Positions 1 to 64,000 of a stretch of 64,000 nucleotides of DNA are shown piece after piece (positions within the stretch are counted from its first letter, which is position 1; the number at the start of each line of letters is the position of its first letter). Origin of the DNA: Macrostomum hystrix (Eukaryota; Animalia; Platyhelminthes); NCBI GenBank assembly GCA_950097015.1, contig CATNEN010000015.1:1984001-2048000 (forward strand). Direction: 5' to 3'. The translations under genes were made by a program, and so were the position numbers. The notes under the pieces were generated by a model. It did no database searches. It was not told the DNA's origin and was given only the letters and a program-made list of their open reading frames with translations.

Positions 1-459
1 TGGACAGGATAGGACAGGACAGGACAGGACAGGATAGGACAGGATAGAACAAGATAAGACAGGACAAACCAGGACAGGGCAGGACAGGACAGGACAGGAC
101 AGGACAGGACAGGATAGGACAGGATAGAACAAGATAAGACAGGACAAACCAGGACAGGACAGGATAGGACAGGATAGGACAGGATGGGACAGGATAAGAA
201 AGGAGAGGAGAGGAGAGGATAGGAGAGGAGAGGAGAGGAGAGGAGAGGAGAGGAGAGGAGAGGAGAGGAGAGGAGAGGAGAGGAGAGGAGAGGAGAGGAG
301 AGGAGAGGAGAGGAGAGGAGAGGAGAGGAGAGGAGAGGAGAGGATAGGAGAGGAGAGGAGAGGAGAGGAGAGGAGAGGAGAGGAGAGGAGAGGACAGGAG
401 AGGAGAGGAGAGGAGAGGAGAGAAGAGGAGAGGAGAGGAGAGGAGAGGAGAGGAGAGGA
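1..459. repeat. Pentanucleotide microsatellite, (GGACA/GGATA)n grading into (GGAGA)n
   Basis: Direct reading of the 5-bp periodicity; continues off the left edge. Confidence 0.97.
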
Positions 460-1589
460 AACGAAGGTGTGAAGCGAGTTCTCGAGTCGTATGCAGTTAA
501 AGATATGTGCTTGGAGGTCAGTGCTGAAGAATATTTAATGAGACCAGGGAAAGCATGCTTAGAGACAGGAGCGCAAGTCGCCGATAAGTGAGTGAGAACG
601 GAATGTGGGCAGAGCAAATTGACTGGACACAAAGCGATGTTCTGAAAGGAAGGCCCAGCCCTCAGGGACTCGGTAACACTGGAAGCAGATAGACGCAGAT
701 GAGCACAAGTGAGCTCGGAGCTGGCGCTAAGCGAAAACTTGGACACCCTTTTTCGAATTTGCTGCCGCCCATCCGCCTGCCCCATGCCCTGTCCTGCCTC
801 CGCGCACTGCCTGTAAATAATTGAGGCCTCAGCAACTCAGTCTGGGCCCAGCCTCCAAGGCCTCTCCATCGTTAATATCATCCGAGGCGCCCTCAGTCTC
901 CGCCCAGATGCATTGAGGCGCAGCTGCTGGATACAATGCGCTGCGTGAGATTAAAACAGTGAAATTCAGCTCACTGGCTTGAGTATAGTTTGAGCAGTGT
1001 GAGCAGGGGGTGGGTGCGTCCCGATGACGGACTCAGGCGTATGCGGGCAGATGCAATCTACAATTTATCCCGCACACTAATGGAAACAGGGAACATTGCA
1101 CTCTGGTGGGATTGATTGTGATGGGAAATTTCAATTCCTCACCTTTCCCACTTTCCCACCCGCTCACCTGCAGAGCTTGTTAATTTGCTTCTTGTGCCAC
1201 TCCTGGCATCCTAGGATATTGCAGACATTATTTTAGATTATCCCTGCTTTAGATTGACACATTCAGATCTATGATTTGTGTAAAAAAATAAATTTCTCTT
1301 CGTGAAGCATTCACAATGCATGGATGATTAGGCTCATATCTAAAGCAGGTTTTATTATTTTTTTCAATCTACGTTTTCTGAGTGCGTGACGAGCTAATGA
1401 GTGAGAGAAGGATATGAAAGAACAGGGCAGTTTTTATAACATCTGTCTTAGCATGGACAACGGGAACTAACACACCATTTCATTTGATTGAAGCTCTACC
1501 CTCTCCGCTTGAGCTCACATACCCTCCCTGTGAATTGGGAGGTTGTCTCCCGTAGACGTACATTGCACATCCCAATATCTACCATCCCA

Positions 1590-2950
1590 ACAAAAACAAC
1601 AACAAAAACAACTAAAACAACAACAACAACAACAACAAAGTACACCGTCTGGAAGAAAATGAAAAGCAGCGTCAGAGGGCGCGCCTGCAGAGTCCGGGGC
1701 GCCAGCATCAGCCAGCAGGAAATCGACGAAGCGTCGAGTTTCGGCCTGGCCACGCCAGTAGGGCACAGCGATACAGGGCCGCGTTTGTGACTCGCTCGTC
1801 GCTGATTCTAAAGATCAGCAACAGGCCGGCGGCGCCGCGTTTACTTGCTGTTCGAGCGGGTCCGTCAGCGTCCAGGTCTCGGCGTTGTACAAAAAGGACG
1901 GTCTCGACCACCGCCTGGAACATCGCCACCTTCTGGAGATCAAGTATGGCATCGGACTGCAGGACCGCCCTCACAGAATGAAGGGCAGCCCAGGCGAGCT
2001 CGCGGCGACGCCGTAGATCTTCGCGGGCGTCAGGTACCAGACCACCGAGGTAGACGAACTGCTGACAGCGCAGAACCTCCGTTGCCTGCCCGTCAGCGTC
2101 TCGGCAGAAAATTGCAGTCTCGATGTCGCCCGGCATGCAGAGCACAACGGTCTCCCTCGTGTTGACCACCAGGCCGACGCTCGCTGCAACGCCAACCAGC
2201 TTGTCCAGCTGGCGCTGGGCGCCCTCTTCTGTCGAGGACAGCAGGGCGAGGTCGTCAGCGTAGCCAAGCACACTGAGACGCCTTTCCGGTCCGCGCAGAA
2301 GGACACCCAGTCAAGCACCAGGACGAACAGGAACGGCGCTAGCGTGTCCCCTTGGAGCACCCCGGAGGATGTCTCAAAGGAGTCGGACAGGCCATCACAG
2401 CTGCTCTCGAAGCACAATACAACGCCATGATGGCAGAGATCACCTGCTCTGGCACATGATACGCACCGAGCAATTCCGGGGGCGTAGCCTCGCATAAAGA
2501 CGACAATCAGTCCAACTGGCTCATTCGCGCCTCCTCAATGATGCGGCGAAGAGCCAGAATCTGCGTAGCTGTGCCGCGATGGGGTCGAAACCCCTTCTGC
2601 TCAGGTCGCAGGTAGGAATCCAGCACGGGTTGCAACCGCGATAGCAGCATCCGGTTGAACAACTTAGCGGCGCAGGATTGCAGGCAGAATCCTCTGTGGT
2701 CCTCTAACCGTGCGGTGCCCGGCTTCTTAGGAATGACGATGATGTGCGCCTTGGTCCACTCCGTGGGCGCCGCCTCACCGAAAAGCACGCGGTTGATCAC
2801 ACGGGGGAAATCACTCGCCAGACAGTGGATGCGCAGCGCTTTGCCGCCCGGTGTCTTCTGGGCGAACATCGGCCATTGTGACTGGCTCTGAAGCTCTGAA
2901 GCTCTCCTCCGACGGCAATGGCGTCTCTGGCAACAGCGTTAGGGTGTTGT
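1590..2950 (-). mobile_element. Decayed, 5'-truncated RTE-like non-LTR retrotransposon fragment (RT domain, (GTT)n 3' tail)
   Basis: Minus-strand pieces PTEWTKAHIIVIPKKPG, LRPEQKGFRPHRG, GVLQGDTLAPFLF and LGYADDL lie in different frames. (GTT)n tail at 1590-1639. Homologous to the copy at 42319-43378. Confidence 0.88.
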
Positions 2951-4330
2951 ATTATCCCAGCACAGGTGACAACTAACCGTGTCCCAATACCCACCATCCC
3001 AGCACAGGTGTTAACTAACCGTGTCCCAATACCTGCCATCCCAGCACAGGTGACAACTAACCGTGTCCCAATACCTGCCATCCCAGCACAGGTGACAACT
3101 AACCGTGTCCCAATACCTGCCATCCCAGCACAGGAGACAACTAACCGTGTCCCAATACCTGCCATCCCAGCACAGGTGACAACTAACCGTGTCCCAATAC
3201 CTGCCATCCCAGCACAGGTGACAACTAGCCGTGTCCCAATACCCACCATCCCAGCACAGGTGACAACTAACCGTGTCCCAATACCTGCCATCCCAGCACA
3301 GGAGACAACTAACCGTGTCCCAATACCTGCCATCCCAGCACAGGTGATAACTAACCGTGTCCCAGTACCTGCCATCCCAGCACAGGTTATAACTAACCGT
3401 GTCCCAATACCTGCCATCCCAGCACAGGTGATAACTAACCGTGTCCCAGTACCTGCCATCCCAGCACAGGTTATAACTAACCGTGTCCCAATACCTGCCA
3501 TCCCAGCACAGGTTATAACTAACCGTGTCCCAATACCTGCCATCCCAGCACAGGTGATAACTAACCGTGTCCCAATACCTGCCATCCCAGCACAGGTGAT
3601 AACTAACCGTGTCCCAGTACCTGCCATCCCAGCACAGGTTATAACTAACCGTGTCCCAATACCTGCCATCCCAGCACAGGTTATAACTAACCGTGTCACA
3701 ATACCCACCATCCCAGCACAGGTGATAACTAACCGTGTCCCAATACCTGCCATCCCAGCACAGGTGATAACTAACCGTGTCCCAATACCTGCCATCCCAG
3801 CACAGGAGACAACTAACCGTGTCCCAATACCTGCCATCCCAGCACAGGAGACAACTAACCGTGTCCCAATACCTGCCATCCCAGCACAGGTGATAACTAA
3901 CTGTGTCCCAATACCTGCCATCCCAGCACAGGAGACAACTAACCGTGTCCCAATACCTGCCATCCCAGCACAGGTGATAACTAACCGTGTCCCAGTACCT
4001 GCCATCCCAGCACAGGTTATAACTAACCGTGTCCCAATACCTGCCATCCCAGCACAGGTGATAACTAACCGTGTCCCAGTACCTGCCATCCCAGCACAGG
4101 TTATAACTAACCGTGTCCCAATACCTGCCATCCCAGCACAGGTTATAACTAACCGTGTCCCAATACCTGCCATCCCAGCACAGGTGATAACTAACCGTGT
4201 CCCAGTACCTGCCATCCCAGCACAGGTTATAACTAACCGTGTCCCAATACCTGCCATCCCAGCACAGGTGATAACTAACCGTGTCCCAGTACCTGCCATC
4301 CCAGCACAGGTGATAACTGTGTTCCAATAC
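2951..4330. repeat. 39-bp minisatellite, ~35 units (CCCAGCACAGGTGACAACTAACCGTGTCCCAATACCTGCCAT-type)
   Basis: Direct tandem periodicity; explains the 438-507 aa repetitive ORFs on both strands. Confidence 0.97.
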
Positions 4331-7300
4331 CTATCTCACAAGAGAAAGGAAGGCGCGGAACGAAGTCTCCGGCTAGTAGGCAGTTCTGGGTGCCCAGTCC
4401 CATCTTGCTGTTCTATTTCGCCAGAAACAAGTAGTGCATAGTGTTCTGCTGTGCCGGATGGCACGGAAGGCAGTTCAAGCTAAAGTGGGGCCCTGCACCC
4501 ACTCCGCGCTGAAGACGGCGGCAGTATAGTGAGCAGTGCTCAGGGCTATAATTTGATGCCGCTAAATTGCATATGCAAGCGAGACTGGCACGACACAGCG
4601 GGGGGAGGAGGTGAGAATGCGGCCAGGGCCGGGCACAGCTCAGAAAGTATCCTTTAAGGCAGAACTCGAAAAGGCGTCGAGAGTGGGGAGTGGCTCAGTC
4701 AGTGAGCCAGCTCAGTGGAGGCTGAGAGCTCGTGGGGTTCATCTCGCAGGCTGTGGAGCGCAAATTCCATTTGCCTCACTTCTGCTTCAGCGGGGGGGCG
4801 CCCGCCAGCTCGAGGCAGAGAGCGCCCTCTCCCGTGTGGCCGCTTCCACTTTGCTCGATCCCAACATCTTCTTCCTCCTCCCCCGCTCTCTCACTTATGC
4901 CCCCCGCTTTCCTCTTCCCGAATCCCAATCTCATATCCATTTCTTTTTTCTAGTCCAGCTCCTCATCCTGCCGAGTTATAAGTGAGAATTTGGCGAGAAA
5001 ATATTGCAACAGCGGCGCCTCAGTAGCTGGGCGTGAGTAATTGCGGTCCTAATTGGTAATAGCGCTTTCACGTCTGAGCTGGCCTACTCAACAGTAGGCG
5101 AGTTTGGGGGAAATACTCTGGAAATATTTCACAATAATAAAATAAGAGAAAAGGTGTTTAAATCAAACTTGCTAATATGCTCTGAAAAATAAAGCGGAAA
5201 TAGTTAATTAAGTGCACTTTAAGTGCTACAGATTAGAAATGAGGCCTTCTCGAGGCCTTGAGAAGCTCAGAACTGCAGTAGTTGCACTCTCAGAGAACCG
5301 TCTGAGTCAGCCAGTCAGTCCCAGCAATCGGACAATCTGAAATTCAAGATGTCAGTGTCAGGCCCGGCCAGTGTTCACAGTCTCAGATTCTGTGCTGCAC
5401 GCACTGATTTAAACACAGACGGCTCGCAGCTGCGAAGGCCTGAACGAGCTGGGTAGGGTCTCCTCACCGCCCGCTCTCTCCTCTCACCGTGATTTATCTC
5501 CCCCTTATACCCTTTCCCAGCTCCCCCACCCCACCCACATATAGACATGAGCTGCCTTCCTCCCGACATCTTGCATTATACTCTCCCGGTCCTGCCTTAT
5601 CCTGGCGACTCGCCTGGAGCGCACGCGCTGGCAGGCCGGCTTGACTTCCCTGTACCCGCGACGCAATCGCAGTATTATGGCCCCCACTGCCGCTCCCACC
5701 TCAGTATTTAGCTAGCCTAGGAGAGGACGATCATAAAAGAGGGAGCAGGCCAACAGCTCAAAGTCTTTGCTCGGCAGCTCAAACGAATTGAGTCTTGAGA
5801 GAATTGGTCTGTGCGTCAGATATGTACGCGTGAGTACCGTGCGCGTGTTGAGAAACTGATGCTCAGCCGACCTGCACCTCAATCCGATCCCGCCGTGCCT
5901 CAATTCAATATCAGAAGCCTCCTGTGCACCGACGGGGGCAGAAACCTGATCTTCTTCTCTCTGAATGCTGACTGCCATTGAATAGACTCGAGAGAAGAGA
6001 CAGGGCAGGGCTAGCTCATGAGAACGTAAAGAGAAAAGTAATAAGATGACAGGAACAGCAGCTGCTCCAAGAGCTACTGGCAAATGAGGCTGCATTTCTG
6101 CAAAAGAAACTATCCCACTCCTTGCCTGGCCTTTCCTTTAGCTACTCTGCCCCCTTGTCAGCTCTCTCAGTCCTCAGTGTGTCTCGGAACCCGTCTCCCA
6201 AGCTGAAGGCTCGAGTGAGACCTGCAGGGACTCAGACATCAAAGGAACTGAGGGGTTTGAGAGCAGAGTAAACACGCAGCTGATGAGCTGGCTATCCCCA
6301 TCATAGAGAATCATTTGTGAGCTGTCCAGTGAGCTAGAATTATCCTGGTTAACTTGCGAATTCAGCAAAAGCCCACTTCAATCCGCTGAGAAGAGGTCGA
6401 ACCCGCGACTCACTGTGGACCGGCTGTGGAATTCTCAGCTCGGGATTATGCATGTGCGGATTCTGGATTCCTGGGGATTTCGCGGTTTGAGAACAGCTGA
6501 GAACAGCGCAGCTCTGAGTCTGTCGGATGAGGCTGGCTTAGGAAAGTGCGAGCTGAGGTGGCAGCGACCTCGGACACGCGGCCTGAAACTGATAACTGAG
6601 AGCCTCGCTGGCGGGAAGGAGAAGCTCGATGTGCGAGGCAAAGGTTGAGCCCCGAGGAAAGAGGGATGGGGATTTTTTGGAAAGAACTGCCCCGCCTTTC
6701 TCCTCACACTAAATCCCGAGAGCATCTCTAAGGAGCGAGGAGGCAGACGAATGCGGGATGCGGGGGGGGAGAGAAGGAGAGCTTTGAGCAGTGCTCAAAC
6801 TCAAACCGCCCTGTCACCCTCGCGCACAAACCAGATCCTGCGGGGGATCTGGGGATGGGGATCCGGCGAGGGAGGGACGGGCGGGAGAGAGCGGCGGAGC
6901 GCTCATTGTGCCTCGGCCCTGCCTCACCCCATACCCAATATAGACACCGCCTTATTCAGTGGGATCTCGGGAAACCAGCTCCCATTGATTCGGGGAGTGG
7001 CCCCTCAGCCACCTCCCTCCTCCACCCCCTCTCCTCTCCGCATCCCTCCTCGCATCCTCACGCAATCCTTCTTCCCCTCGGGTGCTCAAACCGGCCCAAG
7101 CTCCGTCTGGGATATAAAAAAGCGTTCAGTCGCAAGGCCCGCACGACCTGACGGCCTCCCCGCCTTCAAGCCGCTCCCAAACAGCCGCCTCGAGCAAGGG
7201 ACCCGGACAAAGCAGGCCATAATATCACACATTAGCGACTGGACAGGCCTGTAAGCCAGCTGCCCCGCAACACCTCAACCAGGCCCACCGTTGTTTGGCC

Positions 7301-7742
7301 CAAGAACCGTTCCGGTCTACTCAAAAAAATCAGCCAATAAATTCGGCTCGGATTTGGTTCGACTTTCGGCGCTGAAGGGAGGCGAGCTTACTCACCGAGC
7401 AATTCTCTCTCTCTCTCCCGCTCTTTGTTGGCCTCGAGATCCCATTCACATATAAGCCAACCAGAAATTCAACAAATTGAAAGGGAGAAACACGAAGCGA
7501 GAGGATTTCAATCAAGGCAGAGGCAGTGAAGCGTTGCATCCGATACAGAGGTCGCTGAGACCACGCCACGAAAATTCACACCGACCCAATCGCTGCTGAA
7601 ACAACCGGCTGACCTCGCTTAGCAACTGGGCGCATTGCTAATAAAGAGCCGAATAAACGCTGCGGTGAAGGAAGGTCACAAGGAACCAGGTCGGAGGCTC
7701 TGCTTACACGGGAATTTTTATTAGAAAAGTGCAGCTCAGCAA

Positions 7743-10700
7743 ATGATGATAGCAGAGCATGCCATGAGCATGGCTCAACTGCTGCCGAAGACAATGGACT
7801 TTGCTGGAATGTGCCAGCAACAGCAGCAGCAGCACCATCACAATGGCAAACTGTATGACGGCCTACAGACAGCACAGCAGCATCAGCAGCAGCAGCAGCA
7901 GCACTGTAACATGGACAAGGTGAAACTGATCCAGTATCAGCTGGCCAATTTGCCAGGACACGAAGGTGAGACAAATAGCACTTGAGAGAGACTAGATGAG
8001 TAAGGAGACTAGATTAGGAAGAGTGGATAAGGAAGAGTAGATGAGGGAGAGTAGATGAGGGAGAGTAGATAAGGAAGAGTAGATGAGGGAGAGTAGATGA
8101 GGGAGAGTAGATGAGGGAGAGTAGACGAGGGAGAGTAGATGAGGGAGGGTAGATGAGGGAAAGTAGATGAGGGAGAGTAGATAAGGGAGAGTAGATGAGG
8201 GAAAGTAGATAAGGGAGAGTAGATGAGGGAGACTAGATTAGGAAGTGTAGATTCAGTAGATGGTGAAGCAGGCAACTGAAGGAGCAGGTGGGACAGGCTC
8301 AGGTTTGAAAAGAACAGAGCAGAATAATGAAAATGGTTTTTGAGAATAAAATTTGAGAAGGCCGAAACACAGATGAGTAAAATCAGCTTCTATGACTAAG
8401 CAGAGGACACCTGAGCCAGAATCCCATTCAACTGGGCGTCTTTGTTCTCCATCCTGCTTCCGCACCTGTCTCAGAAGCCTTTCCTCCCTATCATTCAGGC
8501 AGCCTCACCAAATAAGCAAAATAATCCTCATTCATATGATTAGCAGAGATTTGTTACTGGATTCGCTCAGGCAGGCACGAAGCACCTCAGCTAAAATTGC
8601 AGGATGGCTCAGCCAATTTCATATCCAAGCAGTTTTTGTTTCACAGAGGTTATCATTTTCCCTGCTTCGGTTCGTGTCGGGGGGATTACCCTCCCCCCTC
8701 TGTGCTCTTTCCTCTCCGTCTTTCCTGCTTTCGCTGGCCTCACATTTGATTACGCAATCGACATTAGGGAAGCCAGACTCGCAGCCGTTCCCCCCGACAC
8801 GTCTGTCGCCTGAGCGTCACGTGCCCGCTCGCTGACGTGTTATCCCCTCCTTCCCAGCCCCAACCCCAGATCAGAGCACTGAGCAGAGCACAAGACGTCT
8901 GTCTTGAGAAGCTGCGGTGAGTCACGGGCAATGCTCCCACCTGGCTTCATCCGCGGTTCTCTATAAGACTCCCCCCAAAAAAATAGAAGTAGCAGTTGGG
9001 GGAGGCAAAGTATTAAAACTCCCAGCCACCTGTCATCGTTAGGTAATGCTCCATTCTGTGTGTGTGATAGTGATCTGCCCCAGGATATCACAGAACCGCT
9101 GCGGCATTTGCCGGCAAGAAACGAAAGTTTCGAACCAAAGTTTAAAGTTAAGCTGTTTTGCAAAGCTGAAGCTCACTAAATTATTGCTGCGAAAAACCGA
9201 CATAAAATAATTTTTTTCATACTGCAGTTTCATAGCTCAGCCTAACGCATAGCTGATCTCTCTCTTCTCTCCACAAGTCCCTCTCTTTTCTCCCCAGTCT
9301 TCTTTACTCTACCCAAGTCCCTCTCTCTCATCAACTCCAGTCTCTCTCTTCTCTCCCCCAGTTTCTCTCTTCTCTCCCCCAGTTTCTCTCTTCTCTCCCC
9401 CAGTCTCTCTCTTCTCTCCCCAGTCTCTCTCTTCTCTCCCCCAGTCTCTCTTCTCTCCCCCAGTCTCTCTCTTCTCTCCCCGAGTTTCTCTCTTCTCTCC
9501 CCAGTCTCTCTCTTCTCTCCCCAGTCTCCCTCTTCTCTCCCCCCAGTCTCTCTCTTCTCTCCCCAGTCTCTCTCCCATCCCTCTCCTCACCACCATTCCG
9601 GATAAGTTCCTCCAAAGGGCACATGCCAACTCCCTTCCGCAGATGACCGCAAGCTGTTCGTTGGCATGCTGTCCAAGCAGCAGTCGGAAGAGGACGTGCG
9701 TCGACTGTTCGAGCCCTACGGCCAGATCGAGGAGTGCACCATCCTGCGCGACCAGAACGGATCTAGCAAGGGCTGCGCCTTTGTGAAGTACGGCAACCAC
9801 CTGGAGGCTCAGAGCGCCATTAACAACCTGCACGGCAGCCAAACTATGCCGGTAAGACTGACTGGGTAGACACTATTAGTTAGTTTTACCTGTGCTGGGG
9901 TGGTAGGTACTGGGACACGGTTAGTTGTCACCTGTGCTGGAATGGCAGGTACTGGGACACGGTTAGTTGTCACCTGTGCTGGAATGGCAGGTACTGGGAC
10001 ACGGTTAGTTGTCACCTGTGCTGGAATGGCAGGTACTGGCACACGGCTAGTTGTCACCTGTGCTGGAATGGCAGGTACTGGCACACGGCTAGTTGTCACC
10101 TGTGCTGGAATGGCAGGTACTGGCACACGGCTAGTTGTCACCTGTGCTGGAATGGCAGGTACTGGCACACGGCTAGTTGTCACCTGTGCTGGAATGGCAG
10201 GTACTGGCACACGGCTAGTTGTCACCTGTGCTGGAATGGCAGGTACTGGCACACGGTTAGTTGTCACCTGTGCTGGGAAGGCAGGTATTGGGACACGGTT
10301 AGTTGTCACCTGTGCTGGGAAGGCAGGTATTGGGACACGGCTAGTTGTCACCTGTGCTGGGAAGGCAGGTATTGGGACACGGTTAGTTGTCACCTGTGCT
10401 GGGATGGCAGGTATTGGGACACGGTTAGTTGTCACCTGTGCTGGGAAGGCAGGTATTGGGACACGGCTAGTTGTCAAAAGCTATGCAACTCTAGTTTTTC
10501 ACAGGTAGCAGAAAAATATTTTTTTCGCTGCCGTGATTGTGAGCAGTCGGTGAGTAGGTTCGGAGCACCGGGTTTGCGAGTCAGCGGTGATTCACCCGAT
10601 ATTTTCTGTCTGTGTCGAAAAAACGGCAGCCTTAGTCCGCTTTTTACAGACAGGAAGCGCCCAGGTCCCACCCCTGAGCTGTCCCTTTAGGGATCAGACA

Positions 10701-13700
10701 GCGTGAGAGAGAGAGTGAGGAACAGGGCATGGAGGGGAAATTTTAGGACTCAGCTGGGATGCTCTAAAATTTGCCCCATTCCCTTCCAAAAGGCATTTCG
10801 GTCGGGGGCAGCCAGGAAACGCAAAGGGGTCCGGGGCATTGTGCGCCTGTCACAAGCTGCTCCAGCTGATGCTGAGGCCGGGAGGAAGGCCAGATCACAG
10901 GGTCGCCGATTTGAGCAGCTTTGAAAAAAAATTTTGAAAACAGACACAAACGAACTCAACCTCAGAGCTGGCTCGGCTGACTCAGTTCTGAACTCAGATC
11001 AGAAGCCCAGATTTATACAATGAGCCCGCCAGCACGCAATATTTTCTTTGGGGTTCCGATTCGGTTTCGAGAAATCCAATCCGATTATCGGAACACAATC
11101 AGGTTTGGCTTTTTGAAATGCGGACAGCAGGTGCTCCTGCTAGATTGATGGCTCATCGATCGGACCGTCTTTTTTGATCTGGACATAAAAAAATTTAATT
11201 GGGATCGAAATATGCTTTTCTTTGAAACTTATCCTCTCGGCTACATTTGAAGGTCAGGGCCTAGACTTTCTGGGCTGAATAACAATTTGTGAAACTGATT
11301 GAAGCTTTAGAAACTGGGTGAGACTTTGGGGAACTGGGTGAGACTTTGGGGAACTGGGTGAGACTTTGGGGAACTGGGTGAGACTTTGGGAAACTGGGTG
11401 AGACTTTGGGAAACTGGGTGAGACTTTGGGGAACTGGGTGAGACTTTGGGAAACTGGGTGAGACTTTGGGAAACTGGGTGAGACTTTGGGGAACTGTTTG
11501 AGACCTTGGGGAACTGGGTGAGATTTTGGGGAACTGTTTGAGACCTTGGGGAACTGTTTGAGACCTTGGGGAACTGGGTGAGACTTTGGGGAACTGTTTG
11601 AGACCTTGGGGAACTGGGTGAAATTTTGGGGAACTGTTTGAGACCTTAGGGAACTGGGTGAGATTTTGGGGAACTGTTTGAGACCTTGGGGAACTGTTTG
11701 AGACTTTGGGGAACTGGGTGAGACTTTGGGGAACTGTTTGAGACCTTGGGGAACTGGGTGAGATTTTGGGGAACTGTTTGAGACCTTGGGGAACTGTTTG
11801 AGACCTTGGGGAACTGGGTGAGACTTTGGGGAACTGTTTGAGACCTTGGGGAACTGGGTGAAATTTTGGGGAACTGTTTGAGACCTTAGGGAACTGGGTG
11901 AGATTTTGGGGAACTGTTTGAGACCTTGGGGAACTGGGTGAGACTTTGGGGAACTGTTTGAGACCTTGGGGAACTGTTTGAGACCTTGGGGAACTGGGTG
12001 AGACTTTGGGGAACTGGGCGAGACTTTGGGGAACTGGGTGGAATTTCGGGGAACTGGGTAAGATTTTGGGGAACTGGGTGAGATTTTGGGGAACTGTTTG
12101 AGACCTTGGGGAACTGGGTGAAATTTTGGGGAACTGGGCGAGATTTTGGGGAACTGGGTGAGATTTTGGGGAACTGGATGAGATTTTGGGGAACTGGGTG
12201 AGATTCTAGGGAACTGGATGAGATTTTGGGGAGCTCAGTAAGATTCTGTGGAGACTTTTAAAAATGAAGAAAGCTTTCTATCATTCCAAAACAGGGTGCC
12301 AGCAGTTCCATTGTGGTGAAATTCGCTGACAACGAGAAGGAGCGGCAGCTGCGCAAGCTGCAGCAGATGGTGGGCCCACTGGGGCTCATCAGCCCCGGCC
12401 TGGCGGGAGTGGCCGGTGGACTCAACCCCGTGGCCTCACCGTTTGCTCAGGTGAGTCTATTTGGACATTGAGTTGGATTGAAGAGCCTTTGAGACAGTCA
12501 GGTAGAGTGACTTTGAGACACAGTCAGCTAGAGTGACTTTGAGACACAGTCAGGTAGAGTGACTTTGAGACACAGTCAGGTAGAGCGACTTTGAGACACA
12601 GTCAGGTAGAGCGACTTTGAGACACAGTCAGCTAGAGTGACTTTGAGACACAGTCAGGTAGAGCGACTTTGAGACACAGTCAGGTAGAGCGACTTTGAGA
12701 CACAGTCAGGTAGAGCGACTTTGAGACACAGTCAGGTAGAGTGACTTTGAGACACAGTCAGGTAGAGTGACTTTGAGACACAGTCAGGTAGAGCGACTTT
12801 GAGACACAGTCAGGTAGAGTGACTCTGAGACAGTCAGGTAGACTTTGAGACACAGTCAGGTAGACAGACTCTGAGACACAGTCAGGTAGACTTTGAGACA
12901 CAGTCAGGTAGAGTGACTTTGAGACACAGTCAGGTAGAGCGACTTTGAGACACATTCAGGTAGAGTGACTTTGAGACACAGTCAGGTAGACAGACTCTGA
13001 GACACAGTCAGGTAGACAGACTCTGAGACACACAGGTAGCGTCATTTGAGAACTGTATGGGTCCAAAACGTGAACTAGCTGATTTTAAAGGACCACATGA
13101 GCTGGATCAGTCCCGCCTGGCCTGTCCCGCAGTCATCCGGCTACATCAACCCGGTGGCAGCGCTGGCGATTCAGCTGCAGAGCGCCACGGCCTCCCAGCC
13201 AGGTCTGGCTGGCCTGACCCCGGCGCTCAACTCCACCGTGGCCAATCCTGGCTGCAGCGGAGCTGGCGGCGGGCACACTTCGCTGACTTCAGCAGGTCAG
13301 GGCAGCGTGCTCAGCCCGGTCAGCTCAGGGCCCGGCAGCATGCAGCAACAGCAGCAGCAGCAGTCATCGGCTGCGGCCGCTGCCGCTGCTGTGAATGGCG
13401 CTGCGGCGGCGGCGGCGGCTGCTGCTGCGGCTTCGGCGGACACGGCGGCAGCGCTCTACGCGGCCACCAGTGGCATGCCGGCGCAGTACATCAATGGCGG
13501 CGGTGAGGCTCAGGCTTGCATTTGAAATCTCGTGGGTCTTGGGATTTCGTAAATTAATTAAGGATTAATTAAGAAGATGCGCTCCTTAATGGACAAGGTC
13601 GCACCAGACGCACAAAAGGAATAACTGAAACAAAATCTCCCAATTTCAGGCGCTGATCCCCTGCATCAGGTCTACTCTGCTGCCGTGCATCCGTACCCGG

Positions 13701-14988
13701 GCATCGGTGAGCACACTTTGAGCAGTCTTTGATTTTTGCTTTTATCTACGATTTCTCCTCTTCTCCCTGCTCACACATCCCAAATGAAATCCCAGCGGAT
13801 TGCCTTCCGAAATGTGCCTCAATCGACCCGAAACCGGAATTATCGAAGCCAGCAGAAACCCGCCCTTGGGATTCAGTCAGACGGGTCTGCAACGGGATTT
13901 TTGCTTGTTGTCGAAATTTTTCCTAAATGCATTAAATTATAGCTATCCGATAAAAAAAGAATTTTGCGAGTCAAGATTGTGCCTTCTACTCAAATCCTAT
14001 CTCAATGGCGAGGATTGAGCTCATGTCCGACCAATTCTAGGATTGAAAATCATTTATGGTCGTCACTGGGAAGCTAGGTTAATGGTCCAGTTTGCGGTAG
14101 GTATTCTCACTGCCCGTGTTAACTAAGCATGAAATCTACCTACTTAAGAGTCGTTAGTCCCAGTTCGACCTTGGGACAAAGTGACAGGACAATTAGTATT
14201 TTACTAATTGATAATTGACTTGCAAAATTGATAATGAGTGCTCACATTATTGTATTTTTTGGGACTTTGTGACTCGGGACTTTGGGTAGTTAGCAGCCAG
14301 CGAGGAGGCAATTCTGCCCATCACACTGACTCCTGAGCACAGATCCTCATACAGGTGAGTACATCTGCCCTGACTTTCTCATTGTCAGGCAGTGTACACT
14401 CTCACTGTGCCTGAGGTGGCCCTCATAGCCGTAAATTGTACAACAAGTTCCCTGGACCTTCTCCACAGCTGCGCCCCAAATGAAAGTGAGTTCGAAGCTC
14501 GTGGACTCCGTGGACCCACTCCAACTTAACCCCAAAATCAATCGACCCGCTCCTAAACTTCCGCAGCTATTTATTCTGACAACCCCGCAGCCGCCTACCC
14601 GGCCGCCGCGGCCGCAGCCGCCGCCTACGCCGCTGCGCCGTTCATGTCGCTGACGCAGCAGGCTATGACGATGCCGGTGCAGCACAAGGACGGCTCCAAG
14701 GAGTTCATCCTGACTGGGCCGGATGGCTGCAACCTGTTCATCTACCACCTGCCGCAGGAGTTCGGCGACTGCGAGCTGGCGCAGATGTTCGCGCCATTCG
14801 GCACTGTGATCTCGGCGAAGGTGTACGTGGATCGCGCCACCAACCAGAGCAAGTGTTTCGGCTTCGTCAGCTTCGACAACTCTGGCGCAGCCGCCGCAGC
14901 CATTCAGGCGATGAACGGCTTTCAGATTGGCATGAAGCGGCTGAAGGTGCAGCTGAAGAGACCGAAGGGCGAGGGTCGGCCCTACTAA
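7743..14988 (+). CDS. CELF: CELF/Bruno-family RNA-binding protein (CELF3-6/bru-3/UNC-75 type), ~470 aa, two RRMs. Exons 7743-7965, 9643-9851, 12295-12450, 13133-13502, 13650-13706, 14591-14988
   Basis: [26 protein letters not shown]...[23 protein letters not shown] and C-terminal [21 protein letters not shown]...[10 protein letters not shown]...[18 protein letters not shown] are CELF signatures. All junctions are GT-AG with matching phases; 1413 nt total, divisible by 3. Exon 1 and the 13133 acceptor are less certain than the RRM exons. Confidence 0.9.
7990..8245. repeat. 14-bp tandem repeat (GAGTAGATGAGGGA)n in CELF intron 1
   Basis: Direct periodicity. Confidence 0.9.
9255..9590. repeat. 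CT-rich ~20-21-bp tandem repeat (CCCAGTCTCTCTCTTCTCTC)n upstream of CELF exon 2
   Basis: Direct periodicity; source of the E/R/G-rich minus-strand ORFs. Confidence 0.9.
9885..10476. repeat. 39-bp minisatellite, ~15 units, same family as 2951-4330 but inverted
   Basis: Unit GCTGGAATGGCAGGTACTGGGACACGGTTAGTTGTCACCTGT is the reverse complement of the 2951-4330 unit. Confidence 0.96.
11310..12235. repeat. 20-bp minisatellite (GGGGAACTGGGTGAGACTTT)n in CELF intron 2
   Basis: Direct periodicity, with variant units GAACTGTTTGAGACCTTGGG. Confidence 0.95.
12488..13038. repeat. 26-bp minisatellite (GAGACACAGTCAGGTAGAGTGACTTT)n in CELF intron 3
   Basis: Direct periodicity. Confidence 0.95.
14293..14490 (+). 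repeat. Copy 1 of a diverged ~200-bp direct repeat (copy 2 at 15531-15757)
   Basis: Shared blocks GCAGCCAG.GAG.AGGCA.TTCTGCCCAT...ACTCCTGAGCAC and ACATCTGCCCTGACTTTCTCAT.GTCAGGCAGTGTACACTCTCACTGTGCC. Confidence 0.85.
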
Positions 14989-15530
14989 ACTGGCTGAGCT
15001 GGTGTGAGAGTAAGTGGCCTTGCAAATTGTTTTTTTTAGTGGTAGTTGTAATTGACTGAGCCAGACTTTAGAATGGAAAGCCTTGCTGATGCCAGACCTC
15101 CAGGAGACACCAACTGCGTTTGTTCCAATCAAAGAGCGAATCCAAATCACTTATTAATGATCTGCAGAGTCAGCTCACTTGCATAATTCATGGATTATGT
15201 CAAAACACAATCGGAGCTGCCGCGGTGAATCTCTGTTTAGACTCAGTGCGGTTTTAATTGCCATCTCAGCAATGTTCTTTTATGATCAACTCACGGCTGC
15301 CAAAGACAGACTTATAAATAAGCTTCAGTCAAAATAGTATTTTCCCTTACTTGAAAATTTTCAATTGTTTTCCTTGCTTATTTTTACATAACTTGACAAT
15401 TTATCTGACCATAGTGTATTACGTGTTCTGTATGAGAAGTCGGATTACCACTGCTCTCATGCTTCCAATAATAATAATAATTGCAGGAGGGCTGTTGGCA
15501 ATGGCACACCATTTGGTGAACACTAGATCC

Positions 15531-15757
15531 GCAGCCAGTGAGAAGGCAGTTCTGCCCATTTCGCTTACTCCTGAGCACACTCGCACACCGATATTCCGTA
15601 CGCAGGCACAAACTCACACAGGTTGTACATCTGCCCTGACTTTCTCATCGTCAGGCAGTGTACACTCTCACTGTGCCTTGGAGGTTGGCCCTCGAGGGCG
15701 TAAATTACACAACAAGGCCCATTATTTTCGCGGCTGCACCCCAAAATGAATGTGGCC
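15531..15757 (+). repeat. Copy 2 of the diverged ~200-bp direct repeat, downstream of the CELF stop
   Basis: Aligns by eye with 14293-14490. Confidence 0.85.
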
Positions 15758-18700
15758 TCACTGCGGAATCGAGCTCAGGGACCTCGATGCGGACATAGAA
15801 GCAAGTGGCAGCAAAACTGACTCGTTACCCTCCACATTTTCTGCTGCATTTCAAAGGCCCTGGCCCGCACAGCCACCCCTCATGCAGCCACAGTGGTGCT
15901 ACCAAGAGTTGTATTAATCGATTTCTACCGTATTGACAAACTCCATCAGCGGTAATACACTCCGACCTGCAGCTCCTTTTCTCTATTATTTTTCTATTCT
16001 GGTCGTTGTAAGTCCAGATACGTGTGACTGTCTCTGGCTTGTCTGGGCTTCACCAGATCCTCAATGTGGGATCTCCACCAGCAGCAGCTGAGGCGAATCC
16101 TACCTTTGAGCAGCTCTCAAGGCTCGTAGTACACCCCTGCCTGCCTTGAATGAGTCGCTATTATCTTCTTGAACCCTGAGAATTTCAAAACTTTGAGACG
16201 TTCAACTCACGCACAGGCAGCCCTGAGTTCGAATCTGCGGGCTCGGGTTGAGCAGAGTTGTGATTTTGAAATTCGGGTCTCATGGCGTGAAGCGAAACGG
16301 TTCTGCCTCCCCTGTCATGAATCAAATTCATTGAATCGATGGTCGTTGCTGTTGATCGATGTTCTCGGGGTTACCAAAAAGGCCTCATTGAAGTCCCAGG
16401 CTTAGTCCGTCACAATGTCTGTGCGTACTTTTCATCCGAAGTGTTTTGAAGACATGGACAACATTTTTTCTGGCCCTTAGCTTCGTCAGTTTAATCATTG
16501 TGGAAAGTGTTTTCTTTGCATTTTGTTTCTTCGGAGTAAAATATTAACAAATGATTGTCCGTATTTTCAAATAATTTTGTCCATAAAGTGTCCAGATTTA
16601 CTCACGTTTCGTCGGCCGTTCGTGTTCAAAGTTGTGCTTTTATTATTTCTTCATTAAGAAGGTATCCTGCATATAGTAAAGGGGAAGGTTAAGCATAGAA
16701 ATAACTTAGACGTTGTACCTAGTACTAGCTAACCCATCTTGCATTTGTGTTTGCAGGTAAAAGTTTCGGCTTGCTTACAGTTTTAGTTACTCAAAGATGC
16801 AATACCAGAATTTTTGTTCTGTTTGACAAGAAAATGCTGTTAGAAGCCCTCTGGGAGTTTGAGAGGCCACTGCGTGAGTTAGTACCAGGTGGAAGACAAG
16901 AATATAAGACGAGGATCTCCTAAAGGCCTAGCTGAATATAAAATTTCACTTTTCCATTTTTTAAGAATCCTCAACTGCCGGAAAAATTCAACAAAGACGC
17001 AACGAACAAAGAGCCCGATCTGTTGGCCTGCGCAAGGATCACCTGAAGCGCATGTTTCTCTAATGATTATATTTTCGATTAGACAACCGGCAGAGGTTGC
17101 TCACACAGGCAGCCGGCTCACAATGCAAAGCTTATTTATATCCGCGCACTGACATTTTCTCAATCGAGATCCCATCTCTATCCGCTCTGTTTTTATTATC
17201 CCCAATTTTTGCATATTTTTCTGCTGAGTCTGCTCCGGCAGAGACCAATCAGTTTTGAATGGATATCCGTACCGTATGCAAAAGTGCTGGCGGACCAAAC
17301 CCTCTACCTGATACTCTGCTGTACCTGATGCAGTAGCTATTAAGCACGCATTCTTGCAATTCTCTCTCTCGTATTTATTCGGAATTCATGTCTATGTCTC
17401 GCTTCAGTTAAACAAAGGACCATCGTTTTTATCCCTATCGCTGATGCACTTTCTCCAGTGTTTTTTTCAGGATTTCGCTACTAGCTTTTACGTTCGATTG
17501 TAGTATCATATTAATCGATTGATAAAATTTAAGCAGACAGAAGAAATTAGTCTCAAATAATCGATACCGAATTCTTGGATGGGTCTTTGTTAGTGTACAA
17601 ATGCGTCTTTGTTAGTGTACAAATGCGTCTCGGCATTCTAATCGGAAACCCTTGCGAAGCGGTTGGCGCATATTTTTTCATAGCAATCCGCAAATTTCGC
17701 ACACAATTCTCTTCTTAACCTACTTACAAGCAGTAGTTGCACGAGGTTGCGGTTCATTTTCTTCGCGAGAACGCTTTTACTGCCGCTGTGTATTTTCTGC
17801 AACTTGTTTATCTACCGGCAGAATATTTATCCTCATTATTTGTTATTTGCCCTTTTTTCCGAGCGTTGCAATTTAAAATAGGAAAGCTTGCTTTGTATAT
17901 TTAGTTCAGGTTGAAGGACAAAATCTAACTTCCGATTGAAACCGCGTCCATTGAGACGCTTCTAGAGGGCGCATATTTGAAATCCATATTTTTCAACTTT
18001 CGGTGTCCAAAACTATGTTGTAGAATCGTGATTCCAGGAATGTTCGTTGTTCCAACTCTGTGTCGTGTGCGATTACTCACAGGAGGTACTCATGCAAGGT
18101 ACTCAATTGCTAGCTGTTGTTCAGATGACTAACGGGCGTATAGTTAATTCGTTCAGTATTAATATCAAATCTTTGAGTGGTTTTCGTGATTGTTGAGCAA
18201 CGAGCAGATCTTTGAGATCACCTCGCCATAATTCCAGCATGACGCTGTTTTTTCTCTGCAAGTTCACCTGTACTCAACCCTGTATGCCTAGATCGTACTC
18301 AGAGACCCATCTCATTTCATCTTGCTATTTATTTATTTATTTATTTGGCGTGTGTTTTCTGCTTAGCTATCTCACTAACTGCTAGCCTATTATCGCAACA
18401 CAAAAGTGAGTCCTGTTCTGTGTGAGCGGAAATCGCTGAAAGCAAAAAGATTTAGACTTCAAGAAGCTAATGTTTTCAAGCCAACTCAAATCAATATTTT
18501 TAGCTCACACAGAACAAGCGACTCTCAGTATCAGAAGGACCATCCATTCAAAGTTATGTTTTAATAACAGCAACATTGCCAACTTACTCTGTTTTCTGAG
18601 CAGTCGATAGCATTGCAGTTTGGTCTGGTTGAGGAAGACTTTCATTCCCTCTGTTCTAACATAACTCTCTCTTTCACTCTTTGTCTGGAGTTTCAGTGCA

Positions 18701-19439
18701 ATGCCTCTGTAGTTTTTCTGACCCCGCAGTTAACGCACGCAACAAAGTCATCTTTCTGCAACTGCTAACCTTGTCAATGCAACTCGGCACTGCGCTAATG
18801 CTACTTGCAGTAATAGCGATAGAAAATAAACTTCTTTCTTCGATATCCTTCGATTTTAAATGTCAAATGAAGCGCTTTTTAATCATCCCTTGAGCACTGA
18901 TTAGCAGTGAGACACATCGAAATCACCTGTCACCTGCTTCAGGCATCGGCTTGCAGTTTTTTCAGCAGATTAATTAACTACTCATTTTCCTGCTCGCTAA
19001 TCGATACCCATTGATTTGAGAACAAATATACAAGGCATAGCCCGCAATGCACTCATGCTTTACCACTGTTAGTGCATTGCTGCGATTAATTCAGATTTTA
19101 GCTCCTATATTTTGGGTTCGCCGGTAATCATCCCATTCAGGCTCGACTACATGAGCACATGACTCATACCATTTGGTATTTAAGTGGAACGCATCGAGAG
19201 TGAATTTTGACAACATTTTCAAGCGCATGATTTCGCAGTGTATAGACAATTGACAATTGTAGACAACTTGTGAAGGAACGGACGCATGTGTGCTCAGAGG
19301 AATAAAGTTTGAGTTGCTTTTGCTTTGCCTATAGATCGGAATGACTCATCACTTTCCGCTTTACAATTCAGCGACGCCAGGAGCCAAATTTCAAAGTGCT
19401 TCTCCGTAAACTTCAGGGTTTCTGGCCGAGGCTAGCAAA

Positions 19440-22400
19440 AACTAACTCTACCCAACTGAACTGCTCAGAAACTCAATTCTGTCTCCTCAGCAACTCAACA
19501 CTTCTCCTCAGCAACTCAATACTGTCTCCTCAGAAACTCAATTCTGTCTCCTCAGCAACTCAACACTGTCTCCTCAGCAACTCAACACTGTCTCCTCAGA
19601 AACTCAACACTGTCTCCTCAGCAACTCAACACTTCTCCTCAGCAACTCAACACTGTCTCCTCAGCAACTCAACACTTCTCCTCAGCAACTCAATTCTGTC
19701 TCCTCAGCAACTCAATACTGTCTCCTCAGCAACTCAATTCTGTCTCCTCAGCAACTCAACACTGTCTCCTCAGAAACTCAATTCTGTCTCCTCAGCAACT
19801 CAACACTGTCTCCTCAGAAACTCAACACTGTCTCCTCAGCAACTCAACACTGTCTCCTCAGAAACTCAATTCTGTCTCCTCAGCAACTCAACACTTCTCC
19901 TCAGAAACTCAATACTGTCTCCTCAGAAACTCAACACTCTCTCCTCAGGCACTCAACACAGTCTCCTCAGAAACTCAACACTGTCTCCTCAGCAACTCAA
20001 TTCTGTCTCCTCAGCAACTCAACACTGTCTCCTCAGCAACTCAATTCTGTCTCCTCAGCAACTCAACACTGTCTCCTCAGAAACTCAACACTGTCTCCTC
20101 AGCAACTCAACACTGTCTCCTCAGAAACTCAATTCTGTCTCCTCAGCAACTCAACACTTCTCCTCAGAAACTCAATACTGTCTCCTCAGAAACTCAACAC
20201 TATCTCCTCAGGCACTCAACACAGTCTCCTCAGAAACTCAACACTGTCTCCTCAGCAACTCAATTCTGTCTCCTCAGCAACTCAACACTGTCTCCTCAGC
20301 AACTCAATTCTGTCTCCTCAGCAACTCAACACTGTCTCCTCAGCAACTCAACACTGTCTCCTCAGCAACTCAATTCTGTCTCCTCAGCAACTCAACACTG
20401 TCTCCTCAGCAACTCAATTCTGTCTCCTCAGCAACTCAACACTTCTCCTCAGAAACTCAATACTGTCTCCTCAGAAACTCAATACTGTCTCCTCAGAAAC
20501 TCAATACTGTCTCCTCAGAAACTCAATACTGTCTCCTCAGAAACTCAATACTGTCTCCTCAGAAACTCAACACTATCTCCTCAGGCACTCAACACAGTCT
20601 CCTCAGCAACTCAATTCTGTCTCCTCAGCAACTCAACACTGTCTCCTCAGCAACTCAACACTGTCTCCTCAGAAACTCAATACTGTCTCCTCAGAAACTC
20701 AATACTGTCTCCTCAGAAACTCAATACTGTCTCCTCAGAAACTCAATACTGTCTCCTCAGAAACTCAATACTGTCTCCTCAGAAACTCAATACTGTCTCC
20801 TCAGAAACTCAATACTGTCTCCTCAGAAACTCAATACTGTCTCCTCAGAAACTCAACACTATCTCCTCAGGCACTCAACACAGTCTCCTCAGAAACTCAA
20901 CACTGTCTCCTCAGCAACTCAATTCTGTCTCCTCAGCAACTCAATTCTGTCTCCTCAGCAACTCAACACTGTCTCCTCAGAAACTCAATTCTGTCTCCTC
21001 AGCAACTCAACACTATCTCCTCAGGCACTCAACACTGTCTCCTCAGCAACTCAATTCTGTCTCCTCAGCAACTCAACACTGTCTCCTCAGCAACTCAATT
21101 CTGTCTCCTCAGCAACTCAACACTTCTCCTCAGAAACTCAATACTGTCTCCTCAGAAACTCAATACTGTCTCCTCAGAAACTCAATACTGTCTCCTCAGA
21201 AACTCAATACTGTCTCCTCAGAAACTCAATACTGTCTCCTCAGAAACTCAACACTATCTCCTCAGGCACTCAACACAGTCTCCTCAGAAACTCAACACTG
21301 TCTCCTCAGCAACTCAATTCTGTCTCCTCAGCAACTCAACACTGTCTCCTCAGCAACTCAACACTGTCTCCTCAGAAACTCAATACTGTCTCCTCAGAAA
21401 CTCAATACTGTCTCCTCAGAAACTCAATACTGTCTCCTCAGAAACTCAATACTGTCTCCTCAGAAACTCAATACTGTCTCCTCAGAAACTCAATACTGTC
21501 TCCTCAGAAACTCAATACTGTCTCCTCAGAAACTCAATACTGTCTCCTCAGAAACTCAACACTATCTCCTCAGGCACTCAACACAGTCTCCTCAGAAACT
21601 CAACACTGTCTCCTCAGCAACTCAATTCTGTCTCCTCAGCAACTCAATTCTGTCTCCTCAGCAACTCAACACTGTCTCCTCAGAAACTCAATTCTGTCTC
21701 CTCAGCAACTCAACACTATCTCCTCAGGCACTCAACACTGTCTCCTCAGCAACTCAATTCTGTCTCCTCAGCAACTCAACACTGTCTCCTCAGAAACTCA
21801 ATTCTGTCTGCTCAGAAACTCAATTCTGTCTCCTCAGCAACTCAACACTGTCTCCTCAGAAACTCAATTCTGTCTGCTCAGCAACTCAATTCTGTCTCCT
21901 CAGCAACTCAACACTGTCTCCTCAGCAACTCAATACTGTCTGCTCAGCAACTCAATACTGTCTCCTCAGCAACTCAATACTGTCTGCTCAGAAACTCAAT
22001 CAGAGTCTCCTCAGCAACTCAACACAGTCTCCTCAGCAACTCAATACTGTCTCCTCAGAAACTCAACACTGTCTCCTCAGCAACTCAATTCTGTCTCCTC
22101 AGCAACTCAACACTGTCTCCTCAGAAACTCAACACTGTCTCCTCAGCAACTCAATTCTGTCTCCTCAGCAACTCAACACTGTCTCCTCAGCAACTCAATA
22201 CTTCTCCTCAGCAACTCAATACTGTCTCCTCAGCAACTCAATACTGTCTGCTCAGAAACTCAATCAGAGTCTCCTCAGCAACTCAACACAGTCTCCTCAG
22301 CAACTCAATACTGTCTCCTCAGAAACTCAACACTGTCTCCTCAGCAACTCAACACTGTCTCCTCAGCAACTCAATACTGTCTCCTCAGAAACTCAACACT

Positions 22401-22965
22401 GTCTCCTCAGAAACTCAACACAGTCTCCTCAGCAACTCAATACTGTCTCCTCAGAAACTCAACACTGTCTCCTCAGCAACTCAATACTGTCTCCTCAGAA
22501 ACTCAACACTGTCTCCTCAGCAACTCAATACTGTCTCCTCAGCAACTCAACACTGTCTCCTCAGCAACTCAACACTGTCTCCTCAGAAACTCAATTCTGT
22601 CTCCTCAGCAACTCAACACTTCTCCTCAGCAACTCAATACTGTCTCCTCAGCAACTCAATACTGTCTGCTCAGCAACTCAACACTTCTCCTCAGCAACTC
22701 AATACTGTCTCCTCAGAAACTCAACACTGTCTCCTCAGCAACTCAACACTGTCTCCTCAGCAACTCAATACTGTCTCCTCAGAAACTCAACACTGTCTCC
22801 TCAGAAACTCAATCAGAGTCTCCTCAGCAACTCAACACTGTCTCCTCAGCAACTCAACACTATCTCCTCAGGCACTCAACACAGTCTCCTCAGAAACTCA
22901 ACACTATCTCCTCAGGCACTCAAACACAGCCTACTCAGAAACTCAAACGCAGCTTCCTCAGAAAC
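19440..22965. repeat. 22-bp minisatellite (CTCAACACTGTCTCCTCAGCAA)n, ~3.5 kb
   Basis: Direct periodicity. The unit is not a multiple of 3, so the 1205-aa ORF cycles through all three translations of the unit. Confidence 0.97.
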
Positions 22966-23597
22966 TCCCCATGCACTGTTTTGTTTCTAAATTGTCTCTC
23001 TTTGGCGCCATGAGATCTCAGCGCAAAACTGCTTCCAGGACAGGAGAATAAGGAGTAGAAGAAGTGGATTGAAACGGCCTTGCGTGTGAGCTCAGACACA
23101 GACGTATCTCCCACTCAAGTTCTCCTGCAGCTCCCAGCAATGTCTTCAATTAATCGACTTCTCAATAAGCCGCTACGCGGGTGCACGCATTTTCTGAGCA
23201 GGCAATGGAGAAGTGACCCCCCAGCAGGCTTGGAAGCAGCTATGACTCATCGGCCGATTTGTAGACAATGCTTCCATTCATTGGCGTAGAAATCAGCACA
23301 CGTGTGTCTCGTGGGGTAGCCAAGTCTACAGTCGCAAAGTTGGCAAAGCATTTATTCGGTTCGAAGCACAGATCACTAGCTTGTACCGAAATTTTAACAC
23401 TGACATTTCAGTCTGTGCAGTGGATTCCGCTAATTTGGTGATATCATCGAAAGCGTCTTTCGTCATAATTAGGTAAGGGTTGTAATGTGTATTCCCTAGC
23501 ATTACTTGATAAGGAAACGTGAGTACTTCTGCCAAAACCGTAAACAGTCTATTGTTCCGAGTTAACATTCGCCAAGAATAAAGATGATCGGTAAACT

Positions 23598-24440
23598 GAT
23601 ATTCTGGGAATTGATATTCTTGTAAAAATATTTTGAAATTGAGATTCTGGGAATTGAGATTCTAGGAATTGAGATTCTAGGAATTGATATTCTAGGAATT
23701 GATATTCTAGGAATTGAGATTCTAGGAATTGAGATTCTAGGAATTGAGATTCTAGGAATTGAGATTCTAGGAATTGATATTCTAGGAATTGATATTCTAG
23801 GAATTGAGATTCTAGGAATTGAGATTCTAGGAATTGACATTCTAGGAATTGAGATTCTAGGAATTGAGATTCTAGGAATTGAGATTCTAGGAATTGAGAA
23901 TCTAGGAATTGAGATTCTAGGAATTGAGATTCTAGGAATTGAGATTCTAGGAATTGAGATTCTAGGAATTGAGATTCTAGGAATTGCGATTCTAGGAATT
24001 GAGATTCTAGGAATTGAGATTCTAGGAATTGAGATTCTAGGAATTGAGATTCTAGGAATTGAGATTCTTAGAAATAAGATTCTCGGAGTTGTGATTCTTG
24101 GAATTGAGATTCTTGGAATAGATTCTTGGAATTGAGATTCTTGGAAATGAGATTCTTGCAAATGAGATTCTAGGAATTGAGATTCTAGGAATTGAGATTC
24201 TTAAAATTGAGATTCTTAGAAATAACATTCTCGGAGTTGTGATTCTTGGAATTGAGATTCTTATAATAGATTCTTGGAAAAGATTCTTGGAAATGAGATT
24301 CTTGGAACTGAGATTCTTGGAATTGAGATTCTTGGAATTGAGATTCTTAGAAAAAAAGATTCACGGAGTCGTGATTCTTGGAATTGAGATTCTTGGTATT
24401 GAGATTCTTAGAACTGAGATTCTTGAAGTTAAGATTCCTT
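23598..24440. repeat. 15-bp minisatellite (GAGATTCTAGGAATT)n
   Basis: Direct periodicity, degenerating at both ends. Confidence 0.95.
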
Positions 24441-24586
24441 GTGAAAATTGTATAGTAGCTCAGTCTAGAATCTATGAAGATCTATACTGAAAGTTGACAG
24501 TTCTCAATATACTCTACTACCAGTAGCTCAGAGACGATTACGAGCTATGTTCTTTTTAAACTTCCATTTTAACAATAATAGGTTGT

Positions 24587-24762
24587 GGTGGCTTCACAAG
24601 ACAGAAATTTCACAACGCCGAAACACATTTTTTCATAAGACCGAAATTTCATTTGACCGAAACTTCACAACGCCGAAAATTCTTGTGAAGGGGTCTGCAT
24701 TTTTACTTTTCGGCGTTGTGAATTTTCGGTCTTATGAAGTTTCGGTCTTGTGAAAGCCAGCC
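24587..24762. mobile_element. 176-bp MITE/foldback-like element with inverted, internally repetitive arms and a candidate 5-bp TSD (GTTGT)
   Basis: Left GGTGGCTTCACAAGACAGAAATTTCACAACGCCGAAA versus reverse-complemented right GGCTGGCTTTCACAAGACCGAAACTTCATAAGACCGAAAATTCACAACGCCGAAAA. GTTGT at 24582-24586 and 24763-24767. Confidence 0.72.
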
Positions 24763-26404
24763 GTTGTGAGCTTTTAAAATAGTCGAAGTAATAATTTCAT
24801 GTAAGTGAGAATTAATGAAAATATTAATTGCATCAACTGGTTACACGTGACGCCAATATTTTTTGCCGTGTTTTCTTGACGCCATCACAAAAATGCTATT
24901 TTAAAGCAATTAGGCAGTGCAAAAAAACTATTTAAAAAATAGTAAAATCTAACAAAAATGCATAACTTGTAAATAATAGCAGCCATCTGCACCTGAAGTC
25001 ATTTCTGAGTCAGTTTTATTTTATTAGATTTTCTGCCTTTATCAGTTAAACAGATCTTTAAGACAGGTTCAGCTCATTCTGGAAGAATTCACATGTTTTC
25101 GTAGTCCTCAGATGACGATGACCATGATCTTATGACATTTCTCTGTGTACAATCAAATCTCTAGCTAGCTGAATTTACACAGATTTTAGGATATGATTTG
25201 ACTCACTTCAACTTTATCACAAATGTCAGCTTATCTTAGTTAGCATTTTTAAGCTCAAACACAGATAAGCTTTTTACTGGTGAAGTTTACTTTTTCTGGG
25301 GTACAGTAGAACTGTGGAATGAAAAAGCCCCCGTTAAAAAAGGCAGGTCTTTGTTCAAGACTTCCTAATAGATCGCTATGATATTTAAGCTGACCTTAAT
25401 ATGAATATCTCGGGCTGTGAAATTGCGTGGTTTAGCTTAGCTTTTCAAGCGACCCTCCCGCATTAAACAGCGGGGTCTCTGCGCTGTTCATTTTCATCGT
25501 TAAATCGGAACGAGGGGCGCCTCTGGCTATCGTTATAATGGGGTGGTGGGCCTGGAAGGGGGTCGGCGGATGAACTGGCCGTGCCGGGCCAGTTCAGACT
25601 TCAAACACCAATCGGATAAACTTGGGCTCCACCGGAGTGGGGTGGGCGGCGCGAAGGAGGTTTTGTGAGGGCAGACAGGCCTTGGAGAGTCTGTAAGGAT
25701 CCAGTTCACGCAGTAATAATATAAATAGTGGAAGCATACTATACGTACAGACAAGTCCAAATGTTATAATGTGCGCACGCTAACCACCCCCATCACGCGG
25801 ACAGGGCCACCAAACGATAAACACGAGGAGGCGCGCTGACGCTAACATATTAGAAAGGTTGAGAAATTCATGTCGATGCGAACTTTTTTATACATTTGGC
25901 AATTCTACATGTGAGCCAAATACAGGCTTCTATATTTTAGCTAGATTTTGTTTCTAAGCTAGCCATCTGTTTCTACAATACAACATTGCAGAGCCTTGGT
26001 CTAGACTGTAGAGCCATCCACTCACCTTGATTTGATTCTTCCCATTTTCCTCTCCAGTTTGCTGAAGTGTCTGTCTTACTTAAGAATCTGCTTTCCTCTT
26101 TGCCCTCGAAGAGCAGAACAGGAATTGAGGATTTTTAGCGATTGAAGTCTACTTTAAAGTGATTAATCCTTGGAAGCAAGGAAGAGCCAAGCAAACAGGA
26201 TCGTTACTTCGGTCCACCACATAGACGCTATGCTTTTATCTTGAAAGGAGAGCAGTAGTAACGCATTAAAAGCGCATACAGGACCTGAAGGATGGCCCAT
26301 TCAATTTGTTGCCAGCTCAATCAGCTAGAAGCTGCAGCACAGTTGCTATCCGTCTGCTTTTCAGTTTTGTCAGCGAAAGCAAGCAGAAAGTTAAATTTGT
26401 CGCC

Positions 26405-26560
26405 ATGCAGAGCTACAGCCCGAGCTTACTGAACTATTCGGCCTTTCCCGCCACTGCTGGTACAAACTCCGCGTCTTATTACCATAGACTATACGCTGAC
26501 TTCCTGTTCAATTCGATGACTTCTGTGCGTCGAACTGCGGCGGCCACTGCGGGGACGCAG
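26405..26560 (+). CDS. Putative first coding exon (MQSYSPSLLNYSAF...AAATAGTQ, 52 codons), possibly the distal exon 1 of the GAS2-like gene
   Basis: GCCATGC start context, open 156 nt, canonical CAG|GTGAGT donor in phase 0. CCAAT and GC-box-like motifs upstream at ~25600-25650. No domain recognised. Confidence 0.45.
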
Positions 26561-27074
26561 GTGAGTAAACTGTCCTATCCAGTTGTTTGATTTATTGCTA
26601 ATTGGCACGTTTAATTGCAAATAATTTTACTTGAGTTGAGCGAAAAACTTTGAATTTTCACTTCCTGTTTTGAGCTAGACTAGAGCCAATGGGTTATATC
26701 TATCCCCGACCTATTTCAACTGGACATTTGCGCACACTGCAAGGGCACAAATAAAGCTGAGCGAAGGTCTTAACTTTCCAAATAAAATTGTCCTTTAGTT
26801 CGCAAAAAAGTCTATTTAAAGCATACATTCGGGGCCAAAATTGAATTCAAACAAAATAATTCCAGCTAGTGGAGTGGTCACTGTTTTTTGTATCATACCA
26901 ATTGCAATGGTAAGAAAGGCCATTTTTCTTTCGAATTTTTTGGTGAAAATCTGTGATTACAGTTTGCTTTTGCTAACTAATCTATTTCAACGTCTTCAGC
27001 CAACAAACCATTAAGACTAATTATAATTACCGATTGACTATTGCACTCCAAGATCTTCAGATGATACAAGCACA

Positions 27075-28665
27075 TCCCAGATCCTCAGGCTAGGTTTCCA
27101 CTGTTCCAGATCCCCAGGTAATGCTACCACTGTCCCAGATCCCCAGGTAATGCTACCACTGTCCCAGATCCCCAGGTAATGCTACCACTGTCCCAGATCC
27201 CCAGGTAATGCTACCACTGTCCCTGATCCCCAGGTAATGCTACCACTGTCCCAGATCCCCAGGTAATGCTACCACTGTCCCAGATCCCCAGGTAATGCTA
27301 CCACTGTCCCAGATCCCCAGGTAATACTACCACTGTCCCAGATCCCCAGGTAATGCTACCACTGTCCCAGATCCCCAGGTAATGCTACCACTGTCCCAGA
27401 TCCTCAGGTAATGCTACCACTGTCCCAGATCCCCAGGTAATGCTACCACTGTCCCAGATCCCCAGGTAATGCTACCACTGTCCCAGATCCCCAGGTAATG
27501 CTACCACTGTCCCAGATCCCCAGGTAATGCTACCACTGTCCCCGATCCCCAGGTAATGCTACCACTGTCCCCGATTCCCAGGTAATGCTACCACTGTCCC
27601 AGATCCCCAGGTAATGCTACCACTATCCCAGATCCCCAGGTAATGCTACCACTGTCCCAGATCCCCAGGTAATGCTACCACTGTCCCAGATCCACAGGTA
27701 ATGCTACCACTGTCCCAGATCCTCAGGTAATGCTACCACTGTCCCAGATCCTCAGGTAATGCTACCACTGTCCCAGATCCCCAGGTAATGCTACCACTGT
27801 CCCAGATCCCCTGGTAATGCTACCACTGTCCCAGATCCCCAGGTAATGCTACCACTGTCCCAGATCCCCAGGTAATGCTACCACTGTCCCAGATCCCCAG
27901 GTAATGCTACCACTGTCCCCGATCCCCAGGTAATGCTACCACTGTCCCCGATCCCCAGGTAATGCTACCACTGTCCCAGATCCCCAGGTAATGCTACCAC
28001 TATCCCAGATCCCCAGGTAATGCTACCACTGTCCCAGATCCCCAGGTAATGCTACCACTGTCCCCGATCCCCAGGTAATGCTACCACTGTCCCAGATCCC
28101 CAGGTAATGCTACCACTGTCCCAGATCCCCAGGTAATGCTACCACTGTCCCAGATCCTCAGGTAATGCTACCACTGTCCCAGATCCTCAGGTAATGCTAC
28201 CACTGTCCCAGATCCCCAGGTAATGCTACCACTGTCCCAGATCCCCAGGTAATGCTACCACTGTCCCAGATCCCCAGGTAATGCTACCACTGTCCCAGAT
28301 CCCCAGGTAATGCTACCACTGTCCCAGATCCCCAGGTAATGCTACCACTGTCCCAGATCCCCAGGTAATGCTACCACTGTCCCAGATCCCCAGGTAATGC
28401 TACCACTGTCCCAGATCCCCAGGTAATGCTACCACTGTCCCAGATCCCCAGGTAATGCTACCACTGTCCCAGATCCCCAGGTAATGCTACCACTGTCCCA
28501 GATCCCCAGGTAATGCTACCACTGTCCCAGATCCCCAGGTAATGCTACCACTGTCCCAGATCCCCAGGTAATGCTACCACTGTCCCAGATCCCCAGGTAA
28601 TGCTACCACTGTCCCAGATCCCCAGGTAATGCTACCACTGTCCCAGATCCCCAGGTAATGCTATT
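27075..28665. repeat. 29-bp minisatellite (CCACTGTCCCAGATCCCCAGGTAATGCTA)n, ~54 units
   Basis: Direct periodicity, very homogeneous. Confidence 0.97.
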
Positions 28666-29379
28666 CAACTTTCTGATCCCCAGGTGGACAGGTAAGGTAA
28701 TGCTACCAAACTTCCTGATTCCGCACAGTAACTTCTGTCTAACTCCAAAATCCCCGAAGCAATTATTGTTGCAATAAATTTTAGAAAAAATGCAGTTGCC
28801 AAGGTGTTTTTAAATTCTGTCACTGACTGAGTCAAATGATTATAATGGGGTTCGCTGTTGCCAAGTCAACAACATATTAGTTTGTAAAAAATGTCACTTT
28901 TTTAAGCCGAGACATCTTATCTGAGTTAAACTAAAAGTCCTACAAAATGTTCATAGTTAGCAAAAAATGCGATAATTTGAAGCCAGTGTCCTTGTACAGT
29001 AACAGTTAAAATGCAGCGCATATGTTCTCAGAAGATAAAAAAACATTTCTGCCACGCGCCTGACTTGACTCATTTTCCGCACGAATGGCGAATGGCAAAA
29101 AAATTACTCGTTGGAGGAGGAAAAATGCCGCATTTTCATGGACTCACACAAACATGGGCAGTGTAGGCATTTTCCGCTCACCACCCGAACCAACACTGAT
29201 CTAGATTATTAAACAGTTGGGCATTTCAAATTGGACCTGTTGACGGTAAAACTGCCATTTTACTCGGCAACAGGTTAAAGGTAAGTTCGAATTCAACACT
29301 CAGTTATTTGATCGGACTGACTGTAGCTAGCTCTGATCCGCTGTCTAACATCCTCTCTTCTTCACACTTTCAGCTCTCC

Positions 29380-30850
29380 ATACTCCTTCCGCTCTCCACC
29401 CTCCTGTTGTACACCCTCTTTCCGCTCTCCAACCTCCTGTTGTACACCCTCTTTCCGCTCTCCAACCTCCTGTTGTATACCCTCTTTCCGCTCTCCACCC
29501 TCCTGTTGTATACCCTCTTTCCGCTCTCCAACCTCCTGTTGTACACCCTCTTTCCGCTCTCCAACCTCCTGTTGTATACCCTCTTTCCGCTCTCCACCCT
29601 CCTGTTGTACACCCTCTTTCCGCTCTCCAACCTCCTGTTGTATACCCTCTTTCCGCTCTCCACCCTCCTGTTGTACACCCTCTTTCCGCTCTCCAACCTC
29701 CTGTTGTACACCCTCTTTCCGCTCTCCAACCTCCTGTTGTATACCCTCTTTCCGCTCTCCAACCTCCTTCCGCTCTCCAACCTCCTGTTGTACACCCTCT
29801 TTCCGCTCTCCAACCTCCTGTTGTATACCCTCTTTCCGCTCTCCACCCTCCTGTTGTACACCCTCTTTCCGCTCTCCAACCTCCTGTTGTATACCCTCTT
29901 TCCGCTCTCCAACCTCCTGTTGTATACCCTCTTTCCGCTCTCCACCCTCCTGTTGTACACCCTCTTTCCGCTCTCCAACCTCCTGTTGTATACCCTCTTT
30001 CCGCTCTCCAACCTCCTGTTGTATACCCTCTTTCCGCTCTCCAACCTCCTGTTGTATACCCTCTTTCCGCTCTCCAACCTCCTGTTGTATACCCTCTTTC
30101 CGCTCTCCAACCTCCTGTTGTATACCCTCTTTCCGCTCTCCAACCTCCTGTTGTATACCCTCTTTCCGCTCTCCAACCTCCTTCCGCTCTCCAACCTCCT
30201 GTTGTACACCCTCTTTCCGCTCTCCAACCTCCTGTTGTACACCCTCTTTCCGCTCTCCAACCTCCTTCCGCTCTCCACCCTCCTGTTGTACACCCTCTTT
30301 CCGCTCTCCAACCTCCTTCCGCTCTCCACCCTCCTGTTGTACACCCTCTTTCCGCTCTCCAACCTCCTGTTGTACATCCTCTTTCCGCTCTCCAACCTCC
30401 TGTTGTACACCCTCTTTCCGCTCTCCAACCTCCTGTTGTACACCCTCTTTCCGCTCTCCAACCTCCTGTTGTACACCCTCTTTCCGCTCTCCAACCTCCT
30501 TCCGCTCTCCACCCTCCTGCTGTACACCCTCTTTCCGCTCTCCAACCTCCTTCCGCTCTCCACCCTCCTGTTGTACACCCTCTTTCCGCTCTCCAACCTC
30601 CTGTTGTACACCCTCTTTCCGCTCTCCACCCTCCTGTTGTACACCCTCTTTCCGCTCTCCAACCTCCTGTTGTACACCCTCTTTCCGCTCTCCAACCTCC
30701 TGTTGTACACCCTCTTTCCGCTCTCCACCCTCCTGTTGTACACCCTCTTTCCGCTCTCCAACCTCCTGTTGTACACCCTCTTTCCGCTCTCCACCCTCCT
30801 GTTGTACACCCTCTTTCCGCTCTCGACCCTCCTTCCGCTCTCCACCCTTA
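29380..30850. repeat. 33-bp minisatellite (CTCCAACCTCCTGTTGTACACCCTCTTTCCGCT)n with interspersed 18-bp short units
   Basis: Direct periodicity; source of the 491-564 aa repetitive ORFs. Confidence 0.97.
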
Positions 30851-31821
30851 GCTACTTCCGTTCTCAACCCTCCTTATGTTGTACACACTCTTTTCGCTCT
30901 CCAACTCCTGCTTTAAAATCCTTCTACCGGCCTGTAACATGCTTCTACCGCTCAGAATATTCTGTCAACTGCTGGACAACAATTTTACTGAAATTTCTGT
31001 AATTTTATTGTTTTGTTGGCCCATGCATAAAGTTGATAACGATTTGCAGTATTTTGTTGGGATTTTTGTTAGCAATGGCATCCTTGAAACATGAACCGTG
31101 CACAAGCAGCATATGACTGTGACTATCTCAGCATTGCCTATCTGCCTCTGCATGCATCTTGTGTTTATATCTAGCCATAAGCCATATACCTTAGCTATAG
31201 CTGGATTGTTGTAAACACAAGCACACTGTAAATCTGTCATGCACATTCGTCTCTGAAGATGGATCATGGCTTGAAAACTGAACCTTAAACGCCAGTCTAA
31301 TTTCAGATGGTGAGCTATTAACTGTGTTTGGTGTTTGGTTCGTTTGCCAGAAGTCAGTAAAAATTGGGATCGGAATTAAAATCCCAATCTTGAAGCTGCC
31401 GGTATGGCTGCGGGGGTCCCGCTGATTCACCAGCGTTCCTATCATCATCATTGCTGGATATTCCCCTGAAAATTCTCCCATTTCCCATACCTAGAACAGT
31501 CTTTGATAAATCTTTCAACCTTCCCCTTAACCTGGTTCTACGCTTTTTTACTATGGGTTCATTCCAAAGGCTTTAAAACTGAAAGCTATAGCTATATCAT
31601 ACTGTGATATATATGACCGCTGTCTAATGCAATGTGCCGCACACATGGACATACATCGAGAATGTTGTGTTCAGGTTTTCTGTGTGGCAACCAACTATAT
31701 TTCTAGGCTTTATGCTCCGCATTATCTACATTTGTTTCATTCTGTCAACTCACTCTTCTAGTCTTTCTATCTTCTTCTATCTTTCCTTTCACCCTCGCTT
31801 AGCTGCATCTTTTCATTCTTT

Positions 31822-32612
31822 CCCTCTCTCCCTCTTCTCTCCGCCCTCTCCCTCTTCTCTCCGCCCTCTCCCTCTTCTCTCCGCCCTCTCCCTCTTCTCT
31901 CCGCCCTCTCCCTCTTCTCTCCGCCCACTCCCTCTTCTCTCCGCCCTCTCCCTCTTCTCTCCGCCCTCTCCCTCTTCTCTCCGCCCTCTCCCTCTTCTCT
32001 CCGCCCTCTCCCTCTTCTCTCCGCCCTCTCCCTCTTCTCTCCGCCCTCTCCCTCTTCTCTCCGCCCTCTCCCTCTTCTCTCCGCCCTCTCCCTCTTCTCT
32101 CCGCCCTCTCCCTCTTCTCTCCGCCCTCTCCCTCTTCTCTCCGCCCTCTCCCTATTCTCTCCACCCTCTTCCTCTTCCCTCTACCCTCTCTCTCTTTTCA
32201 CCCTCTTCCTCTTCTCCCTACTATCTTCCTCTTCTCCCTACCATCTTCCTCTTCTCCCTACCATCTTCCTCTTCTCCCTACCATCTTCCTCTTCTCCCTA
32301 CCATCTTCCTCTTCTCCCTACCATCTTCCTCTTCTCCCTACCATCTTCCTCTTCTCCCTACCATCTTCCTCTTCTCCCTACCATCTTCCTCTTCTCCCTA
32401 CCATCTTCCTCTTCTCCCTACCATCTTCCTCTTCTCCCTACCATCTTCCTCTTCTCCCTACCATCTCCCTCTTCTCCCTACCATCTTCCTCTTCTCCCTA
32501 CCATCTTCCTATTCTCCCTACCATCTTCCTCTTCTCCCTACCATCTTTCTCTTCTCTCTACCATCTTCCTCTTCTCCCTACCATCTTCCTCTTCTCTCTA
32601 CCATCTTCCTCC
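31822..32612. repeat. Two abutting 20-bp pyrimidine-rich arrays, (CTCTCCGCCCTCTCCCTCTT)n then (CTTCTCCCTACCATCTTCCT)n
   Basis: Direct periodicity; switch at ~32160-32200. Confidence 0.95.
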
Positions 32613-33084
32613 CTTTACCTTTACTATCTATATCCTAGTTGCTACCCAATTGAATAGTCAATTCTAGCAAGCTGATAATTTAGCATCGGTTAGCGGATTC
32701 CGTGACTCACACACACTTCGGGCTTGAAGCTGGGTCACTAGGCAGCCAGGTACGGCCTGCATAGGTACCCTGTTAGCTAGCACTTTGCCCAGGTTGGGAT
32801 CTGGCTAACTGTAAGTACACGGGTGCTCCTATTATTGGAAATCCTCTGTCATAAAGGGATGTTATTCTTAGTTTCAAAATTCAACTTGCTTCAGCCAACC
32901 ATGCAACTCGAGTGCAATCAAATATTTCTTCTACTGAAAAGAACACTGTAAAAAGCTGTCTGTTCAAAATTAATTAAACCTGGTGGGTCAAGTCATGCTT
33001 TCATTGGGAAAACTGCAATGTACAAGCAGATAGAATTATGGGATCTGCGAGAGGGTTGTGGTCTCAGACTTAAAGATTTAAGGC

Positions 33085-33790
33085 ACGGGATCTGGAATTT
33101 GAGATTAAAAGAATCTGGGATCCAGGATTAGATAGATGGGATCTGACTTAGGAATCTGGGGTTTGAGATTTGGGATTAAGGTTCTGGGATCTGGGATCTG
33201 ACTTAGGAATCTTGGGTTTGAAATTTGGGATTAAGGATCTAGAATCTCGGATTTGAGACAATGGTCTGGGATCTGAGATTAAGGATCTGGGATCTCGGAT
33301 TTGGGATTTGAGATATGGGATTAAGGATCTAGAATCTTGGATTTGAGACAATGGTCTGGGATCTGGGATGAAGGATCTGGGATTTGGGATCTGGGATCTC
33401 GGATTTGGGATCTGGGATCTCGGATTTGGGATTTGAGATATAGGATTAAGGATCTAGAATCTTGGATTTGAGACAATGGTCTGGGATCTGGGATGAAGGA
33501 TCTGGGATTTGGGATCTGGGATTTGGGATCTGGGATCTCGGATTTGGGATTTGAGATATAGGATTAAGGATTTAGAATCTTGGATTTGAGACAATGGTCT
33601 GGGATCTGGGATGAAGGATCTGGGATCTGGCATCTCGGATTTGGGATTTGAGATATGGGATTAAGGATCTAGAATCTTGGATTTGAGACAATGGTCTGGG
33701 ATCTGAGATGAAGGATCTGGGATTTGAATTCAGCGATCTGGTATCTGGGATTTGAGATCGGGGTTCTAAAATCTGTGATCTTGACTTGAT
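33085..33790. repeat. Compound GGATCT/GGATTT-based repeat with higher-order units containing TTAAGGATCTAGAATCTTGGATTTGAGACAATGGTCT
   Basis: Recurring ~100-130-bp blocks built on 6-7-bp submotifs. Confidence 0.85.
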
Positions 33791-34574
33791 TTCGCATTTT
33801 TTAGGCTTGAGGATCTTGGATCTCACAATGGGATGATTTGGGATTTCGAATCTTTCGACTTCTTGAGGTGACCTTCCATGGATCTAGAACTCGATCTCGA
33901 GCTCTCGGCACTTGCCCCCTGTGATAGAAAGAGCCGCAGGTCATTCGTGTGTCTCCATTTTCGCATTATATAACTTCATGCCATGGCCCACACTGGCCTT
34001 AATTAATCAAAACAGCTTTTAAAAGTCGTTGGGTCTCAGACAGGCAGGCGGGCAGGCTGGCAGGCAAGATGCTTGAATGACTGATTAGCTCCACAGTCAC
34101 CAGTCGTTCCTGACTCTGCTTGTCTTTTCCCTGCTCTGTTGCCGTGTGGATGCTAATTGCTTGCCTCTGCCGTGTTGCCAATCGGACAGGAAGTCGGCTC
34201 GGTGGTCGACAGGCGGTTTCCCGTTGTTTTTTGTTCTCTGGCCAAATTTGGAGTAAAAAATAGTGACTTAGCTAGCTAGTGTCTTCTGACTTCCTCTCTG
34301 GCACAGTGAGAGGTGTCAACAGCCAATCAAAGTCAATAAAAGCACTTGACGTTAGAATATTTGAGCACAGAGAACATGTATTTCATTAATAATAGACAAA
34401 ACTTTTCTAAACCAAGTTCGCCTTCGTGAAGACTGATTGAAAGGTGAAAAAGTCAAGCAAGGTAAGAGTAAATTAACTGCAATGATTGTTCTTAAGAACG
34501 CAATTGTCTGAGATACAACGAAATTAGAATATAAATTATAATATGTGAGATAAGAGATAAGTAGATTGTTAAAT

Positions 34575-35283
34575 CTAGTATGTGAGATGAGGAATCTAGG
34601 ATGTGAGATGAGGAATCTAGAATGTGAGATGAGGAATCTAGAATGTGAGATGAGGAATCTAGGATGTTAGATGAGGAATCTAGGATGTGGGATGAGGAAT
34701 CTAGAATGTGAGATGAGGAATCTAGGATGTGAGATGAGGAATCTAGGATGTGAGATGAGGAATCTAGGATGTGAGATGAGGAATCTAGAATGTGAGATGA
34801 GGAATCTAGAATGTGAGATGAGGAATCTAGGATGTGAGATGAGGAATCTAGAATGTGAGATGAGGAATCTAGGATGTGAGATGAGGAATCTAGAATGTGA
34901 GATGAGGAATCTAGGATGTGAGATGAGGAATCTAGGATGTGAGATGAGGAATCTAGAATCGGAAATGAGGAATCTAGGATGTGAGATGAGGAATCTAGGA
35001 TGTGAGATGAGGAATCTAGAATCGGAAATGAGGAATCTAGGATGTGAGATGAGGAATCTAGGATGTGAGATGAGGAATCTAGAATCGGAAATGAGGAATC
35101 TAGGATGTGAGATGAGGAATCTAGAATCGGAAATGAGGAATCTAGGATGTGAGATGAGGAATCTAGGATGTGAGATGAGGAATCTAGAATCGGAAATGAG
35201 GAATCTAGGATGTGAGATGAGGAATCTAGAATCGGAAATGAGGAATCTAGGATGTGAGATGAGGAATCTAGGATGTGAGAATC
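34575..35283. repeat. 21-bp minisatellite (GAGGAATCTAGGATGTGAGAT)n
   Basis: Direct periodicity. Confidence 0.96.
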
Positions 35284-36332
35284 GGTGTGTGTTCCTTTGA
35301 CAAAGCAGCCAACAGGCATAGCATAGTTCCGCTTGTCAACTGTAGTTTGTCCGTCACAGTTAGCAACAGCTAAGTGTTTTGGAAGTTTCCTCAGAACGTT
35401 TTCTTACCCTAGCCCTACTGCGCTAAACTTTCACTAAACTCTACTAAGAAACGGATGGATGGAACTACCGACCTTCCAGTTAAAGTTAAGCTGAGGACAC
35501 GAAAGAAGAATTTCACTATTGCCAATGGCGCAAGAGCTCGAAATGCAGATCCTTAATTGCTCGCTAATTATCTGTGTTCTCAAGAACTCCTACTCGATTT
35601 TCAAAGCTGAGACTCGCGGACTGGGCCAATTAAGCAACTCCTACATAGTAAAGTTGCTTAACTAGAACTAGAAAATAATTTCGAATAAGAGATTCGGATC
35701 AGAGTTGAATCTGATTATGAGGCATTGAGTCAGGACCCTAATTCTATCAGAATCGATGCCCAACTGAAATAGGAATGGGTACAGCTGTTCAGTCCGTGGA
35801 CTATGAGGGGTGTCACACTAACGGGGCGCTTAACTTCACAACATCGAAACTTCACTGCGTCAAAATAAAAACGCCAAGTTTTGCGTCGAATGGCTCTGCA
35901 AAGATAGGAGACTTGATAGCTTCAAATTTCACAGCAGCGATAGAAGTCTCATATATTTACCGTACGATTTGGCATTGTCAAATTATTTATTTTTTAATCG
36001 TATATTTCGGCTTTGTGAAATTTCGATCATACGTGTATAAAAGAAAGTGTCGGGTTGTGAAATACCCAAAAACACAGACAAAAGTTTTCCTACGGGCTCT
36101 CGGTCAGAATCCCGAAGCTTTGAATATCGAACCCATCAAAGCCTCTCTAAATAGCCAGCCTGCCCGAACCTTCCAGTCCTTGCACCGCCGATTCTCCCTG
36201 CGTGAACGCGGCGAACGGCCAGCAGCAAAGTCCGCAGCCACGGCGCATCATTCCGCAGCTGCTCAGGCAGCCCCAACTCTGCTGCGAGCTGCCACCCTCA
36301 GTGCTGCTCAGGCGGCTGCTGACACGGCCTCA

Positions 36333-38900
36333 ATGACCTCTGCCCGGCGACCCTCGGTCTCGTCGACAGCTTCAACGGACCGCGACAGTTGCCTGAGTGT
36401 TCCTAGCGCAGCCGGTGGCCGCAGCGGCGGCGGCCTTCAGCAGTACCGCAGCCGGCACGACTATCTGTACGCCATGACCGAAGACCTCGCCGACTGGCTG
36501 AACTTTCTCTACGATCGTGACATCACCGTGGAGACCTTCTTCGACGAGTTGGCCAACGGAGCTCTGCTGTGCGCGCATGCCTGCCAGCTGCAGCTGGCGG
36601 CCGAGGAGTTCTTCGCCGCCCCGCAGCAGCCGCTGCGCCAGAAGCTGAAGACCCTCCGCCTGCCACCGTCGGCTCCGCGCTATCGCCAGGACGCCCAGCC
36701 AGGCAGCTTCCACGCCCGCGACAATGTCGCCCAGTTCATCGCCTGGTGCCGCAGCCTCGGCCTGCCGGACTGCCTTCTGTTCGAGACCGAGGACCTGGTG
36801 GCCAGGAAGAACACTCGCCACGTCATCCTCTGCCTGCTGGAGGTCGCTCGCGCCGGGGCCACGTTCGGCGTCGAGGTGCCCGAACTGGTCCGCTTCGAGC
36901 GGGAGATCGATGAGCAGGAGCTCAGCTGCAGCAGCAGCAGCAGCAGCTGTGCCAGCAATGACTCTGGAGTGGCTTCTGCAGCAGCTTCCGTTCCCGCTGT
37001 CCCAACTGTTCCCGTGCCGGCTGCTGGCAAGTCAAAGCAGCAGCAGCACTCATTGAGGCGCGGCTCTGAAGCCCCTTCAGCGGCATCAGCAGCTGCCGCA
37101 GCTCCGCTGCCAGCCTTCAAGAGGCGCAAGACCCGCTGGCAGTGCGATCTGAAATCCCTGGACGAGCTGGTTAGTCAGCCCGTTTTTTTTAATTCAATTT
37201 TCTCGGGAATTTTTCGTTAAGCGGGTTTGACCTTGTTTGACCAATTTTCATTGTTCTCTTCTCCCCTAGTCTTCCCTCTCCACAGAATGGGATCAGCTGT
37301 TTAAGTCAAAAGCACTCTTCCCATACCCCATTCGTAGCCTCAATTTAAATCAGCTTCCACTAATTTCTAGCGTCATCGTCATAAAAAGGTGAGTCCTGTC
37401 ATAGTTTGAGCAGTTCTCGAATCGCGGTTGTCGGCCGTTGGAAATTTAGGGAAATCGCACATTTTTCAGCGGTGGTGGAAACCCCTGATTATATAAACTG
37501 ACGAATAGTACTGCTAGTAGTATCCTCTTTTTTATTCCTTTGCTCCTTAAATTTGTACGGCTGAGGGCTTTTTGCTTTCTTAATTTATTGTCGCTGTAAT
37601 GTTCTTATTAATTAACTTTACTGAGTTATTATAGCCGTCAATGCGCATTGTGAACGAGTTCTTTTTGTTCTGTCACTCTTTACCCACTCACACCTGGTGA
37701 TAGAATGTATATAAGTTGAGTTTCTGGGGATCAGGGATTCTAGGATTGTGTTCAGGGATTCTAGGATTGTGTTCAAGGATTCTAGGATTGTCTTCAGGGA
37801 TTCTAGGATTGTATTCAGGGATTCTAGGATTGTGTTCAGGGATTCTAGGATTGTGTTCAAGGATTCTAGGATTGTGTTCAGGGATTCTAGGATTGTGTTC
37901 AAGGATTCTAGGATTGTCTTCAGGGATTCTAGGATTGTGTTCAGGGATTCTAGGATTGTGTTCAGGGATTCTAGGATTGTGTTCAAGGATTCTAGGATTG
38001 TGTTCAAGGATTCTAGGATTGTGTTCAAGGATTCTAGGATTGTGTTCAGGGATTCTAGAATTGTGTTCAAGGATTCTAGGATTGTGTTCAGGATTCTAGG
38101 ATTGTGTTCAGGGATTCTAGGATTCTGTTTAAGAATTCTAGGATTGTGTTCAAGGATTCTAGGATTTTCTTCAGGGATTCTAGGATTGCGTTCGCGGATT
38201 CTAGGATTTTCTTCTGGGATTCTAGGATTGTCTTCAGGGATTCTAGGATTGTGTTCAAGGATTCTAGGATTGTGTTCAAGGATTCTAGGATTGTGTTCAG
38301 GATTCTAGGATTGTGTTCAGGGATTCTAGGATTCTGTTTAAGAATTCTAGGATTGTGTTCAAGGATTCTAGGATTTTCTTCTGGGATTCTAGGATTGCGT
38401 TCGCGGACTCTCGGATTTTCTTCTGGGATTCTAGGATTGTGGTCAGTAATTTATGTTGTAGGAAATATAAACAGAACGATTTTGTGTCAATGTTTTTAAT
38501 TTTTGGTTGGTCTGCTAATCCTAAAATCCCCACCAACCCTGATCAGGTTCGTGAGCTCGTGAGCGAATGTACCTGTGCCCAGACCTTCCCGATGAAGAGG
38601 CTGGACGAGGGCAAGTATTTGTTCGGCGACTCTCAGCTGCTCATCTTTGTTCGGGTGAGTTTTGAACAGATTTGAGCAGATCAGCATGTGGCCCCCCATC
38701 GCCATCGAGACTCTGTTTCACTAATCTTCTCCGATCAACCAATCCAGGTGCTGCGCAATCACGTGATGGTGCGCGTTGGCGGAGGCTGGGACTCCCTGGA
38801 GCACCTGCTGATGAAGCACGATCCATGCCGCTCCGCTGGCGGCACCAGCCGCTCCGGGGTTCCCGTCAATCACCAGGAGGAGCGGCAAAAAAAGCTGCAG

Positions 38901-38990
<90 letters not shown>

Positions 38991-39278
38991 ACTCATCAAA
39001 GACCGCCTGAGAAGGAGGCCGCAGATTCCAAGAAATCTGACCTCGGATTCGTTCGACCGAGCCAGCCAGCCCCGAAGAAAATTACCCCGCAACAGCAGCA
39101 GCAGAAGCAGCCGACGGCGCAGCAGAAATCTATCGCTGACACTCAGCGGCGACATTCGCTGCAGCCCGGACGACCGTCGCCGGCATCGTCGCCAGCTTCG
39201 TCGCCCATGCTTGCACGGCGGCAGCAGCAGCAGCTCTCCAGACCCTCCACACCCAGTAAAACTGTTTCCAAGAAATAG
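36333..39278 (+). CDS. GAS2L: GAS2-like protein (calponin-homology + GAR/GAS2 domain, Q-rich tail), ~491 aa from ATG 36333. Exons 36333-37169, 38547-38654, 38748-39278; may extend upstream via acceptor 36176
   Basis: CH domain [14 protein letters not shown]...[11 protein letters not shown]...[18 protein letters not shown]...[24 protein letters not shown] domain [29 protein letters not shown]|[28 protein letters not shown]. Phase-0 GT-AG introns. 31-Gln tract at 38898-38990. Confidence 0.92.
37733..38440. repeat. 21/22-bp minisatellite (GGATTCTAGGATTGTGTTCA[A/G])n in GAS2-like intron
   Basis: Direct periodicity. Confidence 0.95.
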
Positions 39279-39494
39279 ATGCCACAAATTACACAGTGAT
39301 TGGTTTTAGCTTCTCAGATGTGATCTTGTCTTCAGAACATTTTCCCTTCAATGATTTGCTTGCGGTTTTTTAGTTTCATGCACTGTCTATCTCTGTCTAA
39401 TGTACTTTTATCAGAAATTTTGTAAGCCATAGGAAATGAATTACCTGCTTGAAGCACTGGCAGGATTTGACAGCCTCAAATGACACCTGTGAAT

Positions 39495-39938
39495 AATTAG
39501 ACAGTCTCTAATCACACCTGGGGATAATTAGACAACCTCTAATCACACCTGGGGATAATTAGACAACCTCTAAACACACCGGGGGATAATTAGACAACCT
39601 CTAATCACACCTGGGGATAATTAGACAACCTCTAATCACACCTGGGGATAATTAGACAACCTCTAATCACACCTGGGGATAATTAGACAACCTCTAATCA
39701 CACCTGGGGATAATTAGACAGCCTCTAATCACACCTGGGGATAATTAGACAGCCTCTAATCACACCTGGGGATAATTAGACAACCTCTAATCACACCTGG
39801 GGATAATTAGACAACCTCTAATCACACCTGGGGATAATTAGACAGTCTCTAATCACACCTGGGGATAATTAGACAGTCTCTAATCACACCTGGGGATAAT
39901 TAGACAGTCTCTAATCACACCTGGGGATAATTAGACAC
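39495..39938. repeat. 31-bp minisatellite (AATTAGACAACCTCTAATCACACCTGGGGAT)n, ~14 units
   Basis: Direct periodicity; each unit has a small TTAGA/TCTAA inverted repeat. Confidence 0.95.
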
Positions 39939-40454
39939 TTGATTCCCAGCTCAAGAGTAGCTATCACATTCTTTACTCTGGTGCAATGCTCTATCCGTTT
40001 TATTTTCAAGTGGTGTGCCTGCCATCTGATTAATTCGAGACATTTTTAGCGCATTCCTGTTCTTGCTAAATTATTGAGCTCACCATTCTGCTCTTTTAAC
40101 TTTTAATTTTTATCAATGCTCCTAGTTTTAACATTTTTTCGATGATCAGATGTCGCTTATACTACTGCTGAACTTGAGGTTAGTAGCATAATTTTGGAAC
40201 ATTGCCCACATTTTTGTACATAAAAGGAAAATATTTATCGATTTCTACTTATAAAGATGCTTATAATTATACACCAATTGCACATTTCTTCTAAGCATAT
40301 TATATCAGAAACTGTCTTATCCACTCTGTGATTCCAACTGCCTATTATCTTTTCTGCTTTAGGCTAGCGAATCTTATAATCCTGTGTGCTAGAGTTTGTG
40401 TGCGCTCACCTTTTCTGTGCTCTCACCCCTCTACTCACTCTTGCTTGTCTCTTC

Positions 40455-40610
40455 CTATCTCACCCTCTCCCATCTCACACTCTCCTATCTCACCCTCTCT
40501 TATCTCACCCTCTCTTATCTCACCCTCTCCCATCTCACCCTCTACCATCTCACCCTCTCTTATCTCACCCTCTCCCATCTCACCCTCTCCTATCTCACCC
40601 TCTCCCATGT
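40455..40610. repeat. 15-bp tandem repeat (CTCACCCTCTCCTAT)n
   Basis: Direct periodicity. Confidence 0.88.
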
Positions 40611-40874
40611 CCCCTCACACATGTCTCAGTATTCGTCATATTTCTGCCCGCAATGAGCACCCGATTTCCACATTGAGCATCGTATCAGTCCCAGCACTTA
40701 AAAATACGTCAATGCCACGCCCCAGCTCTCAAGTCAGTGTTGCTTTTTTAATCGACGACTGAATATGTGAAATATACTACTTTTAGCGCACACGCTACTA
40801 CTTGCATTCGCACACTAGTTCAAGACTTCCAATGGGTGTCTGGTAATTGTTCTTATTTATATTACAGTTCATTT

Positions 40875-41280
40875 CAGCTCACCTGTCCCTTCAGCTCACC
40901 TGTCCCTTCAGCTCACCTGTCCCTTCAGCTCACCTGTCCCTTCAGCTCACCTGTCCCTTCAGCTCACCTGTCCCTTCAGCTCACCTGTCCATTAAGCTCT
41001 CCTGTCCCTTCAGCTCACCTGTCACTTCAGCTCACCTGTCACATCAGCTCACCTGTCCCTTCAGCTCACCTGTCCCTTCAGCTCTCCTGTCCCTTCAGCT
41101 CACCTGTCCCTTCAGCTCACCTGTCACATCAGCTCACCTGTCCTATCTCACCCATCCTGTATTTCAAACCCACCTCACTCCTGTAGTTCACACTCACCTC
41201 ACTCCTGTAGTTCACACTCACCTCACTCCTGTAGTTCACACTCACCTCTCTACTGTAGTTCCTACTAACCTCACTCCTGT
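40875..41280. repeat. 17-bp minisatellite (CAGCTCACCTGTCCCTT)n to ~41143, followed by a 24-bp repeat (CACCTCACTCCTGTAGTTCACACT)n
   Basis: The 17-mer is the reverse complement of the arrays at 46711, 51267 and 54889. Confidence 0.92.
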
Positions 41281-41835
41281 GGTTTTCCCAGGTCACTTTT
41301 TTCAAACAAGTCTTAATTTTTTTACTCAGTTTTAAAGTTAAAAATATATATTTGCGAGCTTCAAATTTCAGCAAAAATGTTCTTAATTGGGTGAGTTTTT
41401 CTCGAGTTGGTGCACTTGTGATCTGAATGCACATGTGCAAGATTTTGGGTGGCCTCAATCGGTTCAAAAACATTTGTATCCAGGGGCAAGTCGCAGCCAG
41501 GTTGAAAAGTGCTTTGAACAAGTTGATTTTTACCGCCTCAGGGTCTAGACACGGAGCAAGGAGCACAGAAATTCAGATTTGACTAATTAAAAGTAGGTAA
41601 TAAATAGGAAGTTTGCAACACGGGAACAACAAAATAAATTATCAAAGGAAATTCTAAGTCTCCGATGAAGTTTACGTAAAAATTTTGAGTTCGAAGTTCT
41701 TCTGTAACAAAACGAAGTTAAAAAAGCAAAGGAACTCGTTGCAAATGAAATGTCTAATACTCGTATGTACCGTTTCTCCTCTCTGAGTGACCACAGGCTC
41801 ACTATCCACACAATGGAGCTTCAGCTCAAAGCTTT

Positions 41836-42099
41836 CTCAGCCACGGACGAAGAAATCGCTGCTGTTGCCGTTGTCCAGGGCAGCTAGGAAAATGGGTACT
41901 CAAGCAGGTGGCACTGACCCTGCTCACGGTTCAACACCACCGCCTCGCAGCCGACACCGCACAGGCACAAGCATTCGATCAATCCTCGACGAGCACTGAC
42001 AGTTTGGAAGGCCATCGCACCTGGTTTGCTGATACGGACCAGGGTGCGGTTGCCGAGGACAAGGGCTGTGGTGGAACGGATAAGGCAAGGAATTGACAT
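41836..42099 (-). pseudogene. Orphan PAN/apple-like exon homologous to exon 2 of the WSC-PAN genes, with a 1-nt frameshift in a T-run
   Basis: GNRTLVRISKP...GLIECLCLCGVGCEAVVLNREQGQCHLLEYPF matches the Cys spacing of the paralogs (ECAAVC..SSDCQALIFS....CHLLRFAYP). Adding one T gives ...LAALDNGNSSDFFVRG-TGA, matching DYYLRG-stop. Phase-1 acceptor CCACCACAG| at 42066. Confidence 0.7.
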
Positions 42100-42180
42100 T
42101 GTGCTGTACCGGGGGCTTAAGCCAAGGCGTTGGGGGTAATCCAAGGCGTAGCCACTTCGTAAGCCAAGGCGGACAGCGGC

Positions 42181-42318
42181 CTCCCCAATCGGCTGACTAA
42201 ACTATGTGGCGCCCCTCCCCAATCGGCTGACTAAACTATGTGGCGCCCACTCCCTAATTGGCTGCCTAAACTATCTGGCGCCCCCTCCCCAATCGGCTGA
42301 CTAAACTATGTGGCGCCG
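42181..42318. repeat. 34-35-bp tandem repeat x4 (CCAATCGGCTGACTAAACTATGTGGCGCCCCTC)
   Basis: Direct reading; abuts the 5' end of the RTE fragment. Confidence 0.88.
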
Positions 42319-43378
42319 TGCTGGATCCCTAACTGCGACCTGAGCAGAACGGGTTTCGGCCCCACCGTGGCACAGTGACGCAGATCCTAGCTCTTCACCG
42401 AATCATCGAGGAGGCGCGCACGCGCCAGTTGGACCTGATTGTTGTCTTCATTGACTTCATGAAGGCATTCGACTCGGTTGCGAGGGCTGCGCTCCCACAT
42501 GTGCTCCGCGCGTACCATGTGCCAGAACAGCTGATCTCCGCCATCATGGCGTTGTACTGTGCTACGAGAGCAGCTGTGATGACGCCGGACGGCCTGTCGG
42601 ACTCCTTCGAGACATCCTCCGGGGTGCTCCAGGGGGACACTCTAGCGCCGTTCCTGTTCGTCCCGGTGCTTGACTGGGTGCTACGAACTGCTCTTCCTAC
42701 CGACGAAGACGGCTTCCTACTGCGGCGACGCGTGGGTCAGCGTGCTTGGCTACGCCGATGACCTCGCCCTGTTGTCCTCGACCGTAGAGGGCGCCCAGCG
42801 CCAGCTGGACAAGCTGGTTAGCACTGCAGCGAGTGTCGGCCTGTTGGTCAACACGAAGAAGACCGTTGTGCTCTGCGTGCCGGGCGACATGGAGGCCGCA
42901 ATTTTCTGCCGAGGCGCTGACGGGCAGGTAACGGTGCTTCTGCGCTGTCAGCAGTTCGCCTACCTCGGCGGTCTGGTACCAGACGTCCGCGAAGATCTGC
43001 GGCGTCGCCACCGGTACGCTTGGGCTGCCTTTCGTTCTGTGAGGGCGGTCCTGCAGTCCGAGGCCCTACCTGATCGCCAGAGGGCGGCGCTGTTCCAGGC
43101 GGTGGTCGAGACCGTCCTGTTGTACAACGCCGAGACCTGGACGCTGACGGACTCGCTCGAACAGCAAGTCAACGCGGTGCACGCTGGCATGCTGCGCTCC
43201 GCCTTGAAGATCAGCGACAAGCGGATCACTAACGCGGTACTCTATCGCCGCGCCGGCCTGGCCCGTCCAAGTGAACTGCTGCGACTTCGGCGACTCCAGC
43301 TAGCAGGCCACATCATCCGCGCCGAGTCCTACTGCCCGCAGCCGGTGCATCCTGACAGCGTATTTTGTTGTTGTTGAT
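42319..43378 (+). mobile_element. Decayed, 5'-truncated RTE-like non-LTR retrotransposon fragment (RT, (GTT)n tail)
   Basis: QILALHRIIEEAR..FIDFMKAFDSV..GVLQGDTLAPFLF and VLGYADDLALL..RAESYCPQPV in shifted frames. Ends TATTTTGTTGTTGTTG. Homologous to 1590-2950. Confidence 0.9.
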
Positions 43379-43712
43379 GTTATATTTCGCTTTTATTAAC
43401 CATCAACCAGCAGTTAAAGCCAAAAAATTGTTGTAAAAGTTCGCTTCAGTATCAAATTGATGAATGCTCGTGTAGAGAGAGTTTAGAAAAATAAAATACT
43501 GATATTATTAACCAAAATTCAAGAAAAATGTAGAAAAAAGAGCACCACTTACTACTTCAAGTCTACTGAATGATAGGTTTCAGGATAATGGAATATGGAA
43601 CAATACCCAGATTGGATTCCAGCAGTTGGGCCAACACACCCCTATAGCGCATGATAAAAGCAAGCCAGCGTAGAGGCAGTGAAACTGCTCAAATCTGCCG
43701 AATCTCAGCACA

Positions 43713-44450
43713 ATGGTCGCCGCTTCAGCTTTCAACTCCGCCGTCTACAGCGCTCTGCTGGCCGTCACCGCTGCCAGGGTGGCTCAGTTCTCCTACATCG
43801 GCTGCTTCAAGGACAACTATACAGCCACCAGAGCCTTAAATGGGCTGCAGGGAGTGAGTCGACTTGGTGAATTTTTCTACAGCGACAGGGATGGCCTGCA
43901 GAGTGACAGCGGGATGTCAACCGGGTTCTGCGGCAACGTCTGCTCACTGGGCGGGTTTCCGTACTTCGGCATGCAGTACGGCAGGCAGTGCTACTGCGGC
44001 CTGTCCTACTGGCTCTACGGAGCTGCCACCGAGACTGAGTGCGACATGGCCTGCTGGGGAAACCCGGCACAAAAATGCGGGGGAGGAAACCGGATTTCCG
44101 TGTTTTCCCAGACCTATCCGGGTGAGGCGAACTACCTGCTCTATGATCGTTTAGTTTCTGGTCAAACGAATAATTAAATTGTACAATTTCGGACAACCAC
44201 TCTGTATCATTTAGAACAAAACTCTTTCGTGCTGAAAGCCATGCCCTCTCTGAAGGTCGTGACAAGTCAAACTACTTTCTTGACCAGCTCTGCCGCGAAC
44301 ATAATGGAATGTGCGGCTGTGTGCTGGGTTAGCTCTGACTGTCAAGCCCTGATCTTCTCTGAGCGGCTGCTCCTGTGCCACCTGCTCAGGTTCGCCTACC
44401 CACCTGCCAACCTGACTGGAATCATTGGAGACTACTACCTGCGTGGCTAA
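43713..44450 (+). CDS. Secreted WSC + PAN/apple-like protein, copy A, ~214 aa. Exons 43713-44121, 44215-44450
   Basis: Hydrophobic N-terminus. WSC motif YIGCFKD...MSTGFCGNVC..GGFPYFGMQYGRQCYCG...ECDMACWGNPAQKCGGGNRISVF. Phase-1 GT-AG intron. Exon 2 C-x3-C-x5-C...C pattern. Confidence 0.88.
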
Positions 44451-45655
44451 GACTACTACCTGTGTGGCTGAGACTACTACCTGTGTGGCTGAGACTACTA
44501 CCTGCGTGGATGAGACTACTACTTGTGTGGCTGAGACTACTACCTGCGTTGATGAGACTACTACCTGCGTGGCTGAGACTACTACCTGTGTGGCTGAGAC
44601 TACTACCTGTGTGGATGAGACTACTACCTGTGTGGCTGAGACTACTACCTGCGTTGATGAGACTACTACCTGCGTGGCTGAGACTACTACCTGTGTGGCT
44701 GAGACTACTACCTGTGTGGCTGAGACTACTACCTGTGTGGCTGAGACTACTACCTGTGTGGCTGAGACTACTACCTGTGTGGCTGAGACTACTACCTGTG
44801 TGGCTGAGACTACTACCTGCGTGGCTGAGACTACTACCTGTGTGGCTGAGACTACTACCTGCGTGGCTGAGACTACTACCTGCGTGGCTGAGACTACTAC
44901 CTGCGTGGCTAAGACTACTACCTGCGTGGCTGAGACTACTACCTGGGTGGCTGAGACTACTACCTGAGGATGAGACTACTACCTGTGTGGCTGAGACTAC
45001 TACCTGTGTGGCTGAGACTACTACCTGTGTGGCTGAGACTACTACCTGTGTGGCTGAGACTACTATCTGTGTGGCTGAGACTACTACCTGCGTGGCTGAG
45101 ACTACTACCTGCGTGGCTGAGACTACTACCTGCGTGGCTGAGACTACTACCTGAGGATGAGACTACTACCTGTGTGGCTGAGACTACTACCTGTGTGGCT
45201 GAGACTACTACCTGTGTGGCTGAGACTACTACCTGTGTGGCTGAGACTACTACCTGCGTGGCTGAGACTACTACCTGCGTGGCTGAGACTACTACCTGCG
45301 TGGCTGAGACTACTACCTGCGTGGCTGAGACTACTACCTGTGTGGCTGAGACTACTACCTGCGTGGCTGAGACTACTACCTGCGTGGCTGAGACTACTAC
45401 CTGTGTGGCTGAGACTACTACCTGCGTGGCTGAGACTACTACCTGCGTGGCTGAGACTACTTACCTGCGTGGCTGAGACTACTACCTGTGTGGCTGAGAC
45501 TACTACCTGTGTGGCTGAGACTACTACCTGTGTGGCTGAGACTACTACCTGTGTGGCTGAGACTACTACCTGTGTGGCTGAGACTACTACCTGTGTGGCT
45601 GAGACTACTACCTGTGTGGCTGAGACTACTCACTGCGTGGATGAGACTACTACCT
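44428..45655. repeat. 21-bp minisatellite (GAGACTACTACCTGTGTGGCT)n, ~58 units, starting inside the last codons of WSC copy A
   Basis: The first unit is the coding GACTACTACCTGCGTGGC plus the stop codon. Confidence 0.97.
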
Positions 45656-46710
45656 TCTTGAATGAAACTACTATGAAACTGCTGCCAGCCGTAGTTCTGA
45701 GCCACATCTCTGAAATGATCACGCTTAAAGTGCATTAACTAATTGTTTCTGCAAATTTTTTTATTAAAGAGATTAGACTCATCCGCTTTTACCTGTGGGA
45801 AGCGCTTAGCAATAATATGTGTAAATGTATTTCCTTGGATGGTCATAAGAACTATCAGGAAAGTGCAACTGTCAAGTACCAGTCTGCAGGCGAACTCTAA
45901 AGTAGTACTTTCTGTTCTCTGTTCCACTGTTCGCCAGCTGTTTTACTTTCTTTTGTTCTCGAGAAAATGCAGATGGCCAACAACATGTGATTTTCCGACG
46001 GATACTGATGTATTGTTCCCAAAACATCAATCAAATTTTATTCTTTACACAAGAAGACAGATTCTAGAAGTGGTTGGGATTCTAGACGAATCTTTCTTTT
46101 AGAAGACAGAAAGATGAGTTGACCCAACAGGGAAGCAGGGAGTGACATGCACGCTGGCTTTTCTTGAATAATTAAAGCGGCTTGAAATTATTTGCCTTTT
46201 TCACGGCCAGTTTTAATAAAAGTGCATACCTTGTGCCTGCTCACGATGCTTTTTTCAACAAAAAAGACGGGGAAAAAAGAAATGCAAACGCCACACCTGC
46301 TCCTTAGAAACAGGTCAGGTAACCGTCTATTTACGTTTTCCGCTTTGGAGAGTCAGCACTATTATTTTATTTCATTAGCAGATTAGCTAGCGGAGTCAGT
46401 TTAAGACAGGATATATCATGGATTTCACACGAACTCAAAATAATCCCAATTGATTTCGTTTGAAACACAGAACCTCGGACCGTGGCGATTGTAGCAAAAA
46501 TGCAGACAGCCTAAAATATGGGTGTTATATTCATGCCTACTTATAAACACAATTCCTTAACAAACATGACTACTCGCTTAATAGTATTTCTCGAGCAGAC
46601 GCGCCAAAAAACAATAAACACGCAATGCAATGACACTGCCTTCTGAGCTGTTTCTTATTGAGAATGATGTGTCATCCAATTTTCGAACTGAAAGGACATA
46701 TGATCAAATA

Positions 46711-47383
46711 GACAGGTGAGCTGAAGAGACAGGTGAGCTGGAGAGACAGGTGAGCTGGAGAGACAGGTGAGCTGGAGAGACAGGTGAGCTGGAGAGACAG
46801 GTGAGCTGGAGAGACAGGTGAGCTGGAGAAACAGGTGAGCTGAAGAGACAGCTGAGCTAAAGGACAGGTGAGCTGGAGAGACAGTGAGCTGAAGGGACAG
46901 GTGAGCTGAAGGGTCAGGTGAGCTGAAGGGACAGGTGAGCTGAAGGGACAGGTGAGCTGAAGGGACAGGTGAGCTGAAGGGACAGGTGAGCTGAAGGGAC
47001 AGGTGAGCTAAATGGAAAGGTGAGCTGAAGGGACAGGTGAGCTGAAGGGACAGGTGAGCTGAATGGAAAGGTGAGCTGAAGAGACAGGTGAGCTGAAGGG
47101 ACAGGTGAGCTGAAGAGACAGGTGAGCTGGAGAGACAGGTGAGCTGAAGAGACAGGTGAGCTGGAGAGACAGGTGAGCTGGAGAGACAGGTGAGCTGAAG
47201 GACAGGTGAGCTGGAGAGACAGGTGAGCTGAAGAGACAGGTGAGCTGGAGAGACAGGTGAGCTGGAGAGACAGGTGAGCTGAAGGACAGGTGAGCTGGAG
47301 AGACAGGTGAGCTGAAGAGACAGGTGAGCTGAAGAGACAGGTGAGCTGGAGAGACAGGTGAGCTGGAGAGACAGGTGAGCTGA
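46711..47383. repeat. 17-bp minisatellite (GAGACAGGTGAGCTGGA)n, left part of an array split by the CACTA-like insertion
   Basis: Direct periodicity; resumes in register at 51267. Confidence 0.96.
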
Positions 47384-50300
47384 CACTAGACAACAAAAAT
47401 TGAGCGGAATTGCATATGAATTACAATCGGACACACGAAAATTTCGCAATTCTTGCACGCGAATTGTAATCTAATTGCATTCGAATTGTAAGAAACGCAA
47501 GTAGAATTGCAATTTAATTGCAATTTCGGTGCTGATTTTTTCTTGCAATTAAATTACACGAAAATTGCACTTCAATTACAATATAGTTGCAAGCGGATTG
47601 CAATTAGCATCTCTTAAATCGCAATTTAATTACAATTATAACATTTAGACGTATCTTCTTACTGTCCTACTTAGAGTAGACTCATTTGCAAATAGCTGAA
47701 GGTTGCTTTCCCGGCTATCAAAATTTTCATGCTACAAGAGTTGAGCGCGGGTATTTATTTTCATTACTTTGTTCAATTGAAGGATATTAAGTTTCGAGCT
47801 TGTGATAGCTTAGGTGTTTCGAATAACAGAGTATATATGGAATAGAAAAGAGCATTCTCAATGAGAAGCATAAAAAATAACCAACAAACTGATTAAACAA
47901 ATATTGGAATTAATAACATGAGAACATTTAGTTTGCCTGGTTCATTCAGTTGAAATAATGTATTGTAATGTAAACGCGTGACTATATCAAATACGCACTG
48001 ATCAGAATCAGATAGGGATGAAAGAACACGATCTGTCATCCACTCGTACAGTCGAACACGCGCGCGAACTGGAACACCACACACAAAGGAAAGAATTTCA
48101 CCCAAGGACCCATTTCGAAAATAGAAAAAAGGAGATTCATTATTACAATTTACAATTTCGAGAAGCGCAGATACGGTTGCAACCAATAGAAATACAGCGC
48201 GAGGAACGAAAGGTGACTATAGCATCATCAAGCCAAGTCGAATGATCCAAACCAAGAAACACCCGTTCACTTCTTTTTGGCCTTCACAGCAGCATCTCTA
48301 AAAAATTGATTGAGCGATAGGCGCACATCTTTCCACGAATAAGTACCAAACCACGAGTCCAGACAGTCTTTAATATCATTAATGACAACCGGATCGACCG
48401 AGATACGCTCCGTTTTTCCTTTCGGCTCAATGATTGCCGTGCGGCAGAATTCCTCACCGAATTTCCGAAGAGCTAGTTGTCTAGCGAAAATCGTCGGCAC
48501 TTTGGAAAGCTGATTGTGACTCCGTAGCCTCAATGCTGCCTGATTGCACATTAGGTTCAACATTTGTAGCTTTGGAGGCACTCTCCATATTTGAATCTAA
48601 GTCCTCAATTGCATCAAGGGAACTCAAGGCAGCAATGAAATCCTCCATGGCTCAGCAGTTTAGAAAGTAGGAGTTCTGAAGTTAGGAAGTTTTTTTGGAA
48701 AATTGTATATGCAAAATATTAAAGGAATATGTAGTTAAGATTAGCAAATAATATCTTTATACCATAATATAAAATGACTAGTTGCATAGACAGTGGGGCA
48801 GGGGATATAGCTGAAAATTGGCTATACCCCCTAATCACCTGGGATTTCCCAGTCACACTGGGAAACTTCTACCTTGGGAAGAAGGTTTCTAGCTGCTTAG
48901 GCTAGGAAAAGACATAGTGGATAAGGTGGTGCATAGAGCATATAAAAAAGCCCACTACCACTATATTTTTAGGGCTTTTTTTGTCACAAAGCAAGTCCCT
49001 TCCTATCCCCTAGCCCCCTCCTTAGATAGAAAATCCTAGATATGCTATTGAAAATGACCATCATATTTTTCATAAAAAGCCAACCTATTTCCTATAGCTT
49101 TTATACTTTTCAACTTAGGATAAATAGAACCTTTCTTTTTATGTAAGTAAAACTTTCTATATTGCTAGAATTTTATTGGGGTCTAAGGTAAGGAATCAAG
49201 GGTTTTAAGGAAGGGAAATTATTTATGTGGGTTGAATTTTGGTATTTAAACTTCAATAGAATATATAAAAAAAGAACTAAATTATAGATTGAATATCCAA
49301 AATATATCAATGGATAAAAGATAAAGTCTTTTTGCAGCTAAAAATAGTTAGATCTGCACATTTAGGGGTTTATTTAAAGATTGGGTGCTATCTGCAAAAA
49401 CCCCTATATATTGCAATAGCTGGCAATAGTGGACTTTCATTCATTTAATTACTTCAGGTTTAACTTCATACCAAATTAATTTAGTCTATTTGTGTCTTCA
49501 TATGCTCAAAAAATGTTTGCCTATATGTACTTTTTTACAAAAGGACTGGGCCTAAAATACATTGCTAGCATATAATAGGCCTATAGATATCAATAAATTG
49601 TTTCTATCTTACCAAATGCTCAAATTGAAATAGACTATGTCTAAATTAATTTGGTGCAAATTTAAACTCAAAATAATTAAATGAACAAAAGTCCACTATT
49701 GCCCAATAGCTATAAGTATAAGGCCTTAGTTAGATAGGCCTATTAAGTATTGTATAGGTATTGTATTAGATATAAATAAATAGATATTACTATTGGTTCT
49801 AGTAATATATCTTAAAATATTATTGCTAGATATATAGATAGTATATAATACTCAATATATATGCATAATCCAGATTGAATATATATTATAACAATATATA
49901 TAGTACTATAGGTAGGCCTAGCTTTTTATATATCTAGACTAGTGTTCATGACAAAAGAAAATGGCTACTATTAGGCCTATGCCCTTACCTTACCTTAGTC
50001 ATAGCCCTAAATTTAATTAAAGTCAAGATAATCATTTTAGAGTCTAAGCCCCTAACCTAAACCTTATAAAACCATAATTTCCTACTGAGGACCTGTCCTA
50101 GGCTAGGCCTATACTTAGCAAAAACAGTTTAGTTATATGGCTTAGCTAACTACAATACCAATACAATATACAAAAACTTGAAAAAACTTTTTGGCTACAT
50201 TGAAAATGATTGCACTTTTGAAATCACCATCCCAAAACCCCCAAAAGGCCACTGATTTATAAATATAAAACATACCTAGCAAAACTAGAAGTAGAACTAG

Positions 50301-51266
50301 GCCCTAGCTCGAAGTAGCCATTTTAGGTACCTATAGGCCTATCAGGCTATATGGCTATATATCAAGAAGTCCCTTGGCCTTGACTATGCCTATACAATAT
50401 ACAAAGGTGGATGGTTAAAGAGTTCTTTTGTCTTGAAATAGAAGTATAAAATTGGCAAGCTTTTCTTTCTTTCATGTCTGGCAAAAGATTGTTATGTTAG
50501 ATAAGATAGTGACTTATTCGCTAGCGAAATGTGAGTATAAAAGAAAGTGGCTCAATACAATAATAGCAAATAAGCATTTTCTAACGTATGAAGCATTCCA
50601 AACTCCTCAGACAACTTTATAGCTGGCTCAAAAAAGAAAGCAAAAATTATGTGAAAAATATATCTCGACTTTATTTAATTGAGTTTAAGTTGAGTAAGAA
50701 AAGTAAAATCAATTGTTTACCACATTTAAATCATATATATCCACAATGATCATGTAAATTTGACCAGCGAAACAATTGTGCAAAACAAAGTAAAGCTGCT
50801 TAAGTGAAATAGATTGTAAGATGCAAATACTGCACCTGTTTTGTGTTGTAAAAAAATTTCAAGACTGAAAAAAGTATGCACCTAGGTGACCTAGTCCTTT
50901 AAAAAGATGACATTTTACGACTTTACTTTTCTCTATATTGATTACTATGACGTACGTATAAGTTCATGAAATCACATTGTGCAATATTTTATTTTATACA
51001 AAGATGTGAAGCACCTTTAGGAAAAAAGAAATCATTTTCGTAAAAGCAAAATTCTGATCAATTTCAATACATGGTTAAAAGAAGATTTTTACATAAAAAA
51101 AATTACGCCAATTGTAATGCCATTAAATCTAACTTGCAATAATTGCAATTTTAGGCAGCAAGAAAATTGCAATTTCTACAACAGTTGCCAACAAAGTTGC
51201 AATTTTCGCAATTTTTGCAATTATATTGCAATTTCACTAATTTTTGCGCAATTCGAATGTCTAGTG
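47384..51266. mobile_element. Non-autonomous CACTA/EnSpm-like DNA transposon, 3883 bp
   Basis: Terminal inverted repeats CACTAGACA (47384) / TGTCTAGTG (to 51266). 2-bp GA duplication (47382-47383, 51267-51268) restoring the GCTGAAGGACAGG minisatellite unit. Clustered AATTGC/GCAATT subterminal motifs at both ends. No transposase ORF seen. Confidence 0.8.
48267..48510 (-). CDS. BEN-domain-like coding segment inside the CACTA-like element (probable last exon or remnant)
   Basis: FARQLALRKFGEEFCRTAII..KGKTERISVDPVVINDIKDCLDSWFG.YSWKDVRLSLNQFFR resembles the BEN helical pattern (LF..EE...G....LDP..I..IK....W....IN.K.R); recognised by eye only. Confidence 0.55.
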
Positions 51267-51394
51267 GAAGGACAGGTGAGCTGGAGAGACAGGTGAGCTG
51301 AAGGACAGGTGAGCTGGAGAGACAGGTGAGCTGGAGAGACAGGTGAGCTGAAGAGACAGCTGAGCAGAAGGACAGGTGAGCTGAAGGGCAGGTG
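51267..51394. repeat. Right remnant of the 17-bp GACAGGTGAGCTG array
   Basis: Continues the 46711-47383 array after the insertion. Confidence 0.93.
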
Positions 51395-52682
51395 TGGGTT
51401 TGATTTTAATATGGCTTTATTATTATTATTTTAATTTTGTTATGTCTTTGCATTATCAAGTGTTCTTGAACATGCCGGCTACCGCATCCAGAAATCATAG
51501 ATTCCTCTTTTAGCAGCTTAGCATAACGCCAGTTCATTTTCGTGGATTCAGAACTGTGTTTGTCTTATTGCTACTCGTCTCGAAAACTCGCATACAGCTG
51601 GCTTCTATTGTGATCCCGGATATCTAATGCGGTTTCACGGGCTCGCATGCAGCCAAATAAAATGTTTCTTGAAAGAAAATGATAGGTTTTTTATTATTTC
51701 AGGCTTCAGCCAAGTTTTGTAATCAGTTATTATTGTGCTGGTGCTTTCTGACAAGCAGGAAAGTGCTTCTAAACCGATAAAATATTCGCGTGTTTCGTTA
51801 GTCCATTAAGGCATTCTGCCTAAATGCCTTAATGTTAGTCCTAATGGGCGGAACTGCATTCCATTCTTTGGCAGAAAAACATTTATCGTTTAGCGAGGCG
51901 TTCCGCATTTTCGCTTTTGTAGCCCCCTTAAATACGGACTTAAATACTCAGTTTGACAAAATACATTCAGCCGCATGTATGTGCCTCGGGACTTGTGCGA
52001 TACCTTATTTATGAGAAGTCAGAAGGGTTCCTGCCCTGCGAGACGGTGTGGATGTGCGGATGTGAGCGTGCATGTGTGCTCAGAGGTTATCTTGGAAAGT
52101 CTCTTGTGTGTGGCTGGTTTGTGTGCTTTTTGTTAGGCCTTCCTCACCCACCCCCGTCCTGGCTCAGAGTGCCCGGTGCCGCCATCTGATTGGCTGGGCG
52201 CGGGCATTGTGTGTCTATCCTACCCCAGCCCTGCGTGGCTTTGCCCTCACGCCAATCAGCTCTGCGTAGCTTTGCCCGTCCACCCATCCAGCGCGTACAA
52301 CCCTACCCCCCCAACGCGCTGTAGGCTTTGTTTGTGCTCCGCCCCTGTCTGCCCCCTTGTCGGCCCTAGTGGTATCGTTTTCTGCCCGGGCCAAGGGTAC
52401 CACTCGCCCCCCTCGCGAACTTTAAAAGATCGTGCCGTAAAGACGGTCTCTTACGGCGAAGGCTCAATTCCTTGCATGCGAAGTGTTTATTGACTACATT
52501 TATTTATTGTAGTGATTGCGAGCGTATGGTTTATTGAAGTGCAAACATTGACGACAAATACATTCAGCGTCATCCTGCCATCCTATCGTGCGTCCCGACC
52601 GGTAAGCGCTGTATTCGTGTCTGTCCTTTCGGAGTGCCAGGCCCGCACGGAGTACTGTAATAGTCTTAGAAGTACTGTGTGA

Positions 52683-53240
52683 GCGTCCTAACGCCACCAG
52701 TCCCTGACTGCAACAGCGCGTCCTAACGCCACCAGTCCCTGACTGCAACAGCGCGTCCTAACGCCACCAGTCCCTGACTGCAACAGCGCGTCCTAACGCC
52801 ACCAGTCCCTGACTGCAACAGCGCGTCCTAACGCCACCAGTCCCTGACTGCAACAGCGCGTCCTAACGCCACCAGTCCCTGACTGCAACAGCGCGTCCTA
52901 ACGCCACCAGTCCCTGACAGCAACAGCGCGTCCTAACGCCACCAGTCCCTGACTGCAACAGCGCGTCCTAACGCCACCAGTCCCTGACTGCAACAGCGCG
53001 TCCTAACGCCACCAGTCCCTGACTGCAACAGAGCGTCCTAACGCCACCAGTCCCTGACTGCAACAGCGCGTCCTAACGCCACCAGTCCCTGACTGCAACA
53101 GCGCGTCCTAACGCCACCAGTCCCTGACTGCAACAGCGCGTCCTAACGCCACCAGTCCCTGACTGCAACAGCGCGTCCTAACGCCACCAGTCCCTGACTG
53201 CAACAGAGCGTCCTAACGCCACCAGTCCCTGACTGCAACA
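52683..53240. repeat. 35-bp minisatellite (GCGTCCTAACGCCACCAGTCCCTGACTGCAACAGC)n, ~16 units
   Basis: Direct periodicity, nearly identical units. Confidence 0.96.
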
Positions 53241-53604
53241 TATTTTACTTACTAGGGCTGTGGGCCAGGGATCTCAAACCGACCACTAACTTTAGAAAAC
53301 TGACATGAAGTTTCAGGCAACGGTGAGCGCACCAGATCAGACTAGTTTGTTGAGGATAAACTTTCTGGAAAGAAATTGTAAGAATCATTTAACCGGATTT
53401 AACTGAGTCTAGCGATCAGTTTGCTCTGTGTTTGTGTTTGCTGAAAAACTAAAGCTGCATCCAAGCTTTAGCGAAGGACGAAATAACCTTTTATTTTGCA
53501 GTCCTTGGCTTCGATGATAGGGTCGCGTTTTCGCAGTTTAAAGAAATAATAATTTTAAAGTATTTCACGAGTATTTCACACCAAGCAATTAATCTCAAAT
53601 TAAC

Positions 53605-53763
53605 AGGTGGTAGTCTGTCTCAGCCACACAGGTAGTAGTCATAGCCACACGTAGTAGTCTCAGCCACACAGGTAGTAGTCTCAGCCACACAGATAGTAGT
53701 CTCAGCCACACAGATAGTAGTCTCAGCTTCACAGGTAGTATAGTCTCAGCCACGCAGGTAGTA
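53605..53763. repeat. Degenerate 21-bp GAGACTACTACCTGTGTGGCT array (~7 units, minus orientation) downstream of WSC copy B
   Basis: Plus strand reads AGCCACACAGGTAGTAGTCTC repeatedly. Confidence 0.88.
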
Positions 53764-53785
53764 ATCTAACTGTAATCTATGTAAT

Positions 53786-54515
53786 CTAACCTTCTACCTG
53801 CGATTTCGAGCCTCGCAGGTAGAAATCGCCAGCAACGCCAGTTAGGGTAGACGGCGGGTAGGCGAACCTGAGCAGGTAGCACTGACTTCGAATCTTTAAG
53901 GAGATCACAGCCTGACAGTCAGCGCTGGCATGGCACTGAGCCACGCACTTGATCTTCAATGTCACAGCGCTTGTCCAGAATGTGGTATAAGTGGCCACCA
54001 CAGTCAGGCTTGGCGTTTGGGTCCGGGTGAAGATGTTCCTACCTGCAAATCAAGTTTTTAAGGCTAAGTCACGGCTCCTAGAACTCTACGAACTCCACGA
54101 ATTCCTAGAACTACCTACCCGGGTAGGTTTGGGCGAACACGGAGTTCCGGTCGCTTCCTCCACAGATCTGTGACGAGTTTCCTGAGCAGGCCATGTTGCA
54201 CTCGGACTCACTGGCTGCTCCGTAAAGCCAGAAGGACTTGCCACAAAAGCACTCACGGCTGTTCTGCACACCGAAGTACGTGAATCCGCCAAGTGAGCAG
54301 ACATTGCTGCAGAAATCATGCGACATGGTGTTGCTGCGCACGCCTTCTTTGTTGTAAGCGAATTCACCAAGTGTGCTCACTCCATCCAGCCCGTTCAAGG
54401 CTCTGACGCTACGCCAATCATCCTTGAAGCAGCCGACGTAGGAGAACTGAGCCACCCTGGCAGCAGCGACAGCCAGCAGAGCGCAGCAGACAGCGGAGGC
54501 CAAAGCGCTGATCAT
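53786..54515 (-). CDS. Secreted WSC + PAN/apple-like protein, copy B, ~217 aa. Exons 54515-54119, 54042-53786
   Basis: Same signal peptide, WSC motifs and phase-1 intron (G|GTAGGT...TTTGCAG|) as copy A; 654 nt total. Confidence 0.88.
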
Positions 54516-54888
54516 TATCGCCAATTACGAAGCTAACTATGAAGATAATATTTAACCGTTGCTGTTTTAGCCTTCTTAAGTAACATACAACCTGAGCATA
54601 ATCTCGCCGGACTTCTGTTTTACCTAAAGTAATATGTAAAATGCGATTTGCTGTCCAATTTATCACAATGGACTGGCCGAACCAATCAGAAAGCAGAACC
54701 TGCTTAAGGGGTGCTGACTTGTTTTAATACACCTAAATAGTCTATAAATTTCCTCAAAACTGCCAAATTATTTAAAAAAATAACTTTAAAAAAAATAATC
54801 TGAATAGTTGGCTCTAGGTATTCAAGTTCAATTCGGGTGTGCATGGACATTTCATAAAATTGATGTACGACAAAACTCAAGAGATGCA

Positions 54889-54978
54889 TGAGCTGAAGAG
54901 ACAGGTGAGCTGAAAGGACAGGTGAGCTGAAGTGACAGGTGAGCTGAAGTGACAGGTGAGCTGAAGGGACAGGTGAGT
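54889..54978. repeat. Short 17-bp GACAGGTGAGCTG array
   Basis: Same unit family as 46711. Confidence 0.88.
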
Positions 54979-55003
54979 TTTAGATAGATAGACAGGTGCA
55001 CTA

Positions 55004-56135
55004 TCTATGCACCGCCCGAGACTTCCAAGTATTTCGATGAGGATGTCTGGGAGGATATAAAAGGTCTCATTCAGACGTATTCCACAATAGGAATCGTTCT
55101 CACAATCGGTGATTTTAATGCAAGGACGGGGTCAATGCAAGCAAATTGTGGTCCTCATTTCCGTAGAGTTAATCAGGACACGGGAAAAAGCAAACATGGC
55201 CTCCAACTCTTAGAAGTGTGTTGTGAAACGAAATCAGCAATCCTCAATGGGCTAAGTGGAGTAGCTGAAGGGGATATTTTGGGAAACTACACTTACAGCT
55301 GTACGCTGGGACGCAGCTATTGATTGATTATGCCATTGCGTTCATAGATAGTCTTGACATGGTGGAAGATTTCTTTGTCCACCCTCAAAACTTCCTCTCA
55401 AAGCACTCTCCATTGACAGTCAAAGTGCGCATACAAGACATGAGCCCTCAGGAAGTGGTACGCGGGAACAAGACCATAAACTATCCAAGGCCACCCACCT
55501 GGAATCCCGTTGCACAGCAGCACTTCATCGAAGCCCTAGAAAGTCAACAGAGTCTGGAATACATAAAGCAGATTGTTACACAGGAAGTAAAGGAGACCTC
55601 ATCTATTGCTGATCTCACATCTAAGTTAAACCGTCTGCTGCAGAGGAGTCCGTTCCCAAGAGCGGGGGTAAAAATATTATTCCCAACAAATTCTGGATAA
55701 ACAGAGACGAAAATCTTAGGGATTTGGCTAAATCATTAAAGTACGTAGCAAGGAAAAAAGTCGAAAGCCAGCGGACAGATCACTGGTCACAGAATACGAT
55801 GAGCTTGCAAATAAGTATTGGAACCATCTAAAAAAGCTGAAAAAACTGACATAAATTATTTTATCCAGAAAATTGCATGCTCCAACACATCCAGGGGATT
55901 TTGGTCAGGTTTAAAAAGAGCCGAGGAATTGCTGTTTCCCAACAAGCGAGTTTCCAGGGCACAACCCCCAATAGCAGATATTCAGAAGCACCTAAGCAGC
56001 ATTTTCAACATGCAACCCTCAGTCAGATGCCTCCGAAGTCATCCACCAAACCCAAAAATCTTTACAGACACAACAGTCAGCACCCAGGAAATTGATAAGG
56101 CAGCTAGATAACAAAGCCACTGCCCTGAGGCCCAT
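55004..56135 (+). mobile_element. Non-LTR retrotransposon fragment, AP-endonuclease region, frameshifted and truncated before the RT
   Basis: IYAPP...IGDFNARTG...ILNG...IDYAI...SKHSPL motifs of the APE domain, followed by linker reads broken by frameshifts. Confidence 0.8.
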
Positions 56136-56661
56136 AGTTAGAATGCAAAAACACAATAGCTATTCTTCTTTCGGTCCGTTTTAATTTTCTCTTTAAATTT
56201 CAATATTTCATTTTTGTTTTAATGCCTTTGTTTATTTAAAAAATTTGTTTTCTTTCAAATATTTTATTCACCTAAAATAAAACCTTATGCATGCTACTGT
56301 TCTTCTATCACCTTCTTTTTTAAATCGAATTGTTCAGCCTCAAACATCAAATAAACAAAAAAATCAGCACCCAATCGGCGGGCGCACCTCAATAATAATA
56401 ATGGGTGGGTAAAGCAGCTCGCGGCTTTACCCGTTTTTAATGTCAGAGCGCGCGGCCCTCCTCTCTCTCTGCCCTCTCTCCGCCGCCTACCGCCCACCCC
56501 CTTTTGCGTGTTCATCTGTGCTCGTACATTTCCGAGACTGCACATTTTAAGTCCCGGGGCTGCGCCCCAATATATGTCGCCCCGTGTTGAGAAGCGAGGA
56601 TCGCTGTCGCTGTCTCAAAAATAAAATTTTTAAAATAAAATTTGCTAAATAGATTTTTAGC

Positions 56662-57737
56662 ATGGCAGAGCTGCTCAATCAGCTACTTGGCATGACTTCG
56701 CGCCAATTGTCAGACCATCTGGAGTCACTTGGCTGCAGTACCGAAGACAGCGCCCGTGGCAATAAGAGCGACAAAATCAAACGCATTCTGTCCCTGCAAA
56801 AGGACGAGGGCGCCTCCAGCGACGCATCCAGCCTTCAGGCGCAGATCGACGAACTGCTTCGGACATCCGGCGAGACCAACGGCAACGCGGCCGGGCCCCC
56901 TGCAGCGACTGGACCTGACAATGAGGCCATGGAGGCGGAGATCCGAGCGACGGAGCAGCGCATCCGACTGCTGCAGCTGAAGCGTGAGGAAGCTGCACTG
57001 CGCGCCGAGCTCAGATCCCTCCCGGCCGCCCCGCAGCCCGCTGGAAATAGCTCTGGTGAGTGGCGACATAACCTCCACACTATTCTAACGCATGATGATG
57101 AAGGAGATTATGCGCAGGCGCAGGAGCCCTGCCGAAGACGTCCAAGCCGCTGCTGGTGTCAGATTTCCTCAGCAGAGAAGGATCGTCTGAGAACACCGTT
57201 TTGCACAGTCGCTCAGGTGATTTGGTGTTTAAAGGCAACAAGTCTGTATGCGCTGAAAATATCAATCTGGCTCAGTGGATTATTGGAAATGCGAAGGTGT
57301 TGGACTGCATGCTGAACAAAGGACAGCTTGTTACAGTGGGTGCCGATGGCCGGCCGGACGTGTCAGAACTGAGGCAATACCTGAAGTACAACATCCAGAT
57401 CGGCGAACTGGCGGAGTCTGGCTTCGGAACCGCCAAGATCATGCGCTTTGACGAGAGCTACCGCATCAACCAGCACAGCAGCAGCTTTCCGTGGGCGACC
57501 GAGTCATTCCAGCTGCTGGCCAGGCACCTGCTAGCACCAGACAACACCAACGAATCGCGTTTCCAAAAGGTTAAATCTCATCAGACTCAACCAAGCCGGC
57601 CAGTCTGCAACAATTTCAATGCCAACAAGTGCTTCCGCAAGGCCTGCCATTTCCAGCACATCTGCCGAATCTGCAAGGGCAACCACCCGGCCAGTGCCCA
57701 CGAGTCAGGCACCAGCCAAGATCCTGCAAAAAACTAA
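56662..57737 (+). CDS. Gag-like protein of the Ngaro element, predicted spliced (56662-57055 + 57118-57737, ~337 aa)
   Basis: N-terminal SAP-like motif and coiled coil. C-terminal Cys/His knuckle CNNFNANKCFRKACHFQHICRICKGNH. The two halves are in different frames, joined exactly by a 62-nt GTGAGT..CTAAC..CAG intron. Confidence 0.75.
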
Positions 57738-57826
57738 TTGGGGCGGCCAGCGGGCGGCCCTCGCCATCGGGGACCGCCAACGAGCTGGCCCAGCTCCCTG
57801 TTTTTAGCCTTTTAACTCCTCAAGCA

Positions 57827-59479
57827 ATGTCTGAAGCCGCTCTGCTCTGCTCCGGCCTTCACAACAAGCTGGCTGTTTGGGAAGAAGAGCTGCAATCCGA
57901 TCCCGATGCCGACTTCATTTTGAAGGGTCTCCGTGATGGCTTTGAAATAACTAATCTGACTGGTATTCAAACTGCTAGCGAAGATAATCACAGGTCCGCT
58001 ACCTGTCCTGAAAATCGCGAGCAAGTCGAGAAGCTGATCTTGGATGAGCTGAAAAACAGCAGGTACATGCTAGTCGAAGACAGGCCGCGCATCATCAGCC
58101 CGCTAGGTGCCGTGGCCAAGTCATCTGGCGGTCTTCGCCTGATCCATGACGCCAGCCTGCCCCGCGGCCGGAGCATCAACGAGTACTTCAAGCAGGATAA
58201 GAAGCTTCGCTTTTCAACCGTTAGTTCTTTCACCAAGAAGCTGAAACCAGGCTGGTTTATGGCCAAAGTTGACCTCGCCAAGGCCTACCGCTCCTGTCCA
58301 GTCAGCGCTAACGCCTACCAGATCACGGGGCTACGATGGACTTTCAGCGGTGAGAGCGAGCCCCGGTACCTCGTGGACACCTGTCTTGGCTTCGGGTTCG
58401 CTGCCAGCGTCAATGTGTTTCACCGACTCTCCGAAGCGGTCAAGCGCATGATGATTCGCCGAGGTTATCACGTCATCTGCAACTACCTCGACGACTTCGC
58501 CGTTGCCGCCAGCACCCTCGATGCCTGCCAGGAGGCCTACAATACCCTCCTGAGTCTTCTGCGTCGCCTGGGTTTTTCTATCAACTGGGAGAAAGTGTCT
58601 CCACCCAGTCAGTCTATGGTTTTTCTCGGCATCCACATCGACACGGCTGCCGGCCGACTAACTCTCCCGCAGGAGAAGCTCGAGTCTTTACAGAGCCTGC
58701 TGGATGCCGCAGCTGCCAGCAAGCGACTCAATAAGAAGCAACTGCAGAAGCTTTGTGGCAAAATTGGTTGGTTTTGCGAGGTCGCCCGCGCTGGTAGATC
58801 TTTACTTCGGAGCCTCATTAACTTGACCAACAGCTTGACTTTGCCTCATCACAAAATGCGCGTCGAAGGCCCACTGGAGGAGCAGTTGCGTTTCTGGAGA
58901 TCAGCGACCAATTGGATGCACGGAATCGAGCTGTGGCCGCAGTTCGCCAAGCGGTTGGTCGTCGAGACAGACGCCTGCCTGACAGGTGGCGCTGCAGTGA
59001 TCTCGGATGGAGCAGAGAGTGACTGGATGTTCGTTGACTGGGCTGCTGATTTTTCTGGCGCGTTGCAAGGCCTGCATATCAACTATTTGGAGTGCGCGAT
59101 GCCTTTGGTTTTTATCATCCTGTTCAACGAGCGTTTGGCCAACTGTCACGTTGTTTTCTATACCGACAATTCGTCTGTTGCAGGGATGCTGCGCAAGGGC
59201 TCTGCCAAGCCCCCAATCATTCAGGCGCTGACGCGTACAGCTATTCTAATTGCTCTTAAGTATCGCATTCATTTTGAAGTTTTTCACGTTCCTGGGAGAT
59301 ACCAGATCTTTAGCGACCCTGCCTCCCGTCTGACTAATAAGCACGGTCTCATAAACTTTTTGCTTCGTTACTATGGCTCTATTTACGTCAACGCAGCTGC
59401 TGTTGCTACGCACGCGCTGTCTGCCGCTTCCTGCCAATCTCTCTTTTTGCAGGTCCAGAAGCTGCAGCGGGGCCCCTGA
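57827..59479 (+). CDS. Pol: reverse transcriptase + RNase H of the Ngaro element
   Basis: RLIHD, KVDLAKAYRS, GFGFAAS, NYLDDF (RT). VETDAC, HINYLE, FYTDNSSV, HVPG...DPASR (RNase H). Frame is open from 57629; first plausible ATG 57827. No methyltransferase domain follows. Confidence 0.93.
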   Translation: MSEAALLCSGLHNKLAVWEEELQSDPDADFILKGLRDGFEITNLTGIQTASEDNHRSATCPENREQVEKLILDELKNSRYMLVEDRPRIISPLGAVAKSSGGLRLIHDASLPRGRSINEYFKQDKKLRFSTVSSFTKKLKPGWFMAKVDLAKAYRSCPVSANAYQITGLRWTFSGESEPRYLVDTCLGFGFAASVNVFHRLSEAVKRMMIRRGYHVICNYLDDFAVAASTLDACQEAYNTLLSLLRRLGFSINWEKVSPPSQSMVFLGIHIDTAAGRLTLPQEKLESLQSLLDAAAASKRLNKKQLQKLCGKIGWFCEVARAGRSLLRSLINLTNSLTLPHHKMRVEGPLEEQLRFWRSATNWMHGIELWPQFAKRLVVETDACLTGGAAVISDGAESDWMFVDWAADFSGALQGLHINYLECAMPLVFIILFNERLANCHVVFYTDNSSVAGMLRKGSAKPPIIQALTRTAILIALKYRIHFEVFHVPGRYQIFSDPASRLTNKHGLINFLLRYYGSIYVNAAAVATHALSAASCQSLFLQVQKLQRGP

Positions 59480-60498
59480 GGACGGAGCGAGACCGGCTGT
59501 TCAACCAGGCGCTGGCCCCGAGCACAAGGCGAGCTCTGAAGTCACAGCTCAACCGGTGGCAACAGTTCTGTAGCGAGATCGGCATCCACCCGCTAGAGGC
59601 CGACGGCCCAACGGTGTCGTTGTACGTCTCTCACCTACACCTCAAGCATCTGACAGCTTTTTCCAGCTTTCAAGCGTACCTGCATGCTGTGTCCTGGCTG
59701 TACAAGCTAGCCGGGAGGGCCGATCCGACCGCTCACCCGCTGGTACGACTCGCTCTGCAAGGCGTTAAGCGTCAACGGGGTGCCCAAGCACGACAGAAAG
59801 CGGGTTTGACACCGAGCATGCTGCTCCAGCTTAGATCGCACATCGATACGACCTCCTGCTCCGGTGCGGCTTTCTGGTGCTGCCTCCTGGTGGGTTTCTG
59901 GGGCTTGCTACGAGCAGACAACCTGTGCCTGCCATCGGCGGCAGCCGCCCGAAGCCCTCGGCTGGCAGCCAGAGCGGTGCGATTGAAGGACCTGCAGCTG
60001 AGCAGCAAAGGCATCGAGTTGCGCATCCGCCACAGCAAGACCATCCAGTTCGCCGAGCGACTCCACACCGTCTGGCTGCCGCGTCTGCCGGACGTGAGTG
60101 GCTCCCGGCACCCGCTCTGCCCCTTCAGCGCAGTTCTCCTGCACCTCAACCGCAGCCGCTGCGCTGTGGATGGACCCGAATCGCTGCTGTTCTCTTTTCG
60201 TAGCGGCCAGCGTCTGGTCCCCGTCTGTCGGTCGCAGTTCACAAAGCAGCTCTTCAGATCGGCGGTTGCGGCTGGGCTCGACCCTTCGGCCATTTCGGGG
60301 CACTCTCTGCGCAGAGGTGGAGCGTCTTTCTTTGCTGGTGCTGGTGCGTCGGTGCAAGAGGTGATGGCCTTGGGAGACTGGCGCAGCGACTCTGTCTTTC
60401 GCTACATCAAGCCGAGCTGCGAAGCGCGCCGTCGCGCGGTGGAATCGGCGGCTGCGCACTGCCCTAACAGCCCCCTGCCCGCGTTGGCCTCAACCTGA
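59453..60498 (+). CDS. Tyrosine recombinase (YR) of the Ngaro element; no own AUG before the catalytic region
   Basis: ALAPSTRR..W..FC N-terminal domain; LLRADNL (R), KT.Q, GHSLRRGGAS (HxxR), LGDWRSDSVFRY (W, Y). Frame is open from 59341; first in-frame ATG is at 59818. Confidence 0.92.
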
Positions 60499-61241
60499 CT
60501 CTTCTGTTCTTTTCTTTTCTTTTGTTTTTTTTTGTTCCTTCCCTGCCTTGGCTTTGGGCTGCTTCTCGCCTGTGGGCGCACTTTCGCCAACTGCCTTCTT
60601 CCTGCGTTCTTCCTGCTTTTGCCGCCGCTTCAGACATTAATGGGTGGGTAAAGCAGCTCGCGGCTTTACCCGTTTTTAATGTCAGAGCGCGCGGCCCTCC
60701 TCTCTCTCTGCCCTCTCTCCGCCGCCTACCGCCCACCCCCTTTTGCGTGTTCATCTGTGCTCGTACATTTCCGAGACTGCACATTTTAAGTCCCGGGGCT
60801 GCGCCCCAATATATGTCGCCCCGTGTTGAGAAGCGAGGATCGCTGTCGCTGTCTCAAAAATAAAATTTTTCTTTCAGTTTTATCTGCTGCTTTAATTAAA
60901 ATAAACTCGCGCTAACAGCCACATCGCTCATGGGCTGCTTCTCGCCTGTGGGCGCACTTTCGCCAACTGCCTTCTTCCTGCGTTCTTCCTGCTTTTGCCG
61001 CCGCTTCAGACATTAATCTAACTATTCTACCATTATTAACAATTATTTTTGAAATAGTTGATTACTCATCTCAGCCTATGAGTATCTTTCAGCAGCCTAT
61101 TTTACGTGACAGAAACCAATAGCTACTTATTTTTTATTGGACCAGGCAGATAATACAATAACCGATGGGATGACTTGCTCTCGCTTATTAGCGATGAAAC
61201 CATTGTAAAATCGTTCTGGCTCTTCGTTATTAGCGACTGTG

Positions 61242-62045
61242 ATGGCAGTTCTGGTTGCAGTCATCTGTTGCGCTGTCCTAGCCGTCGCGGCGGCTAGGGT
61301 GGCTCGGTTCTCATACATCGGCTGCTTCAAGGACAACTACCGAATCGTCAGAGATTTGAACGGACTTCACGGAGTGAGTAGACTTGGCGAATTAGTTTAC
61401 AGCGACTTGGTTGGATTGCCAGACAACCGGATGACCCACGAATTCTGCAGCAAGGCCTGTTCACTGGGCGGGTTCCCGTACTTCAGCCTGCAGTACAATT
61501 ATGAATGCTTTTGCGGCAAGTCCTATGGTCTCTACGGAGCGGCCAGTGAGTCAGACTGTACGGCGGCCTGCAAGGGAAACGCGACGCAGATGTGCGGTGG
61601 AATAGATCGGAATTCCGTGTTCGCGCAGTTTTACCAAAGTGAGCTGATTGTTTTGATTCTGGAATTTGCTTCATCAGAAAGAGCTGAAAACGTTTGATAG
61701 TGCTCTGGATTTTCCTGGCTATTGGATGAATATTTTAATGACATGACATAGTTCAACATGAATAAAAAACTATTAAAAGTTATTTTCTGAAACCGTTTCT
61801 TGTTTTCAGACAATGCAATCTTTTTTAAGACTGAATTCCCTCGACTGACTGTGGAAGCCACTTGGAGCACTTTCTCAACAATGACTGTGGCATCCAGAGT
61901 GAAGTGCGTGGCTCTGTGCCAGATCAGCGCTGACTGCCAGGCAGTGATATTCTCCAAGCGGCAGCGGCTGTGCTATCGCCTCAGGTTCGCCTACCCGCCA
62001 GCGAGCTTGAGTGGCGTTACTGGAGACTACTACCTGTGTGGCTGA
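61242..62045 (+). CDS. Secreted WSC + PAN/apple-like protein, copy C, ~210 aa. Exons 61242-61638, 61810-62045
   Basis: Same architecture and phase-1 intron (A|GTGAGC...TTTCAG|); 633 nt total. Confidence 0.88.
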
Positions 62046-62536
62046 GACTACTACCTGTGTGGCTGAGACTACTACCTGCGAGGCTGAGACTACTACCTGT
62101 GTGGCTGAGACTACTACCTGTGTGGCTGAGACTACTACCTGCGTGGCTGAGACTACTACCTGTGTGGCTGAGACTACTACCTGTGTGGCTGAGACTACTA
62201 CCTGCGTGGCTGAGACTACTACCTGTGTGGCTGAGACTACTACCTGCGTGGCTGAGACAACTACCTGTGTGGCTGAGACTACTACCTGTGTGGCTGAGAC
62301 TACTACCTGTGTGGCTGAGACTACTTACCTGTGCGGCTGAGACTACTGTACTACCTGTGTGGCTGAGACTACTGTACTACCTGTGTGGCTGAGACTAATA
62401 CCTGTGTGGCTGAGACTACTTACCTGTGTGGCTGAGACTACTGTACTACCTGTGTGGCTGAGACTACTACCTGTGTGGCTGAGACTACTTATTTGTGTGG
62501 CTGAGACTACTACCTGTGTGGCTGAGACTACTACCT
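62023..62536. repeat. 21-bp GAGACTACTACCTGTGTGGCT array (~24 units) starting in the last codons of WSC copy C
   Basis: The first unit includes the TGA stop at 62043-62045. Confidence 0.96.
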
Positions 62537-63741
62537 CAGAATATTTAACCAGTTAGTAGTTCTTTTTATTCCAATTTTCTAAATTACTTAGGAAATTTAA
62601 AGTTGGCTTCATGTTGATCGAAGAAAAAGATTGTGAAATACTTGAAATACTTGTGAGATCCTGAGTTTTCACTGGTCTGCTTGCTGAGAAAAACATTTGT
62701 CGAGCGGGTAAAGATCTAATACAGAAGTATGAGAAGTTTGAGTTATAACCAACAAGTTCTTAAAAACTGGTCTTAGTGTTTGAGATAAATTTCTGTATTT
62801 GGAAACAGATCGTACTAAGACTGTCTTCACTCCAACCCAATCCGTTTTTCTTCAATTCAAGCTTCCAGCCACTGAGTCTCCCACCTGAATAACTAGAGCC
62901 GTCTAGGTATGAGACAGTGCCAAATGCGTCTCTATGAGGCATATTTGAGACAGGTCACCGCTCAAGTGGCCTGTACGTCAATCAGATTTCAGATTTACGT
63001 ACCGATATCAATGCCAATTGTGCTTTTGTGCTACATTCGCAGTGATTTGAAAGTGTCGGTGACTTTTGGTTACTACGGTTCGTACAGTTTCTGTTTACTT
63101 TTGGAGGGGGTGGGTGTGCTTAGGTGGCCATCTGATTGGCTGGCGAAACCCCCATCTACGAGTACACCTTTACTCCTAGCCTTTTCTACTCCCTCATCCG
63201 TTTTTCTTCAATCCAGGCTTTCCAGCCACTGAGTCTCACATCTGAATCTCACTGCTCCTTGACATCTCATCCATGCGTCTTACCCCACCCGCATGAGTCT
63301 CACCCTGAGTCTACCATTCAGTGCTATAACTCAAAGCGGGTGAACGCCGCTGTAAATTTATATCTTCATGGGCGCTACTGCAAGTAGGATGCTTAGCTTG
63401 TTTCAGTCAAATGGAAAATAGCAAATGGAAATTCGCCAGTTACTCTTATGACCAGTTTCGTCCCTTTCATTTATCCGTTTCCTTGGCGACAGCTCATTGC
63501 GGCTTGAAAATAATTCGTCGAGCCGTTAGGAACAGCCGTTTAGGATGGCGGTTAGAGATTTCCATGTGGCCCGATTTTGTCTTCGATATATTTGCAACAA
63601 GTTGCAGCTCCTGATGCCTTCCGATTGGGTGAGACTGCTCACAGGATCACAAGTTTTACCACCTCTGGCATTTTTTGCAAGTGGTAAAATGCTTACAAGT
63701 TCTAATAGGATCTCACTGTAGGCTGCTAGCTAAATATTGAA

Positions 63742-64000
63742 ATGCTTGTCAGAGTTCTGGTTGCCACCATCTGCAGTGCTGTCCTGACTGCGGCGGCGGC
63801 TAGGATGGCTCTCTTCTCCTACATCGGCTGCTTCAAGGACAACTATCAAAGCGTCAGAGCGCTGAATGGGCTGCAGGAAGTGAGCACACTTGGTGAATTG
63901 GCTTACAAAGATTTGGGCGCCATACGAAGCAACTCCAGCATGTCGCATGAGCTCTGCAGCAAAGTCTGCTCACTCGGCGGATTCCCGTACTTTGGTGTGC
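63742..64000 (+). CDS. WSC-family copy D, 5' part only (runs off the window)
   Basis: MLVRVLVATICSAVLTAAAARMALFSYIGCFKDNYQSVRALNGLQEVSTLGEL...MSHELCSKVCSLGGFPYFGV aligns with copies A-C. Confidence 0.88.
   Translation, partial: MLVRVLVATICSAVLTAAAARMALFSYIGCFKDNYQSVRALNGLQEVSTLGELAYKDLGAIRSNSSMSHELCSKVCSLGGFPYFGV

What the first reader, a model, noticed from the sequence alone, without database searches (positions are those of the whole stretch)
56662..60498. One splice donor, three in-phase acceptors: predicted alternative splicing gives Gag, Pol and tyrosine recombinase a common SAP-like/coiled-coil leader
Seen: after 131 codons there is a phase-1 donor TCTG|GTGAGT (57055/57056). (i) CTAAC...GCGCAG| at 57117 (62-nt intron) joins it in frame to the Gag C-half, whose own frame opens only at 57102. 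(ii) CCTCAAG| at 57824 joins it in frame to Pol (G+CA then ATG); the stronger TTTTTAG| at 57807 gives leader-stop then ATG 11 nt later. (iii) TCTCTCTTTTTGCAG| at 59452 joins it in frame to YR, which has no AUG until 59818, well past its N-terminal domain. Products would be ~337, ~682 and ~479 aa. Established: LTR elements package Pol through Gag-Pol fusion, and retrotransposons rarely retain introns; I know of no described mechanism like this for the overlapping ORFs of DIRS/Ngaro elements. Inference: splicing sets stoichiometry, the shared coiled coil co-assembles all three proteins, and unspliced RNA (encoding only a truncated 217-aa ORF) serves as genome. The Pol acceptor is the weakest link.
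Basis: partly seen in the sequence, partly recalled or inferred. Interest (0 to 1): 0.85.

Follow-up and report, generated by a model that had tools for sequence, protein, structure and literature searches.

The report
Ngaro retrotransposon: one splice, not three
This is a Ngaro-type retrotransposon copy whose "gag intron" is only a one-base frame break and whose Pol is reached by an ordinary -1 ribosomal frameshift. Its recombinase, which has no start codon, is very probably made from a message spliced from early gag, a design kept in many related elements.

Summary

(i) The 62-nt "gag intron" is not real. This copy is one base shorter at 57130-57132 than its 98% sister copy and the 77% sister family. 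Intact relatives translate straight through the stretch as one Gag of about 355 aa.

(ii) Pol does not need a splice. Gag ends in the canonical -1 slippery heptamer A_AAA_AAC (57728-57734), in frame and directly before the stop, with Pol open in the -1 frame. The heptamer is kept in five flatworm families and in a limpet element, and one family has no Pol ATG at all.

(iii) The gag-to-recombinase splice (57055 to 59453) is well supported by comparison. In seven divergent families of this genome a phase-1 donor N|GTRAG sits right after the coiled coil. It is always a GGT or AGT codon, against 24% background GGT use. In nine lineages a pyrimidine-rich CAG acceptor opens the recombinase frame in phase 1. 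RefSeq models in Patella, Glandiceps and Branchiostoma have the same two-exon design.

No RNA data were available, so the junction itself is unobserved. Earlier follow-ups in this scan reached the same reading on sister copies.

The parts
56399..56631 (+). A1 terminal repeat (5' split direct repeat)
   Evidence: 100% identical to 60638-60870
56662..57055 (+). Leader exon: the first 131 codons plus 1 nt of gag (SAP-like helix pair, acidic linker, coiled coil). It is shared by Gag and by the proposed spliced recombinase.
   Evidence: ORF. It aligns collinearly with the L037 leader, which hits Pfam SAP at 1.2e-6. The coiled-coil part matches the M. lignano SAP protein P0015.
57056..57061 (+). Splice donor GTGAGT, phase 1, read as Gly-Glu-Trp in unspliced RNA
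   Evidence: It is the only GTRAGT upstream of the acceptor. A homologous phase-1 N|GTRAG is present in seven families, and the codon is always GGT or AGT.
57130..57132 (+). Frame break in gag: this copy is one base shorter than its relatives here
   Evidence: Alignment A1. L003 gag is continuous at 366 aa.
56662..57737 (+). gag (broken at 57130-57132). The C-terminal part carries a CCCH-type zinc knuckle, and the stop is TAA at 57735-57737.
57728..57734 (+). -1 slippery heptamer A_AAA_AAC in the gag 0-frame, directly before the gag stop
   Evidence: The same site is found in L003, L037, L062 and L063 and in Patella L059.
57745..57790 (+). Conserved stem-loop downstream of the heptamer (7-bp stem GGCCAGC/GCUGGCC plus an inner helix)
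   Evidence: The z-score is modest in this copy (-1.8) and strong in L037 (-4.5).
57728..59479 (+). pol frame (-1 relative to gag): linker, then RT and RNase H. There is an internal Met at 57827, and the stop is TGA at 57477-59479 region end (59477-59479).
   Evidence: Pfam RVT_1 at 5e-13 and RT_RNaseH. The frame is open from 57575. The -1 reading is collinear with L003.
59435..59452 (+). Pyrimidine tract and CAG acceptor, phase 1 into the recombinase frame. It lies inside the last codons of pol.
   Evidence: 12 of 14 pyrimidines. Kept in nine lineages.
59453..60498 (+). Tyrosine recombinase exon (347 codons plus stop). There is no ATG before 59818.
   Evidence: Pfam Phage_integrase and the SAM-like N domain, both weak. 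HMMER gives 62 relatives at 1e-30.
60555..60641 (+). B1 repeat
   Evidence: 100% identical to 60931-61017
60638..60870 (+). A2 repeat
60931..61017 (+). B2 repeat (3' end of the element)

Best explanation
Window 56399-61017 is a young Ngaro-type tyrosine-recombinase retrotransposon with the layout A1, gag, pol, YR, B1-A2, spacer, B2.

In intact relatives the unspliced RNA encodes a continuous Gag. A -1 ribosomal frameshift at A_AAA_AAC, just before the gag stop, gives Gag-Pol (RT/RNase H).

The recombinase frame has no start codon. It is expressed from a subgenomic message in which a phase-1 donor in gag (exon end 57055, right after the coiled coil) is joined to a phase-1 acceptor 27 nt before the pol stop (exon start 59453). 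The product is about 479 aa: a SAP-like, coiled-coil leader fused to the recombinase.

This particular copy has lost one base in gag (57130-57132), so it cannot make full Gag or Gag-Pol by itself. The 62-nt 'intron' and the Pol acceptors are coincidences.

Shown: the anatomy, the frame break, and conservation of the sites. Inferred: that splicing and frameshifting actually occur.
For: Gag is continuous in relatives.
- L003 gag is 366 aa and reads through the supposed intron.
- Alignment A1 shows the window one base short against L002 and L003/L005.
- L037, L062, L063, L067 and L061 gag frames are also continuous across the site.

Frameshift for Pol.
- A strict X_XXY_YYZ heptamer, A_AAA_AAC, sits in frame at the gag end in the window, L003 and L037, in L062 and L063 and in Patella.
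- Pol is the -1 frame.
- L037 has no Pol ATG.
- A stem lies downstream of the heptamer.
- A_AAA_AAC is among the shiftiest sites in eukaryotes (PMC5009743).

Splice for the recombinase.
- Phase-1 donors sit directly after the coiled coil in seven families. The downstream amino acids differ, but GTRAG is kept.
- The donor Gly codon is always GGT, against a background of 0.235, giving P about 2e-4 for six.
- A phase-1 Yn-CAG acceptor is found in nine lineages.
- Upstream of the acceptor only the pol frame shows codon-position constraint: substitutions 9/2/14 in the pol frame against 14/9/2 in the recombinase frame. Directly after the pol stop the recombinase frame takes over, at 8/5/22.
- No conserved slippery heptamer lies in the pol/YR overlap.
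- RefSeq models XP_050388701.2 (Patella), XP_077986280.1 (Glandiceps) and XP_019639177.1 (Branchiostoma) are two-exon leader+YR genes. Their phase-1 introns contain gag-C and pol.
Against: - No RNA evidence. The only run holding any of the stretch covers 60550-60752 as contigs and shows no joints.
- No transcript-derived fused protein was found in the protein collections.
- No intron-less (processed) copy was found among 16 leader copies of the abundant L037 family.
- The families share ancestry, so the codon statistics overstate independence.
- RefSeq models may be partly ab initio, and I could not see their evidence.
- Two degraded copies (L062, L063) carry pol and YR in one frame, so a Pol-YR fusion is not obviously lethal.
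- The stem after the heptamer has only a modest z-score here, and the linker shows no third-position bias.
- The one-base loss could be an assembly error. No reads cover it.
Confidence: 0.62

Rival explanations
1. One donor feeds three in-phase acceptors, so Gag, Pol and the recombinase are all made from spliced messages that share the leader. Unspliced RNA is only the genome.
For: All three joins are in frame in this copy. TTTTTAG and CTCAAG before the Pol ATG are also present in L003.
Against: Gag is continuous in relatives, and removing 62 nt there would break their frame. The L003 sequence has no matching gag acceptor. The sequence before the Pol ATG is open in the -1 frame and is preceded by A_AAA_AAC in six lineages. 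L037 has no Pol ATG.
Confidence: 0.04
2. The recombinase is made by recoding, not splicing. A second -1 shift, or another slip, in the pol/YR overlap (59341-59476) gives a Gag-Pol-YR polyprotein, as in retroviruses with two frameshifts. Candidate sites are the T-run C_TTT_TTG at 59356, G_GGC_CCC at 59470, and C_CCC_TGA at the pol stop.
For: YR is the -1 frame of pol in the window, L003, L037 and Patella. The T-run is kept in the window, L003 and L011, and the -1 frame opens just there. L063 encodes such a fusion outright.
Against: No strict heptamer is conserved, and L037 has none at all. The recombinase frame upstream of the acceptor shows no coding constraint. L037 pol does not stop near the junction. 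In Glandiceps and Branchiostoma YR is +1 of pol and barely overlaps it. L063 is otherwise degraded, with a stop in gag and gag/pol frames that are inconsistent.
Confidence: 0.14
3. The recombinase is translated from its own transcript, or by other means: an internal promoter, non-AUG initiation, or spliced-leader trans-splicing onto the 59452 acceptor.
For: The acceptor is strong and conserved, and would serve trans-splicing equally well. Some relatives (TARA contig L030, Glandiceps) have a YR ORF with its own ATG.
Against: An exon that ends in a complete codon (phase 0), such as a flatworm spliced leader ending in AUG (my recollection of the literature, not checked here), joined at 59453 would read the pol tail and stop after 8 codons, not the YR frame (frames). 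This model does not explain why a phase-1 GT donor is kept at synonymous sites in gag. There is no ATG before codon 122 of the exon.
Confidence: 0.1

Closest known systems
Ngaro / DIRS-order tyrosine-recombinase retrotransposons (Goodwin and Poulter; general features as summarised in PMC6681497)
   Same: Gag-like ORF, RT/RNase H ORF and tyrosine recombinase ORF that overlap. Split direct repeats A1...B1-A2...B2. No DDE integrase.
   Different: The papers I could search say nothing on how the ATG-less, overlapping recombinase ORF is expressed, and none mentions natural splicing or an A_AAA_AAC frameshift in these elements. The original Ngaro paper is not held.
Retroviral subgenomic splicing, for example avian leukosis/Rous sarcoma virus env, whose message keeps the first gag codons, and the spliced pol message of foamy viruses (my own knowledge)
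   Same: A donor in or near gag is joined to an acceptor at the end of pol, so that a downstream ORF is translated from a shorter message. Unspliced RNA is kept as genome and as gag-pol message.
   Different: Here the spliced product is the integration enzyme, not an envelope protein. It would also inherit a 131-residue functional Gag module (SAP-like domain plus coiled coil), not a few codons.
Retroviral -1 gag-pol frameshifting at A_AAA_AAC, of the MMTV gag-pro or HTLV type (PMC5009743)
   Same: Identical heptamer, in the 0-frame, just before the gag stop. Pol is in the -1 frame and a structured region follows after a short spacer.
   Different: The host element is a tyrosine-recombinase retrotransposon. 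The stimulatory structure is only predicted. One sister family (L067) uses an in-frame stop instead.
RefSeq gene models XP_050388701.2 (Patella vulgata), XP_077986280.1 (Glandiceps talaboti) and XP_019639177.1 (Branchiostoma belcheri)
   Same: Two exons, a gag leader and the recombinase. A phase-1 intron of 2.2-3.3 kb holds the rest of gag and all of pol.
   Different: They are annotated as uncharacterised host genes or 'xerD homolog', not as transposon products. The leaders are not alignable in sequence to this one. Recombinase identity is 33-36%.

Membership tests
Ngaro-type YR retrotransposon | Encodes a tyrosine recombinase instead of a DDE integrase | tested here: met
   Pfam Phage_integrase and the SAM-like N domain. 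The HxxR and W...Y motifs are visible in the ORF. No integrase or protease hit.
Ngaro-type YR retrotransposon | RT plus RNase H ORF | tested here: met
   RVT_1 at 5.2e-13 and RT_RNaseH at 0.0046
Ngaro-type YR retrotransposon | Split direct repeats A1 - internal - B1 A2 - B2 | tested here: met
   A is 233 nt and B is 87 nt, both 100% identical, in that order
Ngaro-type YR retrotransposon | No methyltransferase domain (this separates Ngaro from DIRS1 and PAT-like elements; my own knowledge) | tested here: met
   Pol is 550 aa with only RT and RNase H hits
Ngaro-type YR retrotransposon | RT/YR phylogeny places it with reference Ngaro elements | not tested
   No named reference sequences were to hand. 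The best word-search hit of the recombinase lies on a TARA contig with gag, RT, YR and a GDSL-lipase ORF, an arrangement known from Ngaro elements.
Programmed -1 ribosomal frameshift site | X_XXY_YYZ heptamer in the 0-frame within the overlap | tested here: met
   A_AAA_AAC at 57728, with the frame check passed
Programmed -1 ribosomal frameshift site | Downstream ORF open in the -1 frame from the site | tested here: met
   The pol frame is open from 57575 and the -1 reading is collinear with L003
Programmed -1 ribosomal frameshift site | Stimulatory structure 5-9 nt downstream | tested here: inconclusive
   A conserved 7-bp stem starts 10 nt after the heptamer, or 5 nt in the MFE fold. The z-score is -1.8 here and -4.5 in L037.
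Programmed -1 ribosomal frameshift site | Frameshift product observed | not testable with these tools
   Needs a reporter assay or proteomics
Spliceosomal intron (57056-59452) | GT...AG with consensus donor and pyrimidine tract | tested here: met
   G|GTGAGT, and 12 of 14 pyrimidines before CAG
Spliceosomal intron (57056-59452) | Sites conserved beyond what the coding constraint explains | tested here: met
   Seven donors and nine acceptors, with synonymous-codon statistics
Spliceosomal intron (57056-59452) | Junction present in RNA | not testable with these tools
   No RNA run holds the element
Spliceosomal intron (57056-57117, the 'gag intron') | Needed for, and compatible with, the reading frame in related copies | tested here: not met
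   Relatives read through it. Its length of 62 nt would break their frame, and there is no acceptor at that place in L003.

The most novel reading that the evidence does not exclude
An ancient phase-1 intron runs from just after the Gag coiled coil to the last codons of pol. It is a conserved feature of Ngaro-type retrotransposons in flatworms, molluscs, hemichordates and cephalochordates. It would be the normal way these elements make their recombinase, as a Gag-leader (SAP plus coiled coil) fusion that could travel with Gag into the particle or onto DNA. This would answer the old question of how the ATG-less, overlapping recombinase ORF of these elements is expressed.
Probability: 0.6. Interest if true: 0.7.

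Novelty: new variant of a known kind. Interest (0 to 1): 0.55.

Why it matters
How DIRS/Ngaro elements translate their overlapping, often ATG-less recombinase ORF has not been worked out in any paper I could search.

A conserved gag-to-recombinase splice, together with a retrovirus-style A_AAA_AAC gag-pol frameshift, would give this order a complete and testable expression scheme. The scheme would resemble that of a simple retrovirus, with the integration enzyme in the place of env.

It also matters for annotation. Leader-recombinase products of these elements are already deposited as host genes in RefSeq, and frame breaks in single copies can be mistaken for introns.

Tried and rejected
- RNA evidence. 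The look-up of sequencing runs gave one doubtful run with a 0.06 share of words. Read laying (4,619 letters) placed two contig pieces on 60550-60752 only and showed no joints.
- Protein searches with the recombinase exon of the window, with the L037 recombinase exon and with the Patella model found no transcript-derived leader-YR protein and no close relative.
- Search for retroposed, intron-less copies. All 14 L037-family leader copies that reach the donor keep GTAAGT and run on into gag. Two others are truncated elsewhere.
- Spliced-leader trans-splicing with a terminal AUG was rejected because it lands in the pol frame.
- A -1 slip at the pol stop (C_CCC_TGA) was rejected as a general mechanism because L037 pol does not stop there.
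- L062 and L063 at first looked like natural Pol-YR fusions. L062 has a copy-specific deletion just after the acceptor relative to L064/L065. L063 has a stop in gag and gag/pol frames that are inconsistent.
- Rfam found no match in 56000-61200.
- Complex prediction on two copies of the leader returned no answer (score 0.00, controls not run). This is evidence neither for nor against self-association.
- Literature searches for splicing or frameshifting in DIRS/Ngaro found nothing relevant. The original Ngaro paper is not held.
- The joined leader+recombinase sequence of this element was never built for, or sent to, any search or fold. Exons were searched apart, by reference. In local scripts I only checked that the exons of three public RefSeq loci translate to their deposited proteins.
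Full report
**What is there.** Window 56399-61017 is a complete tyrosine-recombinase retroelement with Ngaro-type split direct repeats.
- A1 (56399-56631) equals A2 (60638-60870), and B1 (60555-60641) equals B2 (60931-61017). Both pairs are 100% identical, so the insertion is young.
- Pfam finds RT and RNase H in the 550-aa pol ORF.
- Pfam also finds a weak Phage_integrase match and a SAM-like N domain in the last ORF. HMMER finds thousands of recombinase relatives.

**Checking the observation.**
- The donor TCTG|GTGAGT ends the exon at 57055, after 131 codons plus 1 nt.
- The AGs at 57117/57123, 57824 and 59452 are all in frame with the downstream ORFs.
- The recombinase frame opens at 59341 and has no ATG before 59818.

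**The 'gag intron' is a frame break.**
- The genome holds a 98% copy on C1 (L002/L004) and a 77% sister family on C11/C37 (L003/L005).
- In L003, gag is one ORF of 366 aa that translates through the supposed intron, reading Gly-Glu-Trp-Arg across the donor.
- In alignment A1 the window is one base shorter than L002, L003 and L005 between 57130 and 57132.
- The stretch is a weakly constrained linker with one in-frame 3-nt indel between families. L003 has no acceptor at that place.
- More distant families (L037, L062, L063, L067, L061) also read straight through.
- A 62-nt intron would break the frame of every intact relative. In this copy it merely offsets the missing base.
Whether the missing base is a mutation or an assembly error cannot be told, because no reads cover it.

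**Pol is reached by a -1 frameshift, not by a splice.**
- Gag ends ...GCA AAA AAC TAA. The heptamer A_AAA_AAC (57728-57734) is in the gag 0-frame, and pol is the -1 frame, open from 57575.
- The same in-frame heptamer directly before the gag stop is present in L003, L037, L062 and L063. It is also present in a limpet element (L059:4002).
- The -1 reading of the 90-nt 'spacer' is open and collinear between the window and L003, without indels.
- In L037 the Met that starts the pol ORF in the window is absent, so pol there cannot be translated on its own.
- A conserved stem follows the heptamer. Its z-score is modest here (-1.8) and strong in L037 (-4.5).
- A_AAA_AAC is among the most shift-prone sites for eukaryotic ribosomes (PMC5009743).
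- One family (L067) instead has gag and pol in one frame, separated by a single stop.

**The recombinase splice stands up to comparison.** I fetched further families from the genome. Their recombinases are only 33-41% identical to this one.
- Every family with a readable gag has a phase-1 donor directly after the coiled coil. The donors are window TCTG|GTGAGT, L003 CGGG|GTGAGT, L037 AGTG|GTAAGT, L062 CGCA|GTGAGT, L063 TCAG|GTGAGC, L067 CCCG|GTGAGT and L061 CCAG|GTGAGA.
- The residues after the split codon differ (Glu-Trp, Lys-Ser, Glu-Phe, Glu-Gln, Glu-Leu, Glu-Asn), but GTRAG is kept.
- The split codon is GGT six times and AGT once. GGT makes up only 23.5% of Gly codons in these elements (P about 2e-4 if the cases were independent). 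The following Glu is always GAG.
- At the other end, a pyrimidine-rich CAG is present in nine lineages: the window, L003/L006, L011, L037, L064/L065, L063, L061, L067 and L068. Its G is the first base of a Gly or Asp codon of the recombinase frame, so the acceptor is phase 1.
- Between the window and L003, the stretch of the recombinase frame upstream of the acceptor shows only pol-frame constraint: 9/2/14 substitutions by pol codon position, against 14/9/2 in the recombinase frame. Directly after the pol stop the recombinase frame takes over, at 8/5/22. Translation of the recombinase frame therefore seems to begin at or near the acceptor.
- No strict slippery heptamer is conserved in the pol/recombinase overlap, and L037 has none at all.
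- In each of three elements scanned, the proposed donor is the only GTRAGT upstream of the acceptor, and the acceptor is among the best-scoring.

**Outside this genome.** An exhaustive HMMER search with the recombinase exon alone found relatives with N-terminal extensions.
- Three are RefSeq models: Patella vulgata XP_050388701.2, Glandiceps talaboti XP_077986280.1 and Branchiostoma belcheri XP_019639177.1. The Branchiostoma model has a second locus with a protein of the same length in the same 90% cluster.
- Mapped to their loci, each model is two exons, a gag leader and the recombinase. Each has a phase-1 GT donor and a phase-1 AG acceptor, and an intron of 2248, 3291 or 2833 nt that contains the rest of gag and all of pol.
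- In Glandiceps and Branchiostoma the recombinase is +1 of pol and barely overlaps it. A pol-to-recombinase frameshift is therefore not a general solution, whereas the splice works in all of them.
- I could not see what evidence NCBI used for these models.

**What is missing.**
- The junction has not been seen in RNA. The only public run that holds any of the stretch covers 60550-60752.
- No transcript-derived fusion protein was found.
- No retroposed, intron-less copy exists among 16 L037-family leader copies.
- The families are related by descent, so the codon statistics are indicative, not exact.
- Two degraded copies (L062, L063) have pol and the recombinase in one frame. They look like copy-specific indels.
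- The idea that the shared leader lets the recombinase co-assemble with Gag is plausible but untested. The leader is SAP-like: L037 hits Pfam SAP, and this copy only aligns to L037. The complex job gave no answer.
- I did not build, search or fold the joined leader-recombinase sequence of this element. Exons were handled apart, by reference.

**Comparison with what is known.**
- The layout works like a simple retrovirus. Unspliced RNA serves for Gag and for frameshifted Gag-Pol, and a subgenomic spliced message serves the 3' gene. Here the 3' gene is the integration enzyme, and it would inherit a 131-residue Gag module.
- Splicing and A_AAA_AAC frameshifting are both well known in retroviruses. 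I found neither described for DIRS/Ngaro elements in the searchable literature, and the founding Ngaro paper is not held.
- Earlier follow-ups of this scan (s1-300422, s1-300423), on what are most likely the C11/C37 sister copies, reached the same reading of the recombinase splice and named molluscs and a hemichordate. I re-derived both points independently.
- The first-reader note s1-262324, which calls the 62-nt stretch a probable intron, is contradicted.

**Verdict.** One of the three proposed splices is probably real and interesting. One is a frame break, and one is better explained by a classic frameshift.

Noticed in passing
L007 (G000:C7:13383451-13384579, minus strand): A deletion derivative of this family. 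A1 plus 10 nt (window 56402-56641) is joined directly to window 60125-61017, so everything from 56642 to 60124 is missing. There is no GT at the left edge, so it is not a splice product.
   Followed up: partly
L008 (G000:C38:729449-729826) and L009 (G000:C1:13047514-13047849): Solo A-spacer-B units (equivalent to window 60638-61017) at 97-100% identity. They are probably what is left after recombination between A1 and A2.
   Followed up: partly
L002/L004 (G000:C1:20950786-20983199): The 95-98% sister copy is split at element position about 2923 by some 28 kb of other DNA. It carries stops in the leader and in the linker.
   Followed up: no
L067 (G000:C39:817500-824000), locus 3187-3195: In this sister family gag and pol lie in one frame, separated by a single TGA (readthrough type), instead of the A_AAA_AAC frameshift. 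The phase-1 donor and acceptor are still kept.
   Followed up: partly
L063 (G000:C41:3648900-3655400, reverse-complemented), locus 3191-5938: A 916-aa open frame runs from pol into the recombinase, because the T-run at the Asn-Phe-Leu site is two bases shorter. The copy also has a stop in gag and a pol frame that the gag heptamer does not reach.
   Followed up: partly
window 57783-57797: A perfect palindrome, GAGCTGG-C-CCAGCTC, is conserved base for base in the 77% family. Its first half pairs with GGCCAGC at 57745-57751 in the predicted frameshift stem, so the second half may have another role.
   Followed up: no
P0015 (UniProt A0A1I8G0Z6, Macrostomum lignano): A deposited 758-aa 'SAP domain-containing protein' joins a whole gag, about 90 residues of pol and a recombinase. 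It looks like an annotation chimera of a related element.
   Followed up: no
L030 (TARA scaffold, 4633 nt): A marine metagenome contig carries a complete Ngaro-like set of separate ORFs: gag, RT, a recombinase with its own ATG, and a GDSL lipase.
   Followed up: no
window 61239-61697 and 61970-62556: Directly 3' of the element lies an ORF with a WSC-like cysteine pattern. It is followed by a long array of a 7-codon repeat that is open in several frames.
   Followed up: no
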